In this document: positions 1 to 64,000 of the stretch, piece after piece
How the letters are laid out: every line of letters starts with the position of its first letter
Numbering within the stretch: the first letter of the stretch is position 1
Source: Thermoanaerobaculia bacterium
GTDB taxonomy: Bacteria; Acidobacteriota; Thermoanaerobaculia; UBA5066; Gp7-AA6
Assembly: GCA_035498405.1 (NCBI GenBank)
Contig: DATKAE010000011.1
Coordinates: 226-64,225 of the forward strand
DNA: 64,000 nucleotides
Reading direction: 5' to 3'
Made by a program: the position numbers and the translations under genes
The notes under the pieces: generated by a model
Database searches by the model: none
What the model was told of the DNA's origin: nothing
The model's input: the letters and a program-made list of their open reading frames with translations, nothing else

Positions 1-65
1 TCCGGTTCCGGATCGACCGACTCGGGCCTGGCGCCGTAGGCGTCGTCCCGATCGGCTGACGTGGG

Positions 66-305
66 TCAGGGCTTGTCCGCCGCCTCGAGCGAGTCGATCA
101 ACTTCTGCAGCCGCTGTCGGACCGCTTCCTGTTCCTTCTCGAGGCGCTCGACGGCCCCGCGGGAGTCGGACGCCTCCTTCTCCGAGCGGCGCGCCGACGA
201 TAGGTCTGCCTTCAGCTTTTCGTTCTCCTGCTCGAGTGTGCGCAGGCGGGCAAGCAACTTCTCGATCTTGCGTTCGAGCGTGTCGAAGATTTTCGAGTTA
301 TCCAT
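66..305 (-). CDS. small coiled-coil protein, ZapB-like
   Basis: 79-aa ORF made almost entirely of heptad-type charged/leucine repeats (KIEKLLARLRTLEQENEKLKADL). It lies directly downstream of pheT on the same strand. Family assignment is by resemblance only. Confidence 0.45.
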   Translation of the reverse strand: MDNSKIFDTLERKIEKLLARLRTLEQENEKLKADLSSARRSEKEASDSRGAVERLEKEQEAVRQRLQKLIDSLEAADKP

Positions 306-386
306 CTCGCTCCCGCGAATCCTTCCTCGGCGCCGACACCCGTACCCGCGGCGACGGCGCAGTATTGACTAGGGACCGCCGGCGCG

Positions 387-2477
387 TCAAAGGACCACCC
401 CAAACCGCTCCTGAAGGGCTCTTCCCAGACGCTCGACCTCGGTGTTGACCTCGTCCTGTTCGAGCGTCCGGTCGGGGCTGCGGAAGATCAGCCGCAGCGT
501 CGTCTTGATGGTCCCTTCCGAAACTCCCCTCCCCTCGTACCGGTCGAGCAGCCGCAGCGACTCCAGGTTTCGAAGCTGTTGCTCAAGGACGAAGCGGTCG
601 ACGTCCCCCCAGGGCAGTTCGCGCCGCTGGGCAAAAGAGAGATCCGCGACGATGGGCGGAAAGACCGAGTACGGCCGATAGGTGGCGCGGGGCCCGGGCG
701 GGATCGCCGCCAAGACAACTTCCCCGGCGAAGACCCTCTCGGGCAGGCGACGCCTCTCGCGTTCGGCGCGGGCTACGGCCCCCACGACCGCGAGGACGGC
801 CCCCGACGAGGACCGCGCGAGCGCCGCCGCTCCGGGCGCGAAAGCCTCCGCGTCGAAAGGGCTCCAGAGGAGAGCCTCCGGCGCCATCCAGGGATACAGC
901 AGCCGTTCCAAGATTCCCCTGGCGTCGAAGAAGTCGGCGTTGCGAGTCGCCGGCGGCTCACTCCAGTGCGTCCGCATCTCTCCGCAGAGCGCGAAAGCGA
1001 GGCGTCGCGACTCGAACGATTCCGGCTCCTCCGGGCGCCCTTCCCGATCGAAGGCTCGCCCGATCTCGAAGAGACCGGCGTCGGCGCGCCCCTGGCGCGC
1101 GTTGTGCGAGAGCGCGTCGAGAAGGCCGGGCAGCAGTGTCGCGCGCAGGTGCCGCCGCCCTTCGTCGAGCGGGTTCGAAAGTCGCAGCCGGATCCGCTCG
1201 GCCGCGGCTCCCGAGAGTGCGAGCCACGGGTCGAAAGGTCGTTCCTCGGCCGGATCGGCGAAGGGGAAGCTCACCGTTTCGAAGAGACCGGCATTGGCAG
1301 CGGCGTCGGCGACCCGCTCCTCCACCTCGCGCAGCGGCTCGAGGTACCTTCCAGCGCCCGTCGAGGGCGGCAGGCGCGAAGGCAAGCGATGGTAACCGTG
1401 GACGCGGAGGACCTCCTCGACCAGGTCGTCTTCCCCGCGCACGTCCTGGCGAAAGAGAGGGATCGAGACGTTCAGCCGTCTTCCCCGCCGCTCCACCCCG
1501 AAGCCGAGCCGTCGAAGCGCCTCCTCGGCGAAATCGAGGGTCAGCGTGTCGTCGCCGGACAGCAGGTGCAGCCGCGCCAGACGCAACGCGGCCCGCCGCA
1601 CCCGGAACGGGTTCCCCCGCGCGTCGAGCAAGCCGGGCGCGAGCGTGCCACCGGAACCCTCGAGCACCAGACGCGCCGCCAGGTCGAGCGCCCCCGGAAT
1701 CGCTTCGAGGTCGGCGCCCCGCTCGAACCGGTGCGACGCGTCGGTGTGCAGGCCGAGCCGACGCGAGGTGCGGCGAACGGTGATCGGATCCCACCAGGCC
1801 GCCTCGAGCAGAACATTGCGGGTACTCTCGGTGACCGACGTCTCGAGCCCCCCCATGACTCCCGCCAGGGAAACGGCGCGCTCGGCGTCCGCGACGACCA
1901 GGTCGCTCGCGGTGAGTTGCCGCTCGATGCCATCCAGGGTGACCAGGCGTTCCCCCTTTTCCGCTTTACGGACGATGAGCATGCCGCCCGCGAGCTTGTC
2001 GAAGTCGAACGCGTGGAGCGGCTGACCCGTGTCCCACAGACCGTAGTTGGTCGCATCGACGGCGGAAGAGATCGCCTTCATGCCCAGACGCATCAGCCGC
2101 GACCGTACGCGCTCGGGCGCGGGCCCATTGCGGACTCCGCGAATCATCCGCACGCCGAAGCGGCGGCAGAGCCGCGGAACCTGGTTGATGACCGAGGCCA
2201 GCCGTTCGACGCTCTCGCCGGAGGAAAGAGGCTCGCCCTCGGGGACCGGCCGGCACGCGATTCCCGCCATGGCGGCGACCTCGCGGGCCAGGCCTCGGTG
2301 GCCCATGGCGTCGGGCCGATTGGGGGTGATCTCGACCTCGAGGATGGTGTCCGAACCCGACTGGGACGCCGACTCGGCCGGCAGTCCGGCCTGCTCGAGA
2401 AGTGCGCGCACCCCGGCCGCTCCGCCGCCCGCCTCGACGTCGACATGGTCGTTCAACCACTCGAGCGAGAACTTCAC
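387..2477 (-). CDS. pheT: phenylalanine--tRNA ligase beta subunit
   Basis: ORF 387..2720 trimmed to the in-frame GTG at 2477. This gives the N-terminus VKFSLEWLNDHV typical of PheT, with a GTGA overlap on the pheS stop. ITPNRPD motif; about 696 aa, so apparently a short form lacking the N-terminal tRNA-binding insert. Confidence 0.9.
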   Translation of the reverse strand: MKFSLEWLNDHVDVEAGGGAAGVRALLEQAGLPAESASQSGSDTILEVEITPNRPDAMGHRGLAREVAAMAGIACRPVPEGEPLSSGESVERLASVINQVPRLCRRFGVRMIRGVRNGPAPERVRSRLMRLGMKAISSAVDATNYGLWDTGQPLHAFDFDKLAGGMLIVRKAEKGERLVTLDGIERQLTASDLVVADAERAVSLAGVMGGLETSVTESTRNVLLEAAWWDPITVRRTSRRLGLHTDASHRFERGADLEAIPGALDLAARLVLEGSGGTLAPGLLDARGNPFRVRRAALRLARLHLLSGDDTLTLDFAEEALRRLGFGVERRGRRLNVSIPLFRQDVRGEDDLVEEVLRVHGYHRLPSRLPPSTGAGRYLEPLREVEERVADAAANAGLFETVSFPFADPAEERPFDPWLALSGAAAERIRLRLSNPLDEGRRHLRATLLPGLLDALSHNARQGRADAGLFEIGRAFDREGRPEEPESFESRRLAFALCGEMRTHWSEPPATRNADFFDARGILERLLYPWMAPEALLWSPFDAEAFAPGAAALARSSSGAVLAVVGAVARAERERRRLPERVFAGEVVLAAIPPGPRATYRPYSVFPPIVADLSFAQRRELPWGDVDRFVLEQQLRNLESLRLLDRYEGRGVSEGTIKTTLRLIFRSPDRTLEQDEVNTEVERLGRALQERFGVVL

Positions 2478-3547
2478 GGGCCAACGCCCTCGCGCGAAAA
2501 CTGCGAGAGGAAGCGCTCGTCTCCCTCGAAGAGAAGGCGCAGGTCCGGAAACTCGTAGAGGAGCAGCGCCACGCGGTCGAGCCCGAGGCCGAAGGCAAAA
2601 CCGGTGTATCGCTCGGAATCGATGCCGACACCTTTCAACACCCGCGGGTGCACCATTCCCGCGCCCATGATCTCGATCCATCCCGATTCCTTGCACTTGC
2701 GGCAGCCGGCGCCCTTGCAAAAAATGCAGCTCATCGCCACGTCCACGCCCGGCTCGACGAAGGGGAAGAACGTCGGGATGAACCGCGTGCGCGTTCCGCG
2801 CCCGAAGAGCTCCTCGAGAAACCGCTCGACGGTCCCCTTCAGGTCCGCCATGGCAATTCCCCGGTCCACCACCAGCGCTTCGGCCTGGTGGAAGACGGGC
2901 GAGTGCGTCGCGTCCACCTCGTCCCGGCGGTAGACGCGCCCCGGCACCAGGATTCGCAGCGGAGCGCCGCGCTTCTCCATCTCGCGCACCTGGACCGGAG
3001 AAGTGTGGGTCCGCAGCAAGAGCGGCGAGGGCGCCTTCCGGTCCACGAGGAGCGTGTCCTGGGAATCCCGCGCCGGGTGCTCGGGCGGGAAGTTCAACGC
3101 TTCGAAGTTGTGGCGATCGTTCTCGAGCTCCGGGCCGTCGGCAATCGAGTAGCCCATCCTCAGGAAGATCTGCTCGATGCGCCGCCGCACGATCGTGATG
3201 GGGTGCAATCCCCCCGCGCGCGGCCGGCGGGCGGGCAGGCTCACGTCCACCGCCTCGGCGGCCTCGCGGACTTCGGCCTCCCGGCGGGAGAGCGTCTCTC
3301 CCATCCGTTCGATGGCTTCTTCGATCTCCCGCTTGGCCGCATTGGCCCGTGCGCCGTAGGCGGCCCGCTCCTCCGGGGGCAGCGCCTTGACGCCCGCAAA
3401 GAGGGCGGGCACCATTCCCCTCTCACGCCCGAGGTAGCGCCCCTTCAGCCTCTCGAACTCGGCGCGCGAAGAGACCCCACGCCCTTCTTCCTCGCGGAAG
3501 GCGGCGAGGACCTGCGCGACGGGATCGCCCGAGCCGCTGGTCGTCAA
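2474..3547 (-). CDS. pheS: phenylalanine--tRNA ligase alpha subunit
   Basis: 357 aa with FPPEHPARD, RTHTSPVQ and GFAFGLGLDRVALL class II aaRS motifs; TTG start. Confidence 0.93.
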   Translation of the reverse strand: MTTSGSGDPVAQVLAAFREEEGRGVSSRAEFERLKGRYLGRERGMVPALFAGVKALPPEERAAYGARANAAKREIEEAIERMGETLSRREAEVREAAEAVDVSLPARRPRAGGLHPITIVRRRIEQIFLRMGYSIADGPELENDRHNFEALNFPPEHPARDSQDTLLVDRKAPSPLLLRTHTSPVQVREMEKRGAPLRILVPGRVYRRDEVDATHSPVFHQAEALVVDRGIAMADLKGTVERFLEELFGRGTRTRFIPTFFPFVEPGVDVAMSCIFCKGAGCRKCKESGWIEIMGAGMVHPRVLKGVGIDSERYTGFAFGLGLDRVALLLYEFPDLRLLFEGDERFLSQFSREGVGP

Positions 3548-3626
3548 TCTCGGATCGCGAATCGCGGCCGGACCGAGTCGGGGACCGCCCGCGATTCTCG
3601 ACTACCGATTCGCGATTGCCGAGCCA

Positions 3627-3989
3627 TTACACGGCGCCGAGCGCCTGCTTGGCGATCCCCACCAGCTGCGTGAAGGCTCCCGGATCGGTCATGGCCAGAT
3701 CGGCGAGCATCTTTCGATTGATGTCGTTGCCCGCCTTCTTCAGGCCGTCCATGAGGCGGCTATAGGAGATTTCGTTCTCCCGGGCCGCGGCGTTGATCCG
3801 AACGATCCACAGCCCGCGGAACTCGCGCTTCTTCGCACGGCGGTCACGGTAGGCATACGCAAGCGACTTCTCCACCTGGAGCTTCGCCATGCGATAGGAC
3901 TTCGACTTCGTCCCGTAGTAGCCCTTGGCCAGGCCGAGCACCTTCGCCCGGCGGTTCTTCCTCTTGGGTCCTCGTTTGACGCGTGGCAT
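3627..3989 (-). CDS. rplT: 50S ribosomal protein L20
   Basis: 120 aa, [18 protein letters not shown]... and [22 protein letters not shown] are typical of bL20. Confidence 0.95.
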
Positions 3990-4085
3990 CGCAAACTCTC
4001 CTCGTCAGGAATGAATGGTCGGGCGCGCGCCGGCGGGCGTTCGAGGCGCGGATCGCCTCGCCCGGCCCTCGCGCCGGCAGCGCCG

Positions 4086-4283
4086 TCAGGCGTAGGGCAG
4101 CATCTCCCGGACGCGCCGAATGTCCGCGGAGGACACGACGGTCGCCTGGGCGAGTCCACGCTTCCGGCCTGGCCCCTTCTTGGTCAGGATGTGGCTCTTG
4201 TAGGCCTTGGCCCGCTTGAACTTGCCCGACGCCGTACGCCGGAAGCGTTTGGCGGCGCCTCGATGGGTCTTCAGTTTCGGCAT
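4086..4283 (-). CDS. rpmI: 50S ribosomal protein L35
   Basis: 65 aa, [24 protein letters not shown]. Confidence 0.95.
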
Positions 4284-4317
4284 GATCGGTTTCCTTTCGT
4301 CAGGGGGAAGGGGGCGT

Positions 4318-4878
4318 TCACCGGTCGGCGCTCCGCGACGCGGCCACCTTGGCGCCCTTCTCGTGCACGCGCACGGGAGCCAGGATCTGGTAGAGCCGGT
4401 TGCCCAACATTTCGGAGCGCGACTCCGCGACGGCCTTGCCGGTCAGGTCCTGGAGCAGCCGGTCGAGGACCTTCTGCCCGTTCTCCCGCCGCGCCATCTC
4501 GCGGCCTCGGAACTGAACGGTCGCCTTGACCTTGTCCCCATGGGCCAGGAACTTGACGATGTTCTTCACCTTGAACTCATAGTCGTGATCGTCGATGTTC
4601 GGGCGAAACTTCACTTCCTTGACCTGAGTCGTCTTCTGCTTCTTCTTGGAGTCCTGCTGTTTCTTCTTCTGCTGATAAATGAACTTTCCGAAGTTCATGA
4701 TCCGGCAGACCGGCGGGTTGGCGGTCGGCGCGATCTCGACCAAGTCGAGAGCGACGTCGCGCGCCTTCTGGAGCGCGTCGGCCATCGCGACGATCCCGAG
4801 GGGCTCGCCCCCTTCCCCGATCAACCGGACCTCTTTCCAGCGGATCTGCTCGTTGACCCGAATGCTCTTCTTATCGAT
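4318..4878 (-). CDS. infC: translation initiation factor IF-3 (non-canonical ATC start)
   Basis: The track ORF starts at an internal codon. Extending in frame gives [30 protein letters not shown] back to a TGA stop. The first codon after that stop region is ATC (4878-4876), 5 nt after GGAGGTG. The C-terminal domain ([14 protein letters not shown]) is typical of IF3. Confidence 0.85.
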
Positions 4879-6823
4879 CTTTCACCTCCGCGACAAACTC
4901 CTTCCTCCTCGACGCGACCGCCCCCGCGGCGGCCGCTGCGAAGTCCTCCACCCGCATCGTCCCTGCGTCGCCTCCGTGCCTCAGGCGGACGGCCACGGTC
5001 CCCGCCGAGGCTTCCTTCTCGCCGATCACGAGCATCGCGGGAATCTTCTCCAGTTCCGCCTTTCGGATTCGGGCACCGAGCTTCTCGTTGCGCGCGTCGG
5101 TCTCGACGCGCAGACCCGCCGCGAACAACCGGCGCGCCGCCGCGTGGGCGGCCTCCGCGAAACGATCGGAGACCGGCAGCACCACGGCCTGCACGGGCGC
5201 GATCCAGAACGGGAAGCTCCCCGCCGTGTGCTCGATCAGGATGCCGAGGAACCGCTCCAGGGAGCCCAGGATGGCGCGGTGCAGGACGACGGGCCGGTGC
5301 CTCTCGCCATCCTCTCCGACGTAGGTCAGGTCGAAGTTCTCCGGCTGAGAGAAGTCGCACTGAATGGTCCCGAGCTGCCAAGCCCGTCCGATCGCGTCCT
5401 TGACCCGAAAGTCGATCTTCGGGCCGTAGAAGGCGCCATCGCCCGGGGTCACCACGTGGGGCCGGCCGGCCCTCTTCAGCGCGGCGTCGAGCGCCGCCTC
5501 GCCACGGTCCCACAGCTCGTCTGACCCCATGCGCTTCTCGGGGCGCAGGCCCAGCGAGATCTCGACCTGCTCGAAGCCGAACGCGCCGTACACGAAGTCC
5601 AGAAACTCGAGGAAGGCGAGAATCTCGGACTCGACCTTCTCGAGCGGCGTGAAGATGTGCCCGTCGTCCGTCACGAAGGTGCGCACGCGCGTCAAGCCTG
5701 CCGTCACCCCCGACAGCTCGTAACGGTGGAGGCGGCCGAAATCGGCGAAGCGCACCGGCAGGTCGCGATAGGACCAAAGGCGAGACTGATACATCAAGAA
5801 GTGGCCGGGGCAGTTCATCGGTTTGACACCGAATTCGCGCTCTTCGGCTTCCGTGAAGAACATGTGCTCGCGGTAGTTGGCGAGGTGACCCGAAGTCTTG
5901 AAGAGCGCGACATCGAAGATCTGCGGCGTCACGACCTCGTCGTAGCCTCGCTTCCGGTATTCGGAGCGCAGGAGCTCGATCAGGCCGTTGTAGAGCGCCG
6001 CCCCCTTCGGCAGGAAGAAGGGAGACGCCGGCGCCCAGGGGTGGAAGACGAAGAGCTCGAGCTCCTTGCCCAACTTTCGGTGGTCGCGGGCCTTCGCCTC
6101 CTCGAGGCGCGTCAGATGCTCGTCGAGCTCCTTCTGGGTCAGGAACGAGGCCCCGTAGATGCGCTGCAGCATCGGGTTCTTCTCGTCGCCCTTCCAATAG
6201 GCGCCGGCGGTGTGCGTCAGCTTGAAGACGCCGAGCCGCCCGGTCGAGGGCACGTGCGGACCCCGGCAGAGGTCGATGAAGTCCTTCTGCCGGTAGCAGG
6301 ACACCCGATCGTCCGGAATGCCCCGGATGATTTCGACTTTCAACGCGTCGTTCTGCCCCTCGAAGATCCGGACCGCCTCCTCCTTGGACATCTCGAGGCG
6401 CTCGATCGGGTTGTCCTCCGCAACGATTCGGCGCATCTCCGCCTCGATCGCCTCCAGATCCTCGGGCGTGAATGCGCGCTTCGGGTTGAAGTCGTAGTAG
6501 TAGCCATTCTCGATGGCGGGCCCGATGCCGATCTGGACATCGGGAAAGAGGCGCTTGACGGCGTTGGCGGTCAAGTGCGCCGTCGAGTGCCGGTAGACAT
6601 CGAGGGCCTCGGAGCTCTTGGGCGTCAGGATTTCGACGGCGGCGTCCGCCTCGACGGGCCGGGAAAGGTCCACGACCCTGCCATCGAGCTTCGCGGCCAG
6701 CGCGTCCTTGGCCAGGCGGGGGCCGATCGAGGCCGCGATCTGGGCCAGAGTCGTTCCCCTCGGCACGACCTTCGTCGAGCCGTCGGGGAGTCGAACCGTC
6801 ACCACCTGCGCCAGGGCTTCCAT
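4871..6823 (-). CDS. thrS: threonine--tRNA ligase
   Basis: 650 aa with a TGS-like N-terminus, an editing domain (HSTAHL), class II core motifs and an anticodon-binding C-terminus. Confidence 0.95.
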   Translation of the reverse strand: MEALAQVVTVRLPDGSTKVVPRGTTLAQIAASIGPRLAKDALAAKLDGRVVDLSRPVEADAAVEILTPKSSEALDVYRHSTAHLTANAVKRLFPDVQIGIGPAIENGYYYDFNPKRAFTPEDLEAIEAEMRRIVAEDNPIERLEMSKEEAVRIFEGQNDALKVEIIRGIPDDRVSCYRQKDFIDLCRGPHVPSTGRLGVFKLTHTAGAYWKGDEKNPMLQRIYGASFLTQKELDEHLTRLEEAKARDHRKLGKELELFVFHPWAPASPFFLPKGAALYNGLIELLRSEYRKRGYDEVVTPQIFDVALFKTSGHLANYREHMFFTEAEEREFGVKPMNCPGHFLMYQSRLWSYRDLPVRFADFGRLHRYELSGVTAGLTRVRTFVTDDGHIFTPLEKVESEILAFLEFLDFVYGAFGFEQVEISLGLRPEKRMGSDELWDRGEAALDAALKRAGRPHVVTPGDGAFYGPKIDFRVKDAIGRAWQLGTIQCDFSQPENFDLTYVGEDGERHRPVVLHRAILGSLERFLGILIEHTAGSFPFWIAPVQAVVLPVSDRFAEAAHAAARRLFAAGLRVETDARNEKLGARIRKAELEKIPAMLVIGEKEASAGTVAVRLRHGGDAGTMRVEDFAAAAAGAVASRRKEFVAEVKDR

Positions 6824-6875
6824 TTTCCTCTCTTCAGAAACGAAAAACGCGGGTCACCCCGCGTCCGATTCGTGT

Positions 6876-6951
6876 TGGTAGGCGCTAACGGGATCGAACC
6901 GTTGACCTCTACCGTGTGAAGGTAGCGCTCTTCCAGCTGAGCTAAGCGCCT
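6876..6951 (-). tRNA. tRNA-Val (anticodon CAC), CCA encoded
   Basis: Reverse complement reads AGGCGCT TA GCTC AGCTGGAA GAGC G CTACC TTCACAC GGTAG AGGTC AACGG TTCGATC CCGTT AGCGCCT A CCA. Full cloverleaf, 76 nt. Confidence 0.9.
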
Positions 6952-6969
6952 TCGCCTTTGAAACGAAGT

Positions 6970-7044
<75 letters not shown>

Positions 7045-7277
7045 TCCGAGTGTCCCGAGAAGTTCCTCGGGGGGCTACGGGCCGGGAGCCCGCGGGGCTT
7101 TTCGGGAAATCCGGGCCGCCTCGCGACCCGCCTTTCCTCATCCCGACCTTCGTCCCTGATTGAAAAAGAACACGCCGGCCCACGGAGCGCCGGAAAGGCC
7201 GGAAATTTAGCACAAAGCCGGGCGGCCGGCGAATCGGTCCCGGGCGGTTCGGTGTTAGGTTTTCTCGATGGCTTCCT

Positions 7278-7305
7278 TCCCTCGCCCCTCGCCCCTCGCC
7301 CCTGC
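7278..7305. repeat. tandem CCCTCGC heptad repeat (G-tracts on the minus strand) abutting the GT2 start codon
   Basis: tccctcgcccctcgcccctcgcccctgcccATG. The same heptad recurs at 9611-9640 and, as its complement GCGAGGG/GTGAGGG, at 37769-37813. Confidence 0.6.
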
Positions 7306-7307
7306 CC

Positions 7308-8312
7308 ATGAAGCTCGTTATTCAGATCCCGGCCTGGAACGAGGAGCAGTCGCTGCCGCAAACGCTGGCCTCCCTGCCGCGGCGTTTGGCGCCTTTTCGC
7401 GAGGTGGCGATTCTCGTCGTCGATGACGGCTCGACGGACGGCACCGCCGAGGCGGCCCTGACGGGCGCCGACCGACTGGTGCGGTTGCCCGGCCACGCCG
7501 GCCTCGCCGCAGCCTTCCGCGCGGGACTCGACGCCGCGCTCGATCTGGGCGCCGACGTGATCGTCAACCTCGACGCCGACGGGCAATATGACCCGGCCGA
7601 CATCCCCGCGCTGGTCGCGCCGATTCTTGCCGGCAAGGCCGACCTCGTGATTGGGGATCGCGGGCCGGGCACCCTGGCCCACTTCTCGCCAGCCAAGCGC
7701 CTGCTGCAGCGGCTCGGGAGCTGGGTCGTCCAGCAGGCGGCCGGAATCCGAGTCGCCGATGCGGCATCCGGATTCCGGGCCTTTTCGCGCGAGGCCGCGC
7801 GTCGGTTGAACGTGTTCTCGCGAATGACCTACACGCTGGAGACGCTCATCCAGGCCGGCTCGAAGGGATTGCGGGTGGCTTCCGTCCCCGTGCGCGCCCA
7901 CGAGACGCACCGGCGCTCGCGCCTGTTCGCCTCGGTTCCGCGATACGTCCTGGTCCAGGGCGCGAACATCCTTCGCATCACGGCGCTCTACAAGCCGCTC
8001 AAGTTCTTCTCGGCGGCGGCCGCGCTGTTTCTTCTCGCGGGCCTCGCGCTCGGCGCCCGCTACCTCTACTACTTCTTCTTCGTCACCGAGCGGGCCGGGG
8101 GACACGTCCAGTCGCTGATCCTCGCGGCCGTGCTGATCCTGGTCGGTGTGCTGACATTCCTGATCGCGCTCTTGGCCGACCTGGTTTCGATCAACCGGAT
8201 GCTTCTCGAGGAGATGAAGCTGCGGGAGACGGAGAAGACGGCCGCGGTCGCCCTGCCTGACGCCGACGCGCGCGGCCAGTCGAAGCCGCTCCCCCGAGAT
8301 CCTCGCGGCTGA
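7308..8312 (+). CDS. family 2 glycosyltransferase (dolichyl/polyprenyl-phosphate sugar transferase-like) with C-terminal TM segments
   Basis: IQIPAWNEE..., [10 protein letters not shown] and DADGQY motifs, with two hydrophobic C-terminal helices. Confidence 0.85.
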
Positions 8313-8336
8313 CGGTGAGGTGGCGCCGCCGGAACC

Positions 8337-8918
8337 CTACGCCCAGTCGCCGGGCTTGCGAGAAAGCACGGGCGCGCCCTCGAGCACCGTCAGGATGGCC
8401 CGCGTGTTCTCCGCCACGGCGTAGAGAATGCGGTCCTCGGGTCTCGCGTATTGGCTGCGGATCGCGGACTCGAACTGCGCCAGCAGGGGATCGAAATACC
8501 CGCCGATGTTGGCGATCACGATCGGTTTGCCGTGGATGCCGAGCTGCTTCCAGGTCAGCATCTCGATGATCTCCTCCATCGTTCCGAAGCCGCCCGGGAA
8601 GGCGACGAAGGCGTCGGCCAAGTCGAACAACCGTTGCTCGCGCTCGTGCATGGTCGAGACCCGCTCGAGCTCCGTCAGTCCCTGATGCGCCGACTCCCGG
8701 CCCTCGAGGGCCTTCGGGATCACACCGATCACCTTCCCGCCCGCCCCGAGAACCTCGTCGGCGAGCGCGCCCATCAGACCGCGCGAGGAGCCGCCGTAGA
8801 CGAGCGTGACGCCGCGAGACGCGAGCTCCCGCCCGAAGGACCGTACTTCCCTCTCCACCGGCTCGTTGCGGACGGCGGCGCTGCTGCTGCAGTAGACACA
8901 GACACGTTTCAGGTCCAT
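8337..8918 (-). CDS. LOG-family (TIGR00730-type) nucleotide phosphoribohydrolase
   Basis: 193 aa with GGSSRGLMG and PGGFGTMEEI motifs. Confidence 0.85.
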   Translation of the reverse strand: MDLKRVCVYCSSSAAVRNEPVEREVRSFGRELASRGVTLVYGGSSRGLMGALADEVLGAGGKVIGVIPKALEGRESAHQGLTELERVSTMHEREQRLFDLADAFVAFPGGFGTMEEIIEMLTWKQLGIHGKPIVIANIGGYFDPLLAQFESAIRSQYARPEDRILYAVAENTRAILTVLEGAPVLSRKPGDWA

Positions 8919-8939
8919 TGCGGAGATCTTACAGGGGCT

Positions 8940-9554
8940 TCACGGCCGGCCCGATTGTTTTCGAGGGCCGCCCTCGGCGGAGTGCCGGCTCCCCGGTGTG
9001 TCGAGCGGCACACCCTGCCGGCAGAGAGGGCAGCCCTCCGCTGGCCAGGCCGGAACCGAGAGCGTGAGCAACGACCGCGAGGGCACCGAGAGAGCGCCAG
9101 CCGGAATTCCTCGATCCACGATCGACCCGGCAGCCACCACGGACCCGCCGGCCGACTCGACGGCTTCGATCGCTTCCCGGGTTGACTTGCCCGTCGTGAA
9201 GACGTCCTCGACGATCACCGCGGGCTCGCCCGACTCGAGACGAAATCCGCGGCGCAGCCCGAACCGGCCCTCCTGCCGCTCCACGAAGAGAAACCGCGTC
9301 GAAAGCGCGCGAGCAGTTTCGTGCCCGATGATCAGGCCGCCGAGGGCGGGGGAAACGACGACGCTCGGGCGGAACTCGCCCAGTTGCTCCGCCAGCGCTC
9401 GGCCCGCCGCCTCGGCCCGCTCGGGCCACATCAGGAGTCGCGCGCACTGGAGGTAGGTGTCGGAGTGCAGCCCGCTCGAAAGACGAAAGTGTCCCTTCAG
9501 CAAGGCTCCGGTGTCGATGAAATCCTGCAGGCTGATCACGGCGGAAAGATACAA
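8940..9554 (-). CDS. pyrE: orotate phosphoribosyltransferase
   Basis: GHFRLSSGLHSDTYLQCARLL and the PRPP-binding loop VIVEDVFTTGKS. The start is uncertain: TTG at 9554 or GTG at 9539. Confidence 0.7.
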   Translation of the reverse strand: MYLSAVISLQDFIDTGALLKGHFRLSSGLHSDTYLQCARLLMWPERAEAAGRALAEQLGEFRPSVVVSPALGGLIIGHETARALSTRFLFVERQEGRFGLRRGFRLESGEPAVIVEDVFTTGKSTREAIEAVESAGGSVVAAGSIVDRGIPAGALSVPSRSLLTLSVPAWPAEGCPLCRQGVPLDTPGSRHSAEGGPRKQSGRP

Positions 9555-9648
9555 GGGGTTAGGGGTTAGGGGTTAGGAAAGAGATACAAAGGCCAGAACT
9601 GTGGTATTAGCCTCGCCCCTCGCCCCTCGCCCCTCAACCCTAACCCCT
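9555..9648. repeat. intergenic inverted G-tract repeat: (GGGGTTA)x3 on the plus strand facing (CCTCGCC)x3 + CCCTAACCCC
   Basis: 9555-9577 reads ggggttaggggttaggggttagg. 9611-9648 reads cctcgcccctcgcccctcgcccctcaaccctaacccctg. The outer parts are reverse complements of each other. Confidence 0.7.
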
Positions 9649-9649
9649 G

Positions 9650-11014
9650 CTAGCCGTCCGCCTCCTTCGAGATCCGGTGGTGCTCGATCTTCTTGTAGAG
9701 GTTCGAGCGGGGCGTCTGGATCACTTCGGCGGTGCGGCTGATGTTCCATGCGTTCTCGCGCAGCTTGGCGACCAGGAATTGCCGCTCCGCGAACTCCTTG
9801 AACTCCGAGAGGGTCTCGAGCGTCGCGCTCTTCTCCGAGATCTCCGCCGGCGACACCCGGGCCTCCGGCGGAAGGTCGGCGGCCTCGATCGGATCGGCGT
9901 CGGTCATGATCAGGACCCGCTCGAGCAGATTGCGCAGCTCCCGCACGTTTCCGGGCCAGGAGCGCGCCTGCAGGACGCCGAGCGCGCTCGAGCCGAAACG
10001 GCGCGGCCGACGGTGGTCCCGTTCCGAGAAGAGACGAGTGAAGTGCTCGACCAGCTCGGGAATGTCTTCGGTCCGCTCACGCAGCGGCGGGGTCCGTACG
10101 GGCACGACGTTCAACCGAAAGTAGAGGTCCTCGCGGAAACGCCCGTCCCGGATCCAGGCGGTCAAGTCACGGTTGGTCGCCGCCAGCACCCGCACGTTGA
10201 CCTGCCGCACCCGCGCGGCGCCCACCGGCTCGACCTCTCCGGCCTCGAGCACGCGCAGCACCTTGGCCTGCGCCCGCGCCGACATGTCGCCGATCTCGTC
10301 CAAGAAGATCGTGCCGCCGTCGGCCTCGACGAACTTGCCCACCTGCCGCCGGACGGCCCCGGTGAAGGAGCCCTTCTCGTGCCCGAAGAGCTCCGACTCG
10401 ATCAGCTCCTCGGGAATCGCCGCACAGTTGACCTGGATGAAGGGACCGGCGGAAACGCGGGAGCTGCGATGAATCTCGCGGGCCACGAGCTCCTTGCCCG
10501 TGCCGCTCTCCCCCTGAATGAGGACCGTTGCGCCGGTCGGTGCGGCTCGCGCGATTTGCTCGCGCAGCCCCCGCATGGGGGCGCTCGTGCCCACCAGCAC
10601 GGAGTCGTCGGCGAGCCGCCGGCGGAGCCGCTCGTTCTCGGCCGCGAGCGATTCCCGGGAAAGAGCATTGGCGAGCGAAACGAGGATGCGCTCGCGCCGC
10701 GGCGGCTTCTCGAGGAAGTCGACCGCGCCGCGCCGGGTGCACTCGACCGCCGTGGCGATGTCACCGTGTCCGGAGATCATCAGGACCGGGGGCGCGCCCT
10801 GCCGGGCCATGATGCGATCGAGAACCTCGAGACCGTCCATGCCCGGCATCTTGATGTCCAGCAGGACTGCGCCGGGTGGATTCACTTCGAGCTCCGCCAA
10901 GGCCTGCTCCCCGTCGGCCGCGGCCGACACCGCGTAGCCCTCGTACTCGAGGATCATCCGAAGGGCGTCGCGGATGCCCGGATCGTCGTCGACCACCAGA
11001 ATGCGTTGGGCCAT
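9650..11014 (-). CDS. sigma-54-dependent response regulator (NtrC family)
   Basis: Trimmed to MAQRILVVDDDPGIRDAL (receiver domain). AAA+ core (GESGTGKELVAREIH, GSFTGA, FLDEIGDM) and a Fis-type HTH at the C-terminus. Confidence 0.9.
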   Translation of the reverse strand: MAQRILVVDDDPGIRDALRMILEYEGYAVSAAADGEQALAELEVNPPGAVLLDIKMPGMDGLEVLDRIMARQGAPPVLMISGHGDIATAVECTRRGAVDFLEKPPRRERILVSLANALSRESLAAENERLRRRLADDSVLVGTSAPMRGLREQIARAAPTGATVLIQGESGTGKELVAREIHRSSRVSAGPFIQVNCAAIPEELIESELFGHEKGSFTGAVRRQVGKFVEADGGTIFLDEIGDMSARAQAKVLRVLEAGEVEPVGAARVRQVNVRVLAATNRDLTAWIRDGRFREDLYFRLNVVPVRTPPLRERTEDIPELVEHFTRLFSERDHRRPRRFGSSALGVLQARSWPGNVRELRNLLERVLIMTDADPIEAADLPPEARVSPAEISEKSATLETLSEFKEFAERQFLVAKLRENAWNISRTAEVIQTPRSNLYKKIEHHRISKEADG

Positions 11015-11162
11015 ATCTGCGCCGCACTCCCCCGTTTGACGTTCAGAATTCCGCATCGGAGAGGTCAATTCCAATTTTGACTCCCGAGATGCCATTTCGC
11101 GCCCCGAAAACGAACGCGCCCGCCGCGAGGCGGGCGCAGGAAAGCCGCTCCCGGCCGACCGG

Positions 11163-12683
11163 CTATTCGATCTTGACCAGCGCGAAGAAGGAGATCTTGG
11201 CCTGCGGACGGAAGACGTACAGCCGCAGGTAATCCCCCTTCTTGGCGATCTTGACCAGGCGGCCGAACTCCTCGGTCGAGGTCACGGCCTGGCCGTTGAC
11301 CTGGGTGATGATGTCCCCGTCGGCCAGACCCGCGTCGGCCGCGGGCGAAACTTCCTTGACGTGCACCACGAACAGCCCCTGGGTCGAGGCGTCGAGCCCG
11401 GCCATCTGGCGGACCTGGGGCGTCACCTCCTGGACCGACACGCCAATCTTGCCCCGCGAGTCTTCGGAGCTCGCGCGACCCTTCTCGTCATCGCTCGATC
11501 CTTCGGCGCCGCGCTCGGCTAACGTCGCGGTGACATTCATTTCCTTGCCGTCGCGGATCAGCTCGAGCTTCACCTTGCTGCCCGGCGGACGCGCGGAGAC
11601 GTAGCCGATCAGGTCGCGGATGTCCTTGACCTGCGTGTTGTCGACTTTCACGATCGTGTCGCCCGGCTTGATCCCCGACTTGTCCGCCGGCTCTCCGGGT
11701 AGCACGGACTGAACGAAGGCTCCATCCTGCGACTTCAAATTGAAGGCCGCGGCCTTGTCGCCGTCCACGTTCCCGATGTTGATGCCGAGGTACCCCCGAA
11801 CGACCTTCCCGCGCTCCCGCAGCTGCGGCAGGATGCTCTTCAGGGTGTTGACCGGCACCGCGAAGCCGATGTTCTGCGCGGGCCGGTACATGGCCGTGTT
11901 GATGCCGATGACCTCGCCCCGGACGTTGATCAGCGGCCCTCCGGAGTTCCCGAAGTTGATCGCGGCGTCGGTCTGGATGAAGTTCTCGAAGGAGCGGGAG
12001 GCCGAGTCCGCGGTCAGGCCGGAGCGGTCCTTGGCCGAAACCACACCGACGGTGACCGTCTTGTCGAAGTTCAGGGGATCGCCGATCGCCATCACCCACT
12101 CGCCCACCTTCAGACGGTCGGAGTCGCCGAGCGGCAGTGGCGTCAGCTTCTTCTTGCTGTCGATCTTGATTAGGGCCAGATCCGTGGCCGCATCCCGTCC
12201 CATGACCTTGGCGGTGTAGCGGTCCTTGCCGATCCGGACCTCGATCTTGTCGGCGCCGTCGATCACGTGATTGTTCGTGACGAGCTCGCCGTCGTCGGAG
12301 ATCACGAAGCCGGTGCCGCCCTGCATCTCCTTGTGCTCTTCCTCATCCCGCGGCTGGCCGCGCCGCGGAGCGCCCGGCTGCCCGAAGAAAAACTCGAAGG
12401 GATCGCCGCCGCCCTCGCCGCCGAAGGGGTTCATTCGGTAGCGGCCCGACGAGCCCTTGACGATGTCGGTGGAGGTGATGGAAACGACGGAAGGCATCGC
12501 CTCTTCGGCGATGTCGGCGAAGGACGGAGCGGACAGGCCGCTCGACCGGGCCGGCGCCGACGACTCGCGCTGCGCCTCCGACTTGGGCGTCAGATCGACT
12601 GAACCCGCCACCACCATCCCGAAGGCAACCGCCGCCGCGATCAAGACCGAGAAGGAAAGCGCGCGCTTGGTGGACTTCTGCAT
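11163..12683 (-). CDS. periplasmic serine endoprotease, HtrA/DegP/DegQ family, two PDZ domains
   Basis: Signal/TM segment at MQKSTKRALSFSVLIAAAVAFG, TNNHV and GNSGGPL catalytic motifs, and two PDZ-like segments. Confidence 0.9.
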   Translation of the reverse strand: MQKSTKRALSFSVLIAAAVAFGMVVAGSVDLTPKSEAQRESSAPARSSGLSAPSFADIAEEAMPSVVSITSTDIVKGSSGRYRMNPFGGEGGGDPFEFFFGQPGAPRRGQPRDEEEHKEMQGGTGFVISDDGELVTNNHVIDGADKIEVRIGKDRYTAKVMGRDAATDLALIKIDSKKKLTPLPLGDSDRLKVGEWVMAIGDPLNFDKTVTVGVVSAKDRSGLTADSASRSFENFIQTDAAINFGNSGGPLINVRGEVIGINTAMYRPAQNIGFAVPVNTLKSILPQLRERGKVVRGYLGINIGNVDGDKAAAFNLKSQDGAFVQSVLPGEPADKSGIKPGDTIVKVDNTQVKDIRDLIGYVSARPPGSKVKLELIRDGKEMNVTATLAERGAEGSSDDEKGRASSEDSRGKIGVSVQEVTPQVRQMAGLDASTQGLFVVHVKEVSPAADAGLADGDIITQVNGQAVTSTEEFGRLVKIAKKGDYLRLYVFRPQAKISFFALVKIE

Positions 12684-12725
12684 GGATCTTCTTGCTCCTC
12701 TATGGCCGGGCATGCCCGGACAGGA

Positions 12726-13175
12726 CTAGGGAACGCCGGGCGCGCCCGGCGAATTCCTCCGGGGCGGCAGATTGAGGCGGCGGTGCTCCACCAGGATGCA
12801 GCGATCCATGGCGACCGAGATGCCGGCCTCCTCCAGGCGCCGCGCCGACTCGGGATCCACGACCCCCTGCTGCATGAAGAAAAACGAGACACCCCTGGCG
12901 ATGGCCTGCGTCGCCACCGGCGAGACCTCCTCGGAACGGCGGAAGACGTTGACGATGTCGATCGAGACTTCGGGCGGCACCTCCGCCAGGCTCGGATGGC
13001 ACCTCGCCCCCAGGATCTCGCGATGCCCGGGGTTGACGGGCACGACCCGGTACCCCGCTTCCTGCAGGTACTGGGCAATCGCATGGGACGGACGGTCGGG
13101 ATTCGGGGAGCAGCCGACGACCGCGATCGTCTGCGCCTGCTCGAGGGCTCGACGGATCTGCCCCGGGTCGTTCAA
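12726..13175 (-). CDS. CoA-binding domain protein (YccU-like)
   Basis: TIAVVGCSPNPDRPSHAIAQYLQEAGYRVVPVNP motif. Trimmed to a TTG that overlaps the upstream stop (TTGA). Confidence 0.7.
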   Translation of the reverse strand: MNDPGQIRRALEQAQTIAVVGCSPNPDRPSHAIAQYLQEAGYRVVPVNPGHREILGARCHPSLAEVPPEVSIDIVNVFRRSEEVSPVATQAIARGVSFFFMQQGVVDPESARRLEEAGISVAMDRCILVEHRRLNLPPRRNSPGAPGVP

Positions 13176-14869
13176 TTCTCGCTCCCGCCACCCGCATCTC
13201 CAGGACGAATGTTGTAGAAGAAGGTTACGGTGATGCCTTCCCGGTCCTTGCCCGGAACCTGGGCCAGGAGGTCCTTGGGGAGCGGCCGGAAGGGATCCGA
13301 GGTCAGGATCGCTTGCATCGCCGCGTTGTCGAAGGGGGGCACCCCCGAGTGCGAAAGGAACGTCGCTCCTTCGACACTTCCGTTGGCCAGGATGTAGAAG
13401 CGGACCGTGAGCTTTCCCTTCCATCCCAGCCGTGCCAGGGACGGAACCTCCCAGTGCAGCTTGATGCGGCGGATCATCTCGGCCGCGTAGGGACCCCAGT
13501 CGTACCAGCTCGTATCGAAGGACAGCGGGCCCTCGTCGACGAAGCCGCCATCCAGATTCGGAGTGCCTGCCCCGTTCTCCCCGCGAGCACCCACGCCCTC
13601 GGCCGCTGCCTTGATGGCGTCCTGGAGGCCCGCGAGGCGCTCGGTAGGTTTCGCCCCGGCCGCTTGCCCCGTTGCAGAAGGCTCGCCCTTGGGGACCACG
13701 AACGACCCGTCCTCCGGCTTCATCACCGCCTCGCCGGCTTTGGGACCCGGCTTCTCCGGTCCCTTCTCCGCCTGTGCCTTGACCGCCGGCCTCGGTGGAA
13801 CGCGCGGCGCCCCGCCACGGGGGGTCCCGGGAGCCAGCCCTTCCTTTCCGGGGCGCTCCGGAACGAACGGCGACTCGGCACGCGGTCTGTTGCGATCGCC
13901 GCCTCCGGCGCGTCGATCCGCGTCGGAGGGGGCGGACTTCTTCGGATTCTCGCGCGCGGGGCCGGGTGCCTCCTTGAAGATGATCGGGACCTTCTCCTCC
14001 TCGGTCTTTTCCGGGGGAACGAAAGCCGCCAGCAATCCCTTGCGCGGGTCGTGAACGATGGAAGGGGCAGAGAGGAGCAGCAGCAGAAGGAGGGCGTGAG
14101 CGAGGAGCGAGGCGAGCACGGCCCGCTCGACCGGGAATGCCGGCTCGGAGCGGTGCTCGACGTCTCGCTCGAATTCCGGAACCTCGATCTCAGGAGACTC
14201 GACGATCTCCAGTTGCCTGGCCGTGGCGGTCGAGGCGTAGGGCATGGCCTCCAGGCCGAAGAAGGACCGGCTGCTAACCTCGCCCGGTGAAGTGCCTGGC
14301 GACCCGGTGGGCGGCAGCCCGCCGAGCCCGAAGAAGGAGGGGCTCGTCGGCTCGGCCGGGATACCCGGACGGGCCGGTCGGGCCGGTCGGGCCGGTCGCC
14401 GGATCGGGGGCAGCGAGGAAGGCTCTATTCCCCCAAGGCCGAGAATCGAAGCGTTCGGAGGCTCGCCTTCCGTCCCCGGCGCTATCGCCTTCCAGGCAAA
14501 TGGTGCCGCTCGAGTTGCCTGCAAGCCGAGCAACGATGCCGAGGGGGGAGCCGCGTCCGTGCCCGGAACAGGTTCCCCGCGCCGCAGGGGAGAAACGGCG
14601 ATACCCTCGAGGCCCAGCAGCGAGCGGCTTGGGCGCTCGCCATTGGTGCCTGATGCGGGGGCCGCGATTCGAAAGGGAGTGGGCTCGATCCGTCCGAGCC
14701 CCAGAATCGATCGGGTCGGCGGCTCGCCCTCGTCCTCTTGGTCTCGCCCGCGATCAAACAAGTAGTTCTCCGCCTTGGGGACCCCGTCCCTCACTCCGTA
14801 ACGCTCGCCTGCACCGTCCGATTTCGACTCGGGCCTCTTTTTTCGCCGCCCGAAACGCAGAAGCTCCAT
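13172..14869 (-). CDS. TonB C-terminal-domain protein with a repetitive N-terminal region
   Basis: One TM (LASLLAHALLLLLLLSAP), a Pro-rich linker and a TonB_C-like end (GKLTVRFYILANGSVEGATFLSHSGVPPFDNAAMQAI). The N-terminus carries six S-[ILF]-[LF]-G-L repeats. Confidence 0.75.
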   Translation of the reverse strand: MELLRFGRRKKRPESKSDGAGERYGVRDGVPKAENYLFDRGRDQEDEGEPPTRSILGLGRIEPTPFRIAAPASGTNGERPSRSLLGLEGIAVSPLRRGEPVPGTDAAPPSASLLGLQATRAAPFAWKAIAPGTEGEPPNASILGLGGIEPSSLPPIRRPARPARPARPGIPAEPTSPSFFGLGGLPPTGSPGTSPGEVSSRSFFGLEAMPYASTATARQLEIVESPEIEVPEFERDVEHRSEPAFPVERAVLASLLAHALLLLLLLSAPSIVHDPRKGLLAAFVPPEKTEEEKVPIIFKEAPGPARENPKKSAPSDADRRAGGGDRNRPRAESPFVPERPGKEGLAPGTPRGGAPRVPPRPAVKAQAEKGPEKPGPKAGEAVMKPEDGSFVVPKGEPSATGQAAGAKPTERLAGLQDAIKAAAEGVGARGENGAGTPNLDGGFVDEGPLSFDTSWYDWGPYAAEMIRRIKLHWEVPSLARLGWKGKLTVRFYILANGSVEGATFLSHSGVPPFDNAAMQAILTSDPFRPLPKDLLAQVPGKDREGITVTFFYNIRPGDAGGGSEN

Positions 14870-14969
14870 GGAGCGAGCGCTTTGCGCCTGTCGGCGCCAG
14901 GACTTCGTTGCCTAAACCTCGCGGATTCTGATAGAAGAGCCTTGCTTTCGGCTTCTGGAGGAAAAGGAA

Positions 14970-14994
14970 GCGGGCCCTGGCCCGCTTTTTTGTT
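14970..14994 (+). terminator. intrinsic-terminator-like hairpin + T-run immediately upstream of the rimP start
   Basis: GCGGGC cctg GCCCGC followed by TTTTTTGTT. The hairpin ends 3 nt before the rimP ATG (14997). Confidence 0.5.
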
Positions 14995-14996
14995 CG

Positions 14997-15530
14997 ATGC
15001 TCCGATTGAGCGAGGAAACGCTGAACGAGATCCGGGCGATCGCCGCGGAAAGAGGGTGCCGGCTGTTGGCCGTCGAGTCGGCCGGGGCAGGGAAGTTCTC
15101 CGTGCTCCGGCTCGTGCTGGAGCGTCAAGACGGGTCCCCGGTCTCCATCGAAGAATGCGAGGCGGTCTCCCGAGAAGTCTCTCCCCTGCTCGACGTTTCC
15201 AACGAAATCGCCCACCGTTATACCCTCGAAGTCTCCTCGCCGGGACTCGACCGCAAGCTCTACTCCCTCGAGGACGCCACCCGCTTCCTCGGGCGGCGGG
15301 TTCGCGTTCAAACCGAGGCACCCGTCGTGCCCGAAGCCGCCGGGCCTTCGAAGGCGCCGCCGTCGCCGGCCCGAAACTTCCGGGGAGTCCTCCGTTCGGT
15401 CGACGGAGACGTCCTCACCGTCGTTGATGAGGAGAATCGCAAAATCTATAATGTCCGTTTTGGCGAAATTCGGCTCGCCCGTCTCGACTTTGAATGGCCG
15501 AACGGGGGTAGGAGAGCTTTTCCAAGATGA
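14997..15530 (+). CDS. rimP: ribosome maturation factor RimP
   Basis: 177 aa; YTLEVSSPGLDRKL motif; position upstream of nusA. Confidence 0.9.
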   Translation: MLRLSEETLNEIRAIAAERGCRLLAVESAGAGKFSVLRLVLERQDGSPVSIEECEAVSREVSPLLDVSNEIAHRYTLEVSSPGLDRKLYSLEDATRFLGRRVRVQTEAPVVPEAAGPSKAPPSPARNFRGVLRSVDGDVLTVVDEENRKIYNVRFGEIRLARLDFEWPNGGRRAFPR

Positions 15531-16963
15531 TCATCGATCCGTCGGTCATTCGACAGGTTTCGCGCGAAAAGGACATCGATCCGGAGAAGATGTTCGGCGC
15601 GCTCGAGGAAGCCATGTCCTCTGCCGCGCGGAAATACTACCGGGACAAGGCCGTCGTGACCTCCATCGACCGCAAGACGGGGGAGATGACCGTCACCTCC
15701 CGCCGCACGGTCGTCGCCGAGCTCGACACGGAATCGGAAGAACCGCCGCCGCAGATCCTGCTCGAGGAGGCCCGGGAGCTCGTGGAGAAGCACGGAACGC
15801 GCGGCGAGGTTCGCGTCCTGCGGCCGGGTCCCGAGGGAGAGCCGCCCGTCGAGGTCTCCGACGTGGCTCTGGGAGACGAGATCCGGCAGCACCGCGAGCC
15901 CGTCGGGCTCGGCCGGATTGCGGCCCAGACCGCCAAGCAAGTGCTCTACCAGAAGGTCCGGGAGGCGGAGCGGGACAACATCTACAACGAGTTCTTCCCG
16001 AAGGTGGGAGAACTGATGAGCGGCACGGTCAAGCGCTTCGAGCGGGGCGACATGGTCGTCGATCTCGGACGCACCGAGGCGGTGATCCCGCGCGATCAGC
16101 AGTCGCGCATGGAGCGCTATGGCCAGGGAGAGCGGATTCGCGCGGTTCTCCACGACGTGCACCGCAATCCGAAGGGACCCCAGCTCATCCTGTCGCGGAC
16201 GGATCCCCGCCTGCTGATCCGGCTGTTCGAGATGGAGGTCCCGGAAATCTACGACGGCACCGTCGTCATCAAGGGAGCGGTCCGGCAGCCGGGCGAGCGC
16301 GCCAAGATCGCCGTCCGCTCGCGGGAGCGAGACGTGGACCCGGTGGGCGCCTGTGTCGGCATGCGCGGCAGCCGCGTGCAGTCGATCATGCGGGAGCTCC
16401 ATGGCGAGAAGATCGACGTCATCCTCTACTCGGACGACCTGATCACGTTCGCGCAGAACGCGCTCGCCCCCGCCAAGATCACGCGCGTCTCGCCGATCCA
16501 TCACGAGGACGGGACGATGAGCCTCGATTGCGTCGTCGAAGACGACCAGCTCTCGCTCGCGATCGGGAAGAAGGGCCAAAACGTGCGGCTCGCCTCCGCG
16601 CTGATCGGCATGAAGATCGAGATCAAGGGCGAATCGGAGGTCAAGGGCGAAGTCGCCGAGGCTCTCTCTCGCATGCTTCAGGCCTCGCGCCGGCGCCAGA
16701 CTCCGGTCGCTGAAATCCCCGGCGTGGGCGAAAAGACGGCCGAGAAGCTCGCCGAAGCAGGCATCGCGACCCTCGGGGCGCTGCTCGAAAAGACCGCCGA
16801 GGAGCTGGCCGAGATCCCCGGTATCGGCGACAAATCGGCCGAAAAGATCCTGGAAGCGGCGCGCGCTGCCGATCAGGCAGCGGCCGAAGAGCCCGGCGAC
16901 ACGGAAGCCGCCGAAGACGAACAGAAGTCGGAAACGCCCGAAGAGACGACGGTCACGGAGTAG
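15527..16963 (+). CDS. nusA: transcription termination/antitermination factor NusA
   Basis: S1 and KH domains ([29 protein letters not shown]) and C-terminal HhH repeats. Confidence 0.95.
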
Positions 16964-16972
16964 CCCAACGGT

Positions 16973-19747
16973 ATGGGAAAGATTCGCGTCGAAGAGCTCG
17001 CAGCCCAAATGGGAATCGGCAGCAAAGAGGTCCTCTTTCTGCTCCAGTCGATCGGCGTCGATGTTCAGTCGCCCCAGGCCGCCCTGGACGAGTCGACGGT
17101 CCTGGCGATCCTGCAGGGAAAGACGCACGCACCCAAGCAGCTGATCGTGCGCGATCCGGAGGCCAAGACCTTCCGGCCGCAGAAGAGCGCGCTCTCGCGA
17201 ATCAAGATCGTGGAAAAGACCGCGGCGGCGCCCGGCGCAAAGCCCGGCGCTGGAGAGACGGAGGAGGTTCCCCACGCTGCCGAGGCCCGGCCGAAAACGG
17301 CGGCCGCCGCCGAACCGGCGCGGACGGCGGTCCTTCCGCCCGAGCCGGAGCCGGAGGCCGTCAAGCCGCCACCGCCGCCGCCCCGGAAGATCGTTCTTCC
17401 GCCGCGGCCCACACCGATTCCCTCGGGGCCGCGCGCGACCGCCGGCCCCGCCGCCGGGGCTCCTCGTCGCGAGACGGCGCGTCCCGCCGGACCCGCCCGG
17501 CCGATGGGACCGAGCGGCCCCGCCCTCCGGCAAACCGGACCTTCCGTCTATCGTCCCGCGCCGGGAGCGCCCTCCCGGCCCACGGGTCCGCGTCCCGGCG
17601 GCCCGTTGCGGCCGGGTGCCCCGATGGGACGCCCGGGAGGCCCTCCCGTTGGGCGCGCGGCCCCGCCGGCGGTATCCGACCGCCCCTCCACCAAGCGCAA
17701 GAAAGAAGAGAAGGAGGAGGCGAAGAAACCCGCCAAGAAGGGCGGCGCCAAGCCCAAGATCACCGTCGCCGACGAAGTCGATCTGCGGGAGTTCGTGGGC
17801 GCGTTCGAAGAGGACACGTACTCCGACATTACGCTGCCTCTGATCGAAAAGACCGCGGAGACCGAGGAGGCCCCCGCCGAGCCTCGGCCCCTCTCCAAGT
17901 CGGCCATGCGCCGCGCCTCCAAGGAGACCCGCACTCACGACTCGGGCAAGTTGCTCGAGTTCAAGAAGCCGCTGCCCACCGGGCCTGTCTTCCTTTCCGA
18001 GGGTGTCACCGTCAAGGAGCTCTCCGAAAAGCTGGGTGTGCTGGCCAAGGACATCGTCCGGCTGCTGCTGCAGCGCGGGATCATGGCGACCATCAACCAG
18101 CCGCTCGACGCGGCGACCGCGATCCAGATCGCCAAGGAGGTCGGTGTCGAGGCCGCCGTCGTCTCCTTCGAAGAGGAGATGGAGCTCTCCCGTCTGCCGG
18201 CCGGCGAGGAGACTCCGGAAGCGGCGGACCGAAAGGCGCGAGCGCCGGTCGTCACGGTCATGGGCCATGTCGACCACGGCAAGACATCGCTTCTGGACGC
18301 CATCCGCCAGACCAAGGTCGCGCAAGGCGAGGCCGGCGGCATCACGCAGCACATCGGCGCTTACCGCGTCGACGTCCAGGGCCGGCCGATCGTCTTCCTC
18401 GACACGCCGGGTCACGAGGCGTTCACGTCCATGCGCGCCCGCGGGGCCAAGGCCACCGACGTCGTCGTCCTCGTCGTCGCGGCCGATGACGGCGTCATGC
18501 CGCAGACCATCGAGGCCATCGACCACGCCCGCGCCGCCAAGGTGCCGATCGTCGTCGCGATCAACAAGATCGACAAGGGGAACGCCAATCCCGACCGCGT
18601 CAAGAAGGAGCTGGCGGACCGGGGCGTGCTGCTCGAGTCCTGGGGAGGCGACGTGCCCTCCGCGGAGATCTCGGCGCTCAAGAAACAGGGGATCGAGCAC
18701 CTGCTCGAGTTGATCCTGCTCTCCGCCGACCTGCTGGAGCTTTCCGCCCCCGTCGGGGGCGAAGCCAGGGGTGTCGTTCTCGAGGCCCGCCGCGAGGCGG
18801 GGCGCGGCAACGTCGCGACGGTGCTCGTTCAGTCCGGCACGCTGCGCGTCGGGGACGTGTTCTTCGCCGGTTCCGCCTTCGGGCGAGTCCGCTCGATGCA
18901 CGACGACCGGGGTACCAAGCTCGCGGAGGCCGGGCCCGCCACTCCCGTCGAGGTCACGGGCTTCGAGGACCTGCCCCAGGCGGGCGACCCGTTCCAGGTG
19001 TCGAGCGACGAGGCGAAGGCCCGATCGGTCGTCTCCTTCCGGCAGCAACGGGACCGCGACAAGGTCGCGGCCGCCTCGACCAAGCTCTCTCTCGATCAGC
19101 TCTTCAGCAAGATCCAGGAAGGGCGGATCAAGGAGCTTCCGATCATCCTGAAGGCCGACGTGACGGGATCGGTCGAGGTGCTCTCGCAGTCCTTGGAGAA
19201 CCTGTCCAACGAGAAGGTCAAGGTGTCGCTCTTGCACGCCGGTGTCGGCGCCATCAACATCAACGACGTTCTGCTGGCCTCCGCCTCCGGTGCAATCATC
19301 GTCGGCTTCAACGTGAGGCCGGAAAAGAAGGCCGAGGCGGAGGCGGAAAAGCACGGCGTCGAGATCCGCCTGCACACCGTCATCTACAACGTCACCGACG
19401 AGATCAAGGCCGCGATGGAAGGCCTCCTCGAGCCGACGCTGAAGGAAGTCGCCAAGGGTCGGGCCGAAGTGCGCAACACCTTCAAGGTGCCGAAAGTCGG
19501 AGTGGTCGCCGGCTGCTACGTCACCGAGGGCTCGATCGCACGGGGCTCGAACCTGCGCCTGCTGCGGGACAACCGCGTCATCTACGAAGGCAAGATCGGA
19601 TCGCTGCGCCGGTTCAAGGACGACGTCTCCGAGGTTCGGCAGGGCTTCGAGTGCGGCATCGGCCTGGACAAATATCAGGACATCAAGGTGGGAGACGTCA
19701 TCGAGGCCTATCAGGTGGAGAGGGTCGCCGGGGTGATGAACGCCTGA
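16973..19747 (+). CDS. infB: translation initiation factor IF-2
   Basis: 924 aa with a Pro/Ala-rich N-terminal region and a GTPase core ([26 protein letters not shown]). Confidence 0.95.
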
Positions 19748-19829
19748 TTGCAGCAGGGCCCAGGGGTTGGGGGCCAGGGGTTAGGTCAGACGAAGCAAAC
19801 GATCCTCGCCCCGGCCTCGAACCGACAAC

Positions 19830-20117
19830 ATGGTCATCGCCTACGCCGTCTTCGACTTGCACCTGCCCGGCTCGCGAGGCCTGAAGGAGAAACGCATGGT
19901 CCTGCGGAGCCTGAAGAGCCGAATCCGCAACGAGTTCGAGGTTTCGGTGGCCGAGGTGGACCAACAGGACATGCTTCAGCGCGCGTCGCTCGCCGTCGCT
20001 GCGGTCGGACCCGACCAGCCGCCGCTCGACGCGCTGCTCCAGAAGATCCTGAGCTTCGTGGAATCGAATCTGGACGGAGAGATTCTCGGGTACGAGAATG
20101 AGTTCATCCATGTCTGA
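19830..20117 (+). CDS. DUF503 (YlxP-like) protein
   Basis: 95 aa; LHLPGSRGLKEKRMVLRSLKSRIRNEF; the usual position between infB and rbfA. Confidence 0.8.
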   Translation: MVIAYAVFDLHLPGSRGLKEKRMVLRSLKSRIRNEFEVSVAEVDQQDMLQRASLAVAAVGPDQPPLDALLQKILSFVESNLDGEILGYENEFIHV

Positions 20118-20132
20118 GATCGAAGGGCGAGG

Positions 20133-20507
20133 ATGAAGGACTCCCGCCGAAGCCAGCGGGTGGCTCTCCTGGTCCGCGAGGAGCTCTCGCGCCTCGTGCT
20201 GACGGAAGCCCACGATCCGGAGCTGCGCCGCGTGACGATCACCGACGTCGAGATGCCGCCGGATCTCCGGTCCGCCCGCGTCTACTACTCCTGTCTCGGG
20301 CAAGAAGCCGAACGTCAGCGCGCCGGGGCCGCCCTCGACCGGGCGGCCGGGTACCTGCGCCGCGAGGTCACGCAGCGCTGCGGTCTTCGCTATGCGCCGG
20401 AGCTGCACTTCCTCTTCGATGCGACCCTCGAGCGCGGCGCGCGGATCGAAGAGCTGCTCGCGCAGGTCCGCGCCACGCCGCCCCCTCCGGGGGAAGACGA
20501 ATCGTGA
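20133..20507 (+). CDS. rbfA: ribosome-binding factor A
   Basis: 124 aa; RVALLVREELSRLV...VTITDVEMPPDLRSARVYY. Confidence 0.9.
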   Translation: MKDSRRSQRVALLVREELSRLVLTEAHDPELRRVTITDVEMPPDLRSARVYYSCLGQEAERQRAGAALDRAAGYLRREVTQRCGLRYAPELHFLFDATLERGARIEELLAQVRATPPPPGEDES

Positions 20508-21451
20508 CGACGGCAGCCCCGGCGCGCCTTCCCGACGCGCTGCGCAAGGGGTTTCTGCTCTTGATCGACAAGCCGGCGGGGTTGACGTCCCACGACGTCG
20601 TCGAGAGGGTCCGCCGCGTTCTCAACCTGCCGCGCATCGGCCACAGCGGCACCCTCGACCCGATGGCGACGGGGTTGCTGCTGCTCTGCGCGGGCGGTGC
20701 GGCGCGGCTGCAAGGGTTCTTCACGCGCATGGACAAGTCCTACGAAGGGATCATCCGGCTCGGACGAGCGACGACGACCTACGATCGCGAGGGCAGCGCC
20801 ACCGGCCCGGAAAAGGACGCAACCGGCGTACGAAGCGAGGACGTCGAAGCGGCCGCCGCCGCCTTCCGGGGCGAGTTTCTGCAGGCGCCGCCGCCCTACT
20901 CGGCCAAGAAGGTCGGGGGCCGCAAGCTCTACGAGCTCGCGCGAAAAGGGGAAACCGTCGCCGTCGCTCCCAAGAAGGTGCGGGTCTCCGAGCTCTCTTT
21001 CGCGCCGCCGAGCGACGGACGGCTCCCCTTCTCGATCTCCTGTACCTCCGGCACCTACATTCGCTCGATCGCGAGCGAGCTCGGAGAGAGACTCGGCTGC
21101 GGGGCGCACCTCGAAGTTCTGCGGCGGACCCGGGTCGGAGATTTTTCCGTCGCCGACGCGGTGCCGCTCGAAGCCTTCGAACAGATGGCCGCCGAGCGGC
21201 GCCTGCAGGCGCCTCAGGCGGTCCCGCTCTCGCGGGTGCCCTTCCCGTTCGAGCGCGTTCGCGTGGCGTCGCTCGAGGCCTGGAAGCTGCGCAAGGGACA
21301 GTCGATCCCCCTGCGGAGCGTCTCGGCACGCGAGGGCGAATGGATCACGCTCGTCGGACCGGGGGATGAGATGGTGGCCCTCGGCCAAGTGACGCCGATC
21401 GGTCACGGGGGTGTCAGCCTCGTGCGGCCCAAGATCGTGCTGGAGGGATAG
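20504..21451 (+). CDS. truB: tRNA pseudouridine(55) synthase
   Basis: GFLLLIDKPAGLTSHDVV, GHSGTLDPMATGLL and a PUA-like C-terminus. Confidence 0.93.
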   Translation: MTTAAPARLPDALRKGFLLLIDKPAGLTSHDVVERVRRVLNLPRIGHSGTLDPMATGLLLLCAGGAARLQGFFTRMDKSYEGIIRLGRATTTYDREGSATGPEKDATGVRSEDVEAAAAAFRGEFLQAPPPYSAKKVGGRKLYELARKGETVAVAPKKVRVSELSFAPPSDGRLPFSISCTSGTYIRSIASELGERLGCGAHLEVLRRTRVGDFSVADAVPLEAFEQMAAERRLQAPQAVPLSRVPFPFERVRVASLEAWKLRKGQSIPLRSVSAREGEWITLVGPGDEMVALGQVTPIGHGGVSLVRPKIVLEG

Positions 21452-21552
21452 ACGGATAGGCCGTCTGCGCGGGATCGACTCCCGGCGCCAAGTTGTGCTA
21501 GGCTGGCGGTTTATAGAAAAAGTGTGAGAGAAGCGAAAGTAGTGGAGGTTTC

Positions 21553-21828
21553 TTGAACGTCACGGAATTTGGAACGGAAAAGCCGAACATCGTCCGGCAG
21601 TTCCGCACCCACGACAAGGACACCGGCTCCCCCGAGGTCCAAGTCGCCCTGTTGACCAATCGAATCGGCTACCTGACGGAGCACTTCAAGTCCAACGCGA
21701 AGGACCACCACTCGCGCCGCGGCTTGCTCAAGCTCGTCAGCCGGCGACGGCGGCTGCTCGATTACCTGAAGAACGAGAGCCCCGAGCGGTACCAGAAGCT
21801 GATCGATCGCCTCGGTCTCCGCAAGTAG
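21553..21828 (+). CDS. rpsO: 30S ribosomal protein S15
   Basis: [48 protein letters not shown] start 4-5 nt after GGAGG. Confidence 0.93.
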
Positions 21829-21935
21829 ATCCGTCGGCCCTTCGGCGGGTCTCGGGCGAGGATTCCCGGGGAGCAACGGCCTCCCGCCGTCCCCACTTTC
21901 CGCCCGCCGCGGCGCCACTGGAAAAGGAATTAACC

Positions 21936-24167
<2,232 letters not shown>

Positions 24168-24201
24168 CGCCGGACTCGAATCCATCGGCCCGAGGCCGAG
24201 C

Positions 24202-24231
24202 AGCGCGGCGGAGACGCCGCGCTTTTTTGTT
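24202..24231 (+). terminator. rho-independent terminator after pnp
   Basis: AGCGCGGCG gaga CGCCGCGCT followed by TTTTTGTT. Confidence 0.75.
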
Positions 24232-24249
24232 GCTCGGAGCGGGGCCCGG

Positions 24250-24660
24250 TCACCGCATCCGAATCGCGATGCGCACCCACCAGGGGGCCTGCGGGGGCTG
24301 CGGGTACTTCGCCTCCTGGAAATCGGGCTCCACGCACCGCGAGACGTCGGTCTCGGGCACGAAGATCAATTCCTCCGATTCTCCCGCGGCGCTCACGCGG
24401 ACGAATGCCTCGAAGGAGACGAGCTGGTCCTTCGGGACGCCCTTCGCACAGCGCTCGAGGGCTTTCTTGAGCCACCGGTCGAGGTGCGCCTCGAGCGCCG
24501 TCTGGTAGCGACGCCCGGCCGGCGTGCGGGCGTTCTCGTCGGCCGCCTCGCGCGCGATCGTCGGGCTCGTGCGCTTGGCCTCCTCGGCCGCCGCGGAGGC
24601 GCCGAGGCTGCAGGCAAGCGCGAGGGTCCACACCATCCCCCTTCTCACATCCGCGATCAT
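24250..24660 (-). CDS. hypothetical secreted protein
   Basis: Trimmed to MIADVRRGMVWTLALACSLGASAAAEE (signal peptide). No recognisable family. Confidence 0.5.
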   Translation of the reverse strand: MIADVRRGMVWTLALACSLGASAAAEEAKRTSPTIAREAADENARTPAGRRYQTALEAHLDRWLKKALERCAKGVPKDQLVSFEAFVRVSAAGESEELIFVPETDVSRCVEPDFQEAKYPQPPQAPWWVRIAIRMR

Positions 24661-24673
24661 GGCACGCCCCGCC

Positions 24674-25042
24674 TCAGTAGGGCATCTCCTCGTCATTCAA
24701 GCCCAGCATGTGCCCGACTTCGTGAACGACGGTGTCGCGGATCTCGCGCACGGCCTCGCCGCGGGTCTGGCAGCAGCGCAGGATCGGACCCCGGAAGATC
24801 GCGATCTGCGCCGGCAGCGGCGACAGCGCCGCCTCCCTCTCGAAGAAGGGGACGCCGCGGAAGATCCCGAAGAGTTCTTCCTCCTCGGGCGTGTCCGTCT
24901 CGTCGTAGTCCTCCGGAGAGGCCTCTTCCTCTACCACGACGACGACGTTCTGGAGGTACCGGCGAAACTTCTCGGGCACGGAGGCCAGGGCTTCCTCGAC
25001 GTAAGAGTCAAACTCCCCCTGGGTGACGCGGGAAGAGCTCAC
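24674..25042 (-). CDS. small metallopeptidase-family (zincin-like, DUF1025-type) protein
   Basis: About 122 aa ending ...TVVHEVGHMLGLNDEEMPY (HExxH). The GTG start overlaps the upstream stop (GTGA). Confidence 0.6.
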   Translation of the reverse strand: MSSSRVTQGEFDSYVEEALASVPEKFRRYLQNVVVVVEEEASPEDYDETDTPEEEELFGIFRGVPFFEREAALSPLPAQIAIFRGPILRCCQTRGEAVREIRDTVVHEVGHMLGLNDEEMPY

Positions 25043-25809
25043 GGCCGGCCCGCGAAAAGACGGTCGAAGTTGTCGATCGTCGCTCGTGCCACGGTCTCGA
25101 GATCGACGCCCTTGACCTCGGCGAGCTTCCTTGCCGTCTCGACGACGAAGGCCGGCTCGCAGGGCTTCCCGCGGTGGGGAACGGGCGCGAGGTACGGCGT
25201 GTCGGTCTCGAGCAGCATCGCCTCGAGCGGCAGGTCCGCCGCCGCGGCGCGGATGTTCTCCGCCGCGCGAAAGGTGATCATCCCCGAAAAGGATACGAGG
25301 TAGCCCATGCCGATGGCCGCCTTGCCGTAGGCGCCGTTTTCCGTGAAGGAATGGAAGACGCCCGGGCGCTCGCGCGGCGGCAACCGCTCCAGCAGCGCCC
25401 GCATTTCCCCGCTGCTCTCCCGGTTGTGCAGGAGCGCCGGCAGGGCGAGCCTCGCCGCGAGGTCCAGCATCCACTCGAGCACCTCGATCTGCACCGGGCG
25501 CGGCGAGTGCTCGTAGTGGAAGTCGAGGCCGACCTCGCCGATCGCCGCCACGCGCGGCTGCCGGGCGAGATCTTCGAGGGCCGCGCCGTCGCGCTTCCAG
25601 TCGAAACGCCTGGCCTCGTGGGGATGCACTCCCACGGCGGCCCAGACGTCGTCTTGCTCCGCGGCGAGTACCACCGCGCGCGCCGAATCCTCGAGCGTCG
25701 TCCCGGGCACGAGAAAGCGCCCGACACCCGCCGCCCGCGCGCGGGCGAGCAACGCGGCCGCGTCCACCCCCATCTGCAGGTGGCAATGCGAGTCGGAGAG
25801 GGGTGTCAA
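25039..25809 (-). CDS. TatD-family metal-dependent hydrolase/DNase
   Basis: 256 aa; SHCHLQ at the N-terminus, GEVGLDFHY, and the HSF...ETDTPYLAP pattern. Confidence 0.88.
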   Translation of the reverse strand: MTPLSDSHCHLQMGVDAAALLARARAAGVGRFLVPGTTLEDSARAVVLAAEQDDVWAAVGVHPHEARRFDWKRDGAALEDLARQPRVAAIGEVGLDFHYEHSPRPVQIEVLEWMLDLAARLALPALLHNRESSGEMRALLERLPPRERPGVFHSFTENGAYGKAAIGMGYLVSFSGMITFRAAENIRAAAADLPLEAMLLETDTPYLAPVPHRGKPCEPAFVVETARKLAEVKGVDLETVARATIDNFDRLFAGRP

Positions 25810-25811
25810 GT

Positions 25812-27746
25812 TTACTTGACTCTGCTGCCGGGCGGCACGTTGGCAGCCACTTCGAGGAGCGACGGCTCCCCCGCTTCACCGACGGTGGCGGCGAGCACCA
25901 TCCCGTTGGACTCGACCCCCATCAGCTTGGCTGGCTTGAGATTCACCACGACCACGACGTTTCGGCCCACCAGTGCCTCCGGCTCGTACTGGGCCGCGAT
26001 GCCGGCCACGATCTGACGCTCTTCGGCTCCGATGTCCACTCTCAATTTCATCAACTTGTTCGACTTCGGCACCCGCTCGGCCGCGATGACGCGGGCCGTG
26101 CGAAGTTGCACTCTCTGGAACTCTTCGATACCGATGCGGCCGTCGGACTCCGGGGTTCCCGCGGGAGCGGGTGCGATGGGTTTTTCGCTCATGGTCTGCT
26201 CCTCTCGACCAAAGTAAACGCCGGCATCGGCGCGAGGAAACAAGGAAGGAGGCTCCGGCATGGGAGAACCCGGCACCAGACCGCCCCAGGAGAGGTCGGC
26301 CGCCACGGGGAGGCGCGCCGGAAGGCCGAACGCTTCGAAGATGCGACGCGCGGTCGCCGGCAGAAACGGCGAGAGCATGGCCGCCGTCAGGCGCACGCCC
26401 TCGGCGGCGGCGTAGAGGATCCGGGAGAGGCGCGGCGAGGCGCCCTCCTCTTTGCGCACCTTCCAGGGCTCGTGCGCCACGACGTAGCCGTTGATCTCCG
26501 TCAGGAGGCGCCAGACGGCCTCGAGCGCCCGGTTGAAGGCGAAGTCCTCCATCGCCGCGCGCCACTCGGGCAGCGTCCGCTCGAAGGACACCTTCACCTC
26601 GTTGTCGGTGCAGCGCTCGGGCGGCACGGCGCCGAAGGACTGACGGCACAGCGCCGCGACCCGCGAGACCGTGTTGCCGAGGTCGTTGGCGAGATCCGCG
26701 TTGTAGCGCGCGAGAAACGCCTCGTCGGAGAAGCTCGCGTCCTGGCCGAAAGCCATCTCGCGCATCAGGAAATAGCGCAGGGCCTCGGGCCCGAACGCCT
26801 CGACCAGGGCGTCGGGGCGCACGACGTTGCCGACGGACTTCGACATCTTCCGGGCATCGCGCAGCCACCAGCCGTGAGCCCAAACGGTCGTCGGCAGCGG
26901 AAGTCCCGCCGAAAGGAGGAAGGCCGGCCAGTACACGGCGTGGAACCGCAGAATGTCCTTGCCGATCAGGTGGACGCGCCGACCGTCCGGCGCCTCCCAG
27001 AACTCCCGGTAGAAGCGGTCGTCTTCCGATCCGAAGCCGAGCGCGGTGATGTAGTTGGCCAGCGCATCGAGCCACACGTAGACGACGTGCCCGGGTCGGC
27101 CCGGGAACGGAATGCCCCACTTGACCTTCGAACGGGAGACCGAGAGGTCGGTCAGCCCGCCGCGCACGAAGGACGCGACCTCCGCCAGCCGGCTCTCGGG
27201 CCGCACGAATTCGGGATGCCTCCCGTAGTGCTCGAGAAGCCGCGCGGCGTATCGGGAAAGGCGAAAGAAGACGTTCTCCTCGGACTCCCAGGCGCAAGGC
27301 GTACCGTGCTGGGGACATCGTCTTTCGGCATCGAGCTCCTTTTCCGTGTAGAAGGCCTCGCAGCTGGCGCAATACCAACCCTCGTGCTTGTCGACGTAGA
27401 AGTCCCCGGCAGATTCGATCCGCTCGATCAGTGCTTCGACCCCGCGGCGGTGGCGACCCTCGGTCGTCCGGATGAAGTCGTCGTGCGCGATTTCGAACCG
27501 GCGGTAGAGCTCGTGATAGCGCGCCACGACCCGATCGGCGAGCGCGATCGGCGTCACGCCCTGCGCGGCCGCGGCCTTCTCGATGTTCTGTCCGTGCTCG
27601 TCGGTGCCCGTCAGGAGCCGCGTCGGCTCGCCGAGCAGGCGGTGAAAGCGGGACGCGACGTCGCAGACGACCGTCGAGTAGATGTGGCCGATGTGCGGCA
27701 GGTCGTTGACGTAATAGATCGGTGTCGTGACGTAGAAGGGACGCAT
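25812..27746 (-). CDS. metG: methionine--tRNA ligase with C-terminal tRNA-binding (EMAP/Trbp111-like) domain
   Basis: YYVNDLPHIGH (HIGH), KMSKS, a CxxC knuckle, and a C-terminal OB domain (KLMKLRVDIG...VVNLKPAKLMGVESNGMVLA). Confidence 0.95.
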   Translation of the reverse strand: MRPFYVTTPIYYVNDLPHIGHIYSTVVCDVASRFHRLLGEPTRLLTGTDEHGQNIEKAAAAQGVTPIALADRVVARYHELYRRFEIAHDDFIRTTEGRHRRGVEALIERIESAGDFYVDKHEGWYCASCEAFYTEKELDAERRCPQHGTPCAWESEENVFFRLSRYAARLLEHYGRHPEFVRPESRLAEVASFVRGGLTDLSVSRSKVKWGIPFPGRPGHVVYVWLDALANYITALGFGSEDDRFYREFWEAPDGRRVHLIGKDILRFHAVYWPAFLLSAGLPLPTTVWAHGWWLRDARKMSKSVGNVVRPDALVEAFGPEALRYFLMREMAFGQDASFSDEAFLARYNADLANDLGNTVSRVAALCRQSFGAVPPERCTDNEVKVSFERTLPEWRAAMEDFAFNRALEAVWRLLTEINGYVVAHEPWKVRKEEGASPRLSRILYAAAEGVRLTAAMLSPFLPATARRIFEAFGLPARLPVAADLSWGGLVPGSPMPEPPSLFPRADAGVYFGREEQTMSEKPIAPAPAGTPESDGRIGIEEFQRVQLRTARVIAAERVPKSNKLMKLRVDIGAEERQIVAGIAAQYEPEALVGRNVVVVVNLKPAKLMGVESNGMVLAATVGEAGEPSLLEVAANVPPGSRVK

Positions 27747-27788
27747 GTGAAACGCGAAAGATAGCGCATTTGCTCGGGGGAGCCGCGC

Positions 27789-28493
27789 TCACAGCAGGCC
27801 CGACTCGCGGAACGAAATGCAGCCGTCCCGCGCCACGACGATGTGATCGAGCAGCCGCAACCCCACGGCCTCGGCCGCGGACGCGAGGCGCCGCGTGAAC
27901 TCGCGGTCCTCCCGCGACGGAGTCGGGTCTCCCGAAGGATGGTTGTGGTAGACGATCAGCCCCGCCGCGTTGGCCAGCAGCGCCCGCTTCAGCAGCTCCC
28001 GCGGCTCGACCACGGCGCGGTCGAGCGTGCCGCGGTAGATCTCCGGGTCGTGCCGGACCAGACGGTTGCGGGCATTCAAGAAGAACGCGCCGGTCCGCTC
28101 CTGCGTGCCATCCCCCTGCGATTGCCGCAGCGATTCCTTGACCAGCCTCGGCTCGTTCAAGAGGTCCCGGCCGGCGAGCGTCTCGGTGGCGAGGCGCCTC
28201 CCGATCTCGAGCGCCGCCTCGATCGCCGCCCCGCGAGCCTGCTTGATCCCGCGCTCCCGGCGCAGCTCGGCTCCGGAGAGGCCGGCCAACCCGGCTAAGC
28301 CGCCGTGCGCCGCGAGCAGCCGGCGGGCGCGGTCGAGCACGCTCTCGCCCGGCGACCCGGTGCCGAGCAGGAGCGAGAGAAGCTCCTCGTTCGAAAGCGC
28401 CGAGGGCCCGAGTCTCGCCAGCCGCTCGCGGGGCCGGTCCTCGAAGGGAATGTCCTGGATGCGAAACGTGCGGACAGAATGGAGCTCGGTCAT
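27789..28493 (-). CDS. radC: RadC-family JAB-domain protein (UPF0758)
   Basis: PRERLARLGPSALSNEELLSLLLGTG and the HNHPSGDPTPSREDREFT JAMM motif. Confidence 0.88.
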   Translation of the reverse strand: MTELHSVRTFRIQDIPFEDRPRERLARLGPSALSNEELLSLLLGTGSPGESVLDRARRLLAAHGGLAGLAGLSGAELRRERGIKQARGAAIEAALEIGRRLATETLAGRDLLNEPRLVKESLRQSQGDGTQERTGAFFLNARNRLVRHDPEIYRGTLDRAVVEPRELLKRALLANAAGLIVYHNHPSGDPTPSREDREFTRRLASAAEAVGLRLLDHIVVARDGCISFRESGLL

Positions 28494-28580
28494 GGTCGTG
28501 GCCGGAGGACGGCGGAGGGCGAAGGACCCGGGAGGGAGGACGCTGGAATGATGCCACCGCCGGGGGGAGAATTCAACCGG

Positions 28581-28778
28581 ATGAGATCGATCCTGATCGC
28601 TCTCGGGATTCTGCTTCTCGCGGTCGGAATCCTCTGGCCGCTTCTCTCGCGCTACCTGGGGAGGCTGCCGGGCGACATCGTCGTCCGCCGGCCGGGCTTC
28701 ACGTTCGTCTTCCCGGTCGTCACCTGCCTGATCGTGTCGCTCGTCCTCTCGCTGCTCCTCTGGCTCCTGCGGCGCTGA
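28581..28778 (+). CDS. DUF2905-like small membrane protein
   Basis: 65 aa; ...LGRLPGDIVVRRPGFTFVFPVVTCLIVS...; ATG at 28581 inside the longer track ORF. Confidence 0.7.
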   Translation: MRSILIALGILLLAVGILWPLLSRYLGRLPGDIVVRRPGFTFVFPVVTCLIVSLVLSLLLWLLRR

Positions 28779-28784
28779 GGCCCT

Positions 28785-29840
28785 TCAGTCACCGTCGGGC
28801 CACCGGCCCCCGGGGTCGGCGACCTGGAGCACGATCTTGCCGTGCTGCTTGCCCTCCTCGAGGCGCGCGTAAGCCTGCCCGGCCTCCGAAAGCGGGAACA
28901 CCTGATCGATCCGCGGCGTGAGCTTGCCCGCCTCGACGGCGGACAGCATGGCGCGGAATTCGCGGTCGTTGGACATCGTCGAACCCAGGATGGAGATCTG
29001 CTTCCAGAAGATGAGGCGAATCTCCTCCTTGGGGTTCGGCCCCGAGGTGGCGCCGCACGTCACGATGCGGCCTCCGAGAGCCACCGCCTTGAGCGAGGTC
29101 GCCCAGGTCTTCTCGCCGACCGAGTCCACAACGACGTCCACACCGCGCTTGCCGGTGATCGTCCGGACGGACTTTGCCACGTCCTCCTTCGCATGATCGA
29201 GCACGACCTCCGCTCCCGCCTCGCGAAGGCGCCGGGATTTTTCCTCGCCGGAGGTCGTCGCGAAGACCCTCGCTCCCGCAAGCAGCGCGACCTCGACGGC
29301 CGCGCCGCCCACGCCCCCTCCCGCGCCGTGAACCAGGACCGTCTCCCCCGGGCGGACCGCCGCGCGCCCCACGATCATCCGCCAGGCCGTCTGGTAGACG
29401 AGGGGGAACGCCGCGGCCTGCTCGAAGGAAAGGCGCGCCGGAATGGGGAAGACATTGCGCGCAGGCACGACGACCTTCTCCGCGAAGGTTCCCGCGACGT
29501 GCTCGCCCACGATCTGGAACTTCACGCAGAGGCTCTGCTCGCCCCCGCGGCAGAATTCGCACGCGTTGCAGTAGAGCCCGGGCTGCAGGAGCACGCGATC
29601 CCCTTTGGCCAGGCCCTCGACACCCGGCCCGAGCACGTCGACGACGCCGGATCCGTCCGCCCCCGGAATCTGCGGGAGGGGCACGTCCGGAATGCCGTTG
29701 CGGACGAAGAGATCCAGATGATTGAGCGCCGCGGCCCGGATCGCCACGCGCACCTGGCCGGGCCCCGGCTCGGGATCCGGCCGGTCGCCGAACTGAAGGA
29801 CTTCGTTGCCGCCGTGCCTGTCGAAGAAGACTGCTTTCAT
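28785..29840 (-). CDS. zinc-type alcohol dehydrogenase / NADPH:quinone oxidoreductase family protein
   Basis: 351 aa with an MDR fold: GADGSGVV, VLVHGAGGGVGGAAV. Confidence 0.85.
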   Translation of the reverse strand: MKAVFFDRHGGNEVLQFGDRPDPEPGPGQVRVAIRAAALNHLDLFVRNGIPDVPLPQIPGADGSGVVDVLGPGVEGLAKGDRVLLQPGLYCNACEFCRGGEQSLCVKFQIVGEHVAGTFAEKVVVPARNVFPIPARLSFEQAAAFPLVYQTAWRMIVGRAAVRPGETVLVHGAGGGVGGAAVEVALLAGARVFATTSGEEKSRRLREAGAEVVLDHAKEDVAKSVRTITGKRGVDVVVDSVGEKTWATSLKAVALGGRIVTCGATSGPNPKEEIRLIFWKQISILGSTMSNDREFRAMLSAVEAGKLTPRIDQVFPLSEAGQAYARLEEGKQHGKIVLQVADPGGRWPDGD

Positions 29841-29850
29841 GCCGCCAAGA

Positions 29851-31455
29851 CTAGTTCAAATATCCGAGGGACTTGAGCTTCTCGAGGTACTCCCGGTCGC
29901 TTCCGCGGCGCGCCGTTTGCCCGGGCGCGATTCGGGGGCCGTAGGTTGGGACCGTCTCGGTCTCGACGCGACCCGGGGCAAACAGCGGCGCCGCCGGCCG
30001 GCCCGGCAGGTCGCGGGCGACCGGGACACCCGCCCGCGCCAGGATCGAAGGCGCCACGTCCTCCGGACGAATTTCGACCGTCTTCGGCGCCGCGCCGTCG
30101 AAGACGATAATCCGCTGCAAGGCGCCCGGCGCGGCGTGGCTGTCGGCCTCGAGAACGACGAGAGTGTCGCCCCGAGACGCCGCCCGCTCGGTCTCCTCCC
30201 GCAGAAAGTGCGCCGTTTCCTCGAGCGCCTGCCGGCGCCTTTCCGGATCCCGGCGCAGGATGTCCAAGCCGGGAAGATAGACCGTGCGAATCCGTTCGCC
30301 GCCGCCCTCCTTGGCCCGAAACAGCTCCCGGGCCAGCCGGTCGACACCGAGCCCGTCCCGAGCGCCGGCGAGCAGCTCCTCGTTGCCGACGACCGTTGCT
30401 CCAGGCCAAGGCCCCGAGGCCCACCAGCCGATCGCGAGCGTCGGGAGACCCGCCGAAGCGCCGACCTCCCAGAAGGCCAGGCGGCGCCGATCGGCGGCCG
30501 AGACAGGCGCGCTCGACGCCAGATGGAGGGCAGGCCCCAATCGCGCGAGGTACCAGCGCGTGCCGAACGGCGCCCTGACGGCGAGCGGCGAGCCGAGCGG
30601 ACGAACCCTTTCCAGGGCGGCAACGCCGTGCCGGGAGGGCGGCTCCCCGGTCGCCAGATCCATCCAGACCTCGGGAGGTGAGGCCGGCCTCGCCGGCCAC
30701 CACCCGGCCACCGCCTCGGCGGACGCGATCCCCTCCCCTCCCAACGAGTCGGCGGAGATCTCGCCGCGCCTCAGGCCGTCGACCGCGATGACCACGACGG
30801 CGCCCGATCGGGGCGAAGGTCGCGGCGGTGTGACGAGAGCGGGCTCCGGCCGCGAGACCAGAAGCACGGCCGCGACCAGGGTGCCGGCGACGGCCGCAAC
30901 GAGCAGCACCAACCTCCCTCGTCGCCGCGCGGGCAGAACCCGGGAATGGGCATAGGCCTGCGCCAGAAAACCGGCACGCACGCTGGTCGAGGCGAGCAAC
31001 GCCGCCGCGCCGATCGGGACTCCCCAAAGCAACGCCCTCAGAGGCAGCTCCCGGGCGAGTCCGTAGACGCCGGCTACCCAGAGTGTGAACACGATCAGCG
31101 CGGCCGCGAGGGCGGCCGCCGTGGCCATTGCGCCGGGCGTGCGCGAACGGTCGGCGAGGAAGGCGAGCATCACCGCTGCCAGAGAGGCCGGGACCAGGTT
31201 GGCGAAAAACAGGTGCGCGAGCAGGACGCCCAGGGCCGACACCGAGGAGCCGAGGCCCGCCTCCACGGACTCGACCACGGCGACCGAGGCCAACGCGGCG
31301 CCGAACGCCGAGAGCAGGACTCCCGGCAGGAGGAGTCCTCCCCGGCCCTCGAAGGCTCGGCGAAAAAGGAACCGCTCGACGCGGCCGTCGAGGTAGCCAA
31401 GATCCTTGAGACGCCGACGGGCCTCCTCCAGCGAAAGCGACGGCGTGCCGCTCAC
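29851..31455 (-). CDS. polytopic membrane protein with alkaline-phosphatase-superfamily (nucleotide pyrophosphatase/phosphodiesterase-like) periplasmic domain
   Basis: Several N-terminal TM helices. VVVIAVDGLR and ...LATGEPPSRHG resemble AlkP-superfamily metal/nucleophile loops. LGYL motifs at both termini. GTGA overlap with the upstream gene. Confidence 0.5.
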   Translation of the reverse strand: MSGTPSLSLEEARRRLKDLGYLDGRVERFLFRRAFEGRGGLLLPGVLLSAFGAALASVAVVESVEAGLGSSVSALGVLLAHLFFANLVPASLAAVMLAFLADRSRTPGAMATAAALAAALIVFTLWVAGVYGLARELPLRALLWGVPIGAAALLASTSVRAGFLAQAYAHSRVLPARRRGRLVLLVAAVAGTLVAAVLLVSRPEPALVTPPRPSPRSGAVVVIAVDGLRRGEISADSLGGEGIASAEAVAGWWPARPASPPEVWMDLATGEPPSRHGVAALERVRPLGSPLAVRAPFGTRWYLARLGPALHLASSAPVSAADRRRLAFWEVGASAGLPTLAIGWWASGPWPGATVVGNEELLAGARDGLGVDRLARELFRAKEGGGERIRTVYLPGLDILRRDPERRRQALEETAHFLREETERAASRGDTLVVLEADSHAAPGALQRIIVFDGAAPKTVEIRPEDVAPSILARAGVPVARDLPGRPAAPLFAPGRVETETVPTYGPRIAPGQTARRGSDREYLEKLKSLGYLN

Positions 31456-32333
31456 GCGCGGCGCTCGGCGACGACGCGCGCGAGGTCTGACAGCAGGCGC
31501 GCGCGGCGGCCGAGGGGGCGCAGGGCATCCACGGCCGCGGCGAGAAGCTCGTCCACCAGCCGGCGCGACGACGACGAGCCCAGCAGCCGCGCGAAATTGG
31601 CGCGGTGGGCATCCTGTCCCCGGTCCTTGCCCATCAACGCTTGGTCGCCCTCCCGATCGAGCAGGTCATCGGTGATCTGGAAGGCGAGCCCCAGATTGCG
31701 CGCGAAGCGGGTCAGTGACTCCAATTGCGGCTCGCGCGCTCCCCCGGCGTGCGCTCCTCCGCGAACGGCCGCGATGAAGAGGGCGCCGGTCTTGCGGGCG
31801 TGGATGGCCTCCAGGTCCTCCAGTCGAAGCCGGTCCGCCTGCGCCTCGAGGTCTGCCGCCTGCCCGGCGCAGCAGGCCTCCACCGCCTGCGCGAGCTCAC
31901 GGGTGAGCCGCGCTCGCGTCGCCGCGGACGTCGACGGGGCGCCGGCCACGAGCTCGAAGGCCCGGGCCACCAGGCAAACCGAAACGAGCTCCGCCGTGGC
32001 CGTTCCGTGCGACACGTGGAGCGCCGGCCGCCCGCGCCGGCGGCGAGCATTGTCCATCGAAGGCAGATCGTCCAGGACGAGTGACGCGGCGTGCACGTAT
32101 TCGACGGCGACCGCGACGGCCATCGAGGCCGCCTCCGGAGAGCCCGCGAACTGGCCGGCCGCCAGGGCGGCGAGCGCGCGCAGGCGCTTGCCCGGTGAGA
32201 GCACGGCCTCCGAGACGGCCCGGGCGAGGCTATCGGGGGAGATTTCGGGAAGGCAGCGTCGAAGCTCCGCCTCGAGCGCGGGGCGGTTCGCTTCGGCGAA
32301 CGCGTCGAAGGGCTTCTCCGCCGGGTCGGTCAT
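31452..32333 (-). CDS. polyprenyl diphosphate synthase (FPP/GGPP synthase family)
   Basis: First and second Asp-rich motifs LVLDDLPSMDN and FQITDDLLD. Confidence 0.88.
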   Translation of the reverse strand: MTDPAEKPFDAFAEANRPALEAELRRCLPEISPDSLARAVSEAVLSPGKRLRALAALAAGQFAGSPEAASMAVAVAVEYVHAASLVLDDLPSMDNARRRRGRPALHVSHGTATAELVSVCLVARAFELVAGAPSTSAATRARLTRELAQAVEACCAGQAADLEAQADRLRLEDLEAIHARKTGALFIAAVRGGAHAGGAREPQLESLTRFARNLGLAFQITDDLLDREGDQALMGKDRGQDAHRANFARLLGSSSSRRLVDELLAAAVDALRPLGRRARLLSDLARVVAERRA

Positions 32334-32421
32334 GAGGGAGAGGACCGCCCACGGCGGCGACCGTCTCGCGGCGGGGCCGGTCGGCGTCCGCGCTCCACGT
32401 TGCGCCGGCTCCGCCGGGAGG

Positions 32422-32763
32422 CTAGCCCCCGTAGCTCGTGACCGCCTCGGGCTCCGCTTCGTACACGTCGAAGACGGTGATCAGCTGCGTGACCGTCAGC
32501 ACATCGCTGATCTTGGGCGGCAAGTGCAGGAGCTTCAGCTTCCCACCCTTGTTGGTAACGGAGGTGTAACAGCCGACGAGCTCGCCGATTCCGGAAGAGT
32601 CGATCGTCGTCACTTCCTTCATGTTGATCAGGATGTTCTTCTTCCCGTCTTCCACGAGCTTGTTGATCGTCTCGCGCAGCTGAACATCCCCCGAGCCGAT
32701 CGTGATCTTCCCCTTGAGATCCAGGATCGACACCCCCCGGACCTCACGAACACTCGTCTTCAT
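32422..32763 (-). CDS. STAS-domain anti-sigma-factor antagonist (SpoIIAA/RsbV-like)
   Basis: 113 aa; ...MKEVTTIDSSGIGELV...; a conserved Ser is available for phosphorylation. Confidence 0.8.
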   Translation of the reverse strand: MKTSVREVRGVSILDLKGKITIGSGDVQLRETINKLVEDGKKNILINMKEVTTIDSSGIGELVGCYTSVTNKGGKLKLLHLPPKISDVLTVTQLITVFDVYEAEPEAVTSYGG

Positions 32764-32777
32764 CGTGTCCTCCCTCC

Positions 32778-33227
32778 TTACTCCCTGCTCGCGTTCAAGT
32801 GCTTCGTCAGGACGATCTCCATGCCGCCGCCCTCGTGCCGCCCGAAGCGCACGTCGTCCATGAAGGTCTTCATGTAGAAGATCCCGCGCCCCGAGGTCTT
32901 CAACCGGTTCTCGGGCGCCAACGGGTCGCTGACCCTCTCCGGGTCGAAGCCGCTGCCCTCGTCGCGGATCCGGACCTCGAGAGTGTTTTGGTCGACGCGC
33001 ATTTCCACGTGCACCCTCTTATCGAGGTCCTGCTCATTGCCGTGCTTGATGGCGTTGGCGAGCGCCTCCCGCAACGCCATGAGAATCCAATGCTTGGTCT
33101 CCTCCGAGACCTCCCGGCCCTCGAGCAGCTTACCGCAGAGGTGCTGCGCCATTTCGATGTTTTCAAACCGGCTCGACAGCGACATGCGCACGGGCCCGGC
33201 GTCGGCCGGCGGTTTGGAGGCGCTCAT
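32778..33227 (-). CDS. anti-sigma regulatory factor, serine kinase (RsbW/SpoIIAB-like HATPase)
   Basis: EALANAIKHGN (N-box), IRDEGSGFD (G1) and SGRGIFYM (G2). 14 nt upstream of the STAS gene. Start at the ATG at 33227 or the TTG at 33242. Confidence 0.78.
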   Translation of the reverse strand: MSASKPPADAGPVRMSLSSRFENIEMAQHLCGKLLEGREVSEETKHWILMALREALANAIKHGNEQDLDKRVHVEMRVDQNTLEVRIRDEGSGFDPERVSDPLAPENRLKTSGRGIFYMKTFMDDVRFGRHEGGGMEIVLTKHLNASRE

Positions 33228-33325
33228 TCTGGATAGCTGCAAAATCCGGCGGATCTTATGCGAAATCCCAAGGGAAAAGGAACCTCCGGTCCGCGCGGAC
33301 GGCGCCGCATGCTACCCTGCCCGGC

Positions 33326-34546
33326 GTGAGATACGGGCGGGCGCTCCCGGCGCTGATTTTCTCCCTCTCCCCCGGCCTGGCCCTCGCCTCGACCGACCTG
33401 CTTCCAGCCAAGGTCGCCGACTTTGCCAAGGTGGTCGAAACCGTGCGCGGACACCGGTTCAAGCGACCGGTGGCCGCCGAAGAGCTGGATGAACGGGAGC
33501 TAAAGCAGATCCTCCGCGCCAAGCTCGCCGACTCGTTCCCGTCGAGCCCGGAGCAGACGCGGCAGACCCTCATCGCTCTCGGCCTGATCGACGACAAGCC
33601 CAAGCTGATGGAGCACCTGATCGACTTCTACGCTTCGCAGGTGATCGCCTTCTACGATCCGGAGTCGCGTCGTTTCTACGTCGTCCGGGGCGCCGCGGCC
33701 TCGCTCGAGGGAATCGACCTCCAGGGTGCCGAAGAGAAGCTGATCTTCACGCACGAGCTCACGCACGCCCTCCAGGATCAGAATCTCGACCTCGACCGCC
33801 GGCTCAAGGCGCTCAAGGACAACGGCGACCAGGCCCTCGCGCTGCAGTGCATGCTCGAGGGGGAGGCGACCCTCGTGATGATCCGCGCGGCGCTCGCCGA
33901 CCTGCCGTCGACCGACGCCTCCCTGGAGGAGGAGATCGCTCCGCTCCTGTCGGCCGGCAAACTCGAGGCGGCGAGCGCGCCGAAGGACGTGCCGGCCTAT
34001 TTCACCGAGCAGCTCTTCTTTCCCTACATCGACGGAACCGCCTACGTGCGCCGCGCCGTCAAGGCGGGCGGGTGGGCCGAGATCGACCGAATCTGGAGAA
34101 ATCCGCCGCTATCGACCTCGGAGATCCTGCATCCGGAAGCGCGGCCCTTCGTTCCGGCCTCGGATCTGCTCCCGCCGAGGACGGACGCGCTCGCCCCGGC
34201 AGGCTTCCGTCCTCTTTATTGCGACACGCTCGGCGAATGGGGCCTGCGTTACCTGCTGCGGCGGGGCCTCGAAGCGGCCGAGGCGGACCCTGCCGCGTCG
34301 GCGTGGCGAGGCGACCGCGTGGCCTTCTTCTCCTCGTCTCAGGGCGGCGTAGCCTATGTCTGGCGCGTGCGACTCGAGAGCGCGGAGGCCGCCGAGCGCC
34401 TCGAAAGGGCGCTGCAGAAGTCGCGCCGCGCCAATCCGGCGCCCAAACCCGAGGTCACGCGCCGAGACGGCCGCGACCTGCTGATCGCGGGAGGCTTCCC
34501 CGCGGCGCCCGACTGGAAGAAACTCTCCGCGCTCCTGTCGCGGTAA
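33326..34546 (+). CDS. secreted protein with HExxH zinc-metalloprotease-like motif
   Basis: Signal peptide (ALIFSLSPGLALAS), FTHELTHALQD, and a downstream LEGEATL that could supply a third ligand. Family uncertain. Confidence 0.55.
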   Translation: MRYGRALPALIFSLSPGLALASTDLLPAKVADFAKVVETVRGHRFKRPVAAEELDERELKQILRAKLADSFPSSPEQTRQTLIALGLIDDKPKLMEHLIDFYASQVIAFYDPESRRFYVVRGAAASLEGIDLQGAEEKLIFTHELTHALQDQNLDLDRRLKALKDNGDQALALQCMLEGEATLVMIRAALADLPSTDASLEEEIAPLLSAGKLEAASAPKDVPAYFTEQLFFPYIDGTAYVRRAVKAGGWAEIDRIWRNPPLSTSEILHPEARPFVPASDLLPPRTDALAPAGFRPLYCDTLGEWGLRYLLRRGLEAAEADPAASAWRGDRVAFFSSSQGGVAYVWRVRLESAEAAERLERALQKSRRANPAPKPEVTRRDGRDLLIAGGFPAAPDWKKLSALLSR

Positions 34547-34610
34547 GGGCGCCGCCCTCCTGCTCCATCAGGACTCCTCGCCGGGGGCCTCGGAATGACC
34601 GCCCTCAGGC

Positions 34611-35444
34611 TCAGACCGGCAGCGCCCTGAGCACGAGCGGAATCACGACGAACATCTGGATCGCGTCGAAGACGCCGTGCGCCACGATGCAGGGCAACAC
34701 GTTTCGGTAGAGCATGAAAGCAGCCGAGAGCACCGTCGAAATGACCAGGATCCCGATCAGCACGATCGGCTGCCCGTAGGCGCCGTGGGCCGCCGTGAAC
34801 ATGAGGGTCGCCGCGAGCGGGCCCACCCGAGTCTGCAGAAACGAGCGGAAGAAGAACTCCTCGATGAACATCGCGGAGCAAATGATGGCGATCTTGACGG
34901 CGGCCGGCCGCGCCACGAGCCACACGATCATCGGGGCGACATGGGAGGCCGGGGCCGCCTCGCCGCCGGGCGGCGCTCCCGCCAGCAAGTACCAGAGGCC
35001 CACGAACAGGGCCGCGAGCAGGATCGTCAAGAGCCACCCGGCGGCGCCGATGAAGATTCCCGCCGTCAGGTCGGCCAGAGGCCGCCCGCTGCGGAGGCAG
35101 AGAAAACCGGCCACCGACCGGTGGCCGGAGAGCAGGTAGTAGCAGACCAGAAACAGCGCGAGGGTCGCGTGGACTCCGAAAAGCGAGACGTAGGAGAGAT
35201 CCCGCGCCTCCGGCTCCGTCCCGGCCATTCCGAGAGCGAAGGGAATCGCCACCGTCAGGAGGAGCACGCCGGCTAAGAGCAGCATCGCGGCCACCCGGCG
35301 CAGCAGTTCTCCCGCTGTCGCCGGGCGCCCGAGAGTCGAGAAGCCGTCCTGCGCGAACACGGCGCGGGAGCGGGCCCGCAGGAAGGAGAGGAGGATCCCG
35401 CCGCCGCCGAGCAGGAGCAGCAGGATGGGCAGGGCGCCTTTCAT
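34611..35444 (-). CDS. CPBP-family (CAAX-type) intramembrane metalloprotease
   Basis: Polytopic, with EEFFFRS, FTAAHG and HGVFD motifs. Trimmed to MKGALPILLLLLGGG. Confidence 0.8.
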   Translation of the reverse strand: MKGALPILLLLLGGGGILLSFLRARSRAVFAQDGFSTLGRPATAGELLRRVAAMLLLAGVLLLTVAIPFALGMAGTEPEARDLSYVSLFGVHATLALFLVCYYLLSGHRSVAGFLCLRSGRPLADLTAGIFIGAAGWLLTILLAALFVGLWYLLAGAPPGGEAAPASHVAPMIVWLVARPAAVKIAIICSAMFIEEFFFRSFLQTRVGPLAATLMFTAAHGAYGQPIVLIGILVISTVLSAAFMLYRNVLPCIVAHGVFDAIQMFVVIPLVLRALPV

Positions 35445-35565
35445 GCCGACGGGGATCTCACGAGGCCGGCGCGGAGCATACAGGAAGTCTCGAGGCCCCC
35501 GCCCGCGGCCTCGAGCCATCGCGCTGGACTTTGCGCGCCTCCCGGGAGACGATTCCCAGCCGCCC

Positions 35566-36498
35566 ATGGAGAGCCAACTTCCGCTCGAAGCCCAGGGGCT
35601 CACCAAGTCCTTCGGCGGGCGCCGGGCCTTGGACGGCGTCACGCTCTCCCTGGTGCCCGCCGAGATCCTCGGCCTGCTCGGCCCGAACGGCGCCGGCAAG
35701 ACCACACTCGTGCGCAGTGTCGTGGGACGGGTTCGGCCGGATGCGGGAAGCCTTCGCGTCTTCGGGCTTTCCCCGAGCGACCCGACCTCCTCGGGGCTGC
35801 GCGGATGGGTCCCCCAGGAGATCGCCCTCTATCCGCTCCTCTCGCCCCGGGAGAACCTCTACAGCTTCGGCCGCTATCAGGGGCTCTCCGAGAGGGATCT
35901 TCCGGCGGCAGCCGAACGCAGCCTCGAGTGGGCCGCGCTGTCCGAGCGCGCGGACGAGCGCACGGAGCGCCTGTCGGGTGGGATGAAGCGTCGCTTGAAC
36001 ATCGCCGCCGGCACGATCCACCGGCCACGGCTCCTGCTCTTGGATGAGCCTACCGTCGGTGTCGACCCGCAGTCTCGAGAACGCATCTACCGGATGATCG
36101 AGGAGCTCCGCGGCGAGGGCGTCTCCCTCCTCTACACGACCCATTACATGGAGGAAGCCGAGCGCCTCTGCGACCGAATCGCGATCATCGACAACGGGAG
36201 AATCATCGCGCTCGGAACCAAGGACGAGCTCGTGCGCGAGACCCTCGTCAAGGGACGCACCCTGACCGTCGACTCGGACGGCCCGCTGCCCGAGTCCCTG
36301 CGCCGTCGCCTGACCGAACTCGGAGCCTCGATGCTCGAAAAGGGCGCGGTCATCCCGGTCGGAGAGCCTGCCCGCGAGATCCCCGAGGTGCTGGAGCTCT
36401 TCCGCCAGGCAGGCGCGCCGGTCAGCGACCTGACGCTCAAGACGGCAACGCTCGAGGCCGTCTTCCTTCACCTGACCGGACGCGAGTTGCGCGAATGA
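35566..36498 (+). CDS. ABC transporter ATP-binding protein (ABC-2/DrrA-like exporter type)
   Basis: GPNGAGKTT, LSGGMKRRL and LLLLDEP. The stop overlaps the permease start. Confidence 0.88.
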   Translation: MESQLPLEAQGLTKSFGGRRALDGVTLSLVPAEILGLLGPNGAGKTTLVRSVVGRVRPDAGSLRVFGLSPSDPTSSGLRGWVPQEIALYPLLSPRENLYSFGRYQGLSERDLPAAAERSLEWAALSERADERTERLSGGMKRRLNIAAGTIHRPRLLLLDEPTVGVDPQSRERIYRMIEELRGEGVSLLYTTHYMEEAERLCDRIAIIDNGRIIALGTKDELVRETLVKGRTLTVDSDGPLPESLRRRLTELGASMLEKGAVIPVGEPAREIPEVLELFRQAGAPVSDLTLKTATLEAVFLHLTGRELRE

Positions 36499-37772
36499 TC
36501 CTCGCGGTCGCGCGAACGCACCTGGCGAGACTCCGGCGCGACCGCGCTGGCTTCACCCTTGCCTTCATCGTTCCGATCGTCTTCTTCTCGGTCTTCGCCC
36601 TGCTCTTTGGAGGACCGCGGGGCTCGACGCGCCGGATTCCCGTGGCCGTCGTCGACGAGGATGGCAGCGAGACCTCCCGGCGCTTCGTTTCGGCGCTCGG
36701 AGCCGAGGCGGGTCTCAAGATCCAGACGAGCCGGATCGTCAAGGGTCGAGAGGGAATGAGTCCTTACGACCGACCGACCGCCGAGAACGCAGTCCGGGAA
36801 GGAGAGGTTTCGCTCGCACTCGTGATTCCGGCCGGCTTCGGCGAGCATCCCATCCAGTTCGGTGCCTCCGGCGGCGCTCCGCGTCTCCTGCTGCTGTCCG
36901 ACAGCGCGGATCCGGTTGCGCCGCAGGTCCTGGCCGGCCTGCTTCAGAAGGTCGCCCTGACGGCGCTCCCGGACGCGCTGGCGACCGCCGGCATTTCGCA
37001 GATGGATCTCTGGGGGGCCTCCCTGACGGAAGAGCAGCGCACGAGGCTTCGAGACAGCTTGCAGGGGTTGCGTGAGCGGGCGGGCGCGGGGGCCGGGGCG
37101 GGAGGCGCCCGCTCCGCGGGAGGCCTCGTCGCCGTCGAGGTCAGGGACGTCCTCGGCGAATCCAAGAAGAACCCGGCCTCGGCCTTGCTCGCGGCAGGCC
37201 TCGGGGTGATGTTCCTGCTCTTCTCGGCGGCAGGCGCCGGAGGGGCGCTCATCGAGGAGGCCGAGAGCGGAACGCTCGATCGAATTCTCGGGACTCGCGT
37301 GACGATGACCCAGCTCCTGCTCGGCAAGCTCTTGTACCTCTCCAGCGTCGCGGTGGCGCAGCTGTTCGTCATGTTCACCTGGGGCCAGATCTTCTTCGGC
37401 GTCGAGCTCTTCCGGCACCTGCCGGGCTTCTTCCTCATGACGGCGGTCACCGCGATCGCCTGCTCGAGCTTCGGCCTCGTCCTGGCGGCCGCCTCGAAGA
37501 CGCGCATCCAGCTCGTGGCCCTCTCGAACTTGTTGATTCTCGTCATGTCGGCGCTCGGCGGAAGCATGGTTCCGCGGTACCTGCTCTCCGAAACGATCCA
37601 GAAGCTCGGGCTCATCACGTTGAACGCCTGGGCGATCGACGGGTTTCTGAAGGTCTTCTGGCGAGAAGAGCCTCTCTGGAGGCTCTGGCCCCAGGTTCTG
37701 GTTCTGCTCGTGGCGGCCGTCGCCCTCTTCGCCGTCGCGCGGCGCCTGGCGCACCGGTGGGATGAGGCGTGA
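36495..37772 (+). CDS. ABC-2 type transporter permease
   Basis: 425 aa with an N-terminal TM, a large extracytoplasmic loop and five C-terminal TM helices. ATGA overlap with the ATPase gene. Confidence 0.8.
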   Translation: MILAVARTHLARLRRDRAGFTLAFIVPIVFFSVFALLFGGPRGSTRRIPVAVVDEDGSETSRRFVSALGAEAGLKIQTSRIVKGREGMSPYDRPTAENAVREGEVSLALVIPAGFGEHPIQFGASGGAPRLLLLSDSADPVAPQVLAGLLQKVALTALPDALATAGISQMDLWGASLTEEQRTRLRDSLQGLRERAGAGAGAGGARSAGGLVAVEVRDVLGESKKNPASALLAAGLGVMFLLFSAAGAGGALIEEAESGTLDRILGTRVTMTQLLLGKLLYLSSVAVAQLFVMFTWGQIFFGVELFRHLPGFFLMTAVTAIACSSFGLVLAAASKTRIQLVALSNLLILVMSALGGSMVPRYLLSETIQKLGLITLNAWAIDGFLKVFWREEPLWRLWPQVLVLLVAAVALFAVARRLAHRWDEA

Positions 37773-37793
37773 GGGGAAGGTCTGAGGTGTGAG

Positions 37794-38873
37794 GTGCGAG
37801 GGGTGAGGGTAAAGACGAAGAGGCTGCTTGTTGCGTTGACGTTTCTTGCGGCAAGAGCCGTCGCCGCGCTGCCTCCGGTGACGGAGGGAGACTTCGTGCT
37901 GCGGGATTTCCGATTCGCGAGCGGCGAAACGCTCCCGCAGGTCAGGATCCACTACCGCACCCTCGGCGCGCCGCGGCGCGATGCCAATGGAGTCGTGAGA
38001 AACGCGGTCTTGATCCTGCACGGAACGACGGGCTCGGGAAGGCAGTTTCTGACCGACAACTTCGCAGGCGTTCTCTTCGGGCCGGGGCAGCTGCTCGACG
38101 CCGAAAGCCACTACCTGATCCTGCCCGACGGGATCGGCCACGGCGATTCGTCGCGGCCGTCCGATGGTCTTCGGGCACGCTTCCCCCGCTACACCTATGA
38201 CGACATGGTCGTGGCGCAGTACCGGCTGCTCACGGAGGGCCTGGGGGTCGCCCACCTGCATCTGGTCCTCGGCACGTCGATGGGCGGGATGCACACGTGG
38301 GTGTGGGGCGAAAAATATCCGGACTTCATGGACGGCCTCGTCCCCCTGGCCTGCCTGCCGGTTCCGATCGCCGGCCGCAATCGTGCGTGGCGCAAGATGA
38401 TCTCCGAGGACATTCGCAACGATCCGGACTGGAAGCAGGGCGACTACGAGCGACAGCCAGGGAGCCTCACGACGGCGGTGCAGCTGATGGTCCTCATGGT
38501 CGGCAGTCCTTTGCAGTGGCAAAAGGCCGCCCCGACCCCGGAGGATGCCGACCGGTACCTGGCCGAGCAGATGGGAATGCGGCTGGCCGGCGTCGACGCC
38601 AACAACCTGCTCTACGCCTTCGAGGCCTCGCGCGAGTACGACCCGGCGCCGGGGCTCGAGCGAATCGAGAAGCCGCTCGTCGCGATCAATTTCGCCGACG
38701 ACGAAATCAACCCGCCGGAGCTCGGCGTCCTCCCGGCCCTCATGAGCCGCGTGCGACAGGGGCGCTACGTCCTGATTCCGGCGAGCGAGCAGACGCGCGG
38801 CCACGCGACCCACTCGTACCCCGTTTTCTGGCAGGAGCATCTGAAGGCCTTCCTCGCGCGGTTGCCCAATTAA
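37794..38873 (+). CDS. alpha/beta hydrolase, homoserine O-acetyltransferase (MetX)-like, with signal peptide
   Basis: LILHGTTGSG and GTSMGGMHTW (GxSxG). The N-terminal hydrophobic leader suggests a non-MetX exported esterase. The start codon is uncertain because it lies within the G-rich heptad repeat. Confidence 0.7.
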   Translation: MRGVRVKTKRLLVALTFLAARAVAALPPVTEGDFVLRDFRFASGETLPQVRIHYRTLGAPRRDANGVVRNAVLILHGTTGSGRQFLTDNFAGVLFGPGQLLDAESHYLILPDGIGHGDSSRPSDGLRARFPRYTYDDMVVAQYRLLTEGLGVAHLHLVLGTSMGGMHTWVWGEKYPDFMDGLVPLACLPVPIAGRNRAWRKMISEDIRNDPDWKQGDYERQPGSLTTAVQLMVLMVGSPLQWQKAAPTPEDADRYLAEQMGMRLAGVDANNLLYAFEASREYDPAPGLERIEKPLVAINFADDEINPPELGVLPALMSRVRQGRYVLIPASEQTRGHATHSYPVFWQEHLKAFLARLPN

Positions 38874-39016
38874 GGGGCCCCTTCGACGGGGCATTACCGC
38901 CGGAGTCCCCTGGCCATTGGGTCAGCTTTGGCACAGGTCAATCCGCGCGATCGCCGGAACCAAGTGGTTGATGTCACGACGGTTGAAGGAGGCGGCGGAC
39001 AGGACTGCAAATTTGT

Positions 39017-39045
39017 TTGACAAATCTGGACCGGGACCCTACGCT
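39017..39045 (+). promoter_or_regulatory. candidate sigma-70-type promoter in a 420-bp lower-GC spacer
   Basis: TTGACA (39017-39022), a 17-nt spacer, then TACGCT (39040-39045). It is embedded in the palindromic run caaatttgtttgacaaat. About 250 nt upstream of the DUF1800 gene. Confidence 0.25.
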
Positions 39046-39291
39046 CAAGCCCACCAAAAAATGAAGTTCTCGTCCTTTCAGGGCGGGGAGAAAAGGGCGC
39101 CGGAGTCACACTGCGGAGCTCTTTTCGTCCCGCTCGAGACCGTCAGGCAGATTCGCCTTCGAGCGGTTGCGCTCGTTTCTCCTGGCAGGCCGTCTCACAG
39201 GAACGCACTTTCTTCGGAAAGACGGGTGTTGTCCGACAACCCTTTTGATCCTGGCGTCGTCTGAAACAGGAGGCTTCCTCGGAAGGGCCTT

Positions 39292-41763
39292 ATGAAAAAT
39301 CGCAGAAGCGGCTTCCCCATCGCGCGCGCTCTTTCCGCGACCCGGCGGCCCCGCGCCGCGAGACTCTCCCTGGTCGTGTTGCTGGCTCTCTTGACCGGCG
39401 GCATCCCTCTGGGGGGCCCCGGTTCGCCTCCCGCACGCGCGATTCCCGTCGCGTCGGCGGCTGCGCCCGCGGCCATCGCGAGCGCCAACGCGGCGAGCTA
39501 TTACACGGTGACGCCCTGCCGGCTGATCGACACCCGAACCGCCAATGGGCCCTATGGCGGACCGCCCATCTCGGGCGGCCCCACCGCCGCCCGGACGTTC
39601 GTCTTCGCGGGACGCTGCAAGACCTCGCCCACGGCCGGGGCGATCTCCTTGAACGTGACGGTGACCGCCCCCGGGGCCACCGGTTTCGTGACCCTCTATC
39701 CCGGCGGGGCCACTTTGCCGAACACCTCCACGATCAACTTCAAAGCCGGACAGACGCGCGCCAACAACGCCGTCGTCGCCACCGGTTTCGGCGGTGACAT
39801 CGTGATTTATGCCGGTCTGCCTGCCGGAATCACCACCAACGTGATCGTGGACGTCAACGGATACTTCGACCTCCCCACCAACAATCAGCCTCCCACCGCC
39901 AACGCCGGTCCCGATCAGACCATCAGCCTGCCCAACAGCGCGAGCCTGAACGGCAGCGGCACCGACGACGGCCTGCCGAACCCGCCCGCGGCCCTGACCT
40001 ACTCCTGGTCCAAGGTCAGCGGCCCGGGCACCGTCACCTTCGGAGACGCGACGCAGGCGGCCACCAACGCCAGCTTCAGCCTCGCCGGAGTCTACGTGCT
40101 TCGGCTGACCGTCAGCGACTCCGTAATCACCGACTTCGACGACATCACCATCAACGTCAACCCTGCGGCCGCGGCCAACCCGACCGCCGACGCCGTGCGG
40201 TTCCTCGAGCAGTCGACCTGGGGACCCACCGACGCGCTCATCGCCCACGTCCAAGCCGTCGGGTTCATCGGCTTCCTAAACGAGCAGTTCGCGACACCGA
40301 GCTCCGGAAACGTTTTCCTGCCCCTCTGGCCCAACAACACGCCCACCAGCTGCAACTCCACCTGCTTCCGCGACAACTACACGATGTATCCGCTGCAGCG
40401 GCGTCTCTTCACCAACGCCCTCTACGCGCCCGACCAGCTCCGCCAGCGGGTCGCCTTTGCTCTCCACAAGCTCCTGGTCGTCTCGGGCTTCGACATCTCC
40501 ATGCCGAGCCGCCTGAATCCCTATCTTCAGATCCTCGACCGCAATGCCTTCGGGAACTTCCGACAGCTCATGTACGAGATCACGCTGAACCCGGCGATGG
40601 GCCAGTACCTCAACATGAACACGAACACGAAGACGAACCCGAACGAGAACTACGCGCGCGAGATCATGCAGCTCTTCACGATCGGGACGGATCTCCTGAA
40701 CGCCGACGGCACGCCCGAGTACGACGTCAGCGGCATTCCCTACCCGACCTACGATCAGAGCGTCGTGACGAATCTGGCCAAGGTCTTCACCGGCTGGAGA
40801 TTCTCGCCCGACCTGCCGTACCCGCCCGACCCGAACAACTCCATCGACGACTACGTCACGCCGATGGTCTTGAGCGCCAGCCGCCACGACACCGGCCAGA
40901 AGACGATCTTGAACGGCCAGATCATCAACGCCGGTCAGACCGGCGACCAGGACCTGAACCAGGCGCTCGACATCATTTTCAATCACTCCAACGTCGGGCC
41001 GTATTTGGCCAAGCAGCTCATTCACCAGCTGGTGACGAGCAATCCGAGCCCCGCCTACGTCGGGCGCGTCGCCGCCATCTTCAACGACAACGGCTCGGGA
41101 GTCCGCGGCGACATGAAGTCGGTCATCACCGCCATCCTGCTCGATCCCGAGGCCCGGGGCGACCTGAAGACCGATCCGGCGTACGGTCACTTCAAGGAGC
41201 CGGTGCTCCTCATCACCAACCTGCTCCGGGCCTTCGACGTCAAGGGGGACGGGTTGCCGCAAAGCGACGGCAATTTGAACGGGAGCTCCTCCTCGATGGG
41301 TCAGGACGCCTACCGGCCGCCGACGGTGTTCAGCTACTTCCCGGCCGACTTCGAGGTGGCCGGCACCGGCGGCCTGCTCGGACCCGAGTTCGGAATCGCC
41401 TCGGCCACGACGGCGCTCAAGCGCGACAACTTCATCAACACGATGGTTTTCTCGAAGCTCACCAAGAGCAGCAATCCCACGACCGGCAACTCCCCCTACG
41501 GCACGACGCTCGACTTCACTCGCATCCTGACCTTCGCCGCGGGTCCTCCCGGACCCCTCATCGACGAGCTCAACCGCGTGATGCTGCACGGGTCGATGTC
41601 CACGTACGCCAACTCCGGACCGAACAACATGTGGGACAGCCTCTATCAGGCGATCACCGCGATCCCGTGCGCCAACCCGTGCACCGGGACACCCGCCCTG
41701 CAGCGCGTCCAGCAGGCCGTCTATCTCGTCGCGACTTCGTCGCAATATCAGGTGCAAAGATGA
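39292..41763 (+). CDS. secreted DUF1800-family protein with extra N-terminal beta-sandwich and PKD/Ig-like domains
   Basis: Signal peptide. YYTVTPCRLIDTRT...VDVNGYF module, then a PPTANAGPDQTI...YSWSKVSGPG Ig-like module, then a long DUF1800-like body (LEQSTWGP..., ENYAREIMQLFTIG). Confidence 0.75.
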   Translation: MKNRRSGFPIARALSATRRPRAARLSLVVLLALLTGGIPLGGPGSPPARAIPVASAAAPAAIASANAASYYTVTPCRLIDTRTANGPYGGPPISGGPTAARTFVFAGRCKTSPTAGAISLNVTVTAPGATGFVTLYPGGATLPNTSTINFKAGQTRANNAVVATGFGGDIVIYAGLPAGITTNVIVDVNGYFDLPTNNQPPTANAGPDQTISLPNSASLNGSGTDDGLPNPPAALTYSWSKVSGPGTVTFGDATQAATNASFSLAGVYVLRLTVSDSVITDFDDITINVNPAAAANPTADAVRFLEQSTWGPTDALIAHVQAVGFIGFLNEQFATPSSGNVFLPLWPNNTPTSCNSTCFRDNYTMYPLQRRLFTNALYAPDQLRQRVAFALHKLLVVSGFDISMPSRLNPYLQILDRNAFGNFRQLMYEITLNPAMGQYLNMNTNTKTNPNENYAREIMQLFTIGTDLLNADGTPEYDVSGIPYPTYDQSVVTNLAKVFTGWRFSPDLPYPPDPNNSIDDYVTPMVLSASRHDTGQKTILNGQIINAGQTGDQDLNQALDIIFNHSNVGPYLAKQLIHQLVTSNPSPAYVGRVAAIFNDNGSGVRGDMKSVITAILLDPEARGDLKTDPAYGHFKEPVLLITNLLRAFDVKGDGLPQSDGNLNGSSSSMGQDAYRPPTVFSYFPADFEVAGTGGLLGPEFGIASATTALKRDNFINTMVFSKLTKSSNPTTGNSPYGTTLDFTRILTFAAGPPGPLIDELNRVMLHGSMSTYANSGPNNMWDSLYQAITAIPCANPCTGTPALQRVQQAVYLVATSSQYQVQR

Positions 41764-43238
41764 CCAAGAAAGAGCAAACCCGCAGGGACTTCCTCGTCCG
41801 CACCTCGTGCGCCGCCCTCGGCGCGGCGGCCGCCTCCGCGAGCCTGAAGAAGTTCGGCCTCTTGACGGCCAAGGCGCTCGAGTCCGCCGTCAACGCGAGC
41901 GATCCGAACTACAAGGCCCTCGTCTGCATCTTCTTGAGCGGCGGCAACGACTCCAACAACATGATCGTGCCGATGGCCGGCAGCCTGCTGACGGCCTACA
42001 ACACCGCGCGACCCGCCGGCTCGGGGCTGCAGCTCTCCCAGGGCGCGCTTCACCCGATCACGGTGCCGGGCCTCGGCCAGTTCGGCCTGCACGCGAACCT
42101 CGGGACGACCGCCGCAAACCAGCCCGACCCGACCAAGGTCCTGCACACCCTCTGGGGACAGCAGCGTCTCGCGGTCGTCTGCAACGTCGGGCCGCTCGTC
42201 GTGCCGCTGCCGAACAAGACCGCCTACCAGAGCAGCGCGAACAAGAAGCCCTATCAGCTCTTCTCGCATTCCGATCAGGTCGCCCAATGGCAGACGTCGG
42301 TTTCGGATCATGTCAGCCAGACCGGCTGGGGCGGCCGCACGGCCGACAAGACGATCTCCTTCAACGTCGGCTCGGGCTTTCCCCTGGTCACGTCGATCGC
42401 GGGCACGGCCGCCTTCGCCCAGGGCATCCAGACGCGTCCCTTGGGCATCCAGCCGGCTCCCACGGCGCTCAACAACATCCTGGTCTTGAACGGCTTTGCC
42501 TCCGGGCAGACCGGCTTCAACGCGACATACTCGCCGCCGCGAAAGTTGTCGATGGATTTCCTGCGCACGATCGATCGCACGGCCCTTCTGGTCGCCGCGG
42601 CGAGCGACTCAACCGAGCAGGCTGTCGACATCGGCAGCGCTCTCTCGACCGATCCGACCATCGCGACCGTCTTTCCCAACAGCGGGCTCGCCAACCAGCT
42701 GCTCCAGGTCGCGAAGGTCATCAAGATCCACCAGGGTCTCGGCGTCCAGCGCCAGATCTTCTTCTGCCAGCAAGGCGGCTACGACACCCACCAGGACCAG
42801 ATCAACAACCAGGGAGACCTCTTTCAGGATCTCTCCGAGGCGATGAAGGCCTTCTACGACGCCACCGTCGAGTTGCAACTGGAAACCCAGGTCACGACCT
42901 TCACGCTTTCCGATTTCGGGCGCACGCTCGAGCCCTCCGGGTCGGGCGGCGACGTCGGCACCGACCATGGCTGGGGCAACCATCAGTTCGTCATGGGAGG
43001 CTCGGTCCTGGGCGGCAACTTCTACGGAGTGCCGGGTCCGAGTGGAAACGTCTTCCCGACGCTGACGCTGAACGGACCGGACGACACGGACGACCGCGGC
43101 CGGTGGATCCCGTCGGCCGCCGTGGATCAGTATGCGGCGACTCTGGCGACGTGGTTCGGCCTCGCGCCCGGGGACCTTCCCTACGTGTTCCCCAACATCG
43201 GGCATTTCTCGACGTCCAACCTCGGTTTCATGGCTTGA
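41760..43238 (+). CDS. DUF1501-family (sulfatase-fold) protein with Tat signal
   Basis: MTKKEQTRRDFLVRTSCAALGAAAA twin-arginine leader, GGNDSNNMIVP and GTDHGWGNHQFVMGG. ATGA overlap with the DUF1800 stop. Confidence 0.8.
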   Translation: MTKKEQTRRDFLVRTSCAALGAAAASASLKKFGLLTAKALESAVNASDPNYKALVCIFLSGGNDSNNMIVPMAGSLLTAYNTARPAGSGLQLSQGALHPITVPGLGQFGLHANLGTTAANQPDPTKVLHTLWGQQRLAVVCNVGPLVVPLPNKTAYQSSANKKPYQLFSHSDQVAQWQTSVSDHVSQTGWGGRTADKTISFNVGSGFPLVTSIAGTAAFAQGIQTRPLGIQPAPTALNNILVLNGFASGQTGFNATYSPPRKLSMDFLRTIDRTALLVAAASDSTEQAVDIGSALSTDPTIATVFPNSGLANQLLQVAKVIKIHQGLGVQRQIFFCQQGGYDTHQDQINNQGDLFQDLSEAMKAFYDATVELQLETQVTTFTLSDFGRTLEPSGSGGDVGTDHGWGNHQFVMGGSVLGGNFYGVPGPSGNVFPTLTLNGPDDTDDRGRWIPSAAVDQYAATLATWFGLAPGDLPYVFPNIGHFSTSNLGFMA

Positions 43239-43239
43239 G

Positions 43240-44055
43240 GTGAGGGTTCCGAGGGTTCTGCGCGGGCTCGCCGCGGTGTCGCTGTGGTCGATTGCGGGTT
43301 CGCTCGCGTTGGAGCCGATTGCGGCCGCCGCGCCAGAAACGGTCAACGCAACCTCTCCCGACGCCCAGAGCGAGGCGCAGGAGGGCTTGCGGCTCTATCA
43401 AGCTCGCGACTTCGCCGCTGCGGAGCAGCACTTCGAACGCTCCTTGAAGCTCGACCCGGGCTCGGTCGAAACCCTCTTTCTGCTCGCTCGCACGCTCAAC
43501 ATGCGGTTTCGCCTGAGCCGGGAAGAGTCTGAGCGGTCAGAGCTGGCCCGCCGGGCCATGACCGCCTACGAGGGTGTCCTGGCCCGCGACCCCGACCGCG
43601 GCGAAGCGTACCAGGCGCTGCTCGCGCTGGCCCGCGACGCCGACGACGCGGCGGCGCTGCCGTGGCTCGAGCGGCAGGCCGGCGACGCGAGTCTCCCGCC
43701 CGGCCGCAGGGCGGACGCCCTGCAGGCGCTCGCCGCCCGCAGCCGCGCCTGCGCCGAGCGGAAGCTGCAGCAGATCTCCCAGGAGCCGGTCCTCCTCGAT
43801 TCGAGCTCCGCCGCCCGCGAGTGCGCCATGCGAGGCATGGCTTCGATACAGCAGGCGCTGCAGCTCGTCCCGCAACGCGGGTCGGCGTGGAGCGAGCAGG
43901 CCCGCCTCCTCTCCACTCTGGCGGAGGTCTGCGCTCTTCAGGGACAGCCCGAGCAAAGAGCGGCCTACGAGAAGCAGGCGGGCGAGTCACGCCGCAAGGC
44001 GGAGCAAATCCGCGTTTCCGAATCGGTTCAGGGCAAGCCACCCCGGTCGTATTGA
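43240..44055 (+). CDS. secreted TPR-like repeat protein
   Basis: A GTG 1 nt after the DUF1501 stop, a signal-like VLRGLAAVSLWSIAGSLA, and helical repeats (EAQEGLRLYQARDFAAAEQHFERSLKLDP). Confidence 0.55.
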   Translation: MRVPRVLRGLAAVSLWSIAGSLALEPIAAAAPETVNATSPDAQSEAQEGLRLYQARDFAAAEQHFERSLKLDPGSVETLFLLARTLNMRFRLSREESERSELARRAMTAYEGVLARDPDRGEAYQALLALARDADDAAALPWLERQAGDASLPPGRRADALQALAARSRACAERKLQQISQEPVLLDSSSAARECAMRGMASIQQALQLVPQRGSAWSEQARLLSTLAEVCALQGQPEQRAAYEKQAGESRRKAEQIRVSESVQGKPPRSY

Positions 44056-44086
44056 GCCGCCGGGCACTTCCAAGAGAGCGCGCCGC

Positions 44087-45253
44087 TTGTACGATCTCCT
44101 CCGAGGCATTGCAGCAGTCGGATTGGCGCTGCTCGGATTCGGTTTCGAACCGGCGTCGGCCCCGACGGCGGCCTTCACGATTGCCCCGACGAACCCCGCC
44201 GCGGGCGTCCCGATGCAGATGACCGATACATCGACCGGATCGCCGACTTCCTGGAGATGGGACTTCGGAGACGGACAGACGTCGACTTCGCCCGCCCCGA
44301 CGCACGTGTACGCCGCCGCCGGAACCTATTCCGTGAGCCTGACCGCAGCCAACGGCGGAGGACAGAGCGTGGCAACCGCAACGGTCGTCGTGTCGGAGGA
44401 GGACACGCTGCGTTTGAACGCCAGGCACAGCTTCGAGGTGACGCTCGAGGCGCGGGATCCGAGGACCGGCAACACCGGAACCGGGCGGGCCATCCCGCAA
44501 AACGACGTCTTCGGCTATTTCACCATCCCGATACTGGTTCCGACCTCGGGTCCGCTCGTTCCCGAAGTGTTCGTCAAGATCCTGGATGCCACGGCAATCG
44601 GGCAGAACTACTGGGTCTTCTGGGGAGGCCTGACCGACCTCGACTACACGCTGCGCGTGACGGAAACCTCGACGGGAGTCACGAAGGAGTACCACAATCC
44701 CGTCACCGGAAGCCCGTCCTGCCTGGGTGCCGACACGTCGGGCTTCGGAGGCTCGCCGACGGTCACGCCGTCCGGAACCTCCCCCACGGCCACGCGGACC
44801 GTGCCACCCATCTTCACGTTCACACCGAGTCTGACCCCGACTCGCAATCCCACGCCCACGCCGACGCCGACTCCGACCGCGCTGGCTACGGTCGACGTCC
44901 AATTGCAGGCTCTGTCGTGGCAGTGGGATTTCTTGTCCGGCACCGAGACATCTTCCGACCCGAACTGGCCCGGCATCAACACGATCACCCTCCGCGTGGG
45001 CCGAACCTATCGGTTCGACGTCTTCAACGGAAACCCGCTGCTCGACCCGCCTCTGTCCTCCCACACGTTCAGCGGCGTCTCCGGGATCGGGCTAAACGGC
45101 GGTGCGATGGCGCCGGGACAGCACCTCGCCACTCAGACGATCACGATCACGAGCGGAATGGTCGGCAGTTACTCCTTCATGTGCACGGACTCGGCCTGCG
45201 GCACGAGCAGCCAGCACGACCGGATGGGCGGCCGCATCATCGTATCCAACTAG
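44087..45253 (+). CDS. secreted PKD-domain protein with Pro/Thr linker and C-terminal cupredoxin-like domain
   Basis: TTG start giving (M)YDLLRGIAAVGLALLGFG. PKD motif WRWDFGDGQTS...HVYAAAGTYSVSL, a PTPTPTPTPT linker, and a C-terminal ...SSHTF...GSYSFMCTDSACGTSSQHDRMGGRIIV. Confidence 0.65.
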   Translation: MYDLLRGIAAVGLALLGFGFEPASAPTAAFTIAPTNPAAGVPMQMTDTSTGSPTSWRWDFGDGQTSTSPAPTHVYAAAGTYSVSLTAANGGGQSVATATVVVSEEDTLRLNARHSFEVTLEARDPRTGNTGTGRAIPQNDVFGYFTIPILVPTSGPLVPEVFVKILDATAIGQNYWVFWGGLTDLDYTLRVTETSTGVTKEYHNPVTGSPSCLGADTSGFGGSPTVTPSGTSPTATRTVPPIFTFTPSLTPTRNPTPTPTPTPTALATVDVQLQALSWQWDFLSGTETSSDPNWPGINTITLRVGRTYRFDVFNGNPLLDPPLSSHTFSGVSGIGLNGGAMAPGQHLATQTITITSGMVGSYSFMCTDSACGTSSQHDRMGGRIIVSN

Positions 45254-45389
45254 CCTGTCGACAATCACTTAAGCTCGAATCGGGACCGCCCAAACCATAC
45301 GACGGCTCCCGGTGCGGCACCACCAACGAGCCATTGCCGGCAGACGCCCGCCCGATAGCATTAGAGTTGGAGGTGATGCCCCGCAACGC

Positions 45390-45629
45390 ATGACGCACCC
45401 ACGCGGAAAGCGGCCATTCGTGCTCGAGTGCGCGCACTGCCAGAAGAGTCTTCTCGTCCGCGGTTATGACCTGGAAGACGCGGCGACGAGAATCCTGATT
45501 CACGGCTGGCGGGCGTTCGCGGACAACGTGCTGCACTGCGCTCGCTGCGACGGGCGCGAACGGCAGCAAGTTTGTGAGCACTGGATGCCGCAGCGCCGCC
45601 CGGGACGCTTGCGCCGACCAGTCGCCTAG
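45390..45629 (+). CDS. small Cys4 (zinc-ribbon-like) protein, hypothetical
   Basis: 79 aa from the internal ATG: MTHPRGKRPFVLECAHCQKS...VLHCARCDG (CxxC...CxxC). The ATG overlaps the stop of a 5-codon ORF that has a strong GGAGGTG site. Confidence 0.35.
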   Translation: MTHPRGKRPFVLECAHCQKSLLVRGYDLEDAATRILIHGWRAFADNVLHCARCDGRERQQVCEHWMPQRRPGRLRRPVA

Positions 45630-45861
45630 CAAGACCCCGCCCTCGGGACCCCGATGCGACGCCTGTCCGGACAGGCGGGACCGGGCGAGTCCTGACGCTT
45701 CGAACCCACTCTCGACACCACCCTCGGGCTCGCCGGCGATCCCGTGCGAGAATCGCACGACCGGCCTCGCCGGTCGCGATGCCAGACGCGCGCCGCCCTG
45801 ATGGGGATCAGCCCGAGGCCCATGCCACCACCGGGCGACGCCGGTCGAAGGATCCGCTCAC

Positions 45862-47748
45862 TTGATGCACGGCGTCCTCTTCCTCGTTCGGCATCTGACC
45901 GCGGTCGCCCTCTTGGCCGGTGCCGCCTACTTCTACGGGCGTTTGGTCGCTCGCCGGCTGCCCTTTCGAGACGGCTTCGAGCAGACCGTGATCTCGATCG
46001 CGCTCGGCCTCGGTCTCCTCGCGAGCTTGCTGAATCTGCTCGGCCTCGCGGACGCGCTCACCCGCCCCGCGGTCGCCTTGGTGATTGCAGCTCCTCTCGT
46101 CCTAAGAATCGCCGGCAGGCGCGCCTTCGAGGGGCGGCTGCTCTCCTCCTTCGACCGTACGACCCGGCTAGGAGCCATCCTGCTCGTGATGCCGATACTC
46201 GCCGCCTTGGGCCTCGCGCTCTACCCCCCCACCGCCTTCGATGCAACGCTCTACCACCTGCCCATCGCGAAGGCCTTTGCGCGTGACCACGCCATCCACT
46301 TTCTGCCGGACCTTCGATTCCCCGTGTCCCCGCAGCTCTACGAGATGCTGTACGCGGGAAGTCTCGCGCTCTCCGATGACATCACCGCGCAGCTTGCCCA
46401 TTTCCTCGCCCTGGCGCTGACCTCGGCGGCCCTGATCGCCTGGGGCAGACGCTTCGCGACGCCGCGGGCCGGAGTTTGGGCGGCCGCCGCGTGGCTCGGG
46501 AACCCCGTGGTGCTCGCTGTCGGGGGCGTCGCGATGGTCGACGTCGGTCTGGCGCTCTTCTGCACGATGGCCCTGTACGCCTGGCAAACCTGGCGCGAAG
46601 GCGGAGACGCCCGCTGGCTCGGCGCGAGCGCCGCCTTCGCGGGGCTCGCGGCCAGCACGAAGTATCTCGGCCTCTTCTTCGTCGCGGCCCTCGCGGTGGC
46701 CACCGTCTTCGCCGATCGGCCGCACGGAGGCCTGCGGCGAGCGGCCCAATATGGAGGCATCGCGCTCCTCGTCCTCGCGCCCTTCTATTGGCGAATCGTG
46801 AGCCAGACGGGCAACCCCGTCTTCCCTTACCTGTCCCGGTGGTTCGGCGACAGCGCCTGGAGCGAGTGGCTCGATCCCATTGCGGCGAACAACCCTCAGG
46901 GCGCCTCGGGCGGCTCGCTGCTCGGTTCGCGGGCTCGCAGCCTGATGGATCCTCGCGCCCTGCTCCGAGAAATCTGGACGCTCGTTGATCCCGCCGCAGG
47001 ACTCGGAGGACGGGCGATCGTCTCACCCCTGCTGCTGTTACTCCTGCCCTTCCTTTGTTGGCACGCCCTGCGCGATCCTCGGGCTCGGTTCCTTCTCATT
47101 CTCGGGCTCGGCTACGGGGCGTGTTGGTATCTCCTTTGTCCGGATGGACGATTCCTGCTCCCGATACTTCCGGCGTGGACTGCCGGCGCGGCGGCCGGAG
47201 CGGACGCGCTCTTGCGACGACGGGAAGGTGCGGGCCGGCAGCGCGCTCACGGCGAGCTCGCCACGGCTGCCCTCGCCCTATTGCTCGTGATGCCAGGGAC
47301 GGCCTGGACGGCCCGCGCGCTGCGGCGCCAGGGAAGGCTCCCCGTCACGGCGCAGCAACGCGATGCTTACCTGACCCGCTCGTTTCCCGTGTACCCGGCC
47401 CTCCAGATCCTGAACGAGGCATTTGGAAGTCACTACGCCGTCTACGTTCTCTTCCGCGAGAATGCCGCCTACTTCGCCGACGGGCGCTTTCTCGGCGACC
47501 ACTTCGGCCCGAATCGCTTCTCCCGGGTGACGGACGCCCTGGACGACCCGAGACGGCTCCTCACGGTTCTCCGGCGAATGGGCGTCACGCACTTGCTCAT
47601 CGACCGGACGGAGGGCAGCGGCGCTCGGGTCTCCCTGTCGGCTCTCGCGACGTCGTTTCGGAGGCTGCCGGCGCCGGCCGGCACGGCCCTCTTCACACTA
47701 GGGGAGGAGAAGCGGCGCTCGTCCGTCCCGTCGGCACCCCAGCCGTGA
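45862..47748 (+). CDS. polytopic membrane glycosyltransferase, GT39/ArnT-like (4-amino-arabinose/mannosyl transferase fold)
   Basis: 628 aa with more than 10 predicted TM helices in the N-terminal two thirds and a soluble C-terminal domain. Family call is by architecture and loose motif resemblance. Confidence 0.6.
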   Translation: MMHGVLFLVRHLTAVALLAGAAYFYGRLVARRLPFRDGFEQTVISIALGLGLLASLLNLLGLADALTRPAVALVIAAPLVLRIAGRRAFEGRLLSSFDRTTRLGAILLVMPILAALGLALYPPTAFDATLYHLPIAKAFARDHAIHFLPDLRFPVSPQLYEMLYAGSLALSDDITAQLAHFLALALTSAALIAWGRRFATPRAGVWAAAAWLGNPVVLAVGGVAMVDVGLALFCTMALYAWQTWREGGDARWLGASAAFAGLAASTKYLGLFFVAALAVATVFADRPHGGLRRAAQYGGIALLVLAPFYWRIVSQTGNPVFPYLSRWFGDSAWSEWLDPIAANNPQGASGGSLLGSRARSLMDPRALLREIWTLVDPAAGLGGRAIVSPLLLLLLPFLCWHALRDPRARFLLILGLGYGACWYLLCPDGRFLLPILPAWTAGAAAGADALLRRREGAGRQRAHGELATAALALLLVMPGTAWTARALRRQGRLPVTAQQRDAYLTRSFPVYPALQILNEAFGSHYAVYVLFRENAAYFADGRFLGDHFGPNRFSRVTDALDDPRRLLTVLRRMGVTHLLIDRTEGSGARVSLSALATSFRRLPAPAGTALFTLGEEKRRSSVPSAPQP

Positions 47749-47799
47749 AGCAACACGCGGGACGCCGAGGTCTCCGAAGCCCTCCCCCGCCCCGCGGGA

Positions 47800-49263
47800 C
47801 TAGCCTCGGATATCCTCCCGGCCAGGATTCCTTCGGAGGGCAAGATGCCCGAGACCGTCGTCCTCGCCACGGTCCTTCTGCTGACCGCCATCGGTCAGCG
47901 CTTCAAAATCCGGGGACCGCGGATTGGAGTCCTCGTGGTCGCCTTCGTGATGCTTGCGGTCGCTGTGTTCTGGATCGCCACTTTTCCGCGCGCCTGAAAG
48001 CCGGCAACCAGTTTCGGACAGGCGTGCCCTGCTCGGGCAACCGGCATAGCCGTTGCGCAGGATGCGGATGGGGCTCACGCGCAGCGCGCGCCAGGCCGGA
48101 ATCCCGCAGGCCATCAGGCTCGCCGCCAGGAGCAACACGGCAACCTCGGCGTAGGTCGCCGGATCGAGAGGACTCATCTCAAACAGGAGGCTCGACAGGT
48201 ACCATGTGGCGATGGCGGCTCCCGCGAGCCCCGCCGCCAGCCCGAGACCCGTCAGCGCCAGACCGTGGCGCAAGACGAGTCCGAGGACATCGCCGCGGCC
48301 GGCTCCGAGCGCCAGCCGCAGACCGATCTCGCGCGACCGCCGGCCCACCTCGTCGGAGATCACGCCGTAGCTTCCGATGATCGCCAGGAGCAAAGCGGTC
48401 GCCCCGAACAGGGCGACCAGCGTCGTTCGAAACCGCGGCTGCGCAACCGAGTCGTAAACGAACTGTGTCATGGGCTGAATGTCCGCCAGGGGCAACGAGG
48501 GGTCGAGCGCCCGGACCTCCCGGCGCAGCGCCGCGGCGAGCTCCTCCGGCCCCCCCTTCGTGCGAATGGCGATGTACGCCGCCCACCAGGGGTCCTGCTC
48601 GAAGGGTACGTACATCCCCGGTTGGCAGGGAGCTCCGATCCCGTCCCTCATGACGTCGCCTACCACTCCCACGATCTGGTGCGGAACGTTTTCCTTGAAG
48701 CCGAACACGAGCCTCTTGCCGATCGGATCCTCCTCCGGGAAATAGCGCTTCGCGAACGCGGAGGAGACGAGGCACACCCTCGGAGCGGTCGCCGCGTCCA
48801 TGGCGGAAAATAGCCGACCCTTGAGCAGCGGCACCCGGAGCACACGAAAGTACTCGGGCGTCGAGGCCGTGTAGTTCGCCGTCCGATCGTTTCCCGCCTT
48901 TTCGGTGGCCCTGCCCTCGATCGTGAAGGCGAAATTCAATCCGCCTCCGGTCAGCGGCAACGGCAGGACGGCCGCGACGGCCTCGACCCCAGGCTGCGAC
49001 TTGAGGCTCTCCACCAGCCGGCCGTAGAACCCGATCCACTGCTCGGGCTTCGAATACTGGGCCCGAGGAAGCGAAATCCCCGAGGTGAGCACGTTGGCAG
49101 GGTGGAAGCCCAAGGGCACCTCCTGCAAGCGCAGGAGGCTGCGGGTCAGCAGCCCGGCGGCGATCAGCAACACGAACGACACAGCCGTTTCCAGGACGAC
49201 CAGGAGGCTGCGCAGCCGGCGCTTGCCGCCGCCCTCGCCGGCAGTACCAAGGTGCTTCCGCAC
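47800..49263 (-). CDS. FtsX/MacB-type permease (single module resembling the second half of ADOP-type duplicated permeases) with an atypical C-terminal tail
   Basis: LLVVLETAVSFVLLIAAGLLTRSLLRLQ TM, a MacB-like periplasmic domain and three C-terminal TM helices ending ...PAWRALRVSPIRILR. About 95 further low-complexity residues follow. Confidence 0.65.
   Translation of the reverse strand: MRKHLGTAGEGGGKRRLRSLLVVLETAVSFVLLIAAGLLTRSLLRLQEVPLGFHPANVLTSGISLPRAQYSKPEQWIGFYGRLVESLKSQPGVEAVAAVLPLPLTGGGLNFAFTIEGRATEKAGNDRTANYTASTPEYFRVLRVPLLKGRLFSAMDAATAPRVCLVSSAFAKRYFPEEDPIGKRLVFGFKENVPHQIVGVVGDVMRDGIGAPCQPGMYVPFEQDPWWAAYIAIRTKGGPEELAAALRREVRALDPSLPLADIQPMTQFVYDSVAQPRFRTTLVALFGATALLLAIIGSYGVISDEVGRRSREIGLRLALGAGRGDVLGLVLRHGLALTGLGLAAGLAGAAIATWYLSSLLFEMSPLDPATYAEVAVLLLAASLMACGIPAWRALRVSPIRILRNGYAGCPSRARLSETGCRLSGARKSGDPEHSDRKHHEGDHEDSNPRSPDFEALTDGGQQKDRGEDDGLGHLALRRNPGREDIRG
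47845..47997 (+). CDS. 50-aa two-TM small membrane protein (not in the ORF track)
   Basis: GGAGGG lies 5 nt before the ATG. Translation: MPETVVLATVLLLTAIGQRFKIRGPRIGVLVVAFVMLAVAVFWIATFPRA. It lies antisense to the tail of the FtsX ORF. Confidence 0.4.
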   Translation: MPETVVLATVLLLTAIGQRFKIRGPRIGVLVVAFVMLAVAVFWIATFPRA

Positions 49264-49288
49264 GGCGCCGCAGCTCGGACCGACGGTT

Positions 49289-50626
49289 CTAGTCCTCTGG
49301 ATCCTGCCCCGTGTGGAGAGAGAGCTCGTCCGCGGTCGCGTCGAAGTGGAAGAGTTGCCCGTACCTTCCCCAGCTCACGATCGAGCGGAACAGATCCGGG
49401 ATGGCGTGGCCGGGCAGGCGTTCCGCCAAGAACGAACGAACATCCTCGCCGGGACGAACCACGTCCGGCTCCTCGGCCAGATAGCGCACGAGCGCGGCGA
49501 ATATTCCGAGCGTCAAGAGGCGCTTTCGGAAGAGCATCCGCTTCTCCGCCGGCGGCGCCGCGACCATCTCGCGGCCGAGCGGTGTCATGCGGACGATGTC
49601 CCCCGGCGTCTCCGCCAGGTTCAGCATCTCCGCCGCTTTGACCACCGAGATCGTGTGGCCGAAGTCGTAGTCCGTGACCGCGTCGAGCTCGAAGAGATCC
49701 TGCTCCCCGCCATGGTCGCTCAGGATCTCGAGCAGACCCAGCACTTCGCTCGGGCGTGCGTTGGGAACCGGCCGAATCGGACCGACCGTCGGGCGGCCTC
49801 CGGGGGAGGTCACGAGCTTCTCTTCCGGCAGGTGAATGCCCGTCACGATGTCGTGAATCTCCTCGACCATGCGGAGAAACTCGGGATGGCGGTACTCTCG
49901 GGGATGCGGGAGCGTGTTGACGATCTCTTGGCGGATCGAACCCGGGTTCGCGCCCATGATCACGATCCGGTCTCCCAGGTACACGGCCTCGTCGATCAGG
50001 TGCGTGATCATCAGGATCGAGGAGAGTGTGCTCCCCCGATCCGCCCAGAGCCGGTAGACCTCTGCCCGCAAGAGCTCGGCCGTGAGCACGTCGAGGGCCG
50101 AGAAGGGCTCGTCCATGCAGAGAAGCTCCGGCCCGCCGACGAGCGCGCGGGCGATGCCGACTCTCTGCTTCATGCCTCCCGACAGCTCCTTGGGAAAGGC
50201 CCGCTCGACGCCGGAAAGCCCGACCTGCTCAATCGCGTGACCCACCTGGAGACGGGCGTCCTCCTCGTCCAGAGGCGCGCCGTTTAGCCCCACACGCACG
50301 TTCTCTTCGACGGTGAGCCAGGGAAACAGCGCGAAGTTCTGAAAGACCACGGCGGCGCCCGCGTGTATTCCTTCAAGCGGCCTTCCGTGCGCCTTCACCG
50401 ACCCCGAGGTGGGCGGAATGAGGCCGATCAAGATCCGCAGGAGCGTCGACTTGCCGCATCCGGAGGGTCCCAGCACGGCCACCGTTTCGCCTTTGCGAAC
50501 GGCGAAGTCGATGCTCTGGAGGACGACGCGGTCTCGGCCCTCGTCGTCACGGTAGGTCTTGGTCACCCCCTCGGTTTGCGCGATCGGCGGCTCGGGCGCC
50601 GGGCGGGGCCAGTTCGATCCGCTCAT
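49289..50626 (-). CDS. ABC transporter ATP-binding protein (NitT/TauT family) with C-terminal AAA-associated domain
   Basis: Trimmed to MSGSNWPRP. GPSGCGKSTLL, LSGGMKQRV and LLCMDEPFSALD, plus about 190 extra C-terminal residues. ATGA overlap with the permease stop. Confidence 0.85.
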   Translation of the reverse strand: MSGSNWPRPAPEPPIAQTEGVTKTYRDDEGRDRVVLQSIDFAVRKGETVAVLGPSGCGKSTLLRILIGLIPPTSGSVKAHGRPLEGIHAGAAVVFQNFALFPWLTVEENVRVGLNGAPLDEEDARLQVGHAIEQVGLSGVERAFPKELSGGMKQRVGIARALVGGPELLCMDEPFSALDVLTAELLRAEVYRLWADRGSTLSSILMITHLIDEAVYLGDRIVIMGANPGSIRQEIVNTLPHPREYRHPEFLRMVEEIHDIVTGIHLPEEKLVTSPGGRPTVGPIRPVPNARPSEVLGLLEILSDHGGEQDLFELDAVTDYDFGHTISVVKAAEMLNLAETPGDIVRMTPLGREMVAAPPAEKRMLFRKRLLTLGIFAALVRYLAEEPDVVRPGEDVRSFLAERLPGHAIPDLFRSIVSWGRYGQLFHFDATADELSLHTGQDPED

Positions 50627-52383
50627 CGGTTCAGCGCGTAACGCGACTCGGCGAGCCGGTACAGGGGCCGCCACACGACCCGGTTGATCAAGATGAGGGC
50701 AAACGACATGGTCAACACGCCGGCGGCGAGCAGCGGGAAGTTCGCCGCTTGCGTCGCGCGGGTGATCGTCGATCCCAGACCGAAGGTGGCCAGGGTCTCT
50801 CCTCGGAAGTTGAGCGTCTCGGCGACGATCGAGGCGTTCCAAGCGCCTCCCGCTGCCGTGATCAGCCCGGTCACGAGGTAGGGAAACACCGCGGGAAGGA
50901 AGAGCTTCTGCCACCGCTGCATGCCCCGGACACTATAGGTATCGGCGGCCTCCTCCAGGTCGTGGGGAACCGCGCTCGCTCCCGCGAGCACGTTGAAGAG
51001 CACGTACCACTGGGCTCCGAGCAGCATGAGAACGGAGGCGACGACAGTAAAAGGCACGCGCAGAGCGAGCAGGACCCCAGTGACGAGAGGAAAGATCATC
51101 GGGGCGGGGAAGGAGGCGATCAGTTGCACCACCGGCTGGAGGCGCCGCGACCAGCTGGGCGACCGACCGATCAGGATCCCCGCCGGAACGGCCCAGACGG
51201 TCGCTAAGGCGAGAGCCCCGGCGGTCCGGAGAAACGTCGCGCCCAGCGCGGCCGCCAGCATCACCCAGTCTCGTGGCGGCAAGGAAAGGAGCAGATGCAC
51301 GAGCCGAAAGCAGCCCCAGGCGGCCCCCACCGCCGTCGCCCCTGCGACCGCCACGAGCGCCGTCTTTCGAAGCGAAGCCGCCCGGCGTTCGGCGCCCGGA
51401 TCCTCCGGTTCGCGGGCGGCCCGCGAGAGAGCGCCGCCCTCGACTCCCCTCTTGGCATGCCGCGGCCGCCGCAGGCGCCGCAGCAACGCAGACCGACGCA
51501 CGAGATCGAGAACCCAGGACTGCGGCTTCTCGGCCGAGGCCAGGTCCTCCAGCCGGAACCGCTCCGACCAGGCCACGAGCGGCTTCCAGAGGAGCTGATC
51601 CACGGCGACGATCATGACCGACATCGCCACGATGGCCCAGAGCATCGCCCTCCCGTCGCCCTTCTCGATCGCGACCGCCATGTAGGAGCCGATCCCGGGA
51701 AGCCGGAAATCGTGAGTCCCGAGAGTGAACGCCTCGTTCACCGTCAGGAAGAACCAGCCGCCGGCCATCGACATCATCGAATTCCACACCAGGCCGATCA
51801 TCGCAGAGGAGACCTCCACGGTGCCGAACGTCCGAAACCACCCGAAGCGATGGATCCGCGAAACCTCCCGCAGCTCATCCGGAATCGCGCGAAGCGATCC
51901 GTAGAAGGAGAACACCATGTTCCAGACCTGGCCCGTGAACATCATCAGGATGCAGGCGAGCTCCAACCCGATGTTGGAGCGAGGAAACAAAGCGACCATT
52001 CCCAGGACCAACCCCGGCAGAAAGCCCAGCACCGGAATCCCCTGACCGATGTCGAGCAAGGGGATCATCACCTTTTCCGCCCGGCGCGAGTGGGCGGCGA
52101 CAGTCCCGTAGACCAGCGTGAAGAGCAGGGAGAGAAGGTACGCGGCAAAACCGCGCGACAGCGAGAGCAACGTGTAGCCGGGAAGGGCCAGCGGATCGAG
52201 ATCGATCGGCGTCGCGGCGCGCATGGGCGCGCTCCAACGCTGGGCCAGGAGCACGACACCGCCCACCAGCGCGGCCAGAGCGGCGATCAAGAAGATGTCG
52301 ATCGCGAACCCGGCGGCCCCCGGGAGCGGAGCCTCCTCGGCGGCGGCCTCTCGAGCGGTCGCCCCCGGAAGAAGGATCGGCAC
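50623..52383 (-). CDS. ABC transporter permease with duplicated BPD-type transmembrane domain (NitT/TauT family)
   Basis: 586 aa containing two permease modules, each with an EAA-like loop (DELREVSRIHRFG / DLEEAADTYSVRG). GTG start. Confidence 0.8.
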   Translation of the reverse strand: MPILLPGATAREAAAEEAPLPGAAGFAIDIFLIAALAALVGGVVLLAQRWSAPMRAATPIDLDPLALPGYTLLSLSRGFAAYLLSLLFTLVYGTVAAHSRRAEKVMIPLLDIGQGIPVLGFLPGLVLGMVALFPRSNIGLELACILMMFTGQVWNMVFSFYGSLRAIPDELREVSRIHRFGWFRTFGTVEVSSAMIGLVWNSMMSMAGGWFFLTVNEAFTLGTHDFRLPGIGSYMAVAIEKGDGRAMLWAIVAMSVMIVAVDQLLWKPLVAWSERFRLEDLASAEKPQSWVLDLVRRSALLRRLRRPRHAKRGVEGGALSRAAREPEDPGAERRAASLRKTALVAVAGATAVGAAWGCFRLVHLLLSLPPRDWVMLAAALGATFLRTAGALALATVWAVPAGILIGRSPSWSRRLQPVVQLIASFPAPMIFPLVTGVLLALRVPFTVVASVLMLLGAQWYVLFNVLAGASAVPHDLEEAADTYSVRGMQRWQKLFLPAVFPYLVTGLITAAGGAWNASIVAETLNFRGETLATFGLGSTITRATQAANFPLLAAGVLTMSFALILINRVVWRPLYRLAESRYALNR

Positions 52384-52576
52384 GGCAGAAGATTATCGGG
52401 GCACCAAAGTTTCAGATGCAATATCGAAATCGACGCATCCGCATGTTCCCACGTCGCCGATCCCCTGCCCGACACAGGGATATTCTTCGAGTCATGGCGA
52501 GGGGCCCGATCGCTGAGTCCTGCTGCCCGAGCGACGGATCACGTAGAAACGCGGCGGCGGCCAGCGGGATCGCTCC

Positions 52577-53842
52577 GTGAACGCCGACAGACCCCCCGTC
52601 TGGCTCGCGGCGGGGCTCCGAACCCCGTTTGCTCCGGTCGATGGGCCGCTCGCCGGCCGCGATGCGCTGAGCCTAGCCGTCCCGGTCGTGCAGGAGATGG
52701 AGCGCCGAGCTTCCGGTCCTGTGGACCTCGCCGTCTGGGGGTCGGTCGCCCTCAACCTCTCCTATAGCAACCTCGCCCGTGAGATTTGGCTCGAGGCGGG
52801 CCTCGATCCACACGTGCCGACATTCACGACGATCCTGCAGTGCTGCACCAGCATGATGGCCGCCTTCGAGGCTGCCGGCATGTTGCGAGGCCGGAGCCTG
52901 GCCCTGGCCATTGCCGGCGGATCCGAAAGTATGAGTCGCGTGCAGGTTGGGCTCAACCCGGATTTCTCGGTCTGGCTCCGTAGGGTGATCCGGGCGCGAA
53001 CCGTGGCGCGGCGGTTGGAGGTCCTGCGAACCCTCCCGCTTCGGGATGTGAGCCTCGACGTGCCCGAGGTGAAGAACCGTGCGACCGGCAAGAGCATGGG
53101 CGAGCACTGCGAGGAGATGGCGAAGGCCTGGAAGATCGGCCGCCGCGAGCAGGACGAGTTAGCGCTCGAAAGCCACCGCAAGGCGGTCGCCGCGCAGCAG
53201 AACAGGCGGGTGCACGATCTCGTTCCCGTCGATGGCATGAGCCTGGACGGATTCCCGCGGCCCGGCGCCTCGCTCGAGAAGCTCGCGGCCCTGAAGCCGG
53301 CTTTCGATCGCGTTCACGGGACGATCACGGCCGGGAACAGCTCGCCACTGACCGACGGCGCCGCCGCGGTCTGGGTCGCAACCGAGGAGGGGTTGGCCCG
53401 TCTGCCCGCCTCCGTGCCTCGCGTGCGCCTCGTCGATTTCGAGACGGCGGCCGTGGACATCTTCCACGAAGGGCTCCTGATGGCCCCGGTCGTGGCGATT
53501 CCGCGTCTGCTGTCGCGGCACTCCCTGACCTACGAGGATGTCGCCTTGTGGGAGATCCACGAGGCTTTCGCCGCGCAGGTCTTGTGCAACCTGGCGGGCC
53601 TCGAAGATCGCGACTATGTGAGGGAGAAGGCCGGCGTTCCCCATACCTTCGGCCGGTTCCCTCGCGAGCGGGTCAACCCGAACGGCGGGAGCATCGCTCT
53701 GGGCCACCCCTTCGCCGCCACCGGGGCACGGATTCTGAGCCAGGCGGCGCAGGAGCTGGCCGAAATGCCGACCGGGAGCCGGGCCGTCGTCAGCGTCTGC
53801 GCGGACGGCGGATTGGGAACGGCCGCGTTACTCGAGAACTGA
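52577..53842 (+). CDS. thiolase (acetyl-CoA C-acyl/acetyltransferase family)
   Basis: 421 aa; QCCTSMMAAF (nucleophile Cys region), NPNGGSIALGHPFAATGARI and VCADGGLGTAALLE. Confidence 0.88.
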   Translation: MNADRPPVWLAAGLRTPFAPVDGPLAGRDALSLAVPVVQEMERRASGPVDLAVWGSVALNLSYSNLAREIWLEAGLDPHVPTFTTILQCCTSMMAAFEAAGMLRGRSLALAIAGGSESMSRVQVGLNPDFSVWLRRVIRARTVARRLEVLRTLPLRDVSLDVPEVKNRATGKSMGEHCEEMAKAWKIGRREQDELALESHRKAVAAQQNRRVHDLVPVDGMSLDGFPRPGASLEKLAALKPAFDRVHGTITAGNSSPLTDGAAAVWVATEEGLARLPASVPRVRLVDFETAAVDIFHEGLLMAPVVAIPRLLSRHSLTYEDVALWEIHEAFAAQVLCNLAGLEDRDYVREKAGVPHTFGRFPRERVNPNGGSIALGHPFAATGARILSQAAQELAEMPTGSRAVVSVCADGGLGTAALLEN

Positions 53843-54363
53843 CGGGCCCTCACCGTGAGAGGGATGGCGATGACGCTCGTCGGCCCGGGCGCCAGTCGAG
53901 CCACTCTGACGCCAGGGAGTTCGGCGTGAAAGCCTGGTCACGGTGCGCGAGTCCCTGGCGGGCGATAGGATCTCTTCAGGAACCAGCACGATGACGCTCA
54001 GGGTCGGTTCGACCAACCCGCACGGATCGAGCCACGCCCTGCGCCCCGTGCGGCCGACGGGCTCGAGGTGGGTTCCCCAGACCGCCGTGACGACGTTTTC
54101 AACGGCGTGGAGTTCCTCGACAGCTCCCGTTCGACCGCAAACCATTGGGAAGATGGCCAGTGGCGGTACTTCATCGATGGCGATGGCCGAAAGTTCCTCG
54201 AAGGGATGGATCTGCGCGATATCTGAGCAGACTACCGGCGCCGGCGACGCTCGGACCAGCGCCGTAGCCGTCGATTGAGATCGAGAAGCGACGGACGCGC
54301 AGTTTCGACACGGCGTCTCTCTCCGGCCTTTTCGGGACAATCTTGATCGGTGCCTCTCGGGCC

Positions 54364-54433
54364 GCCTATCAGGCTCTGGCTCCGCCGCGAGCGACGCGGA
54401 GCGGAGGGAGTCCGCTGCGACGGCGGGTTAGGA
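54364..54433 (-). repeat. attC-like site A (degenerate, most distal)
   Basis: Plus strand: GCCTATC...ggagggagtccgctgcgacggcggGTTAGGA. The 3' arm is homologous to sites F and H (gagtccgctgc). It lies 12 nt after the thioesterase stop. Confidence 0.5.
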
Positions 54434-54445
54434 CGCCGCCTGCCG

Positions 54446-54871
54446 TCAGGACCGCTGCCCATCGATCAAGGAGTGGGCCCGGTCTCGGACGTCGCTCGGC
54501 AAGGCGCGAGCCCTTCGTGTCACGGTATCGAGGTGGACCGCAACGAGAACCGTCCTCGCGGCCACCGCTCCTGTTTCGTCGTTCTTCATCTCGTGAGCGA
54601 AGCGAATGGCCTTGTCCTTCACTTCGAGGATAGTCGACGAGACCGTGACCACATCACCGGGGTACAGCTCATGCTTGTATTCGATGTGCTGCTCGACACC
54701 CGCCATCCCGATGCTCTCGCTGCGCAGACGTGCTGGCGTAAGCCCCATGGCGGCGAAGAGCTGCCACGTCGCCTCATCGAATTTAGCTACGTACCACATG
54801 ACATTCATGTGCCCCATGTGGTCACACTGCGACGGGTAGACCGCTCCACGGTAGGTAACGAGGGCCGTCAC
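54446..54871 (-). CDS. 4HBT-family acyl-CoA thioesterase (YbgC-like hot-dog fold)
   Basis: Trimmed to a GTG overlapping the upstream stop (GTGA). VYPSQCDHMGHMNVMWYVAKFDEATWQLF is typical of 4HBT thioesterases. About 141 aa. Confidence 0.75.
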   Translation of the reverse strand: MTALVTYRGAVYPSQCDHMGHMNVMWYVAKFDEATWQLFAAMGLTPARLRSESIGMAGVEQHIEYKHELYPGDVVTVSSTILEVKDKAIRFAHEMKNDETGAVAARTVLVAVHLDTVTRRARALPSDVRDRAHSLIDGQRS

Positions 54872-55254
54872 GAGTCGGGGCCGGCTGAGTCGGCTTCGCC
54901 TGGCGCGTCGCCCAGGGGCGCGGGGGGCAGCGGCGTCGCGAAGAACCGAACCACCAGCACAATAAGCACCGTCATGACCGCCACCGTAAAGGCCAGGTTC
55001 CGCCCACGCCACAACCCCACGAACCATTCTCGAAACTCCTCCGCAAGGACATTCGCCTTTCCACCATAGAGCTCCAGGTCATGAACATATTTCTTCGTTT
55101 CGAGCGGATCGTAGCCAAGAGGATTGGGAGGCGGGGGACTGGCGCTGATGTAGATGATGATGGCGCCAGCGAAACCTGCCGCGAGGATCGCGGCGGTCAG
55201 GCGCCTGAGGCGTCGCTGCGACACGGGCGCTGGAGAGTTCGTGTCACCCACCAT
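54868..55254 (-). CDS. small membrane protein (2 TM), hypothetical
   Basis: Trimmed to MVGDTNSPAP... TM segments are LTAAILAAGFAGAIIIYI and LAFTVAVMTVLIVLVVRFF. Translationally coupled to the thioesterase. Confidence 0.5.
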   Translation of the reverse strand: MVGDTNSPAPVSQRRLRRLTAAILAAGFAGAIIIYISASPPPPNPLGYDPLETKKYVHDLELYGGKANVLAEEFREWFVGLWRGRNLAFTVAVMTVLIVLVVRFFATPLPPAPLGDAPGEADSAGPDS

Positions 55255-55382
55255 CCCTAGTGTAAAGCTCCGTCCGGTCCGTAGTTGAATGACCCTTCGG
55301 GGCTCGACTCGAACCATTCTCGGAGCCCGAGAATGCGCATGAGATCGTCGTCGCAACGCCTCGCTGCGGCGAGATCTGGAAC

Positions 55383-55470
55383 GCCTATGCCGATGTGGCC
55401 GATGAATCGAGTGCACCGCTTGCGGCGCGCAAGCACGCGAGTGACAGTCCGCCGCAACGCCATGTTAGGC
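55383..55470 (-). repeat. attC-like site B (one end degenerate)
   Basis: Plus strand: GCCTATG...gtccgccgcaacgccatGTTAGGC. The TAA stop of the VOC gene lies inside the minus-strand GCCTAAC box. Confidence 0.55.
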
Positions 55471-55917
55471 GGCGGTTTCGGGCGCGTTGGCTTTGGCATG
55501 GGTTACGATTTCGTACTTGATTCCTTCGGGGTCTTTGAAGAAGAACGCATAGTAGCCGGGTGGTGTGTATCCGGGATATTCCCTTGGCGGAGCGACGATG
55601 ATGGCGCCGATTGCCTCGATTTCGTGATGAAGGCGGTCGACCTCTGCTCGCGAGTCGGCCCGGAAAGCGAGGTGGCGAAGGGCGCCGGGCCTGCGCCGAT
55701 GAACGGCTTCTTGGCGAAGGGCGGTTCTAGGCGAGGAGAGAGCAAAGGAGAGCCGCTCGTGGCTGTATTCGATTACAAAGAAGTCGTGCTTTTCGATAAC
55801 GGAGCTGCTGCGGCTCTCTTTGCTGAATCCGAGAATCGGAAGCAACCGGTCATAAAACGGCGCTGCAATAGCCATATCGCGCACCGTTATCTGAATGTGA
55901 TCGATGATTGGTTTCAC
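55465..55917 (-). CDS. VOC-superfamily (glyoxalase/bleomycin-resistance/dioxygenase fold) protein
   Basis: 150 aa; IDHIQITVRDMAIAAPFYD...LRHLAFRA...YYAFFFKDPEGIKYEIV; GTG start. Confidence 0.8.
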   Translation of the reverse strand: MKPIIDHIQITVRDMAIAAPFYDRLLPILGFSKESRSSSVIEKHDFFVIEYSHERLSFALSSPRTALRQEAVHRRRPGALRHLAFRADSRAEVDRLHHEIEAIGAIIVAPPREYPGYTPPGYYAFFFKDPEGIKYEIVTHAKANAPETAA

Positions 55918-55968
55918 GTCGCTGGCAACCTTATCAATCTCGCCGTCACGACTCCCGCCGCCGGCTCA

Positions 55969-56094
55969 TCATCGGGGGGAACCGACCAAGCACTGCCTTC
56001 TCCCTGAGCAGTAGCTCTTGAGATGATGCCGCTCATCACAAGGTTGGCGAACGAGAAAATGCAGGAAGAGCAAGACCTGATTGAGACCCTTCAT
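55969..56094 (-). CDS. 41-codon ORF with strong Shine-Dalgarno in the VOC cassette leader (speculative)
   Basis: GGAGGA-6 nt-ATG. Translation: MKGLNQVLLFLHFLVRQPCDERHHLKSYCSGRRQCLVGSPR. Confidence 0.2.
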   Translation of the reverse strand: MKGLNQVLLFLHFLVRQPCDERHHLKSYCSGRRQCLVGSPR

Positions 56095-56138
56095 CGGTAT
56101 TCCTCCGATCAATGAGTCAGTCGCGTCACGACATGTCT

Positions 56139-56286
56139 GCCTAACGGGCTGCGCTTCAGCGGCGAACGCCAGTGCGGCCTCTGCCGCCGCAGATGCTCGA
56201 AGTGCCACATTGCCCTAACTCGAGTCCGCCTTTGGGATCGCACAGCCTACGAGCCACGTCAGGCCCAGCCAGGAAAATGCCTAGGC
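56139..56286 (-). repeat. attC-like site C (long, composite or rearranged)
   Basis: The plus strand starts with a perfect GCCTAACGGGCTGCGCTTCAGCGGCGA arm (56139-). A second CCCTAAC-tc-gagtccgcc element lies at 56213-56230. The site ends at GCCTAGGC, which contains the TAG stop of the reductase gene. Confidence 0.4.
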
Positions 56287-56859
56287 CGCCGCCATTCCTC
56301 GCACCTCGTAGCGAAGCTCAACCACGCCGCTCTCGTAGGCTTTGACCTCCGCCAGGTGCAGGGCGACGTCTCTGTCGAGCTTCTCGAAGAATGGGATCCC
56401 ATCACCAATCAAGATCGGGAGGATCGAATAGCGAAGTTCGTCGGCTAGCCCGAGACGAAGACATTCCCCGGAGACTGCACCGCCTCCAACAAACCAGATG
56501 GTACGGAACGCGGGCCGCAGGCGACCATTCACGAACTGCGCGAGATCGCCTGAGTAGAACTCGACCGTATCCCGGGTCCGCGGCAGCTCGCGACGAGTGA
56601 GGACGAAGGTGGGTTTGTCGCCGTACGACCACCGCAGCCCTTTGGCCTCAAAACTCAACGCGGTCTCATATGTTCGCGATCCCATGACGTAGCAATCGAT
56701 CGTCTTGAGGAACGCTTCGACGGATCCTGGGTCCATGGTGTCCCCGCCTACGAATTCGTCTGAGGTGTCGAGCCAGTCGACGCTCCCATCCTTTCGAGCG
56801 ATGAAGCCATCGAGGCTCGCCGCCATGTGGATCGTCACGCGAGAATCAGCGTTTACCAT
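56281..56859 (-). CDS. RibD C-terminal-domain / dihydrofolate-reductase-like family protein
   Basis: 192 aa; MAASLDGFIARKDGSVDWL...YVMGSRTYE...WFVGGGAVSGECLRLGLADEL. Confidence 0.8.
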   Translation of the reverse strand: MVNADSRVTIHMAASLDGFIARKDGSVDWLDTSDEFVGGDTMDPGSVEAFLKTIDCYVMGSRTYETALSFEAKGLRWSYGDKPTFVLTRRELPRTRDTVEFYSGDLAQFVNGRLRPAFRTIWFVGGGAVSGECLRLGLADELRYSILPILIGDGIPFFEKLDRDVALHLAEVKAYESGVVELRYEVRGMAAA

Positions 56860-56993
56860 GGTTTCGCCCTGACGCCGGTGGCGACGGCTCGTGCCAGTCT
56901 TCGAGAGACTCGCTCCCGGTGGCTCTTGAGTACATGACGTGCGAATCTACGCCGGGCAAAGCAGGCACCGAAACCAACCCCCAGCCCGAGTCC

Positions 56994-57069
56994 GCCTAAC
57001 GGGCGGCGCGTCGGCGGCGAGCGAAGAGCCGAAGGTGATGAGCGAGTTCGTTGCACGCGCGTGTTCGGC
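56994..57069 (-). repeat. attC-like site D (76 bp)
   Basis: GCCTAACgggcggcgcgtcggcggcgagcgaagagccgaaggtgatgagcgagttcgttgcacgcgcgtGTTCGGC. 65/76 positions are identical to site H by hand alignment. It lies 1 nt after the methyltransferase stop. Confidence 0.8.
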
Positions 57070-57070
57070 C

Positions 57071-57539
57071 TCACCCAACTTTCGAGCCTACGACCAGCGG
57101 CTGGAAGAATCTGTCGTCGATCCGCCGAACGGCTCGAAACCCCGCCTCATTCATGAGGTCGACGAGGAGCGAAACGGGTATCGCGTAATACTGGGATCTC
57201 ATCACATGGACGGCGCAATCGGACCCGCCAGCGTCCCCGAGAAAATACATGGACAGATCGTAAATCGAGTCGTGAACTTCCCACACCTGAAAGACCAGGA
57301 AACGTCGCCTGCCATCGGTTCTCGGCCCGTAGGGTACGACCTTCGTCCCGACGCACTCCGCAGGATAGGAGTCGCGAACCGACATCAGAACTCCGCCGCT
57401 CGGAGTAGGGCAACGGTACATCTCCCCAAAAACCACGCGGATTTCCTCCATCGGAAAGCAGATGCGGAACCGAGTTATCGCACGCGATTACCAAGTCGAA
57501 GGGTTCCCGATAGGTCGAGGAAAGGGTCCTCAGGTGCAA
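57071..57539 (-). pseudogene. class I SAM-dependent methyltransferase, 5'-truncated and frameshifted
   Basis: Frame 1 gives ...EPFDLVIACDNSVPHLLSD. Frame 2 continues EEIRVVFGEMYRCPTPSGGVLM...YYAIPVSLLVDLMNEAGF. The shift lies in a G-run near 57447-57452. The SAM-binding motif I region is absent, and the ORF begins at the edge of repeat copy 1. Confidence 0.6.
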
Positions 57540-57700
57540 AGCTCGGCGGAGAAAAGCTCGGAGGCAGGTCAGCCTTTCTCGAGGGTTGACGTGGTTTGGC
57601 GGGGCCGACGGAACGCGAAGCCGAAGGCTCCGCCCCTAAACCAAGGCGGCTGAAGAGGCGAGGATCTCGTTGGCCGCGTCCTTGTCCGTGCCGGCTCCCG
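57533..57700 (-). repeat. direct repeat copy 1 with a degenerate tRNA 3'-end-like core
   Basis: Aligns with 60548-60712 at roughly three quarters identity by eye. Core on the minus strand: ccttcggcttcgcgttccgtcggccccgcca. Confidence 0.6.
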
Positions 57701-58112
57701 ACGAGCCATCGCCGAGTGCTTGCTGTCCCCCCCGAAGGAGTGGAGGCTCCCCGGGTTGCGCTCGTCGCGACCTGGGGGGGCAGGGCTGGCGAAAAGATGG
57801 TCCGGTCCATCGGGCCTCCCACCCGGCCAGCTCAAGATCGACCGACCTTCGACCCGCTGCGCAAGGACGTGAGGTGCCAGAGACTCGTCGCCGGCGGGAA
57901 GTAGGCCCGCCTCGTTCCCTCTCAAGCGCGGCGTCCCTCGCTATCGCTCGAGATGACTCGATACATGTACGCACGATCGCCCCCGGCGGCTTTCCGCGCC
58001 AATCCGGGGCAATTGTCCCAGGTGATCACTCCGAATCCGGCCGATTCGGGACGTAGTTCCCATTGTTGGGCGGCGTTGCCGGCGCCATCGTAGGGTCGAA
58101 AGGAGAGATCAC

Positions 58113-59027
58113 ATGCTTTCACACGACTACTCGTATGCCAACGTCCTGCAGAACTCGCTCAAGGTCGCCTGGACGGAGCGCCAGGTTCTCGAAGGCAGAG
58201 ACTTCGACTACTCCAAGCGGTTTCTTCCCAATCGACTCTCGGGAGTGGACGAGATTCGCTGCCTCAACGACCGCGACAAGCTCAAGCTGAATCAGATCAT
58301 GGGCAACGCGTATTGCCACATCTTCGCCTACGTGGAGGAGTACATCATTCCGCAGGCCCTGGAAGCCGCCCAGAAGGACATTTATGGCGACGAGACCCGG
58401 TTGCGTACGCTGCTGCGCTTTGCCGAGGACGAGTCGAAGCACCAGGAACTGTTTCGACGCTCGACGGCGCTGTTCGAGAAAGGCTTCGGAGTCAAGTGTG
58501 GCCTGATCCCCGGCCGTGAGGAGGTCGCCCGCGTGGTGCTCAGCAAGTCGCGGCTCTGCAGCTACCTGCTGACCAGCATGATCGAGTGGTTCACGCAGTT
58601 GCATTACGTCGAGCACGTGCGCGATCGGGGCGAGCTCGACGGACTGTTTCGTGACCTGGTCAAGTATCACTGGATGGACGAGGCGCAGCACGCGAAGATC
58701 GATTCGCTCCTGATCGACGAGATCACCCGGGAGATCGGCGAGGAGGATCGCGAGGCGGCCGTCGACGAGCTGCTCGAGCTCGGCGGCGCGGTCGACGGAC
58801 TGCTGTCGCAGCAGGCCGACCTGGATCTCGAGAGCCTCGAGACTGCCATCGGACGTACGCTTTCGGAGCAAGAAAAAGCGGAGATCAAGCGCAATACCCA
58901 TCGCGCCTACCGCTGGACGTTTCTCGTCTCCGGACTGGAGCATCCGAATTTCGTCCGGATCGTGAGCGAGCTGACCCGCAGAGGGCCGGCGAAGCTCGAG
59001 GCCGTGGCCCGGGCGCTGTCGAACTGA
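58113..59027 (+). CDS. ferritin-like diiron oxygenase (AurF / diiron N-oxygenase-like family)
   Basis: 304 aa, all-helical, with two E...ExxH pairs (FAYVEE / AEDESKHQELF and MIEWF / MDEAQHAKI). Confidence 0.65.
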   Translation: MLSHDYSYANVLQNSLKVAWTERQVLEGRDFDYSKRFLPNRLSGVDEIRCLNDRDKLKLNQIMGNAYCHIFAYVEEYIIPQALEAAQKDIYGDETRLRTLLRFAEDESKHQELFRRSTALFEKGFGVKCGLIPGREEVARVVLSKSRLCSYLLTSMIEWFTQLHYVEHVRDRGELDGLFRDLVKYHWMDEAQHAKIDSLLIDEITREIGEEDREAAVDELLELGGAVDGLLSQQADLDLESLETAIGRTLSEQEKAEIKRNTHRAYRWTFLVSGLEHPNFVRIVSELTRRGPAKLEAVARALSN

Positions 59028-59132
59028 AGGGCGCATGAAGCTGACGGGCGCGTCAGCCTTGCGGCTGTCGTCCTGGCGGCTGGCTGCGAGGCCTGCCGGC
59101 CGCCAGCGCGCCCGCAGCTTTTGCGTCGCCCG

Positions 59133-60206
59133 CTAGGGCCGGAACCCCCGGTCTCGCGCGAAGACGATCGCCTGCGCCCGGGTCCACACGCCGAGCTTGT
59201 CGAAGAGGTTCGAGATGTGGTTGCGGACGGTCTTCTCGCTGATCGTGAGGCGCTCGCCGATGTCGGCGTTGGCGAGCCCCTCGGTGATCAGCACCAGGAC
59301 TTCGCGCTCGCGAGCCGTGAGGCGGGCGAAGGCGGAGTCCTCTTCGCGCGGGGCCGGGAGGCCCGCGAAATCGAGGACGACTTCCCGAAAGCGCTCCCAC
59401 GCCGGCTCGTCCTCGAGAAGGATGTGGTTGCGGGAGTCCAACTCGACGAACTGTGCTCCTGGGATTCCGGCGGCCAGTTGGCGTGCTTCCGAGATGGGAC
59501 AGACCTCGTCATCGCGGGAGTGAATGACGAGCGTCGGCGCCGTGATCGCGCCGAGCAAGCTGGAAACGTCGACCTTCGAGCGAGCCTCGAGGAGCCTCGC
59601 CGCCATTTCGCCGCTGCTGGTCCGGCGGCACAGCTCGTTGTACCAGCCGATTTGCGCTTCGCTGGCTCCGGGAATGAAGCGCGACGTGAAGACCTGGCGG
59701 AACACCGGATTCTCTTTTCCCCAGCCGACCCTCATCAGCTCCAGCATCGCGCGGTACTGGCGCTCGCCCACCGAATCGCCGCGCTGCGCCCAGCCGCGGG
59801 CGTAGCCACCGTAGAGAACCATGCGCGAGACCCGCTCCGGATGGCGCGCGGCGTAGGCGACGCAGATCGCTGCGCCGGACGAGATCCCCAGCAGCGCCAA
59901 CGGCTCCTCGACTCCCGAGGCGGCCACCACGTCCTCGAGATCTCCAAACCAGCGGTCGAACGATAGCTCGTCGACGTCTCGGTCCGTCAGCCCGCAGCCG
60001 CGTTCGTCCCAGCGCAGGAATCGGAAGTGGTCGCCAAAGAAGCGGATCCAGTGCCCCCAGACCGGGCTCTCCAGTTCGTACTCGAGATGGCTCAGCCAGT
60101 TCGCCGCCTTGACCAGGACCGGGCCCGCGCCGATTTCGGCCCAGGCGAGCTGCACACCATCTTCCGTGCGCAGGTAGCGGACGCGCTGACGAAGTTTCGT
60201 GTCCAT
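59133..60206 (-). CDS. alpha/beta-hydrolase domain fused to a LuxR-type HTH (transcriptional regulator)
   Basis: GISSGA (GxSxG) hydrolase core and a C-terminal LTAREREVLVLITEGLANADIGERLTISEKTVRNHISNLFDKLGV. Confidence 0.8.
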   Translation of the reverse strand: MDTKLRQRVRYLRTEDGVQLAWAEIGAGPVLVKAANWLSHLEYELESPVWGHWIRFFGDHFRFLRWDERGCGLTDRDVDELSFDRWFGDLEDVVAASGVEEPLALLGISSGAAICVAYAARHPERVSRMVLYGGYARGWAQRGDSVGERQYRAMLELMRVGWGKENPVFRQVFTSRFIPGASEAQIGWYNELCRRTSSGEMAARLLEARSKVDVSSLLGAITAPTLVIHSRDDEVCPISEARQLAAGIPGAQFVELDSRNHILLEDEPAWERFREVVLDFAGLPAPREEDSAFARLTAREREVLVLITEGLANADIGERLTISEKTVRNHISNLFDKLGVWTRAQAIVFARDRGFRP

Positions 60207-60547
60207 CGCCGTCGGACCCCGAATTGTAGCTATATGGGCGAAGTACTCGCCGTCCCGATCGGTCCTCCTTTGGGTCTACCAGACGCCGGAATCAGCCGAT
60301 ACTTGACGCGCTGCATTCTCAGTCCCGGTCCGCGGCGCGTCCAGTGAAGAAGTGATAGTCCGCGTCCAATGGCCCGCAGCCCGCGTGACATGCTCCCTGC
60401 CGAGAGGTTCGATTCCAGGCTGCCCTCCGTCCGCTGGAGCCCGGGGTCTCAGAACCACATGCTTGGCCGTGTCATTGTCCGTGTTCTGTCCGTGAAGCCA
60501 CGTCCGCTGACGTTCATCCAGCCGACAGGCGACGCGATGTCAGGAAT

Positions 60548-60712
60548 GGCGCAAAGCACGGCGGAGAAAGGCTCGGAACCACATCGACCCTTGTCGAGGG
60601 TTCACGTGGATATGGCGGGGCCGACGGGACTCGAACCCGAAGGCTTCGCAGCTAACTCAAGGCGGCTGAAGGGGTGATGCCTCCGTTGGCCGTGTCTTTG
60701 TCAGTGTCTGTT
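60548..60712 (-). repeat. direct repeat copy 2 with tRNA 3'-end-like core (T-arm, acceptor strand, CCA)
   Basis: Minus strand: CCTTCGGGTTCGAGTCCCGTCGGCCCCGCCA (60643-60613). This is a GGTTCGAGTCC T-loop with a 7-nt acceptor strand, a G discriminator and CCA. No D arm or anticodon arm lies upstream. Confidence 0.6.
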
Positions 60713-60770
60713 CGCCGTCGATAGCGGGCGCGGCTCCCCGAACAAGGTCCCTTCGCGACGATTAGCGGAG

Positions 60771-61973
60771 GTGCTAGGCTTCAGACATTCCTTGAGCGGC
60801 ACACCGACTCAACCCACTCCTCCGCCACCTGCGCCGAACACGCCGACGACCGAGCCGGTGCCTCCGACATCTAGCAGCGCTCGTTCCTTCCAGATTACGG
60901 GTGGGGCCCCTCGACTGCTTCTGGGCTGGTGGATTTTCAGGAAATGGGCTTGGCGGAACACCGCGGGAGCCGTTTACGTCGCCGTGCTCTATTTCGTGGC
61001 CGCTGTCTTCTGGGGCGTCGCATCTGGCAACCCATATCGACCACCTCAATGGGTTTACTCGGGCCTACCGCGTAGCGCTGGTGTCGCAATCGTCTGGCTG
61101 CTCTTAATCTGCGAGCTTCAGCTAACCCAATTCATTGGGTTCCTCTTCTACGTGGCATTCTTCTGGATCTGGCTCCCGTTTCATCTCGCGGGAGCACGTT
61201 CCCAGCGACGCAAAGCAGCCGCTGGACAGACCAATCGAAGCACCAAGCTTTCAACGAGTCTTCGGCTCTGGCACGTTGCTGGTCTCGCGCTTTTGCTCGC
61301 CGTGGTCGTTTTCTGGCCGCTGCCCTCTCGGCTTTTCGCAGGAATTGCGGCCCTGGTCGGGTTAATTCCGGCGGCGCTACTGATCAAGCGGGCCTGGGTA
61401 GTGGCGATGTCTCCTGCTGATTGGGTGGTCGGATTGAAGGGCCGGGCGGCGGACGCCTATCAGAGATGGAAGGCGGAATCGGAGAGGGTAGAAGCAAGAG
61501 GGAATGTGCTAGCAGCGAGCGCAACAGTCCTCCGGGCACCAGCCAAGGTCGTCAGATTCCTCGAAAAACCAATCAACTATCGCGTCGTCCTTCGTACAAG
61601 CGCGATCTTCTACTTTTTCGGGCTCATCGCGATTCTTCTGCTCTACTTGGGCTTTGAGGCGGCGCTTTGGTTGCGCGCCCTAGCGGACGAAAAGGAGCTA
61701 GCCGCTGCGTTCGGGGGAGGAAGCCTTCCCAACATTGTGCTGATGTCTCTGACCTGCTCGTTGGGAATCGTGGGTCAATGGTTGATTAATGTTTCGCGCC
61801 TCGGCATGCCGGGTAATGTGGTCATCGTGACAAGCAGACTTATCGGACTGGTTGGGTCTGGCATCCTCATAGCCGGCTTCCTCTCCCACTACTCGACGGA
61901 CGTGTCCAGGTTAGAGCGACCCTCTCCGCCGAGCAAACCCGACGGCGGCGAGTCCGGTGCGGCCACAGGTTAG
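60771..61973 (+). CDS. polytopic membrane protein (about 8 TM), no recognisable family
   Basis: 400-aa ORF on the strand opposite to the cassettes, with a Pro/Thr-rich N-terminus. The start is uncertain (no in-frame ATG near the 5' end). The last ~10 codons and the TAG stop are encoded by attC-like site E. Confidence 0.5.
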   Translation: MLGFRHSLSGTPTQPTPPPPAPNTPTTEPVPPTSSSARSFQITGGAPRLLLGWWIFRKWAWRNTAGAVYVAVLYFVAAVFWGVASGNPYRPPQWVYSGLPRSAGVAIVWLLLICELQLTQFIGFLFYVAFFWIWLPFHLAGARSQRRKAAAGQTNRSTKLSTSLRLWHVAGLALLLAVVVFWPLPSRLFAGIAALVGLIPAALLIKRAWVVAMSPADWVVGLKGRAADAYQRWKAESERVEARGNVLAASATVLRAPAKVVRFLEKPINYRVVLRTSAIFYFFGLIAILLLYLGFEAALWLRALADEKELAAAFGGGSLPNIVLMSLTCSLGIVGQWLINVSRLGMPGNVVIVTSRLIGLVGSGILIAGFLSHYSTDVSRLERPSPPSKPDGGESGAATG

Positions 61974-61975
61974 GG
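61912..61975 (-). repeat. attC-like site E (half site)
   Basis: Plus strand: ...agcgacc...ggcggcgagtccggtgcggccacagGTTAGGG. It matches the corresponding arm of site G (gaggcggcgagtccggtgcaacggcatGTTAGGC). The partner arm and box are missing. Confidence 0.45.
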
Positions 61976-61998
61976 CGACACGTGGCAATTCCGCTGCA

Positions 61999-62607
61999 TC
62001 AGGGCACAAGCTTCTCCTCGGATCTCTGCTCGCTACCCAATAGAACACCGCGGTTCTTCTCAAAGACAGCCCGGACCTTGGAACCGAGCTGCTTCCGGTT
62101 CCGAACGAATTGAACATTCTTGTGGATGTCGAAGTGAATCTGTGTACGAAGCTTCGGATCCAGTACGCTATTCTCGCTCGCCACGTAGATTACCGGTTTA
62201 CCCGCTCCCTCGGCATACCCCGCTTCAAAATAGCAAGAGGGTCGCTCGTCGGTGAGATCCGCCACCAGGAATTGCGCCCGCTCTATCTCGTCCTTGATCC
62301 GCCGTACTAATTCATCGAGAGGGTATTCCTTGTCGATTCGGATGCCGAAGCAATCGAGTTGATTGAGAACCGTGTTGATGACTTCGAACCTGGCTTCGTA
62401 TTCCGCGTAGACCCGCTGCTCCTCCTGCGTCCCCTCCTCCTCACCCTGGATCGGCATGATCACGAAGACTCTGGTCTTCGTCTGAGACAAACCACGCTTG
62501 GCTTTGGCCTCGAAAGTCGGGAAAAGATTCCGTTTTCTTGCGCTTGAACCGTTCAAACGGTATCCCACGCTTCTTGTCGTATCGCTCCAGCGTGCGGTAG
62601 ATCTCAA
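61999..62607 (-). CDS. nucleoside 2-deoxyribosyltransferase-like / TIR-like flavodoxin-fold domain protein
   Basis: RVFVIMPIQ (strand 1)...FLVADLTDERPSCYFEAGYAEGAGKPVIYV matches the ADxx..NxNVxxExGxAxxxGKPVI signature of the NDT-like fold. The true start is unclear: TTG or ATG near 62480-62457, or a fusion with the upstream ORF. Confidence 0.6.
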   Translation of the reverse strand: MRSTARWSDTTRSVGYRLNGSSARKRNLFPTFEAKAKRGLSQTKTRVFVIMPIQGEEEGTQEEQRVYAEYEARFEVINTVLNQLDCFGIRIDKEYPLDELVRRIKDEIERAQFLVADLTDERPSCYFEAGYAEGAGKPVIYVASENSVLDPKLRTQIHFDIHKNVQFVRNRKQLGSKVRAVFEKNRGVLLGSEQRSEEKLVP

Positions 62608-62770
62608 GATCCGCGACCGGAACCGTCTGGACCTTCTTGCCCCAACTCGTCTGGATAGTCCCGGTCTGAAGGTAGGGAATCACGTAGTCGGATAGCACCT
62701 GTGCTTCCGTACGGTTGTACACCAGCTTTGTCTTGTTGCTGCGAAGTGCTAGAACGTGGAAGAACTGCAT
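62441..62770 (-). CDS. hypothetical ORF; possible N-terminal domain of the NDT-like protein
   Basis: MQFFHVLALRSNKTKLVYNRTEAQVLSDYVIPYLQTGTIQTSWGKKVQTVPVADLEIYRT... The final ~25 codons overlap the NDT-like ORF in another frame. Confidence 0.45.
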   Translation of the reverse strand: MQFFHVLALRSNKTKLVYNRTEAQVLSDYVIPYLQTGTIQTSWGKKVQTVPVADLEIYRTLERYDKKRGIPFERFKRKKTESFPDFRGQSQAWFVSDEDQSLRDHADPG

Positions 62771-62785
62771 TGGGTCATCATCCTC

Positions 62786-62830
62786 CGCAGCGGCGAGTGG
62801 AAGCGAGTCCGCTGCACGCGCGTGTTAGAC
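62786..62830 (-). repeat. attC-like site F (truncated)
   Basis: Plus strand: ccgcagcggcgagtggaagcgagtccgctgcacgcgcgtGTTAGAC. It is identical to site H over gagtccgctgcacgcgcgtgtta. The far arm and box are replaced 15 nt before the next ATG. Confidence 0.55.
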
Positions 62831-63136
62831 GGCCTTTGATGCCTGATCATGGTGACGTGCCCTGCGCAGGAAGGCAAAGGTTGGCGCAGCCACCACTAAG
62901 ACCACCAGCGCCAGAATGGTCGTGTACAGAACTAGGAACCCAAAAGTCTCTTGAGCCGAGGCATCGTGCGGATCTGAGCGCATCACGAGTCTGAAGAGTA
63001 GGCCATCAAGCCAACCAAGCATGCGACCACCCAGGAGACGTGCGTCAAGCTCGAAGAGAGCTGTCAGAACTAGCCAAGAGGCTGAAGCCACCGCCAAGAC
63101 GCCAGTGGTCTTGCGGATAGCGGCGGTGAGCTTCAC
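62825..63136 (-). CDS. small membrane protein (2 TM), hypothetical cassette ORF
   Basis: 103 aa; GTG start 14 nt after site G; the TAA stop lies inside the GTCTAAC box of site F. Confidence 0.55.
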   Translation of the reverse strand: MKLTAAIRKTTGVLAVASASWLVLTALFELDARLLGGRMLGWLDGLLFRLVMRSDPHDASAQETFGFLVLYTTILALVVLVVAAPTFAFLRRARHHDQASKAV

Positions 63137-63150
63137 GGCCTCTCCCAGCC

Positions 63151-63226
63151 GTCTAACGGGCGGCGCATCACCTGCGAGCGACCAAGCGAAGCGAGGCGGC
63201 GAGTCCGGTGCAACGGCATGTTAGGC
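63151..63226 (-). repeat. attC-like site G (76 bp)
   Basis: GTCTAACgggcggcgcatcacctgcgagcgaccaagcgaagcgaggcggcgagtccggtgcaacggcatGTTAGGC. The stop of the 146-aa ORF lies inside the minus-strand GCCTAAC box. Confidence 0.8.
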
Positions 63227-63661
63227 GCCACTCCCATTCGCAGTATCAGTTGTTCGTGTCTTCAACAATTCGTGGCGTTTGAAGGTCGCTCTCGACGCCC
63301 GCTGCGCGATGAGAAGTATTCCGACCCACATAAGAAGTTGCCAAAGGCCGTAGGTTCGGCTGCCGACCAGAACCCAGGTGGCCATTGCGGCGGTCGCGAT
63401 CAGCAGGAACACGGCGACAACCCGCAAGCGAGTTAGCCAGAGAAGGGCAGCGGGGATTGCCAAGGCTGCAGCCGCCGCTGCTGCCACCCATCCGGCGCGC
63501 CGATTTGCCACGATGACAAGCAACGCAACGAGCAGAATAGCGACACTCATGTCGCGGAGGACGAGACCCGCCTCTGTCGCGTTATCAAGCGGGCCGAAGA
63601 AGCGAATTGCCGGGCCTCGGTAACCCTGCGCTCTCTCGAGCTCTTGCTGTCTCTCAAACAC
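63221..63661 (-). CDS. small membrane protein (4 TM), hypothetical cassette ORF
   Basis: 146 aa; GTG start 21 nt after site H; four hydrophobic helices. Confidence 0.55.
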   Translation of the reverse strand: MFERQQELERAQGYRGPAIRFFGPLDNATEAGLVLRDMSVAILLVALLVIVANRRAGWVAAAAAAALAIPAALLWLTRLRVVAVFLLIATAAMATWVLVGSRTYGLWQLLMWVGILLIAQRASRATFKRHELLKTRTTDTANGSGA

Positions 63662-63682
63662 CGACGTGCCCTAAATCCTGGC

Positions 63683-63758
63683 GCTTAACGGGCTGCGCGT
63701 CAGCGGCGAGTGAGGAGCCGAAGGCGACGAACGAGTCCGCTGCACGCGCGTGTTAGGC
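63683..63758 (-). repeat. attC-like site H (76 bp, best preserved)
   Basis: GCTTAACgggctGCGCGTCAGCGGcgagtgaggagccgaaggcgacgaacgagtCCGCTGcACGCGCgtGTTAGGC. Paired stems are GCGCGT/ACGCGC and CAGCGG/CCGCTG, with one unpaired base between them. Confidence 0.85.
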
Positions 63759-63771
63759 AGCGCTCCGAGAA

Positions 63772-64000
63772 TCACCGTTTCAGCCTGGTGGCCTGAATCG
63801 TTACTGTTGTTTTAAGCTCGGATGCGGTTGGACCAGCCTTCAGGATCTGGGTAAAAGACGTGGGAGTGATGTTGGTGAAGACCTCCTGGCGGACAAGTCT
63901 CTTCCCCTTCTCCTCAGTCTCCTCGGTATAGATGAGGCTGTTGCCTTCCCATTTCGCAACGTTCTTGGAAAGCTGGCAGCCGCCCGGGTCATGGCTGGCG
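63772..64000 (-). CDS. partial cassette ORF (3' end), DUF1579-like
   Basis: Hand translation of the only open minus frame: ...ASHDPGGCQLSKNVAKWEGNSLIYTEETEEKGKRLVRQEVFTNITPTSFTQILKAGPTASELKTTVTIQATRLKR*. The stop at 63772 is 13 nt before site H. The 5' end is beyond the window. Confidence 0.55.
   Translation of the reverse strand, partial: ASHDPGGCQLSKNVAKWEGNSLIYTEETEEKGKRLVRQEVFTNITPTSFTQILKAGPTASELKTTVTIQATRLKR

Follow-up and report, generated by a model that had tools for sequence, protein, structure and literature searches.

The window, a stretch of 64,000 nucleotides that we analysed as a whole, carries thrS, infB and pnp, which points to a chromosomal host, and its PNPase is 100% identical to a protein of an NCBI Thermoanaerobaculia MAG. 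The host is a soil Thermoanaerobaculia bacterium (Acidobacteriota). From 54.2 kb to the window end, short minus-strand ORFs with little or no leader are each followed by an attC site of a 76-bp family typical for the phylum. Bit scores for these sites were obtained with R1, a covariance model built from the same attC family, mostly from sites of other genomes (three of the 56 seeds are window sites). Read from the window end toward the chromosome, the features are as follows.

63772..64000, minus strand: C-terminal part of a cassette ORF of 200-204 aa, start beyond the window; no Pfam match
63683..63758, minus strand: attC A, intact, 76 bp, R'' GCCTAAC, R' GTTAAGC; 98.2 bits, E 1e-26 (R1)
63221..63661, minus strand: cassette ORF, 146 aa, predicted membrane protein, 21-nt leader; no Pfam match
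63151..63226, minus strand: attC B, complete, 76 bp, R' GTTAGAC; 69.2 bits (R1)
62825..63136, minus strand: cassette ORF, 103 aa, 14-nt leader, stop TAA within R''; no Pfam match
62774..62830, minus strand: attC C, R''-L''-short loop-L' kept, R' end lost; 21.1 bits (R1), exact 5' arm match
61999..62770, minus strand: cassette with two overlapping ORFs (109 aa; 152-202 aa)
61925..61975, minus strand: attC D, reduced to the 5' half: CCCTAAC...CGGACTCG and some of the loop
57071..57539, minus strand: cassette ORF, 5'-truncated and frameshifted
56994..57069, minus strand: attC E, complete, 76 bp, R'' GCCGAAC, R' GTTAGGC; 80.7 bits (R1)
56281..56859, minus strand: RibD_C-family reductase ORF, 192 aa
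56139..56260, minus strand: attC F, 3' arm and R' GTTAGGC intact (56164-56139), loop long
55465..55917, minus strand: VOC/glyoxalase ORF, 150 aa
55420..55470, minus strand: attC G, 5' half only, exact 5' arm match at 55446-55468
54446..55254, minus strand: 128-aa membrane ORF and 4HBT thioesterase, stop and start codons overlapping, no attC between them
54364..54433, minus strand: attC H, 70 bp, R' mutated to GATAGGC; 22.4 bits (R1)
54171..54311, minus strand: short ORF remnant just past site H, start MSKLRVRRFSISIDGYGAGP, 46 aa; no Pfam match

The first-pass annotation had described eight minus-strand palindromes in this region. All eight lie where it placed them, far above chance expectation, but only A, B and E are complete; the other five (C, D, F, G and H) are present as half-sites or in mutated form. 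The box sequences it quoted, the three lengths of 76 bp and the leaders of 21 nt and 14 nt are correct. At E, R'' deviates from the RYYYAAC rule at position 4. Compared with the core-box definition of attC (RYYYAAC...GTTRRRY around a palindrome of about 57-141 bp), sites A and B agree fully, E is off at this one R'' position and C, D, F, G and H agree in part; beyond the window, three sites of 61-97 bp agree fully. Three cassettes have their stop codon within the R'' box, the others 1-23 nt before it. Site A closes the cassette whose ORF (stop 63772) runs off the window. Site D, with an exact 5' arm match at 61951-61973, forms the right-hand junction of a non-cassette insert. On the 5' side of site F, GGCGGACTCG is kept with no recognisable R''; its 3' arm pattern matches with 0 mismatches, and R1 gives 16.2 bits for 56178-56139. 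Site G is fused to the N-terminal fragment of a second VOC-like ORF, and H is the last recognisable site.

These sites cluster on one strand, each directly 3' of a short co-oriented ORF. The 5' arm pattern CTAACN8GCNNCGGACT matched six times and the 3' arm pattern ending in CCGTTAGRC four times, all on the minus strand at 54.4-63.8 kb, against 0.05 and 0.06 expected matches, respectively. With filters off, R1 found six sites in the array region and gave no match at D or G. An Rfam 15 search of the window returned no attC match.

Arrays of the same 76-bp site, each on one strand, were found in at least 119 genome stretches, of which 103 are labelled Acidobacteriota. Relatives' arrays reach tens of kilobases, and one contig has sites in every tile over 128-184 kb. 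The family is homogeneous, with a mean column identity of 88% over 56 sites: 289 of 346 sites from the 119 stretches measure 76 bp, and of the 236 different site sequences, 216 have GCCTAAC as R'' and 207 have GTTAGGC as R'. Covariation in the 56 sites supports a hairpin, as 84.9% of cells are paired, against 24-41% in slid controls, and none of 500 shuffles equalled the observed covariation values. Compensatory changes were found at 10 pairs; at column pair 13:61, for example, 26 sites have C-G and 25 have G-C. The L stem of the hairpin has two single bulged bases 6 bp apart. DNA folding of the plus strand gave the canonical shape with bulged T and C for sites A, A', I and J, and folding was poor for B, E and H. 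Length varies in the central loop only, as seen for the 61-, 76- and 97-bp sites of the source contig. Canonical attC sites of mobile integrons, e.g., aadA7, have a bulged bottom-strand G and T and a 2-nt spacer. The family described here shares with them the R'' RYYYAAC and R' GTTRRRY boxes, the unpaired central spacer, the variable terminal loop and two extrahelical bases about 6 bp apart on the R''/L'' arm. In contrast to aadA7, its bottom-strand bulges are C and T, its spacer has 5 nt, and pyrimidine-pyrimidine mismatches are conserved in the upper stem.

G+C-rich hairpins after ORFs could also have nothing to do with integrons and be intergenic palindromes of the REP/BIME type or transcription terminators, and the single-site folding energies of A, B and E, which are unremarkable (not better than shuffles, z -0.6 to +0.6), would fit such elements. 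However, a dispersed REP/BIME type was rejected because R1 with filters off found nothing better than E 0.08 at 1-54 kb, the core chromosome with thrS, infB and pnp; within the window, the family is confined to the array. Moreover, orientation is the same throughout, the core boxes are conserved at variable loop length, a T-run is absent, and such sites adjoin an integron-integrase homologue in nine related genomes; TIGR02249 confirmed six of these homologues. We consider this explanation very improbable. The repeats at 54.4-63.8 kb are real attC recombination sites.

The cargo was predicted in part correctly by the first-pass annotation. The RibD_C reductase (Pfam 45.7 bits, cut-off 24.1) and the VOC protein (Pfam Glyoxalase 41.1 bits, cut-off 20.6) are borne out by profile searches; the methyltransferase proposed at 57071..57539 and the DUF1579-like protein have no Pfam match. 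An NDT-like protein is a weak assignment: the second ORF of 61999..62770 has a TIR/NDT-like C-terminal domain that matches a PADLOC TIR effector model with E 2.7e-9, but Pfam Nuc_deoxyrib_tr scores 23.3 bits, under the cut-off of 28.8. The 4HBT thioesterase cassette (Pfam 4HBT_2, 88.3 bits) was absent from that annotation. The remnant at 54171..54311 is 81-83% identical in nucleotides to two Acidobacteriota array loci and probably is the N-terminus of a decayed RibD_C-like cassette. Cassette G+C is 0.55-0.61.

Three cassettes recur in other arrays next to different neighbours, which speaks for independent mobility. The RibD_C cassette has 82% nucleotide identity to one in an Acidobacteriota array, the 4HBT thioesterase has 84.5% amino-acid identity to one in a Thermoanaerobaculia array with other neighbours, and the 95-aa ORF has 33 homologue clusters, one of which, 94% identical, lies in a further, different array. 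At this locus, the cassettes stand in the same order in four assemblies, each of a different sample, which gives no hint that they are still being shuffled. Sites are intact nearest the contig end and become increasingly mutated or deleted toward the chromosome. The predicted probability of R-box closure on the bottom strand, taken from the contig end to site H, is 0.86, 0.94, 0.92, 0.53, 0.17, 0.036 and 0.028. The value of 0.53 belongs to site A, for which the minimum free energy structure of the bottom (plus) strand is the canonical hairpin; 0.17 belongs to B, in which several stem pairs are mismatched, 0.036 to E and 0.028 to H. With the distal attC sites mutated or deleted, adjacent cassettes are fused and their excision would no longer be possible.

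Moreover, the array is not continuous. The first-pass annotation overlooked that 57.54-61.93 kb is non-cassette DNA with the following features.

57540..61924, no strand assigned: non-cassette insert of about 4.4 kb that splits the array; no attC match inside (R1)
60771-61973, plus strand: 400-aa membrane ORF
60548..60721, minus strand: repeat copy 1, a 75-nt arm followed by the 3'-terminal 28 nt of tRNA-Asp(GTC) with CCA
59133-60206, minus strand: 357-aa alpha/beta-hydrolase-LuxR protein
58113-59027, plus strand: 304-aa ORF
57533..57704, minus strand: repeat copy 2, with about 79% identity to copy 1

The gene order of the insert was also found in assemblies of three other samples at 99.5-100% identity, and its G+C rises up to 0.69 at 59-60 kb. 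Repeat copy 1 ends in about 65 nt that resemble the region downstream of tRNA-Asp, and copy 2 adjoins the 5'-truncated ORF of the next cassette. The two tRNA-Asp 3' fragments in the insert are relics at best. The att junction of a tRNA-targeting integrative element, which would have repeats of the tRNA 3' end around a tyrosine-integrase gene and an intact tRNA at its other end, was considered for them and rejected, as there is neither an intact tRNA-Asp nor an integrase.

IntegronFinder clusters attC sites over a distance of 4 kb (PMC4889954). The gap of 5.7-6.1 kb between attC sites exceeds this rule, so the region would be split into two clusters. Instead of one interrupted array, there might be two separate ones (54.4-57.1 kb, and 61.9 kb onwards) with native chromosome between them. 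The gap of more than 4 kb agrees with such an arrangement, as do the genome-like G+C of 0.69 in the 357-aa gene and the sequence after the tRNA-Asp fragments, which resembles that after an intact tRNA-Asp on a metagenome contig. However, a cassette part is cut at either border of the gap, the half attC D at one and the 5'-truncated cassette ORF at the other; strand and site family are common to both parts, and an intact tRNA-Asp is absent. We therefore regard two separate clusters as unlikely.

An integron integrase was not seen in the available sequence. The source contig continues for 1.55 kb past the window and then ends inside the array; this extension adds three small ORFs, each with an intact attC site behind it (76, 61 and 97 bp). 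With an IntI profile, six-frame hmmsearch over the window and the remaining 1.55 kb of contig gave no match at E<=10, and tblastn for an integron integrase in the same sequence gave none either. The first-pass statement that the window encodes no tyrosine recombinase is thus upheld, but the intI that it suggested looking for right of 64,000 is absent from what is left of the contig. A complete integron would have IntI, with its specific extra domain, beside the array; none is encoded in the 65.5 kb of contig, which stops short of the array's other end. The region where an attI site and a Pc promoter would adjoin intI likewise lies outside the available sequence. In relatives, nine loci have a full-length IntI homologue (44-53% identity to IntI1) directly upstream of such an array, in all nine cases co-oriented with the cassettes. 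All six of the nine that were scanned with TIGR02249 matched the whole profile at 432-467 bits (cut-off 265). An intI for the present array may well exist beyond the available sequence.

Alternatively, the array could be a CALIN, an attC cluster without a nearby integrase that arose by rearrangement from its integron or is a relic after loss of intI. CALIN elements (Cury et al. 2016, PMC4889954) are common. As far as the sequence goes, the array resembles them in having two or more attC sites and lacking an integrase, but the contig stops before its proximal end. The lack of intI within 65.5 kb of contig, the decayed distal sites and the interruption by the 4.4-kb insert agree with this, and an IntI homologue was found within 3 kb upstream in only eight of 14 related tiles whose arrays are preceded by 3 kb or more of DNA without sites. 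However, the three sites at the contig end (72-103 bits, fold probability 0.86-0.94) equal integrase-adjacent sites in relatives. In addition, this contig and two of three sister-sample contigs end inside the array, as repeated attC sites and cassettes cause short-read assemblies to do. We consider a CALIN somewhat less likely than not.

We conclude, with a probability of roughly 90%, that 54.2-64.0 kb of the window is the distal, chromosome-proximal end of an integron-type gene-cassette array in a Thermoanaerobaculia (Acidobacteriota) chromosome. The first-pass annotation had already proposed attC sites with gene cassettes, either as the distal part of a chromosomal integron or as an integrase-less cluster, and placed the integrase beyond the window; site clustering, covariation, loop length, the integrases of relatives and cassette recurrence agree with this reading. 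By analogy within the attC family, the cassettes are assumed to be promoterless. As judged from the family, the bottom strand (here the plus strand) would fold into an imperfect hairpin, in which an asymmetric unpaired spacer separates the R box of 7 bp from the L stem with its two bulges, and a terminal loop of variable size follows. The shape of this hairpin would be read by an IntI integron integrase, with a cut at the conserved G/TT of R'. Cassettes would then leave as circles by attC x attC recombination and re-enter at attI beside the integrase, where a platform promoter would express them.

In Treponema denticola-type "atypical" integrons, intI is transcribed toward attI and the cassettes (PMC3607928). 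The nine related Acidobacteriota loci, not the present contig, are alike in that intI lies upstream and is co-oriented with the cassettes, although phylum and attC sequence differ. Ghaly et al. 2021 (PMC8352920) modelled the chromosomal attC sites of Acidobacteria as a type specific to this taxon, and from taxonomy we infer that the window sites belong to it. With the sedentary chromosomal integrons of this type (PMC8352920), the locus shares a chromosomal array, homogeneous attC sites and cargo mostly of unknown function, but the window holds only a decayed and interrupted distal end. The array is real, yet of a kind that is common in Acidobacteriota and has already been described.

Reading the sequence directly, we found one repeat, present as eight copies or part-copies, on the minus strand between 54.36 and 63.76 kb of the window. 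The pattern of its 5′ arm (CTAACN8GCNNCGGACT) matched six times, always on the minus strand within this segment, against 0.05 matches expected from shuffles. For the 3′ arm pattern ending in CCGTTAGRC, four matches stood against 0.06 expected. Named from A, nearest the contig end, to H, nearest the chromosome, the sites are:

attC sites of the window
63758-63683, minus strand: site A, complete, exactly 76 bp
63226-63151, minus strand: site B, complete, exactly 76 bp
minus strand: site C, damaged, R′ end lost
minus strand: sites D and G, damaged, 5′ halves only
57069-56994, minus strand: site E, complete, exactly 76 bp
minus strand: site F, damaged, only the 3′ arm and R′ kept
minus strand: site H, damaged, R′ GTT changed to GAT

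The first-pass annotation had described eight minus-strand sites, three of them exactly 76 bp long; positions and lengths hold, but the other five are damaged. Its core boxes, its leaders of 14 and 21 nt and the stop codons within or just before R″ all agree with the sequence. With a covariance model of the attC family, six of these sites were the sole matches in the window, and outside the array the best score in the remaining 54 kb was no better than E 0.08.

The site type is widespread. In species-representative genomes, the 5′ arm pattern occurs in at least 119 stretches of 8 kb, 103 of them labelled Acidobacteriota. A single stretch holds as many as 15 copies, all on one strand, and one of the arrays extends over about 50 kb. 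A length of 76 bp was found for 289 of 346 extracted sites, and among 236 distinct site sequences R″ reads GCCTAAC in 216 and R′ GTTAGGC in 207. In the proposed hairpin, evaluated on 56 diverse sites, 84.9% of cells were paired and compensatory changes were seen at ten pairs; none of 500 shuffles reached these values, and slid controls gave 24–41%. Its outermost element is the R box of 7 bp. Moving inwards, this is followed by a spacer with 2 nt facing 5 nt, then by two stem segments of 6 bp each, set apart by single bases that bulge from the R″/L″ arm, and lastly by a variable loop. Published attC sites are built in the same way: they have extrahelical bases, a central spacer that stays unpaired and a terminal structure that varies (PMC5371416). 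In the upper stem, pyrimidine–pyrimidine mismatches are kept in 39–51 of the 56 sites (column pairs 25:51, 26:50, 29:47 and 30:46) while the flanking pairs covary; these mismatches are conserved non-pairs, not decay. The same 5′ arm, mostly as single copies, was also seen in MAGs labelled Planctomycetota, Gemmatimonadota, Latescibacterota, Methylomirabilales, Nitrospiria, Chloroflexota and Proteobacteria (loci L012, L016, L023, L026, L033, L034, L050, L054, L058, L067, L093, L095, L099, L110, L117 and L119), which could mean that cassettes moved from one phylum to another or that the bins are contaminated.

The window corresponds to positions 674-64673 of a 66,227-bp ENA metagenome contig. Past the window, the extra 1.55 kb contain three further intact attC sites (76, 61 and 97 bp), each preceded by a small ORF on the minus strand; the contig breaks off within the array. 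Three contigs of other samples are colinear with it and 99.5–100% identical, which, judged from this sequence comparison, rules out an assembly chimera; the longest extends only 138 nt further. These four contigs give no sign of cassettes having been shuffled from sample to sample. The backbone is chromosomal: thrS, infB, pnp and degP all lie within the window, and its PNPase matches a protein of an NCBI Thermoanaerobaculia MAG at 100% identity. A pair of neighbouring tRNA-Val genes, with the anticodons CAC and GAC (6876-7044), adjoins thrS. Across the backbone, the GC skew of the plus strand is mostly negative, which would place the attC bottom strands, as weakly suggested by 64 kb, on the leading-strand template. 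With this caveat, their placement is the same as that reported for sedentary chromosomal integrons (PMC5371416).

Neither the window, as the first-pass annotation had claimed, nor the contig tail encodes a tyrosine recombinase; by analogy with relatives, this array's integrase would be expected beyond the right-hand end of the contig. In related genomes, tblastn with an IntI1 sequence identified full-length IntI homologues (44–53% identity to IntI1) in nine of the fetched stretches. All six homologues tested passed the NCBIfam TIGR02249 'integron integrase' profile with 432–467 bits (cut-off 265), aligning in a single stretch over the whole profile. In nine of nine Acidobacteriota loci (L005, L010, L013, L042, L048, L049, L060, L084 and L109), intI immediately precedes the attC array on the same strand, a co-oriented layout shared with the atypical integrons known from Treponema (PMC3607928). 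In contrast, a Haliangiales MAG tile (L012) has a partial IntI match and a single attC match on opposite strands, like the classical divergent layout. Together with the arm patterns and the covarying hairpin, these upstream integrases bear out the assignment of the repeats as attC sites. In 14 related tiles, an array is preceded by at least 3 kb free of sites; 8 of them have an IntI homologue within 3 kb, and we would therefore place intI adjacent to the window's array with a probability of roughly 0.6. For the partial upstream ORF, no homologues were found.

The cassette cargo was described correctly only in part. Pfam backs the VOC/glyoxalase and RibD_C cassettes already named and also a 4HBT thioesterase; the NDT-like call stays under threshold, and 'methyltransferase' and 'DUF1579' have no Pfam support even when frameshifted frames are stitched. 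The two ORFs of the NDT-like cassette (61999-62770) overlap and may be a single gene with a frameshift. The second ORF matches the PADLOC TIR effector model (E 2.7e-9), a sequence match that hints at an anti-phage defence cassette. Three cargo genes recur among different neighbours: the RibD_C cassette in the related stretch L025 (82% nucleotide identity), the thioesterase cassette in a Thermoanaerobaculia array, L044 (84.5% amino-acid identity), and a 95-aa ORF, for which the closest of 33 homologue clusters (94% identity) lies in another array, L245. No integrase was found in L245; this array also carries a reverse-oriented Gp49-family pair (6951-7714), probably a toxin–antitoxin cassette.

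Towards the chromosome the array decays. Bottom-strand DNA folding gave R-box closure probabilities of 0.86, 0.94, 0.92, 0.53, 0.17, 0.036 and 0.028 from the contig end to H, compared with 0.91 for attC sites adjoining integrases in relatives. Predicted folding thus falls stepwise from intact contig-end sites to dead sites at the chromosomal end. N-terminal gene fragments directly follow two damaged sites, VOC-like after G (55257-55420) and RibD_C-like after H (54171-54311), so that the array remnant reaches about 54.2 kb, slightly past the start first given. Deletions that fused cassettes are indicated by the two half-sites, D and G, by the VOC fragment that follows G, and by a pair of ORFs with no intervening attC.

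The array is further interrupted by about 4.4 kb without attC sites, between D and the 5′-truncated ORF preceding E. This block holds three ordinary-looking genes and two direct repeats:

Direct repeats of the non-cassette block
57533-57704 and 60548-60721, minus strand: about 79% identical, flanking a 2.85-kb block with the 357-aa and 304-aa genes

Each repeat consists of a 75-nt arm, the last 28 nt of tRNA-Asp(GTC) with CCA, and about 65 nt more. A 23-nt pattern from the tRNA-Asp fragment matched at least 119 metagenome stretches and was the 3′ end of a tRNA-Asp gene in 40 of 48 scanned loci. Sequence similar to the downstream part of the repeat follows an intact tRNA-Asp in one metagenome contig, and the upstream arm is similar to an orphan fragment junction in another. 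By sequence, the two repeats are probably scars of elements targeting tRNA-Asp, and they look like attR-type scars of integrative elements. Other identities were rejected for the 165-nt repeat. ARAGORN and Rfam found no tmRNA or tRNA gene, the acceptor arm lacks a G3:U70 pair, and only the last 28 nt of tRNA-Asp are contained. As a structured RNA, its plus-strand consensus fold reaches −56 kcal/mol, but the two copies offer just one compensatory pair. Rfam returned no relevant family in the window at gathering or E≤10 thresholds, and the two-block pattern of the repeat had no match in metagenome contigs. A 22-nt plus-strand motif, TTGGCCGYGTCNTTGTCNGTG, occurs three times (60463-60484, 60686-60707 and 57670-57691) and could serve as a binding site for a protein; in the metagenome locus L215, an intact tRNA-Asp is followed by a similar stretch rich in ACGGACA.

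A 1.3-kb contig of another sample (L001, positions 1-217, compared with the window at about 60229) carries the same 357-aa gene at 99.3% identity. Starting 23 nt before the ATG, its upstream sequence departs from the window's, so the junction appears polymorphic between populations. What L001 carries there is a RibD_C-like C-terminus of an ORF together with a decayed remnant resembling attC; this C-terminus and the N-terminal remnant at 54.3 kb are fragments too short to link.

If the relics are attR-type scars, the proximal array and the unseen integrase might together sit on a genomic island at tRNA-Asp, which would make this an island-borne, potentially mobile integron in Acidobacteriota. 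We consider this quite improbable. Neither an intact tRNA-Asp nor an integrase was found at the relics, and no tRNA genes adjoin intI in the nine related integrons, which hence give no support for a conserved tRNA-Asp location. In a weaker version, tRNA-targeting elements may insert into cassette arrays and break them up.

The reading as an integron cassette array is correct in substance, and the kind of system is already known. Chromosomal attC sites from Acidobacteria have already been compiled, with a model that treats them as a taxon-specific type (PMC8352920), and arrays that lack an integrase nearby form an established category (PMC4889954). The array leaves the understanding of integrons in general unchanged. 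It adds one more chromosomal cassette array for a phylum in which such arrays are evidently abundant; more than 100 genome stretches share its site type. Its value is mainly descriptive. Towards the chromosome its attC sites grade clearly from intact to dead and cassettes have fused, foreign DNA divides the array, and its 76-bp attC family is very uniform, paired in relatives with an integrase that is co-oriented with the cassettes.

Follow-up and report, generated by a model that had tools for sequence, protein, structure and literature searches.

A rearrangement scar of ordinary non-cassette DNA in the integron gene-cassette array of an uncultured acidobacterium

Background

In the integron gene-cassette array of an uncultured acidobacterium, about 4.4 kb of DNA without cassette features lies between two damaged array elements. 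How did such DNA come to interrupt the array, and does it represent a mobile system of its own? Decaying chromosomal integrons are known, for example in Xanthomonas, with truncated attC sites, frameshifted cassette genes and no integrase, as in the array described here; the present case differs in the phylum of the host and in that the interruption is not an insertion sequence (IS). A sequence-only reading of the locus had proposed that a non-cassette segment replaced part of the array by an insertion/deletion event. Our analysis confirms that the patch is ordinary non-cassette DNA inside the array. It is a rearrangement scar and not a new system, and its arrival meant the loss of one recombination site and of part of the adjoining gene.

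Results

Array context

The window analysed is a stretch of 64,000 nucleotides from contig DATKAE010000011.1. The contig has eight full attC sites in 54364-65453, seven of which (all but the 126-nt site C) served to train an attC HMM, together with the partial sites E and F and one site cut by the contig end; taking at least two attC sites clustered within 4 kb as the threshold, this is an array. Its cassettes are read on the minus strand. The window is best explained as holding the distal portion of a sedentary integron array on the chromosome of an uncultured Thermoanaerobaculia-type acidobacterium. A search of this genome for the integron integrase (TIGR02249) gave nothing above the cut-off, in an assembly that is 89.8% complete and in which the array runs off the contig. 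IntI adjoins the arrays in all five relatives tested, and the best explanation is that the integrase either was lost or sits past the right end of the contig. Decay is visible outside the patch as well, where attC F has no R' and the reading frame of two cassette genes is disrupted; in contrast, all 54 attC matches in two relatives (G019 and G003) are full length. The array elements bordering the patch are as follows.

56994..57069, minus strand: attC D, complete (nhmmer 3.9e-19, model positions 2-81)
57071..57536, minus strand: class-I SAM methyltransferase cassette, reduced to residues 99-251 of 251 (tblastn against the G019 protein)
61930..61975, minus strand: attC E remnant, R''-L'' half, with R'' (CCCTAAC) on the minus strand (nhmmer model positions 28-78)
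61999..62770, minus strand: adjoining cassette in two overlapping frames (probable frameshift), weakly like nucleoside 2-deoxyribosyltransferase
62788..62831, minus strand: attC F remnant, R' end also gone (nhmmer model positions 22-80)

Both junctions are truncated array elements

At the left junction, tblastn with the full-length 251-residue methyltransferase of the G019 cassette aligned 57448-57074 to residues 127-251 (72% identity) and, in a second frame, 57533-57309 to the protein from residue 99 on, with a +1 frameshift in the remnant near 57448. The 5' loss that had been noted from the sequence therefore stands, but not its extent of a third, since 98 of the 251 residues (39%) are gone and the frameshift comes on top. 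The truncation falls at the edge of the first repeat copy, as had been stated: homology with the G019 and G003 cassettes at the DNA level stops at 57535. Microhomology at this junction, as judged by sequence comparison, amounts to at most 3 nt. The first site to the left of the patch that retains its R' box (GTTAGGC, minus strand, 57000-56994) is attC D.

At the right junction, attC E has been reduced to a half-site, in agreement with the earlier description. Its HMM match covers 61930-61974 only, the L'-R' half (in array direction) is gone, and the 84 nt ending at R' form no R''/R' hairpin of the kind seen at sites H and K. We considered whether the 14-mer CAGGTTAGrGCGAC, directly repeated at 61905 and 61962, provides a second R' box and rejected this, because the first copy codes for the C-terminal ...SRLE... 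that is conserved in the membrane protein family described below. Because E and F both lack R', an integron integrase could still excise no unit smaller than about 6.16 kb, which, as read from the sequence, extends from 63156 (R' of attC G) to 57000 (R' of attC D).

The segment between the junctions (57537-61943) does not have the make-up of a cassette. No terminal attC with pairing R''/R' boxes is present in it and, instead of a compact unit with one ORF, it comprises 4.4 kb with three genes on both strands and a gene fragment. We found no transposase or reverse transcriptase in it (Pfam) that would indicate an IS, transposon or group II intron, and no inverted repeat pairs its ends. Its features are listed below.

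57533..57697, minus strand: repeat copy 1, att-like (truncated P' arm, degenerate core, P arm)
57815..57904, plus strand: orphan 3' gene fragment comprising the stop codon and the ~30 codons before it; proteins of this multi-copy family end in ...DPNFDPLRKNPRFQKLVAG
57990..60230, both strands: conserved two-gene module, convergent (82-90% DNA identity to 7 of 11 congeners)
58113-59027, plus strand: putative ferritin-like diiron protein (weak AurF match)
59133-60206, minus strand: alpha/beta-hydrolase-LuxR fusion (GerE and Abhydrolase_1 Pfam matches)
60464..60706, minus strand: complete attP-like site holding repeat copy 2 (motif, P' arm, core, P arm, motif)
60771..61973, plus strand: orphan multi-pass membrane protein gene (five homologues, 35-86% identity)

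A conserved gene pair and a gene fragment

The convergent gene pair is a chromosomal module with identical boundaries in 20 Acidobacteriota loci, none of which has an attC within 4 kb. In the six congener loci examined for the pair, homology to the window is limited to 57996-60229; these six and one locus of a same-order genome are free of attC. Five of the six congener pairs lie 0.25-6.3 kb from an aldehyde dehydrogenase gene, whose homologue in this genome (G000, contig C43, 4337-5800) has no gene pair beside it. The order of the two genes is kept at these attC-free loci of relatives, which holds for this module alone and not for the rest of the segment, and which supports rather than refutes its non-cassette origin. 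The name LuxR-hydrolase proved apt (GerE 5.8e-19, Abhydrolase_1 2.5e-17). For its partner, earlier called a diiron oxygenase, the convergent arrangement was borne out but the name finds weak backing, as the AurF match (E 0.0014) lies below the Pfam cut-off and no sequence match was found in NCBIfam or PDB.

The gene fragment was aligned to two further copies in this genome and 16 in relatives; homology upstream ends near 57815. We had considered the ~90 nt of 57815-57912 as a multi-copy RNA or repeat element and dismissed this, as the stretch corresponds to the 3' end of genes in a protein-coding family.

The direct repeats are tRNA-Asp island att sites

The two ~165-bp direct repeats were found as described, about 80% identical, and a genome search returned these two copies only. 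They are attP-like junctions of islands that target tRNA-Asp, one truncated and one complete. Copy 1 consists of a P' arm (57533-57596), a core (57597-57623) that differs from the tRNA-Asp 3' end at 3 of 27 positions, and a P arm with a 20-nt motif at its end (57671-57690). Copy 2 (60548-60713) belongs to the complete site, which carries the motif at 60464-60483 and again at 60687-60706 and whose core (60613-60639) is the exact 27-nt 3' end of tRNA-Asp(GTC), a single-copy gene in all 11 congeners. Real tRNA-Asp loci match this site with 75% identity across 187 nt in G119, which has a larger tRNA-Asp island of 22.5 kb, and with 73% across 266 nt in G117. In two sister genera (g6 and g9), real tRNA-Asp genes are followed by the same P'-core-P architecture, and no tyrosine integrase (PF00589) was found near the analogous sites in G077, G119, G117 and G064.

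A 3' tRNA-Asp fragment in tRNA orientation thus stands at an island end, the mark of an island in a tRNA gene. Its intact target is not in the window, where ARAGORN reported two tRNA-Val genes only, and this 89.8%-complete assembly contains neither the 5' nor the middle part of tRNA-Asp. Compared with this genome, the tRNA-Asp flanks of congeners gave no useful homology except at the start of contig C2, which begins 3-4.5 kb from the position where congeners carry the gene. Reading the repeats as tmRNA, tRNA-Sec or a full pseudo-tRNA was discarded, since outside the 27-nt core the similarity to tRNA-Asp is, by eye, about one third; ARAGORN found neither tRNA nor tmRNA in the segment, and an Rfam scan of 54000-64000 (E<=1) had no matches. 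In viral contigs the 20-nt motif gave two matches, both by chance and without tRNA-like context, and the core plus P-arm pattern gave none, while motif-like matches on contigs C91 and C95 of this genome are unrelated and lie within coding sequence. None of the 11 congeners has att sites of this type, so that a congener-type gene pair here lies between att sites seen in no congener, an observation that counts against the capture model discussed below.

A membrane protein gene running into attC

The native part of the membrane protein gene ends near 61936, and the final 11 codons and TAG coincide with attC sequence. Since its three closest homologues stop 11 residues sooner, the tail KPDGGESGAATG is translated from attC, as had been proposed, and the gene no longer has a stop codon of its own. 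The 86%-identical homologue, P0002, is encoded on a 193.9-kb contig. Among 174 other genomes of the order we found no credible homologue (one weak match, E 7e-4), nor did a scan of genome contigs yield relatives of the protein; two short metagenome contigs carry homologues, which have neither the repeat upstream nor an attC downstream.

Discussion

Origin of the segment

With truncated array elements at both junctions, a conserved attC-free module and tRNA-Asp island att sites between them, the insertion/deletion reading gains support. The segment is a mosaic drawn from the flexible genome, and as a patchwork it needs a history of more than one event. Most probably, in our view, illegitimate end joining replaced part of a decaying array. 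We infer a break-and-capture mechanism, in which the array would have broken at or near the R' end of attC E, its ends would have been resected, and repair by illegitimate, microhomology-poor end joining would have captured 4.4 kb of non-cassette DNA, deleting the L'-R' half of E, the first 98 methyltransferase codons and anything between. Ku is encoded in this genome. A search for a donor locus found none, in an assembly from which the tRNA-Asp gene is missing. The uninterrupted order of E, methyltransferase and D, expected from the earlier reading, exists in no relative, and the cassettes adjoining the methyltransferase are common to none, so that the capture model cannot fix the amount deleted.

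Instead of capturing a free fragment, the array might have been joined to the tRNA-Asp island region by a larger translocation or inversion and then trimmed by deletion. The segment does resemble an excerpt from a tandem island array, and the tRNA-Asp locus is unassembled, with contig C2 starting close to its expected position. Such a two-breakpoint rearrangement is nevertheless unlikely, because array of the same orientation on both flanks within 4.4 kb would demand two further precise events, and neither an integrase nor an IS is nearby.

Somewhat less likely again is that metagenome assembly or strain mixing created an artificial join between the methyltransferase and repeat copy 1. The check for chimerism came out differently at the two ends. 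The right junction is confirmed by independent per-run contigs in two runs, one of 2291 nt (60543-62833, run X2) and one of 456 nt (61548-62003, run X3), both without mismatches. The left junction (57536) is bridged by none of the listed per-run (Logan) contigs, which leave 57479-57533 uncovered; by depth arithmetic, contig coverage in runs X1 and X3 appears to begin at about 57534, as at an assembly-graph branch. Per-run contigs also reveal a second strain variant at 57337-57478, and a second X2 contig lacks 1 nt at 57448, close to the methyltransferase frameshift. Against an artefact, the two sides share at most 3 nt, which makes a k-mer misjoin unlikely, and 92-95% of the 31-mers sampled from 56500-63000 were found in three runs.

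The two directly oriented att-like repeats, 3.0 kb apart as at island ends, could suggest that tRNA-Asp-type islets were put into the array by their own integrase via a pseudo-attB. We regard this as very improbable, given that both junctions lie outside the 27-nt core (the left by 61 nt, the right by 1.3 kb) and that no PF00589 match lies in the segment, those of this genome being confined to contigs C32, C44, C77 and C39. Hardly credible, finally, is one or more unusually large cassettes with attC sites too divergent to be recognised: divergent sites do exist here (the left arm of attC B was missed by the HMM yet folds well) and the GC content of the membrane gene (~59%) is cassette-like, but the top HMM match within 57537-61900 has an E of 0.7, bearing out the earlier remark that the intervening DNA lacks cassette grammar, the gene pair is chromosomal in 20 loci without attC, and the membrane gene's homologues on two metagenome contigs are free of attC.

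Comparison with known systems

According to Cury et al. (2016, PMC4889954), IS are present in 23% of complete integrons and rearrangements have been proposed to split arrays. Like IS, group IIC-attC introns and split integrons (CALIN), the patch is non-cassette DNA that interrupts an array and can strand distal cassettes. Unlike IS and these introns, it lacks a transposase and a reverse transcriptase as well as terminal inverted repeats and a target duplication; its mosaic combines chromosomal with island DNA, and the joins are not site-specific. Hudson et al. (2015, PMC4383910) describe attP sites with a tDNA fragment, sites in the T-stem region and tandem arrays. The patch shares with tandem tRNA-gene islands (the Islander signature) the tandemly repeated, tRNA-oriented 3' fragment beside an island arm, but it lacks an intact tRNA-Asp and an integrase, and its copies lie in an integron array instead of a tRNA locus. 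In the secondary-site insertion by IntI that has been described, an attC-bearing cassette is placed at a GTT-type genomic site (10.1101/2022.09.11.507474). There, too, integron DNA is joined to non-att DNA, whereas here non-cassette DNA sits in the array and the junctions have no GTT crossover.

Conclusions

The scar alone opens no new mechanism. There is a slim chance that it is a snapshot of integron gene recruitment, in which a break at an attC R', where the integrase itself cleaves, and end joining trap chromosomal and island genes. If so, an integrase acting in trans could move the genes trapped in the 6.16-kb unit as a compound cassette, which would be a route to new cassettes without reverse transcription. 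What the locus offers is a base-level record of the decay of a chromosomal integron array, in which half-sites cut by the integrase are lost, cassettes become fused and unrelated DNA is joined to the array. For the annotation of integrons, it means that a gap in attC spacing can conceal chromosomal genes and not a missed site. The analysis also uncovered in Thermoanaerobaculia a family of tRNA-Asp att sites, with a core and arms that carry a shared 20-nt motif. Equally slim is the chance that the integrase-less islets, which in three genera are bounded by 245-nt P'-core-P sites at tRNA-Asp, form a trans-mobilised, cassette-like system in their own right. The att sites that mark these small islets may aid island mapping in uncultured genomes.

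A non-cassette segment in a decayed cassette array

The host (G000) is a 3.98-Mb metagenome-assembled genome of 139 contigs, 89.8% complete, and the window spans positions 226-64225 of its 66,074-nt contig C11. From 54364 to the contig end this contig is an integron-type cassette array with eight complete attCs, all members of one family (GCCTAAC...GTTAGGC), the minus strand being that of the cassette ORFs. An HMM built from seven of the eight gives E-values of 1e-11 to 1e-20 on these sites, a further, last attC is interrupted by the contig end, and GC content is 55-63% in the array versus about 67% before it. An attC type of their own has been described for Acidobacteria (PMC8352920). An integron integrase above the TIGR02249 cut-off was not found in the G000 assembly and was present at the corresponding array end in all five relatives tested; that of G000 therefore lies past the contig end or has been lost. 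In relatives (G019:C1:2231878-2232855 and the arrays of G002, G010 and G007) integrase and cassette genes share a strand and the integrase is read towards the array, which is the 'inverted integrase' layout. Site B (55383-55471) is matched by the HMM on its right arm only but forms a long hairpin when folded (-21 kcal/mol); it is a sequence-divergent, probably complete attC. Far from any array, at G000:C84:211363-211440, a single full attC (E 8e-13) sits 38 nt beyond the 3' end of a tRNA-Glu(TTC) gene.

The sequence-only reading had proposed that about 4.4 kb between a methyltransferase remnant and site E is non-cassette DNA bounded by truncated array elements, and both claims were borne out. 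The HMM detected no attC-like sequence in 57537-61900 (best E 0.7). The features concerned are as follows.

57533-57697: repeat copy 1
57815-57904: orphan gene fragment, ~30 terminal codons (...DPNFDPLRKNPRFQKLVAG*) from a multi-copy gene family, severed from their gene
about 57990-60230: module of two convergent genes with DNA homology in relatives
60548-60713: repeat copy 2
60771-61973, plus strand: membrane gene ORF with five homologues, own stop lost
62788-62831, minus strand: remnant of attC F, R' end missing

Two rows of the alignment behind the orphan fragment come from the unpublished genome G022, and the conclusion is independent of them.

The two junctions

The relative G019 carries the methyltransferase cassette intact, with a complete attC on either side, and its product is a 251-aa class-I methyltransferase. 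By tblastn, residues 127-251 of this protein map to 57448-57074 and residue 99 onward to 57533 onward in another frame, so that residues 1-98, and with them the SAM-binding motif, are missing and a +1 frameshift is present near 57448. DNA homology of the remnant to the cassettes of G019 (81%) and of a second relative, G003 (72%), ends at 57535, the same base where homology between the two repeats starts, and at most 3 nt can be assigned to either partner. Two contigs of sequencing run X2 cover 57337-57478. The first, at depth 13.2, matches the window base for base; the second, a variant at depth 4.1, differs by 5 substitutions and is without the extra base at 57448. The frameshift is therefore a genuine feature of the strain, and in a co-occurring related strain this stretch of the methyltransferase may be read in frame. 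None of the per-run Logan contigs listed bridges the left junction, and those of runs X1 and X3 that cover 57572 begin at about 57534 (calculated from bin depths), as a graph branch would give, be it through strain heterogeneity or a misjoin.

The right junction, located within 61930-61943, is bridged with 0 mismatches by an X2 contig of 2291 nt (60543-62833) and an X3 contig of 456 nt (61548-62003). Here the HMM aligns site E over model positions 28-78 only (61930-61974), and the 84 nt up to and including its GTTAGGG box form no long R''/R' hairpin, unlike sites H and K. Read in the array (minus-strand) orientation, E has kept R'' and L'' and lacks L'-R', the end of an attC that is cut by the integrase. 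The membrane gene runs into this remnant. Its product has five homologues (35-86% identity) in a collection of 5.8 billion proteins, the sixth match being the window's own product; the three closest end in ...PPGF, ...TPTS and ...LPEG and the window protein is 11 residues longer (KPDGGESGAATG), the gene having therefore lost its own stop codon and become fused to attC sequence.

Site F misses the same end as E. The ribosome-binding site and ATG (62770) of the next cassette follow 17 nt after the truncation of F, so two cassettes have been fused. As both E and F are without R', attC G and attC D are the only cleavable sites around the segment, 6.16 kb apart. Like the truncation of F, two cassette genes that are out of frame show decay of the array elsewhere. 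In the stretches of G019 and G003 that were examined, on the other hand, each of the 54 attC hits is full length. The cassette between E and F (61999-62770) holds two overlapping frames (ORFs of 109 and 202 aa), probably one frameshifted gene, whose product is weakly similar to nucleoside 2-deoxyribosyltransferase (E 7e-5, below Pfam's cut-off).

A conserved gene pair in a variable neighbourhood

The convergent pair is a conserved module. One gene encodes a putative ferritin-like diiron protein, with AurF as sole match (E 0.0014, below Pfam's cut-off) and no match among NCBIfam and PDB sequences, the other an alpha/beta-hydrolase-LuxR fusion. Seven of 11 congeners carry the pair with 82-90% DNA identity, and four more distant genomes with 70-73%; G000 has no copy other than that in the window. 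We examined six congener loci and 20 Acidobacteriota loci of the 63 returned, two sets that probably overlap, and in none of them does homology to the window extend outside 57987-60231. No attC was found at seven pair loci (the six congeners and one genome of the same order), nor within 4 kb of the pair in the 20 Acidobacteriota loci. Five of the six congener loci (G001, G007, G008, G009, G011) have an aldehyde dehydrogenase gene, homologous to G000:C43:4337-5800, 0.25-6.3 kb from the pair, and in G011 the pair sits between this gene and a homologue of C43:6009-6503. In G000 these two C43 genes are only 209 nt apart and the pair is absent there. The flanks vary widely across relatives, and the pair belongs to a variable neighbourhood. 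The gap between the convergent stops, a few nt in most relatives, is about 105 nt in the window (59028-59132) and holds a 7-bp hairpin (GCTGACG...CGTCAGC), which was rejected as an attC (HMM E 1.3).

The repeats resemble attachment sites at tRNA-Asp

On the minus strand, copy 2 contains 27 nt that match the T-arm, acceptor 3' strand and CCA of tRNA-Asp(GTC) exactly; copy 1 has 3 mismatches in these 27 nt and is cut 61 nt outside this core, exactly at the methyltransferase junction. Allowing up to 3 mismatches, each of 11 congeners has one match to the 27-mer, exact in the 10 for which it is listed, and in all six loci tested it is the 3' end of a tRNA-Asp gene. G000 has no further copy outside the two repeats, and its assembly holds no 5' or middle part of tRNA-Asp. 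The tRNA-Asp gene is thus missing from the assembly; contig C2 of G000 starts 3-4.5 kb from the position of this gene in three congeners, and its locus is probably a variable region that did not assemble.

Of the 104 other family genomes searched, 13 have matches longer than the 27-mer, spread over three genera (g9, 7 of 44; g6, 5 of 10; g10, its single genome, the unpublished G020) and in none of the 11 congeners. In G119 (g6) the real tRNA-Asp gene is followed directly by DNA that shares 75% identity over 187 nt with 60463-60612, left of the core, and a second core copy lies 22.5 kb away. Two g9 genomes carry the stretch to the right of the core (60640-60707) again, downstream of tRNA-Asp: in G077 two copies are separated by 3.8 kb, the nearer one lying at 4.6 kb from the tRNA, with a weaker match between copies and tRNA, and G064 has one copy at 3.5 kb. 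In G077:C2:1235356-1243913 (locus L049) the tRNA is followed by islets bounded by core and P-arm copies (two clear, a third weaker), which carry a DUF1254/DUF1214 protein, a Ser/Thr kinase, a GNAT-DoxX protein and a sulfatase, and no integrase. G117 has the whole P'-core-P architecture twice. The 20-nt motif TGGCCGTGTCnTTGTCCGTG ends both arms (57671-57690, 60464-60483 and 60687-60706). Three GKCCGTG heptamers at 11-12-nt spacing occupy the outer end of the P' arm (60464-60496) and two more the end of each P arm; they look like iterated protein-binding sites.

With this architecture the repeats bear the signature of attP-like (P'-core-P) junctions between tandem islands whose target is the T-stem region of a tRNA gene, an island type known from the Islander resource (PMC4383910). 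Unlike islands of that type, none of these att-like sites has a tyrosine recombinase near it, and the intact tRNA is absent from the window site.

Origin and meaning of the segment

We infer that the segment is a 4.4-kb mosaic fragment: a break in the array would have been repaired by illegitimate end joining, in the course of which the fragment was captured. Support for end joining would consist of three points: the joins show no site specificity, their microhomology does not exceed 3 nt, and G000 has a Ku gene. Interrupted and split arrays are known: Cury et al. (2016) reported IS in 23% of the complete integrons and proposed rearrangements as the source of CALIN (PMC4889954). The insert described here is without IS, intron or transposon, and what is unusual is the kind of insert and the precision with which its pieces could be traced. 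The segment is a well-resolved case of array decay and not a new kind of element.
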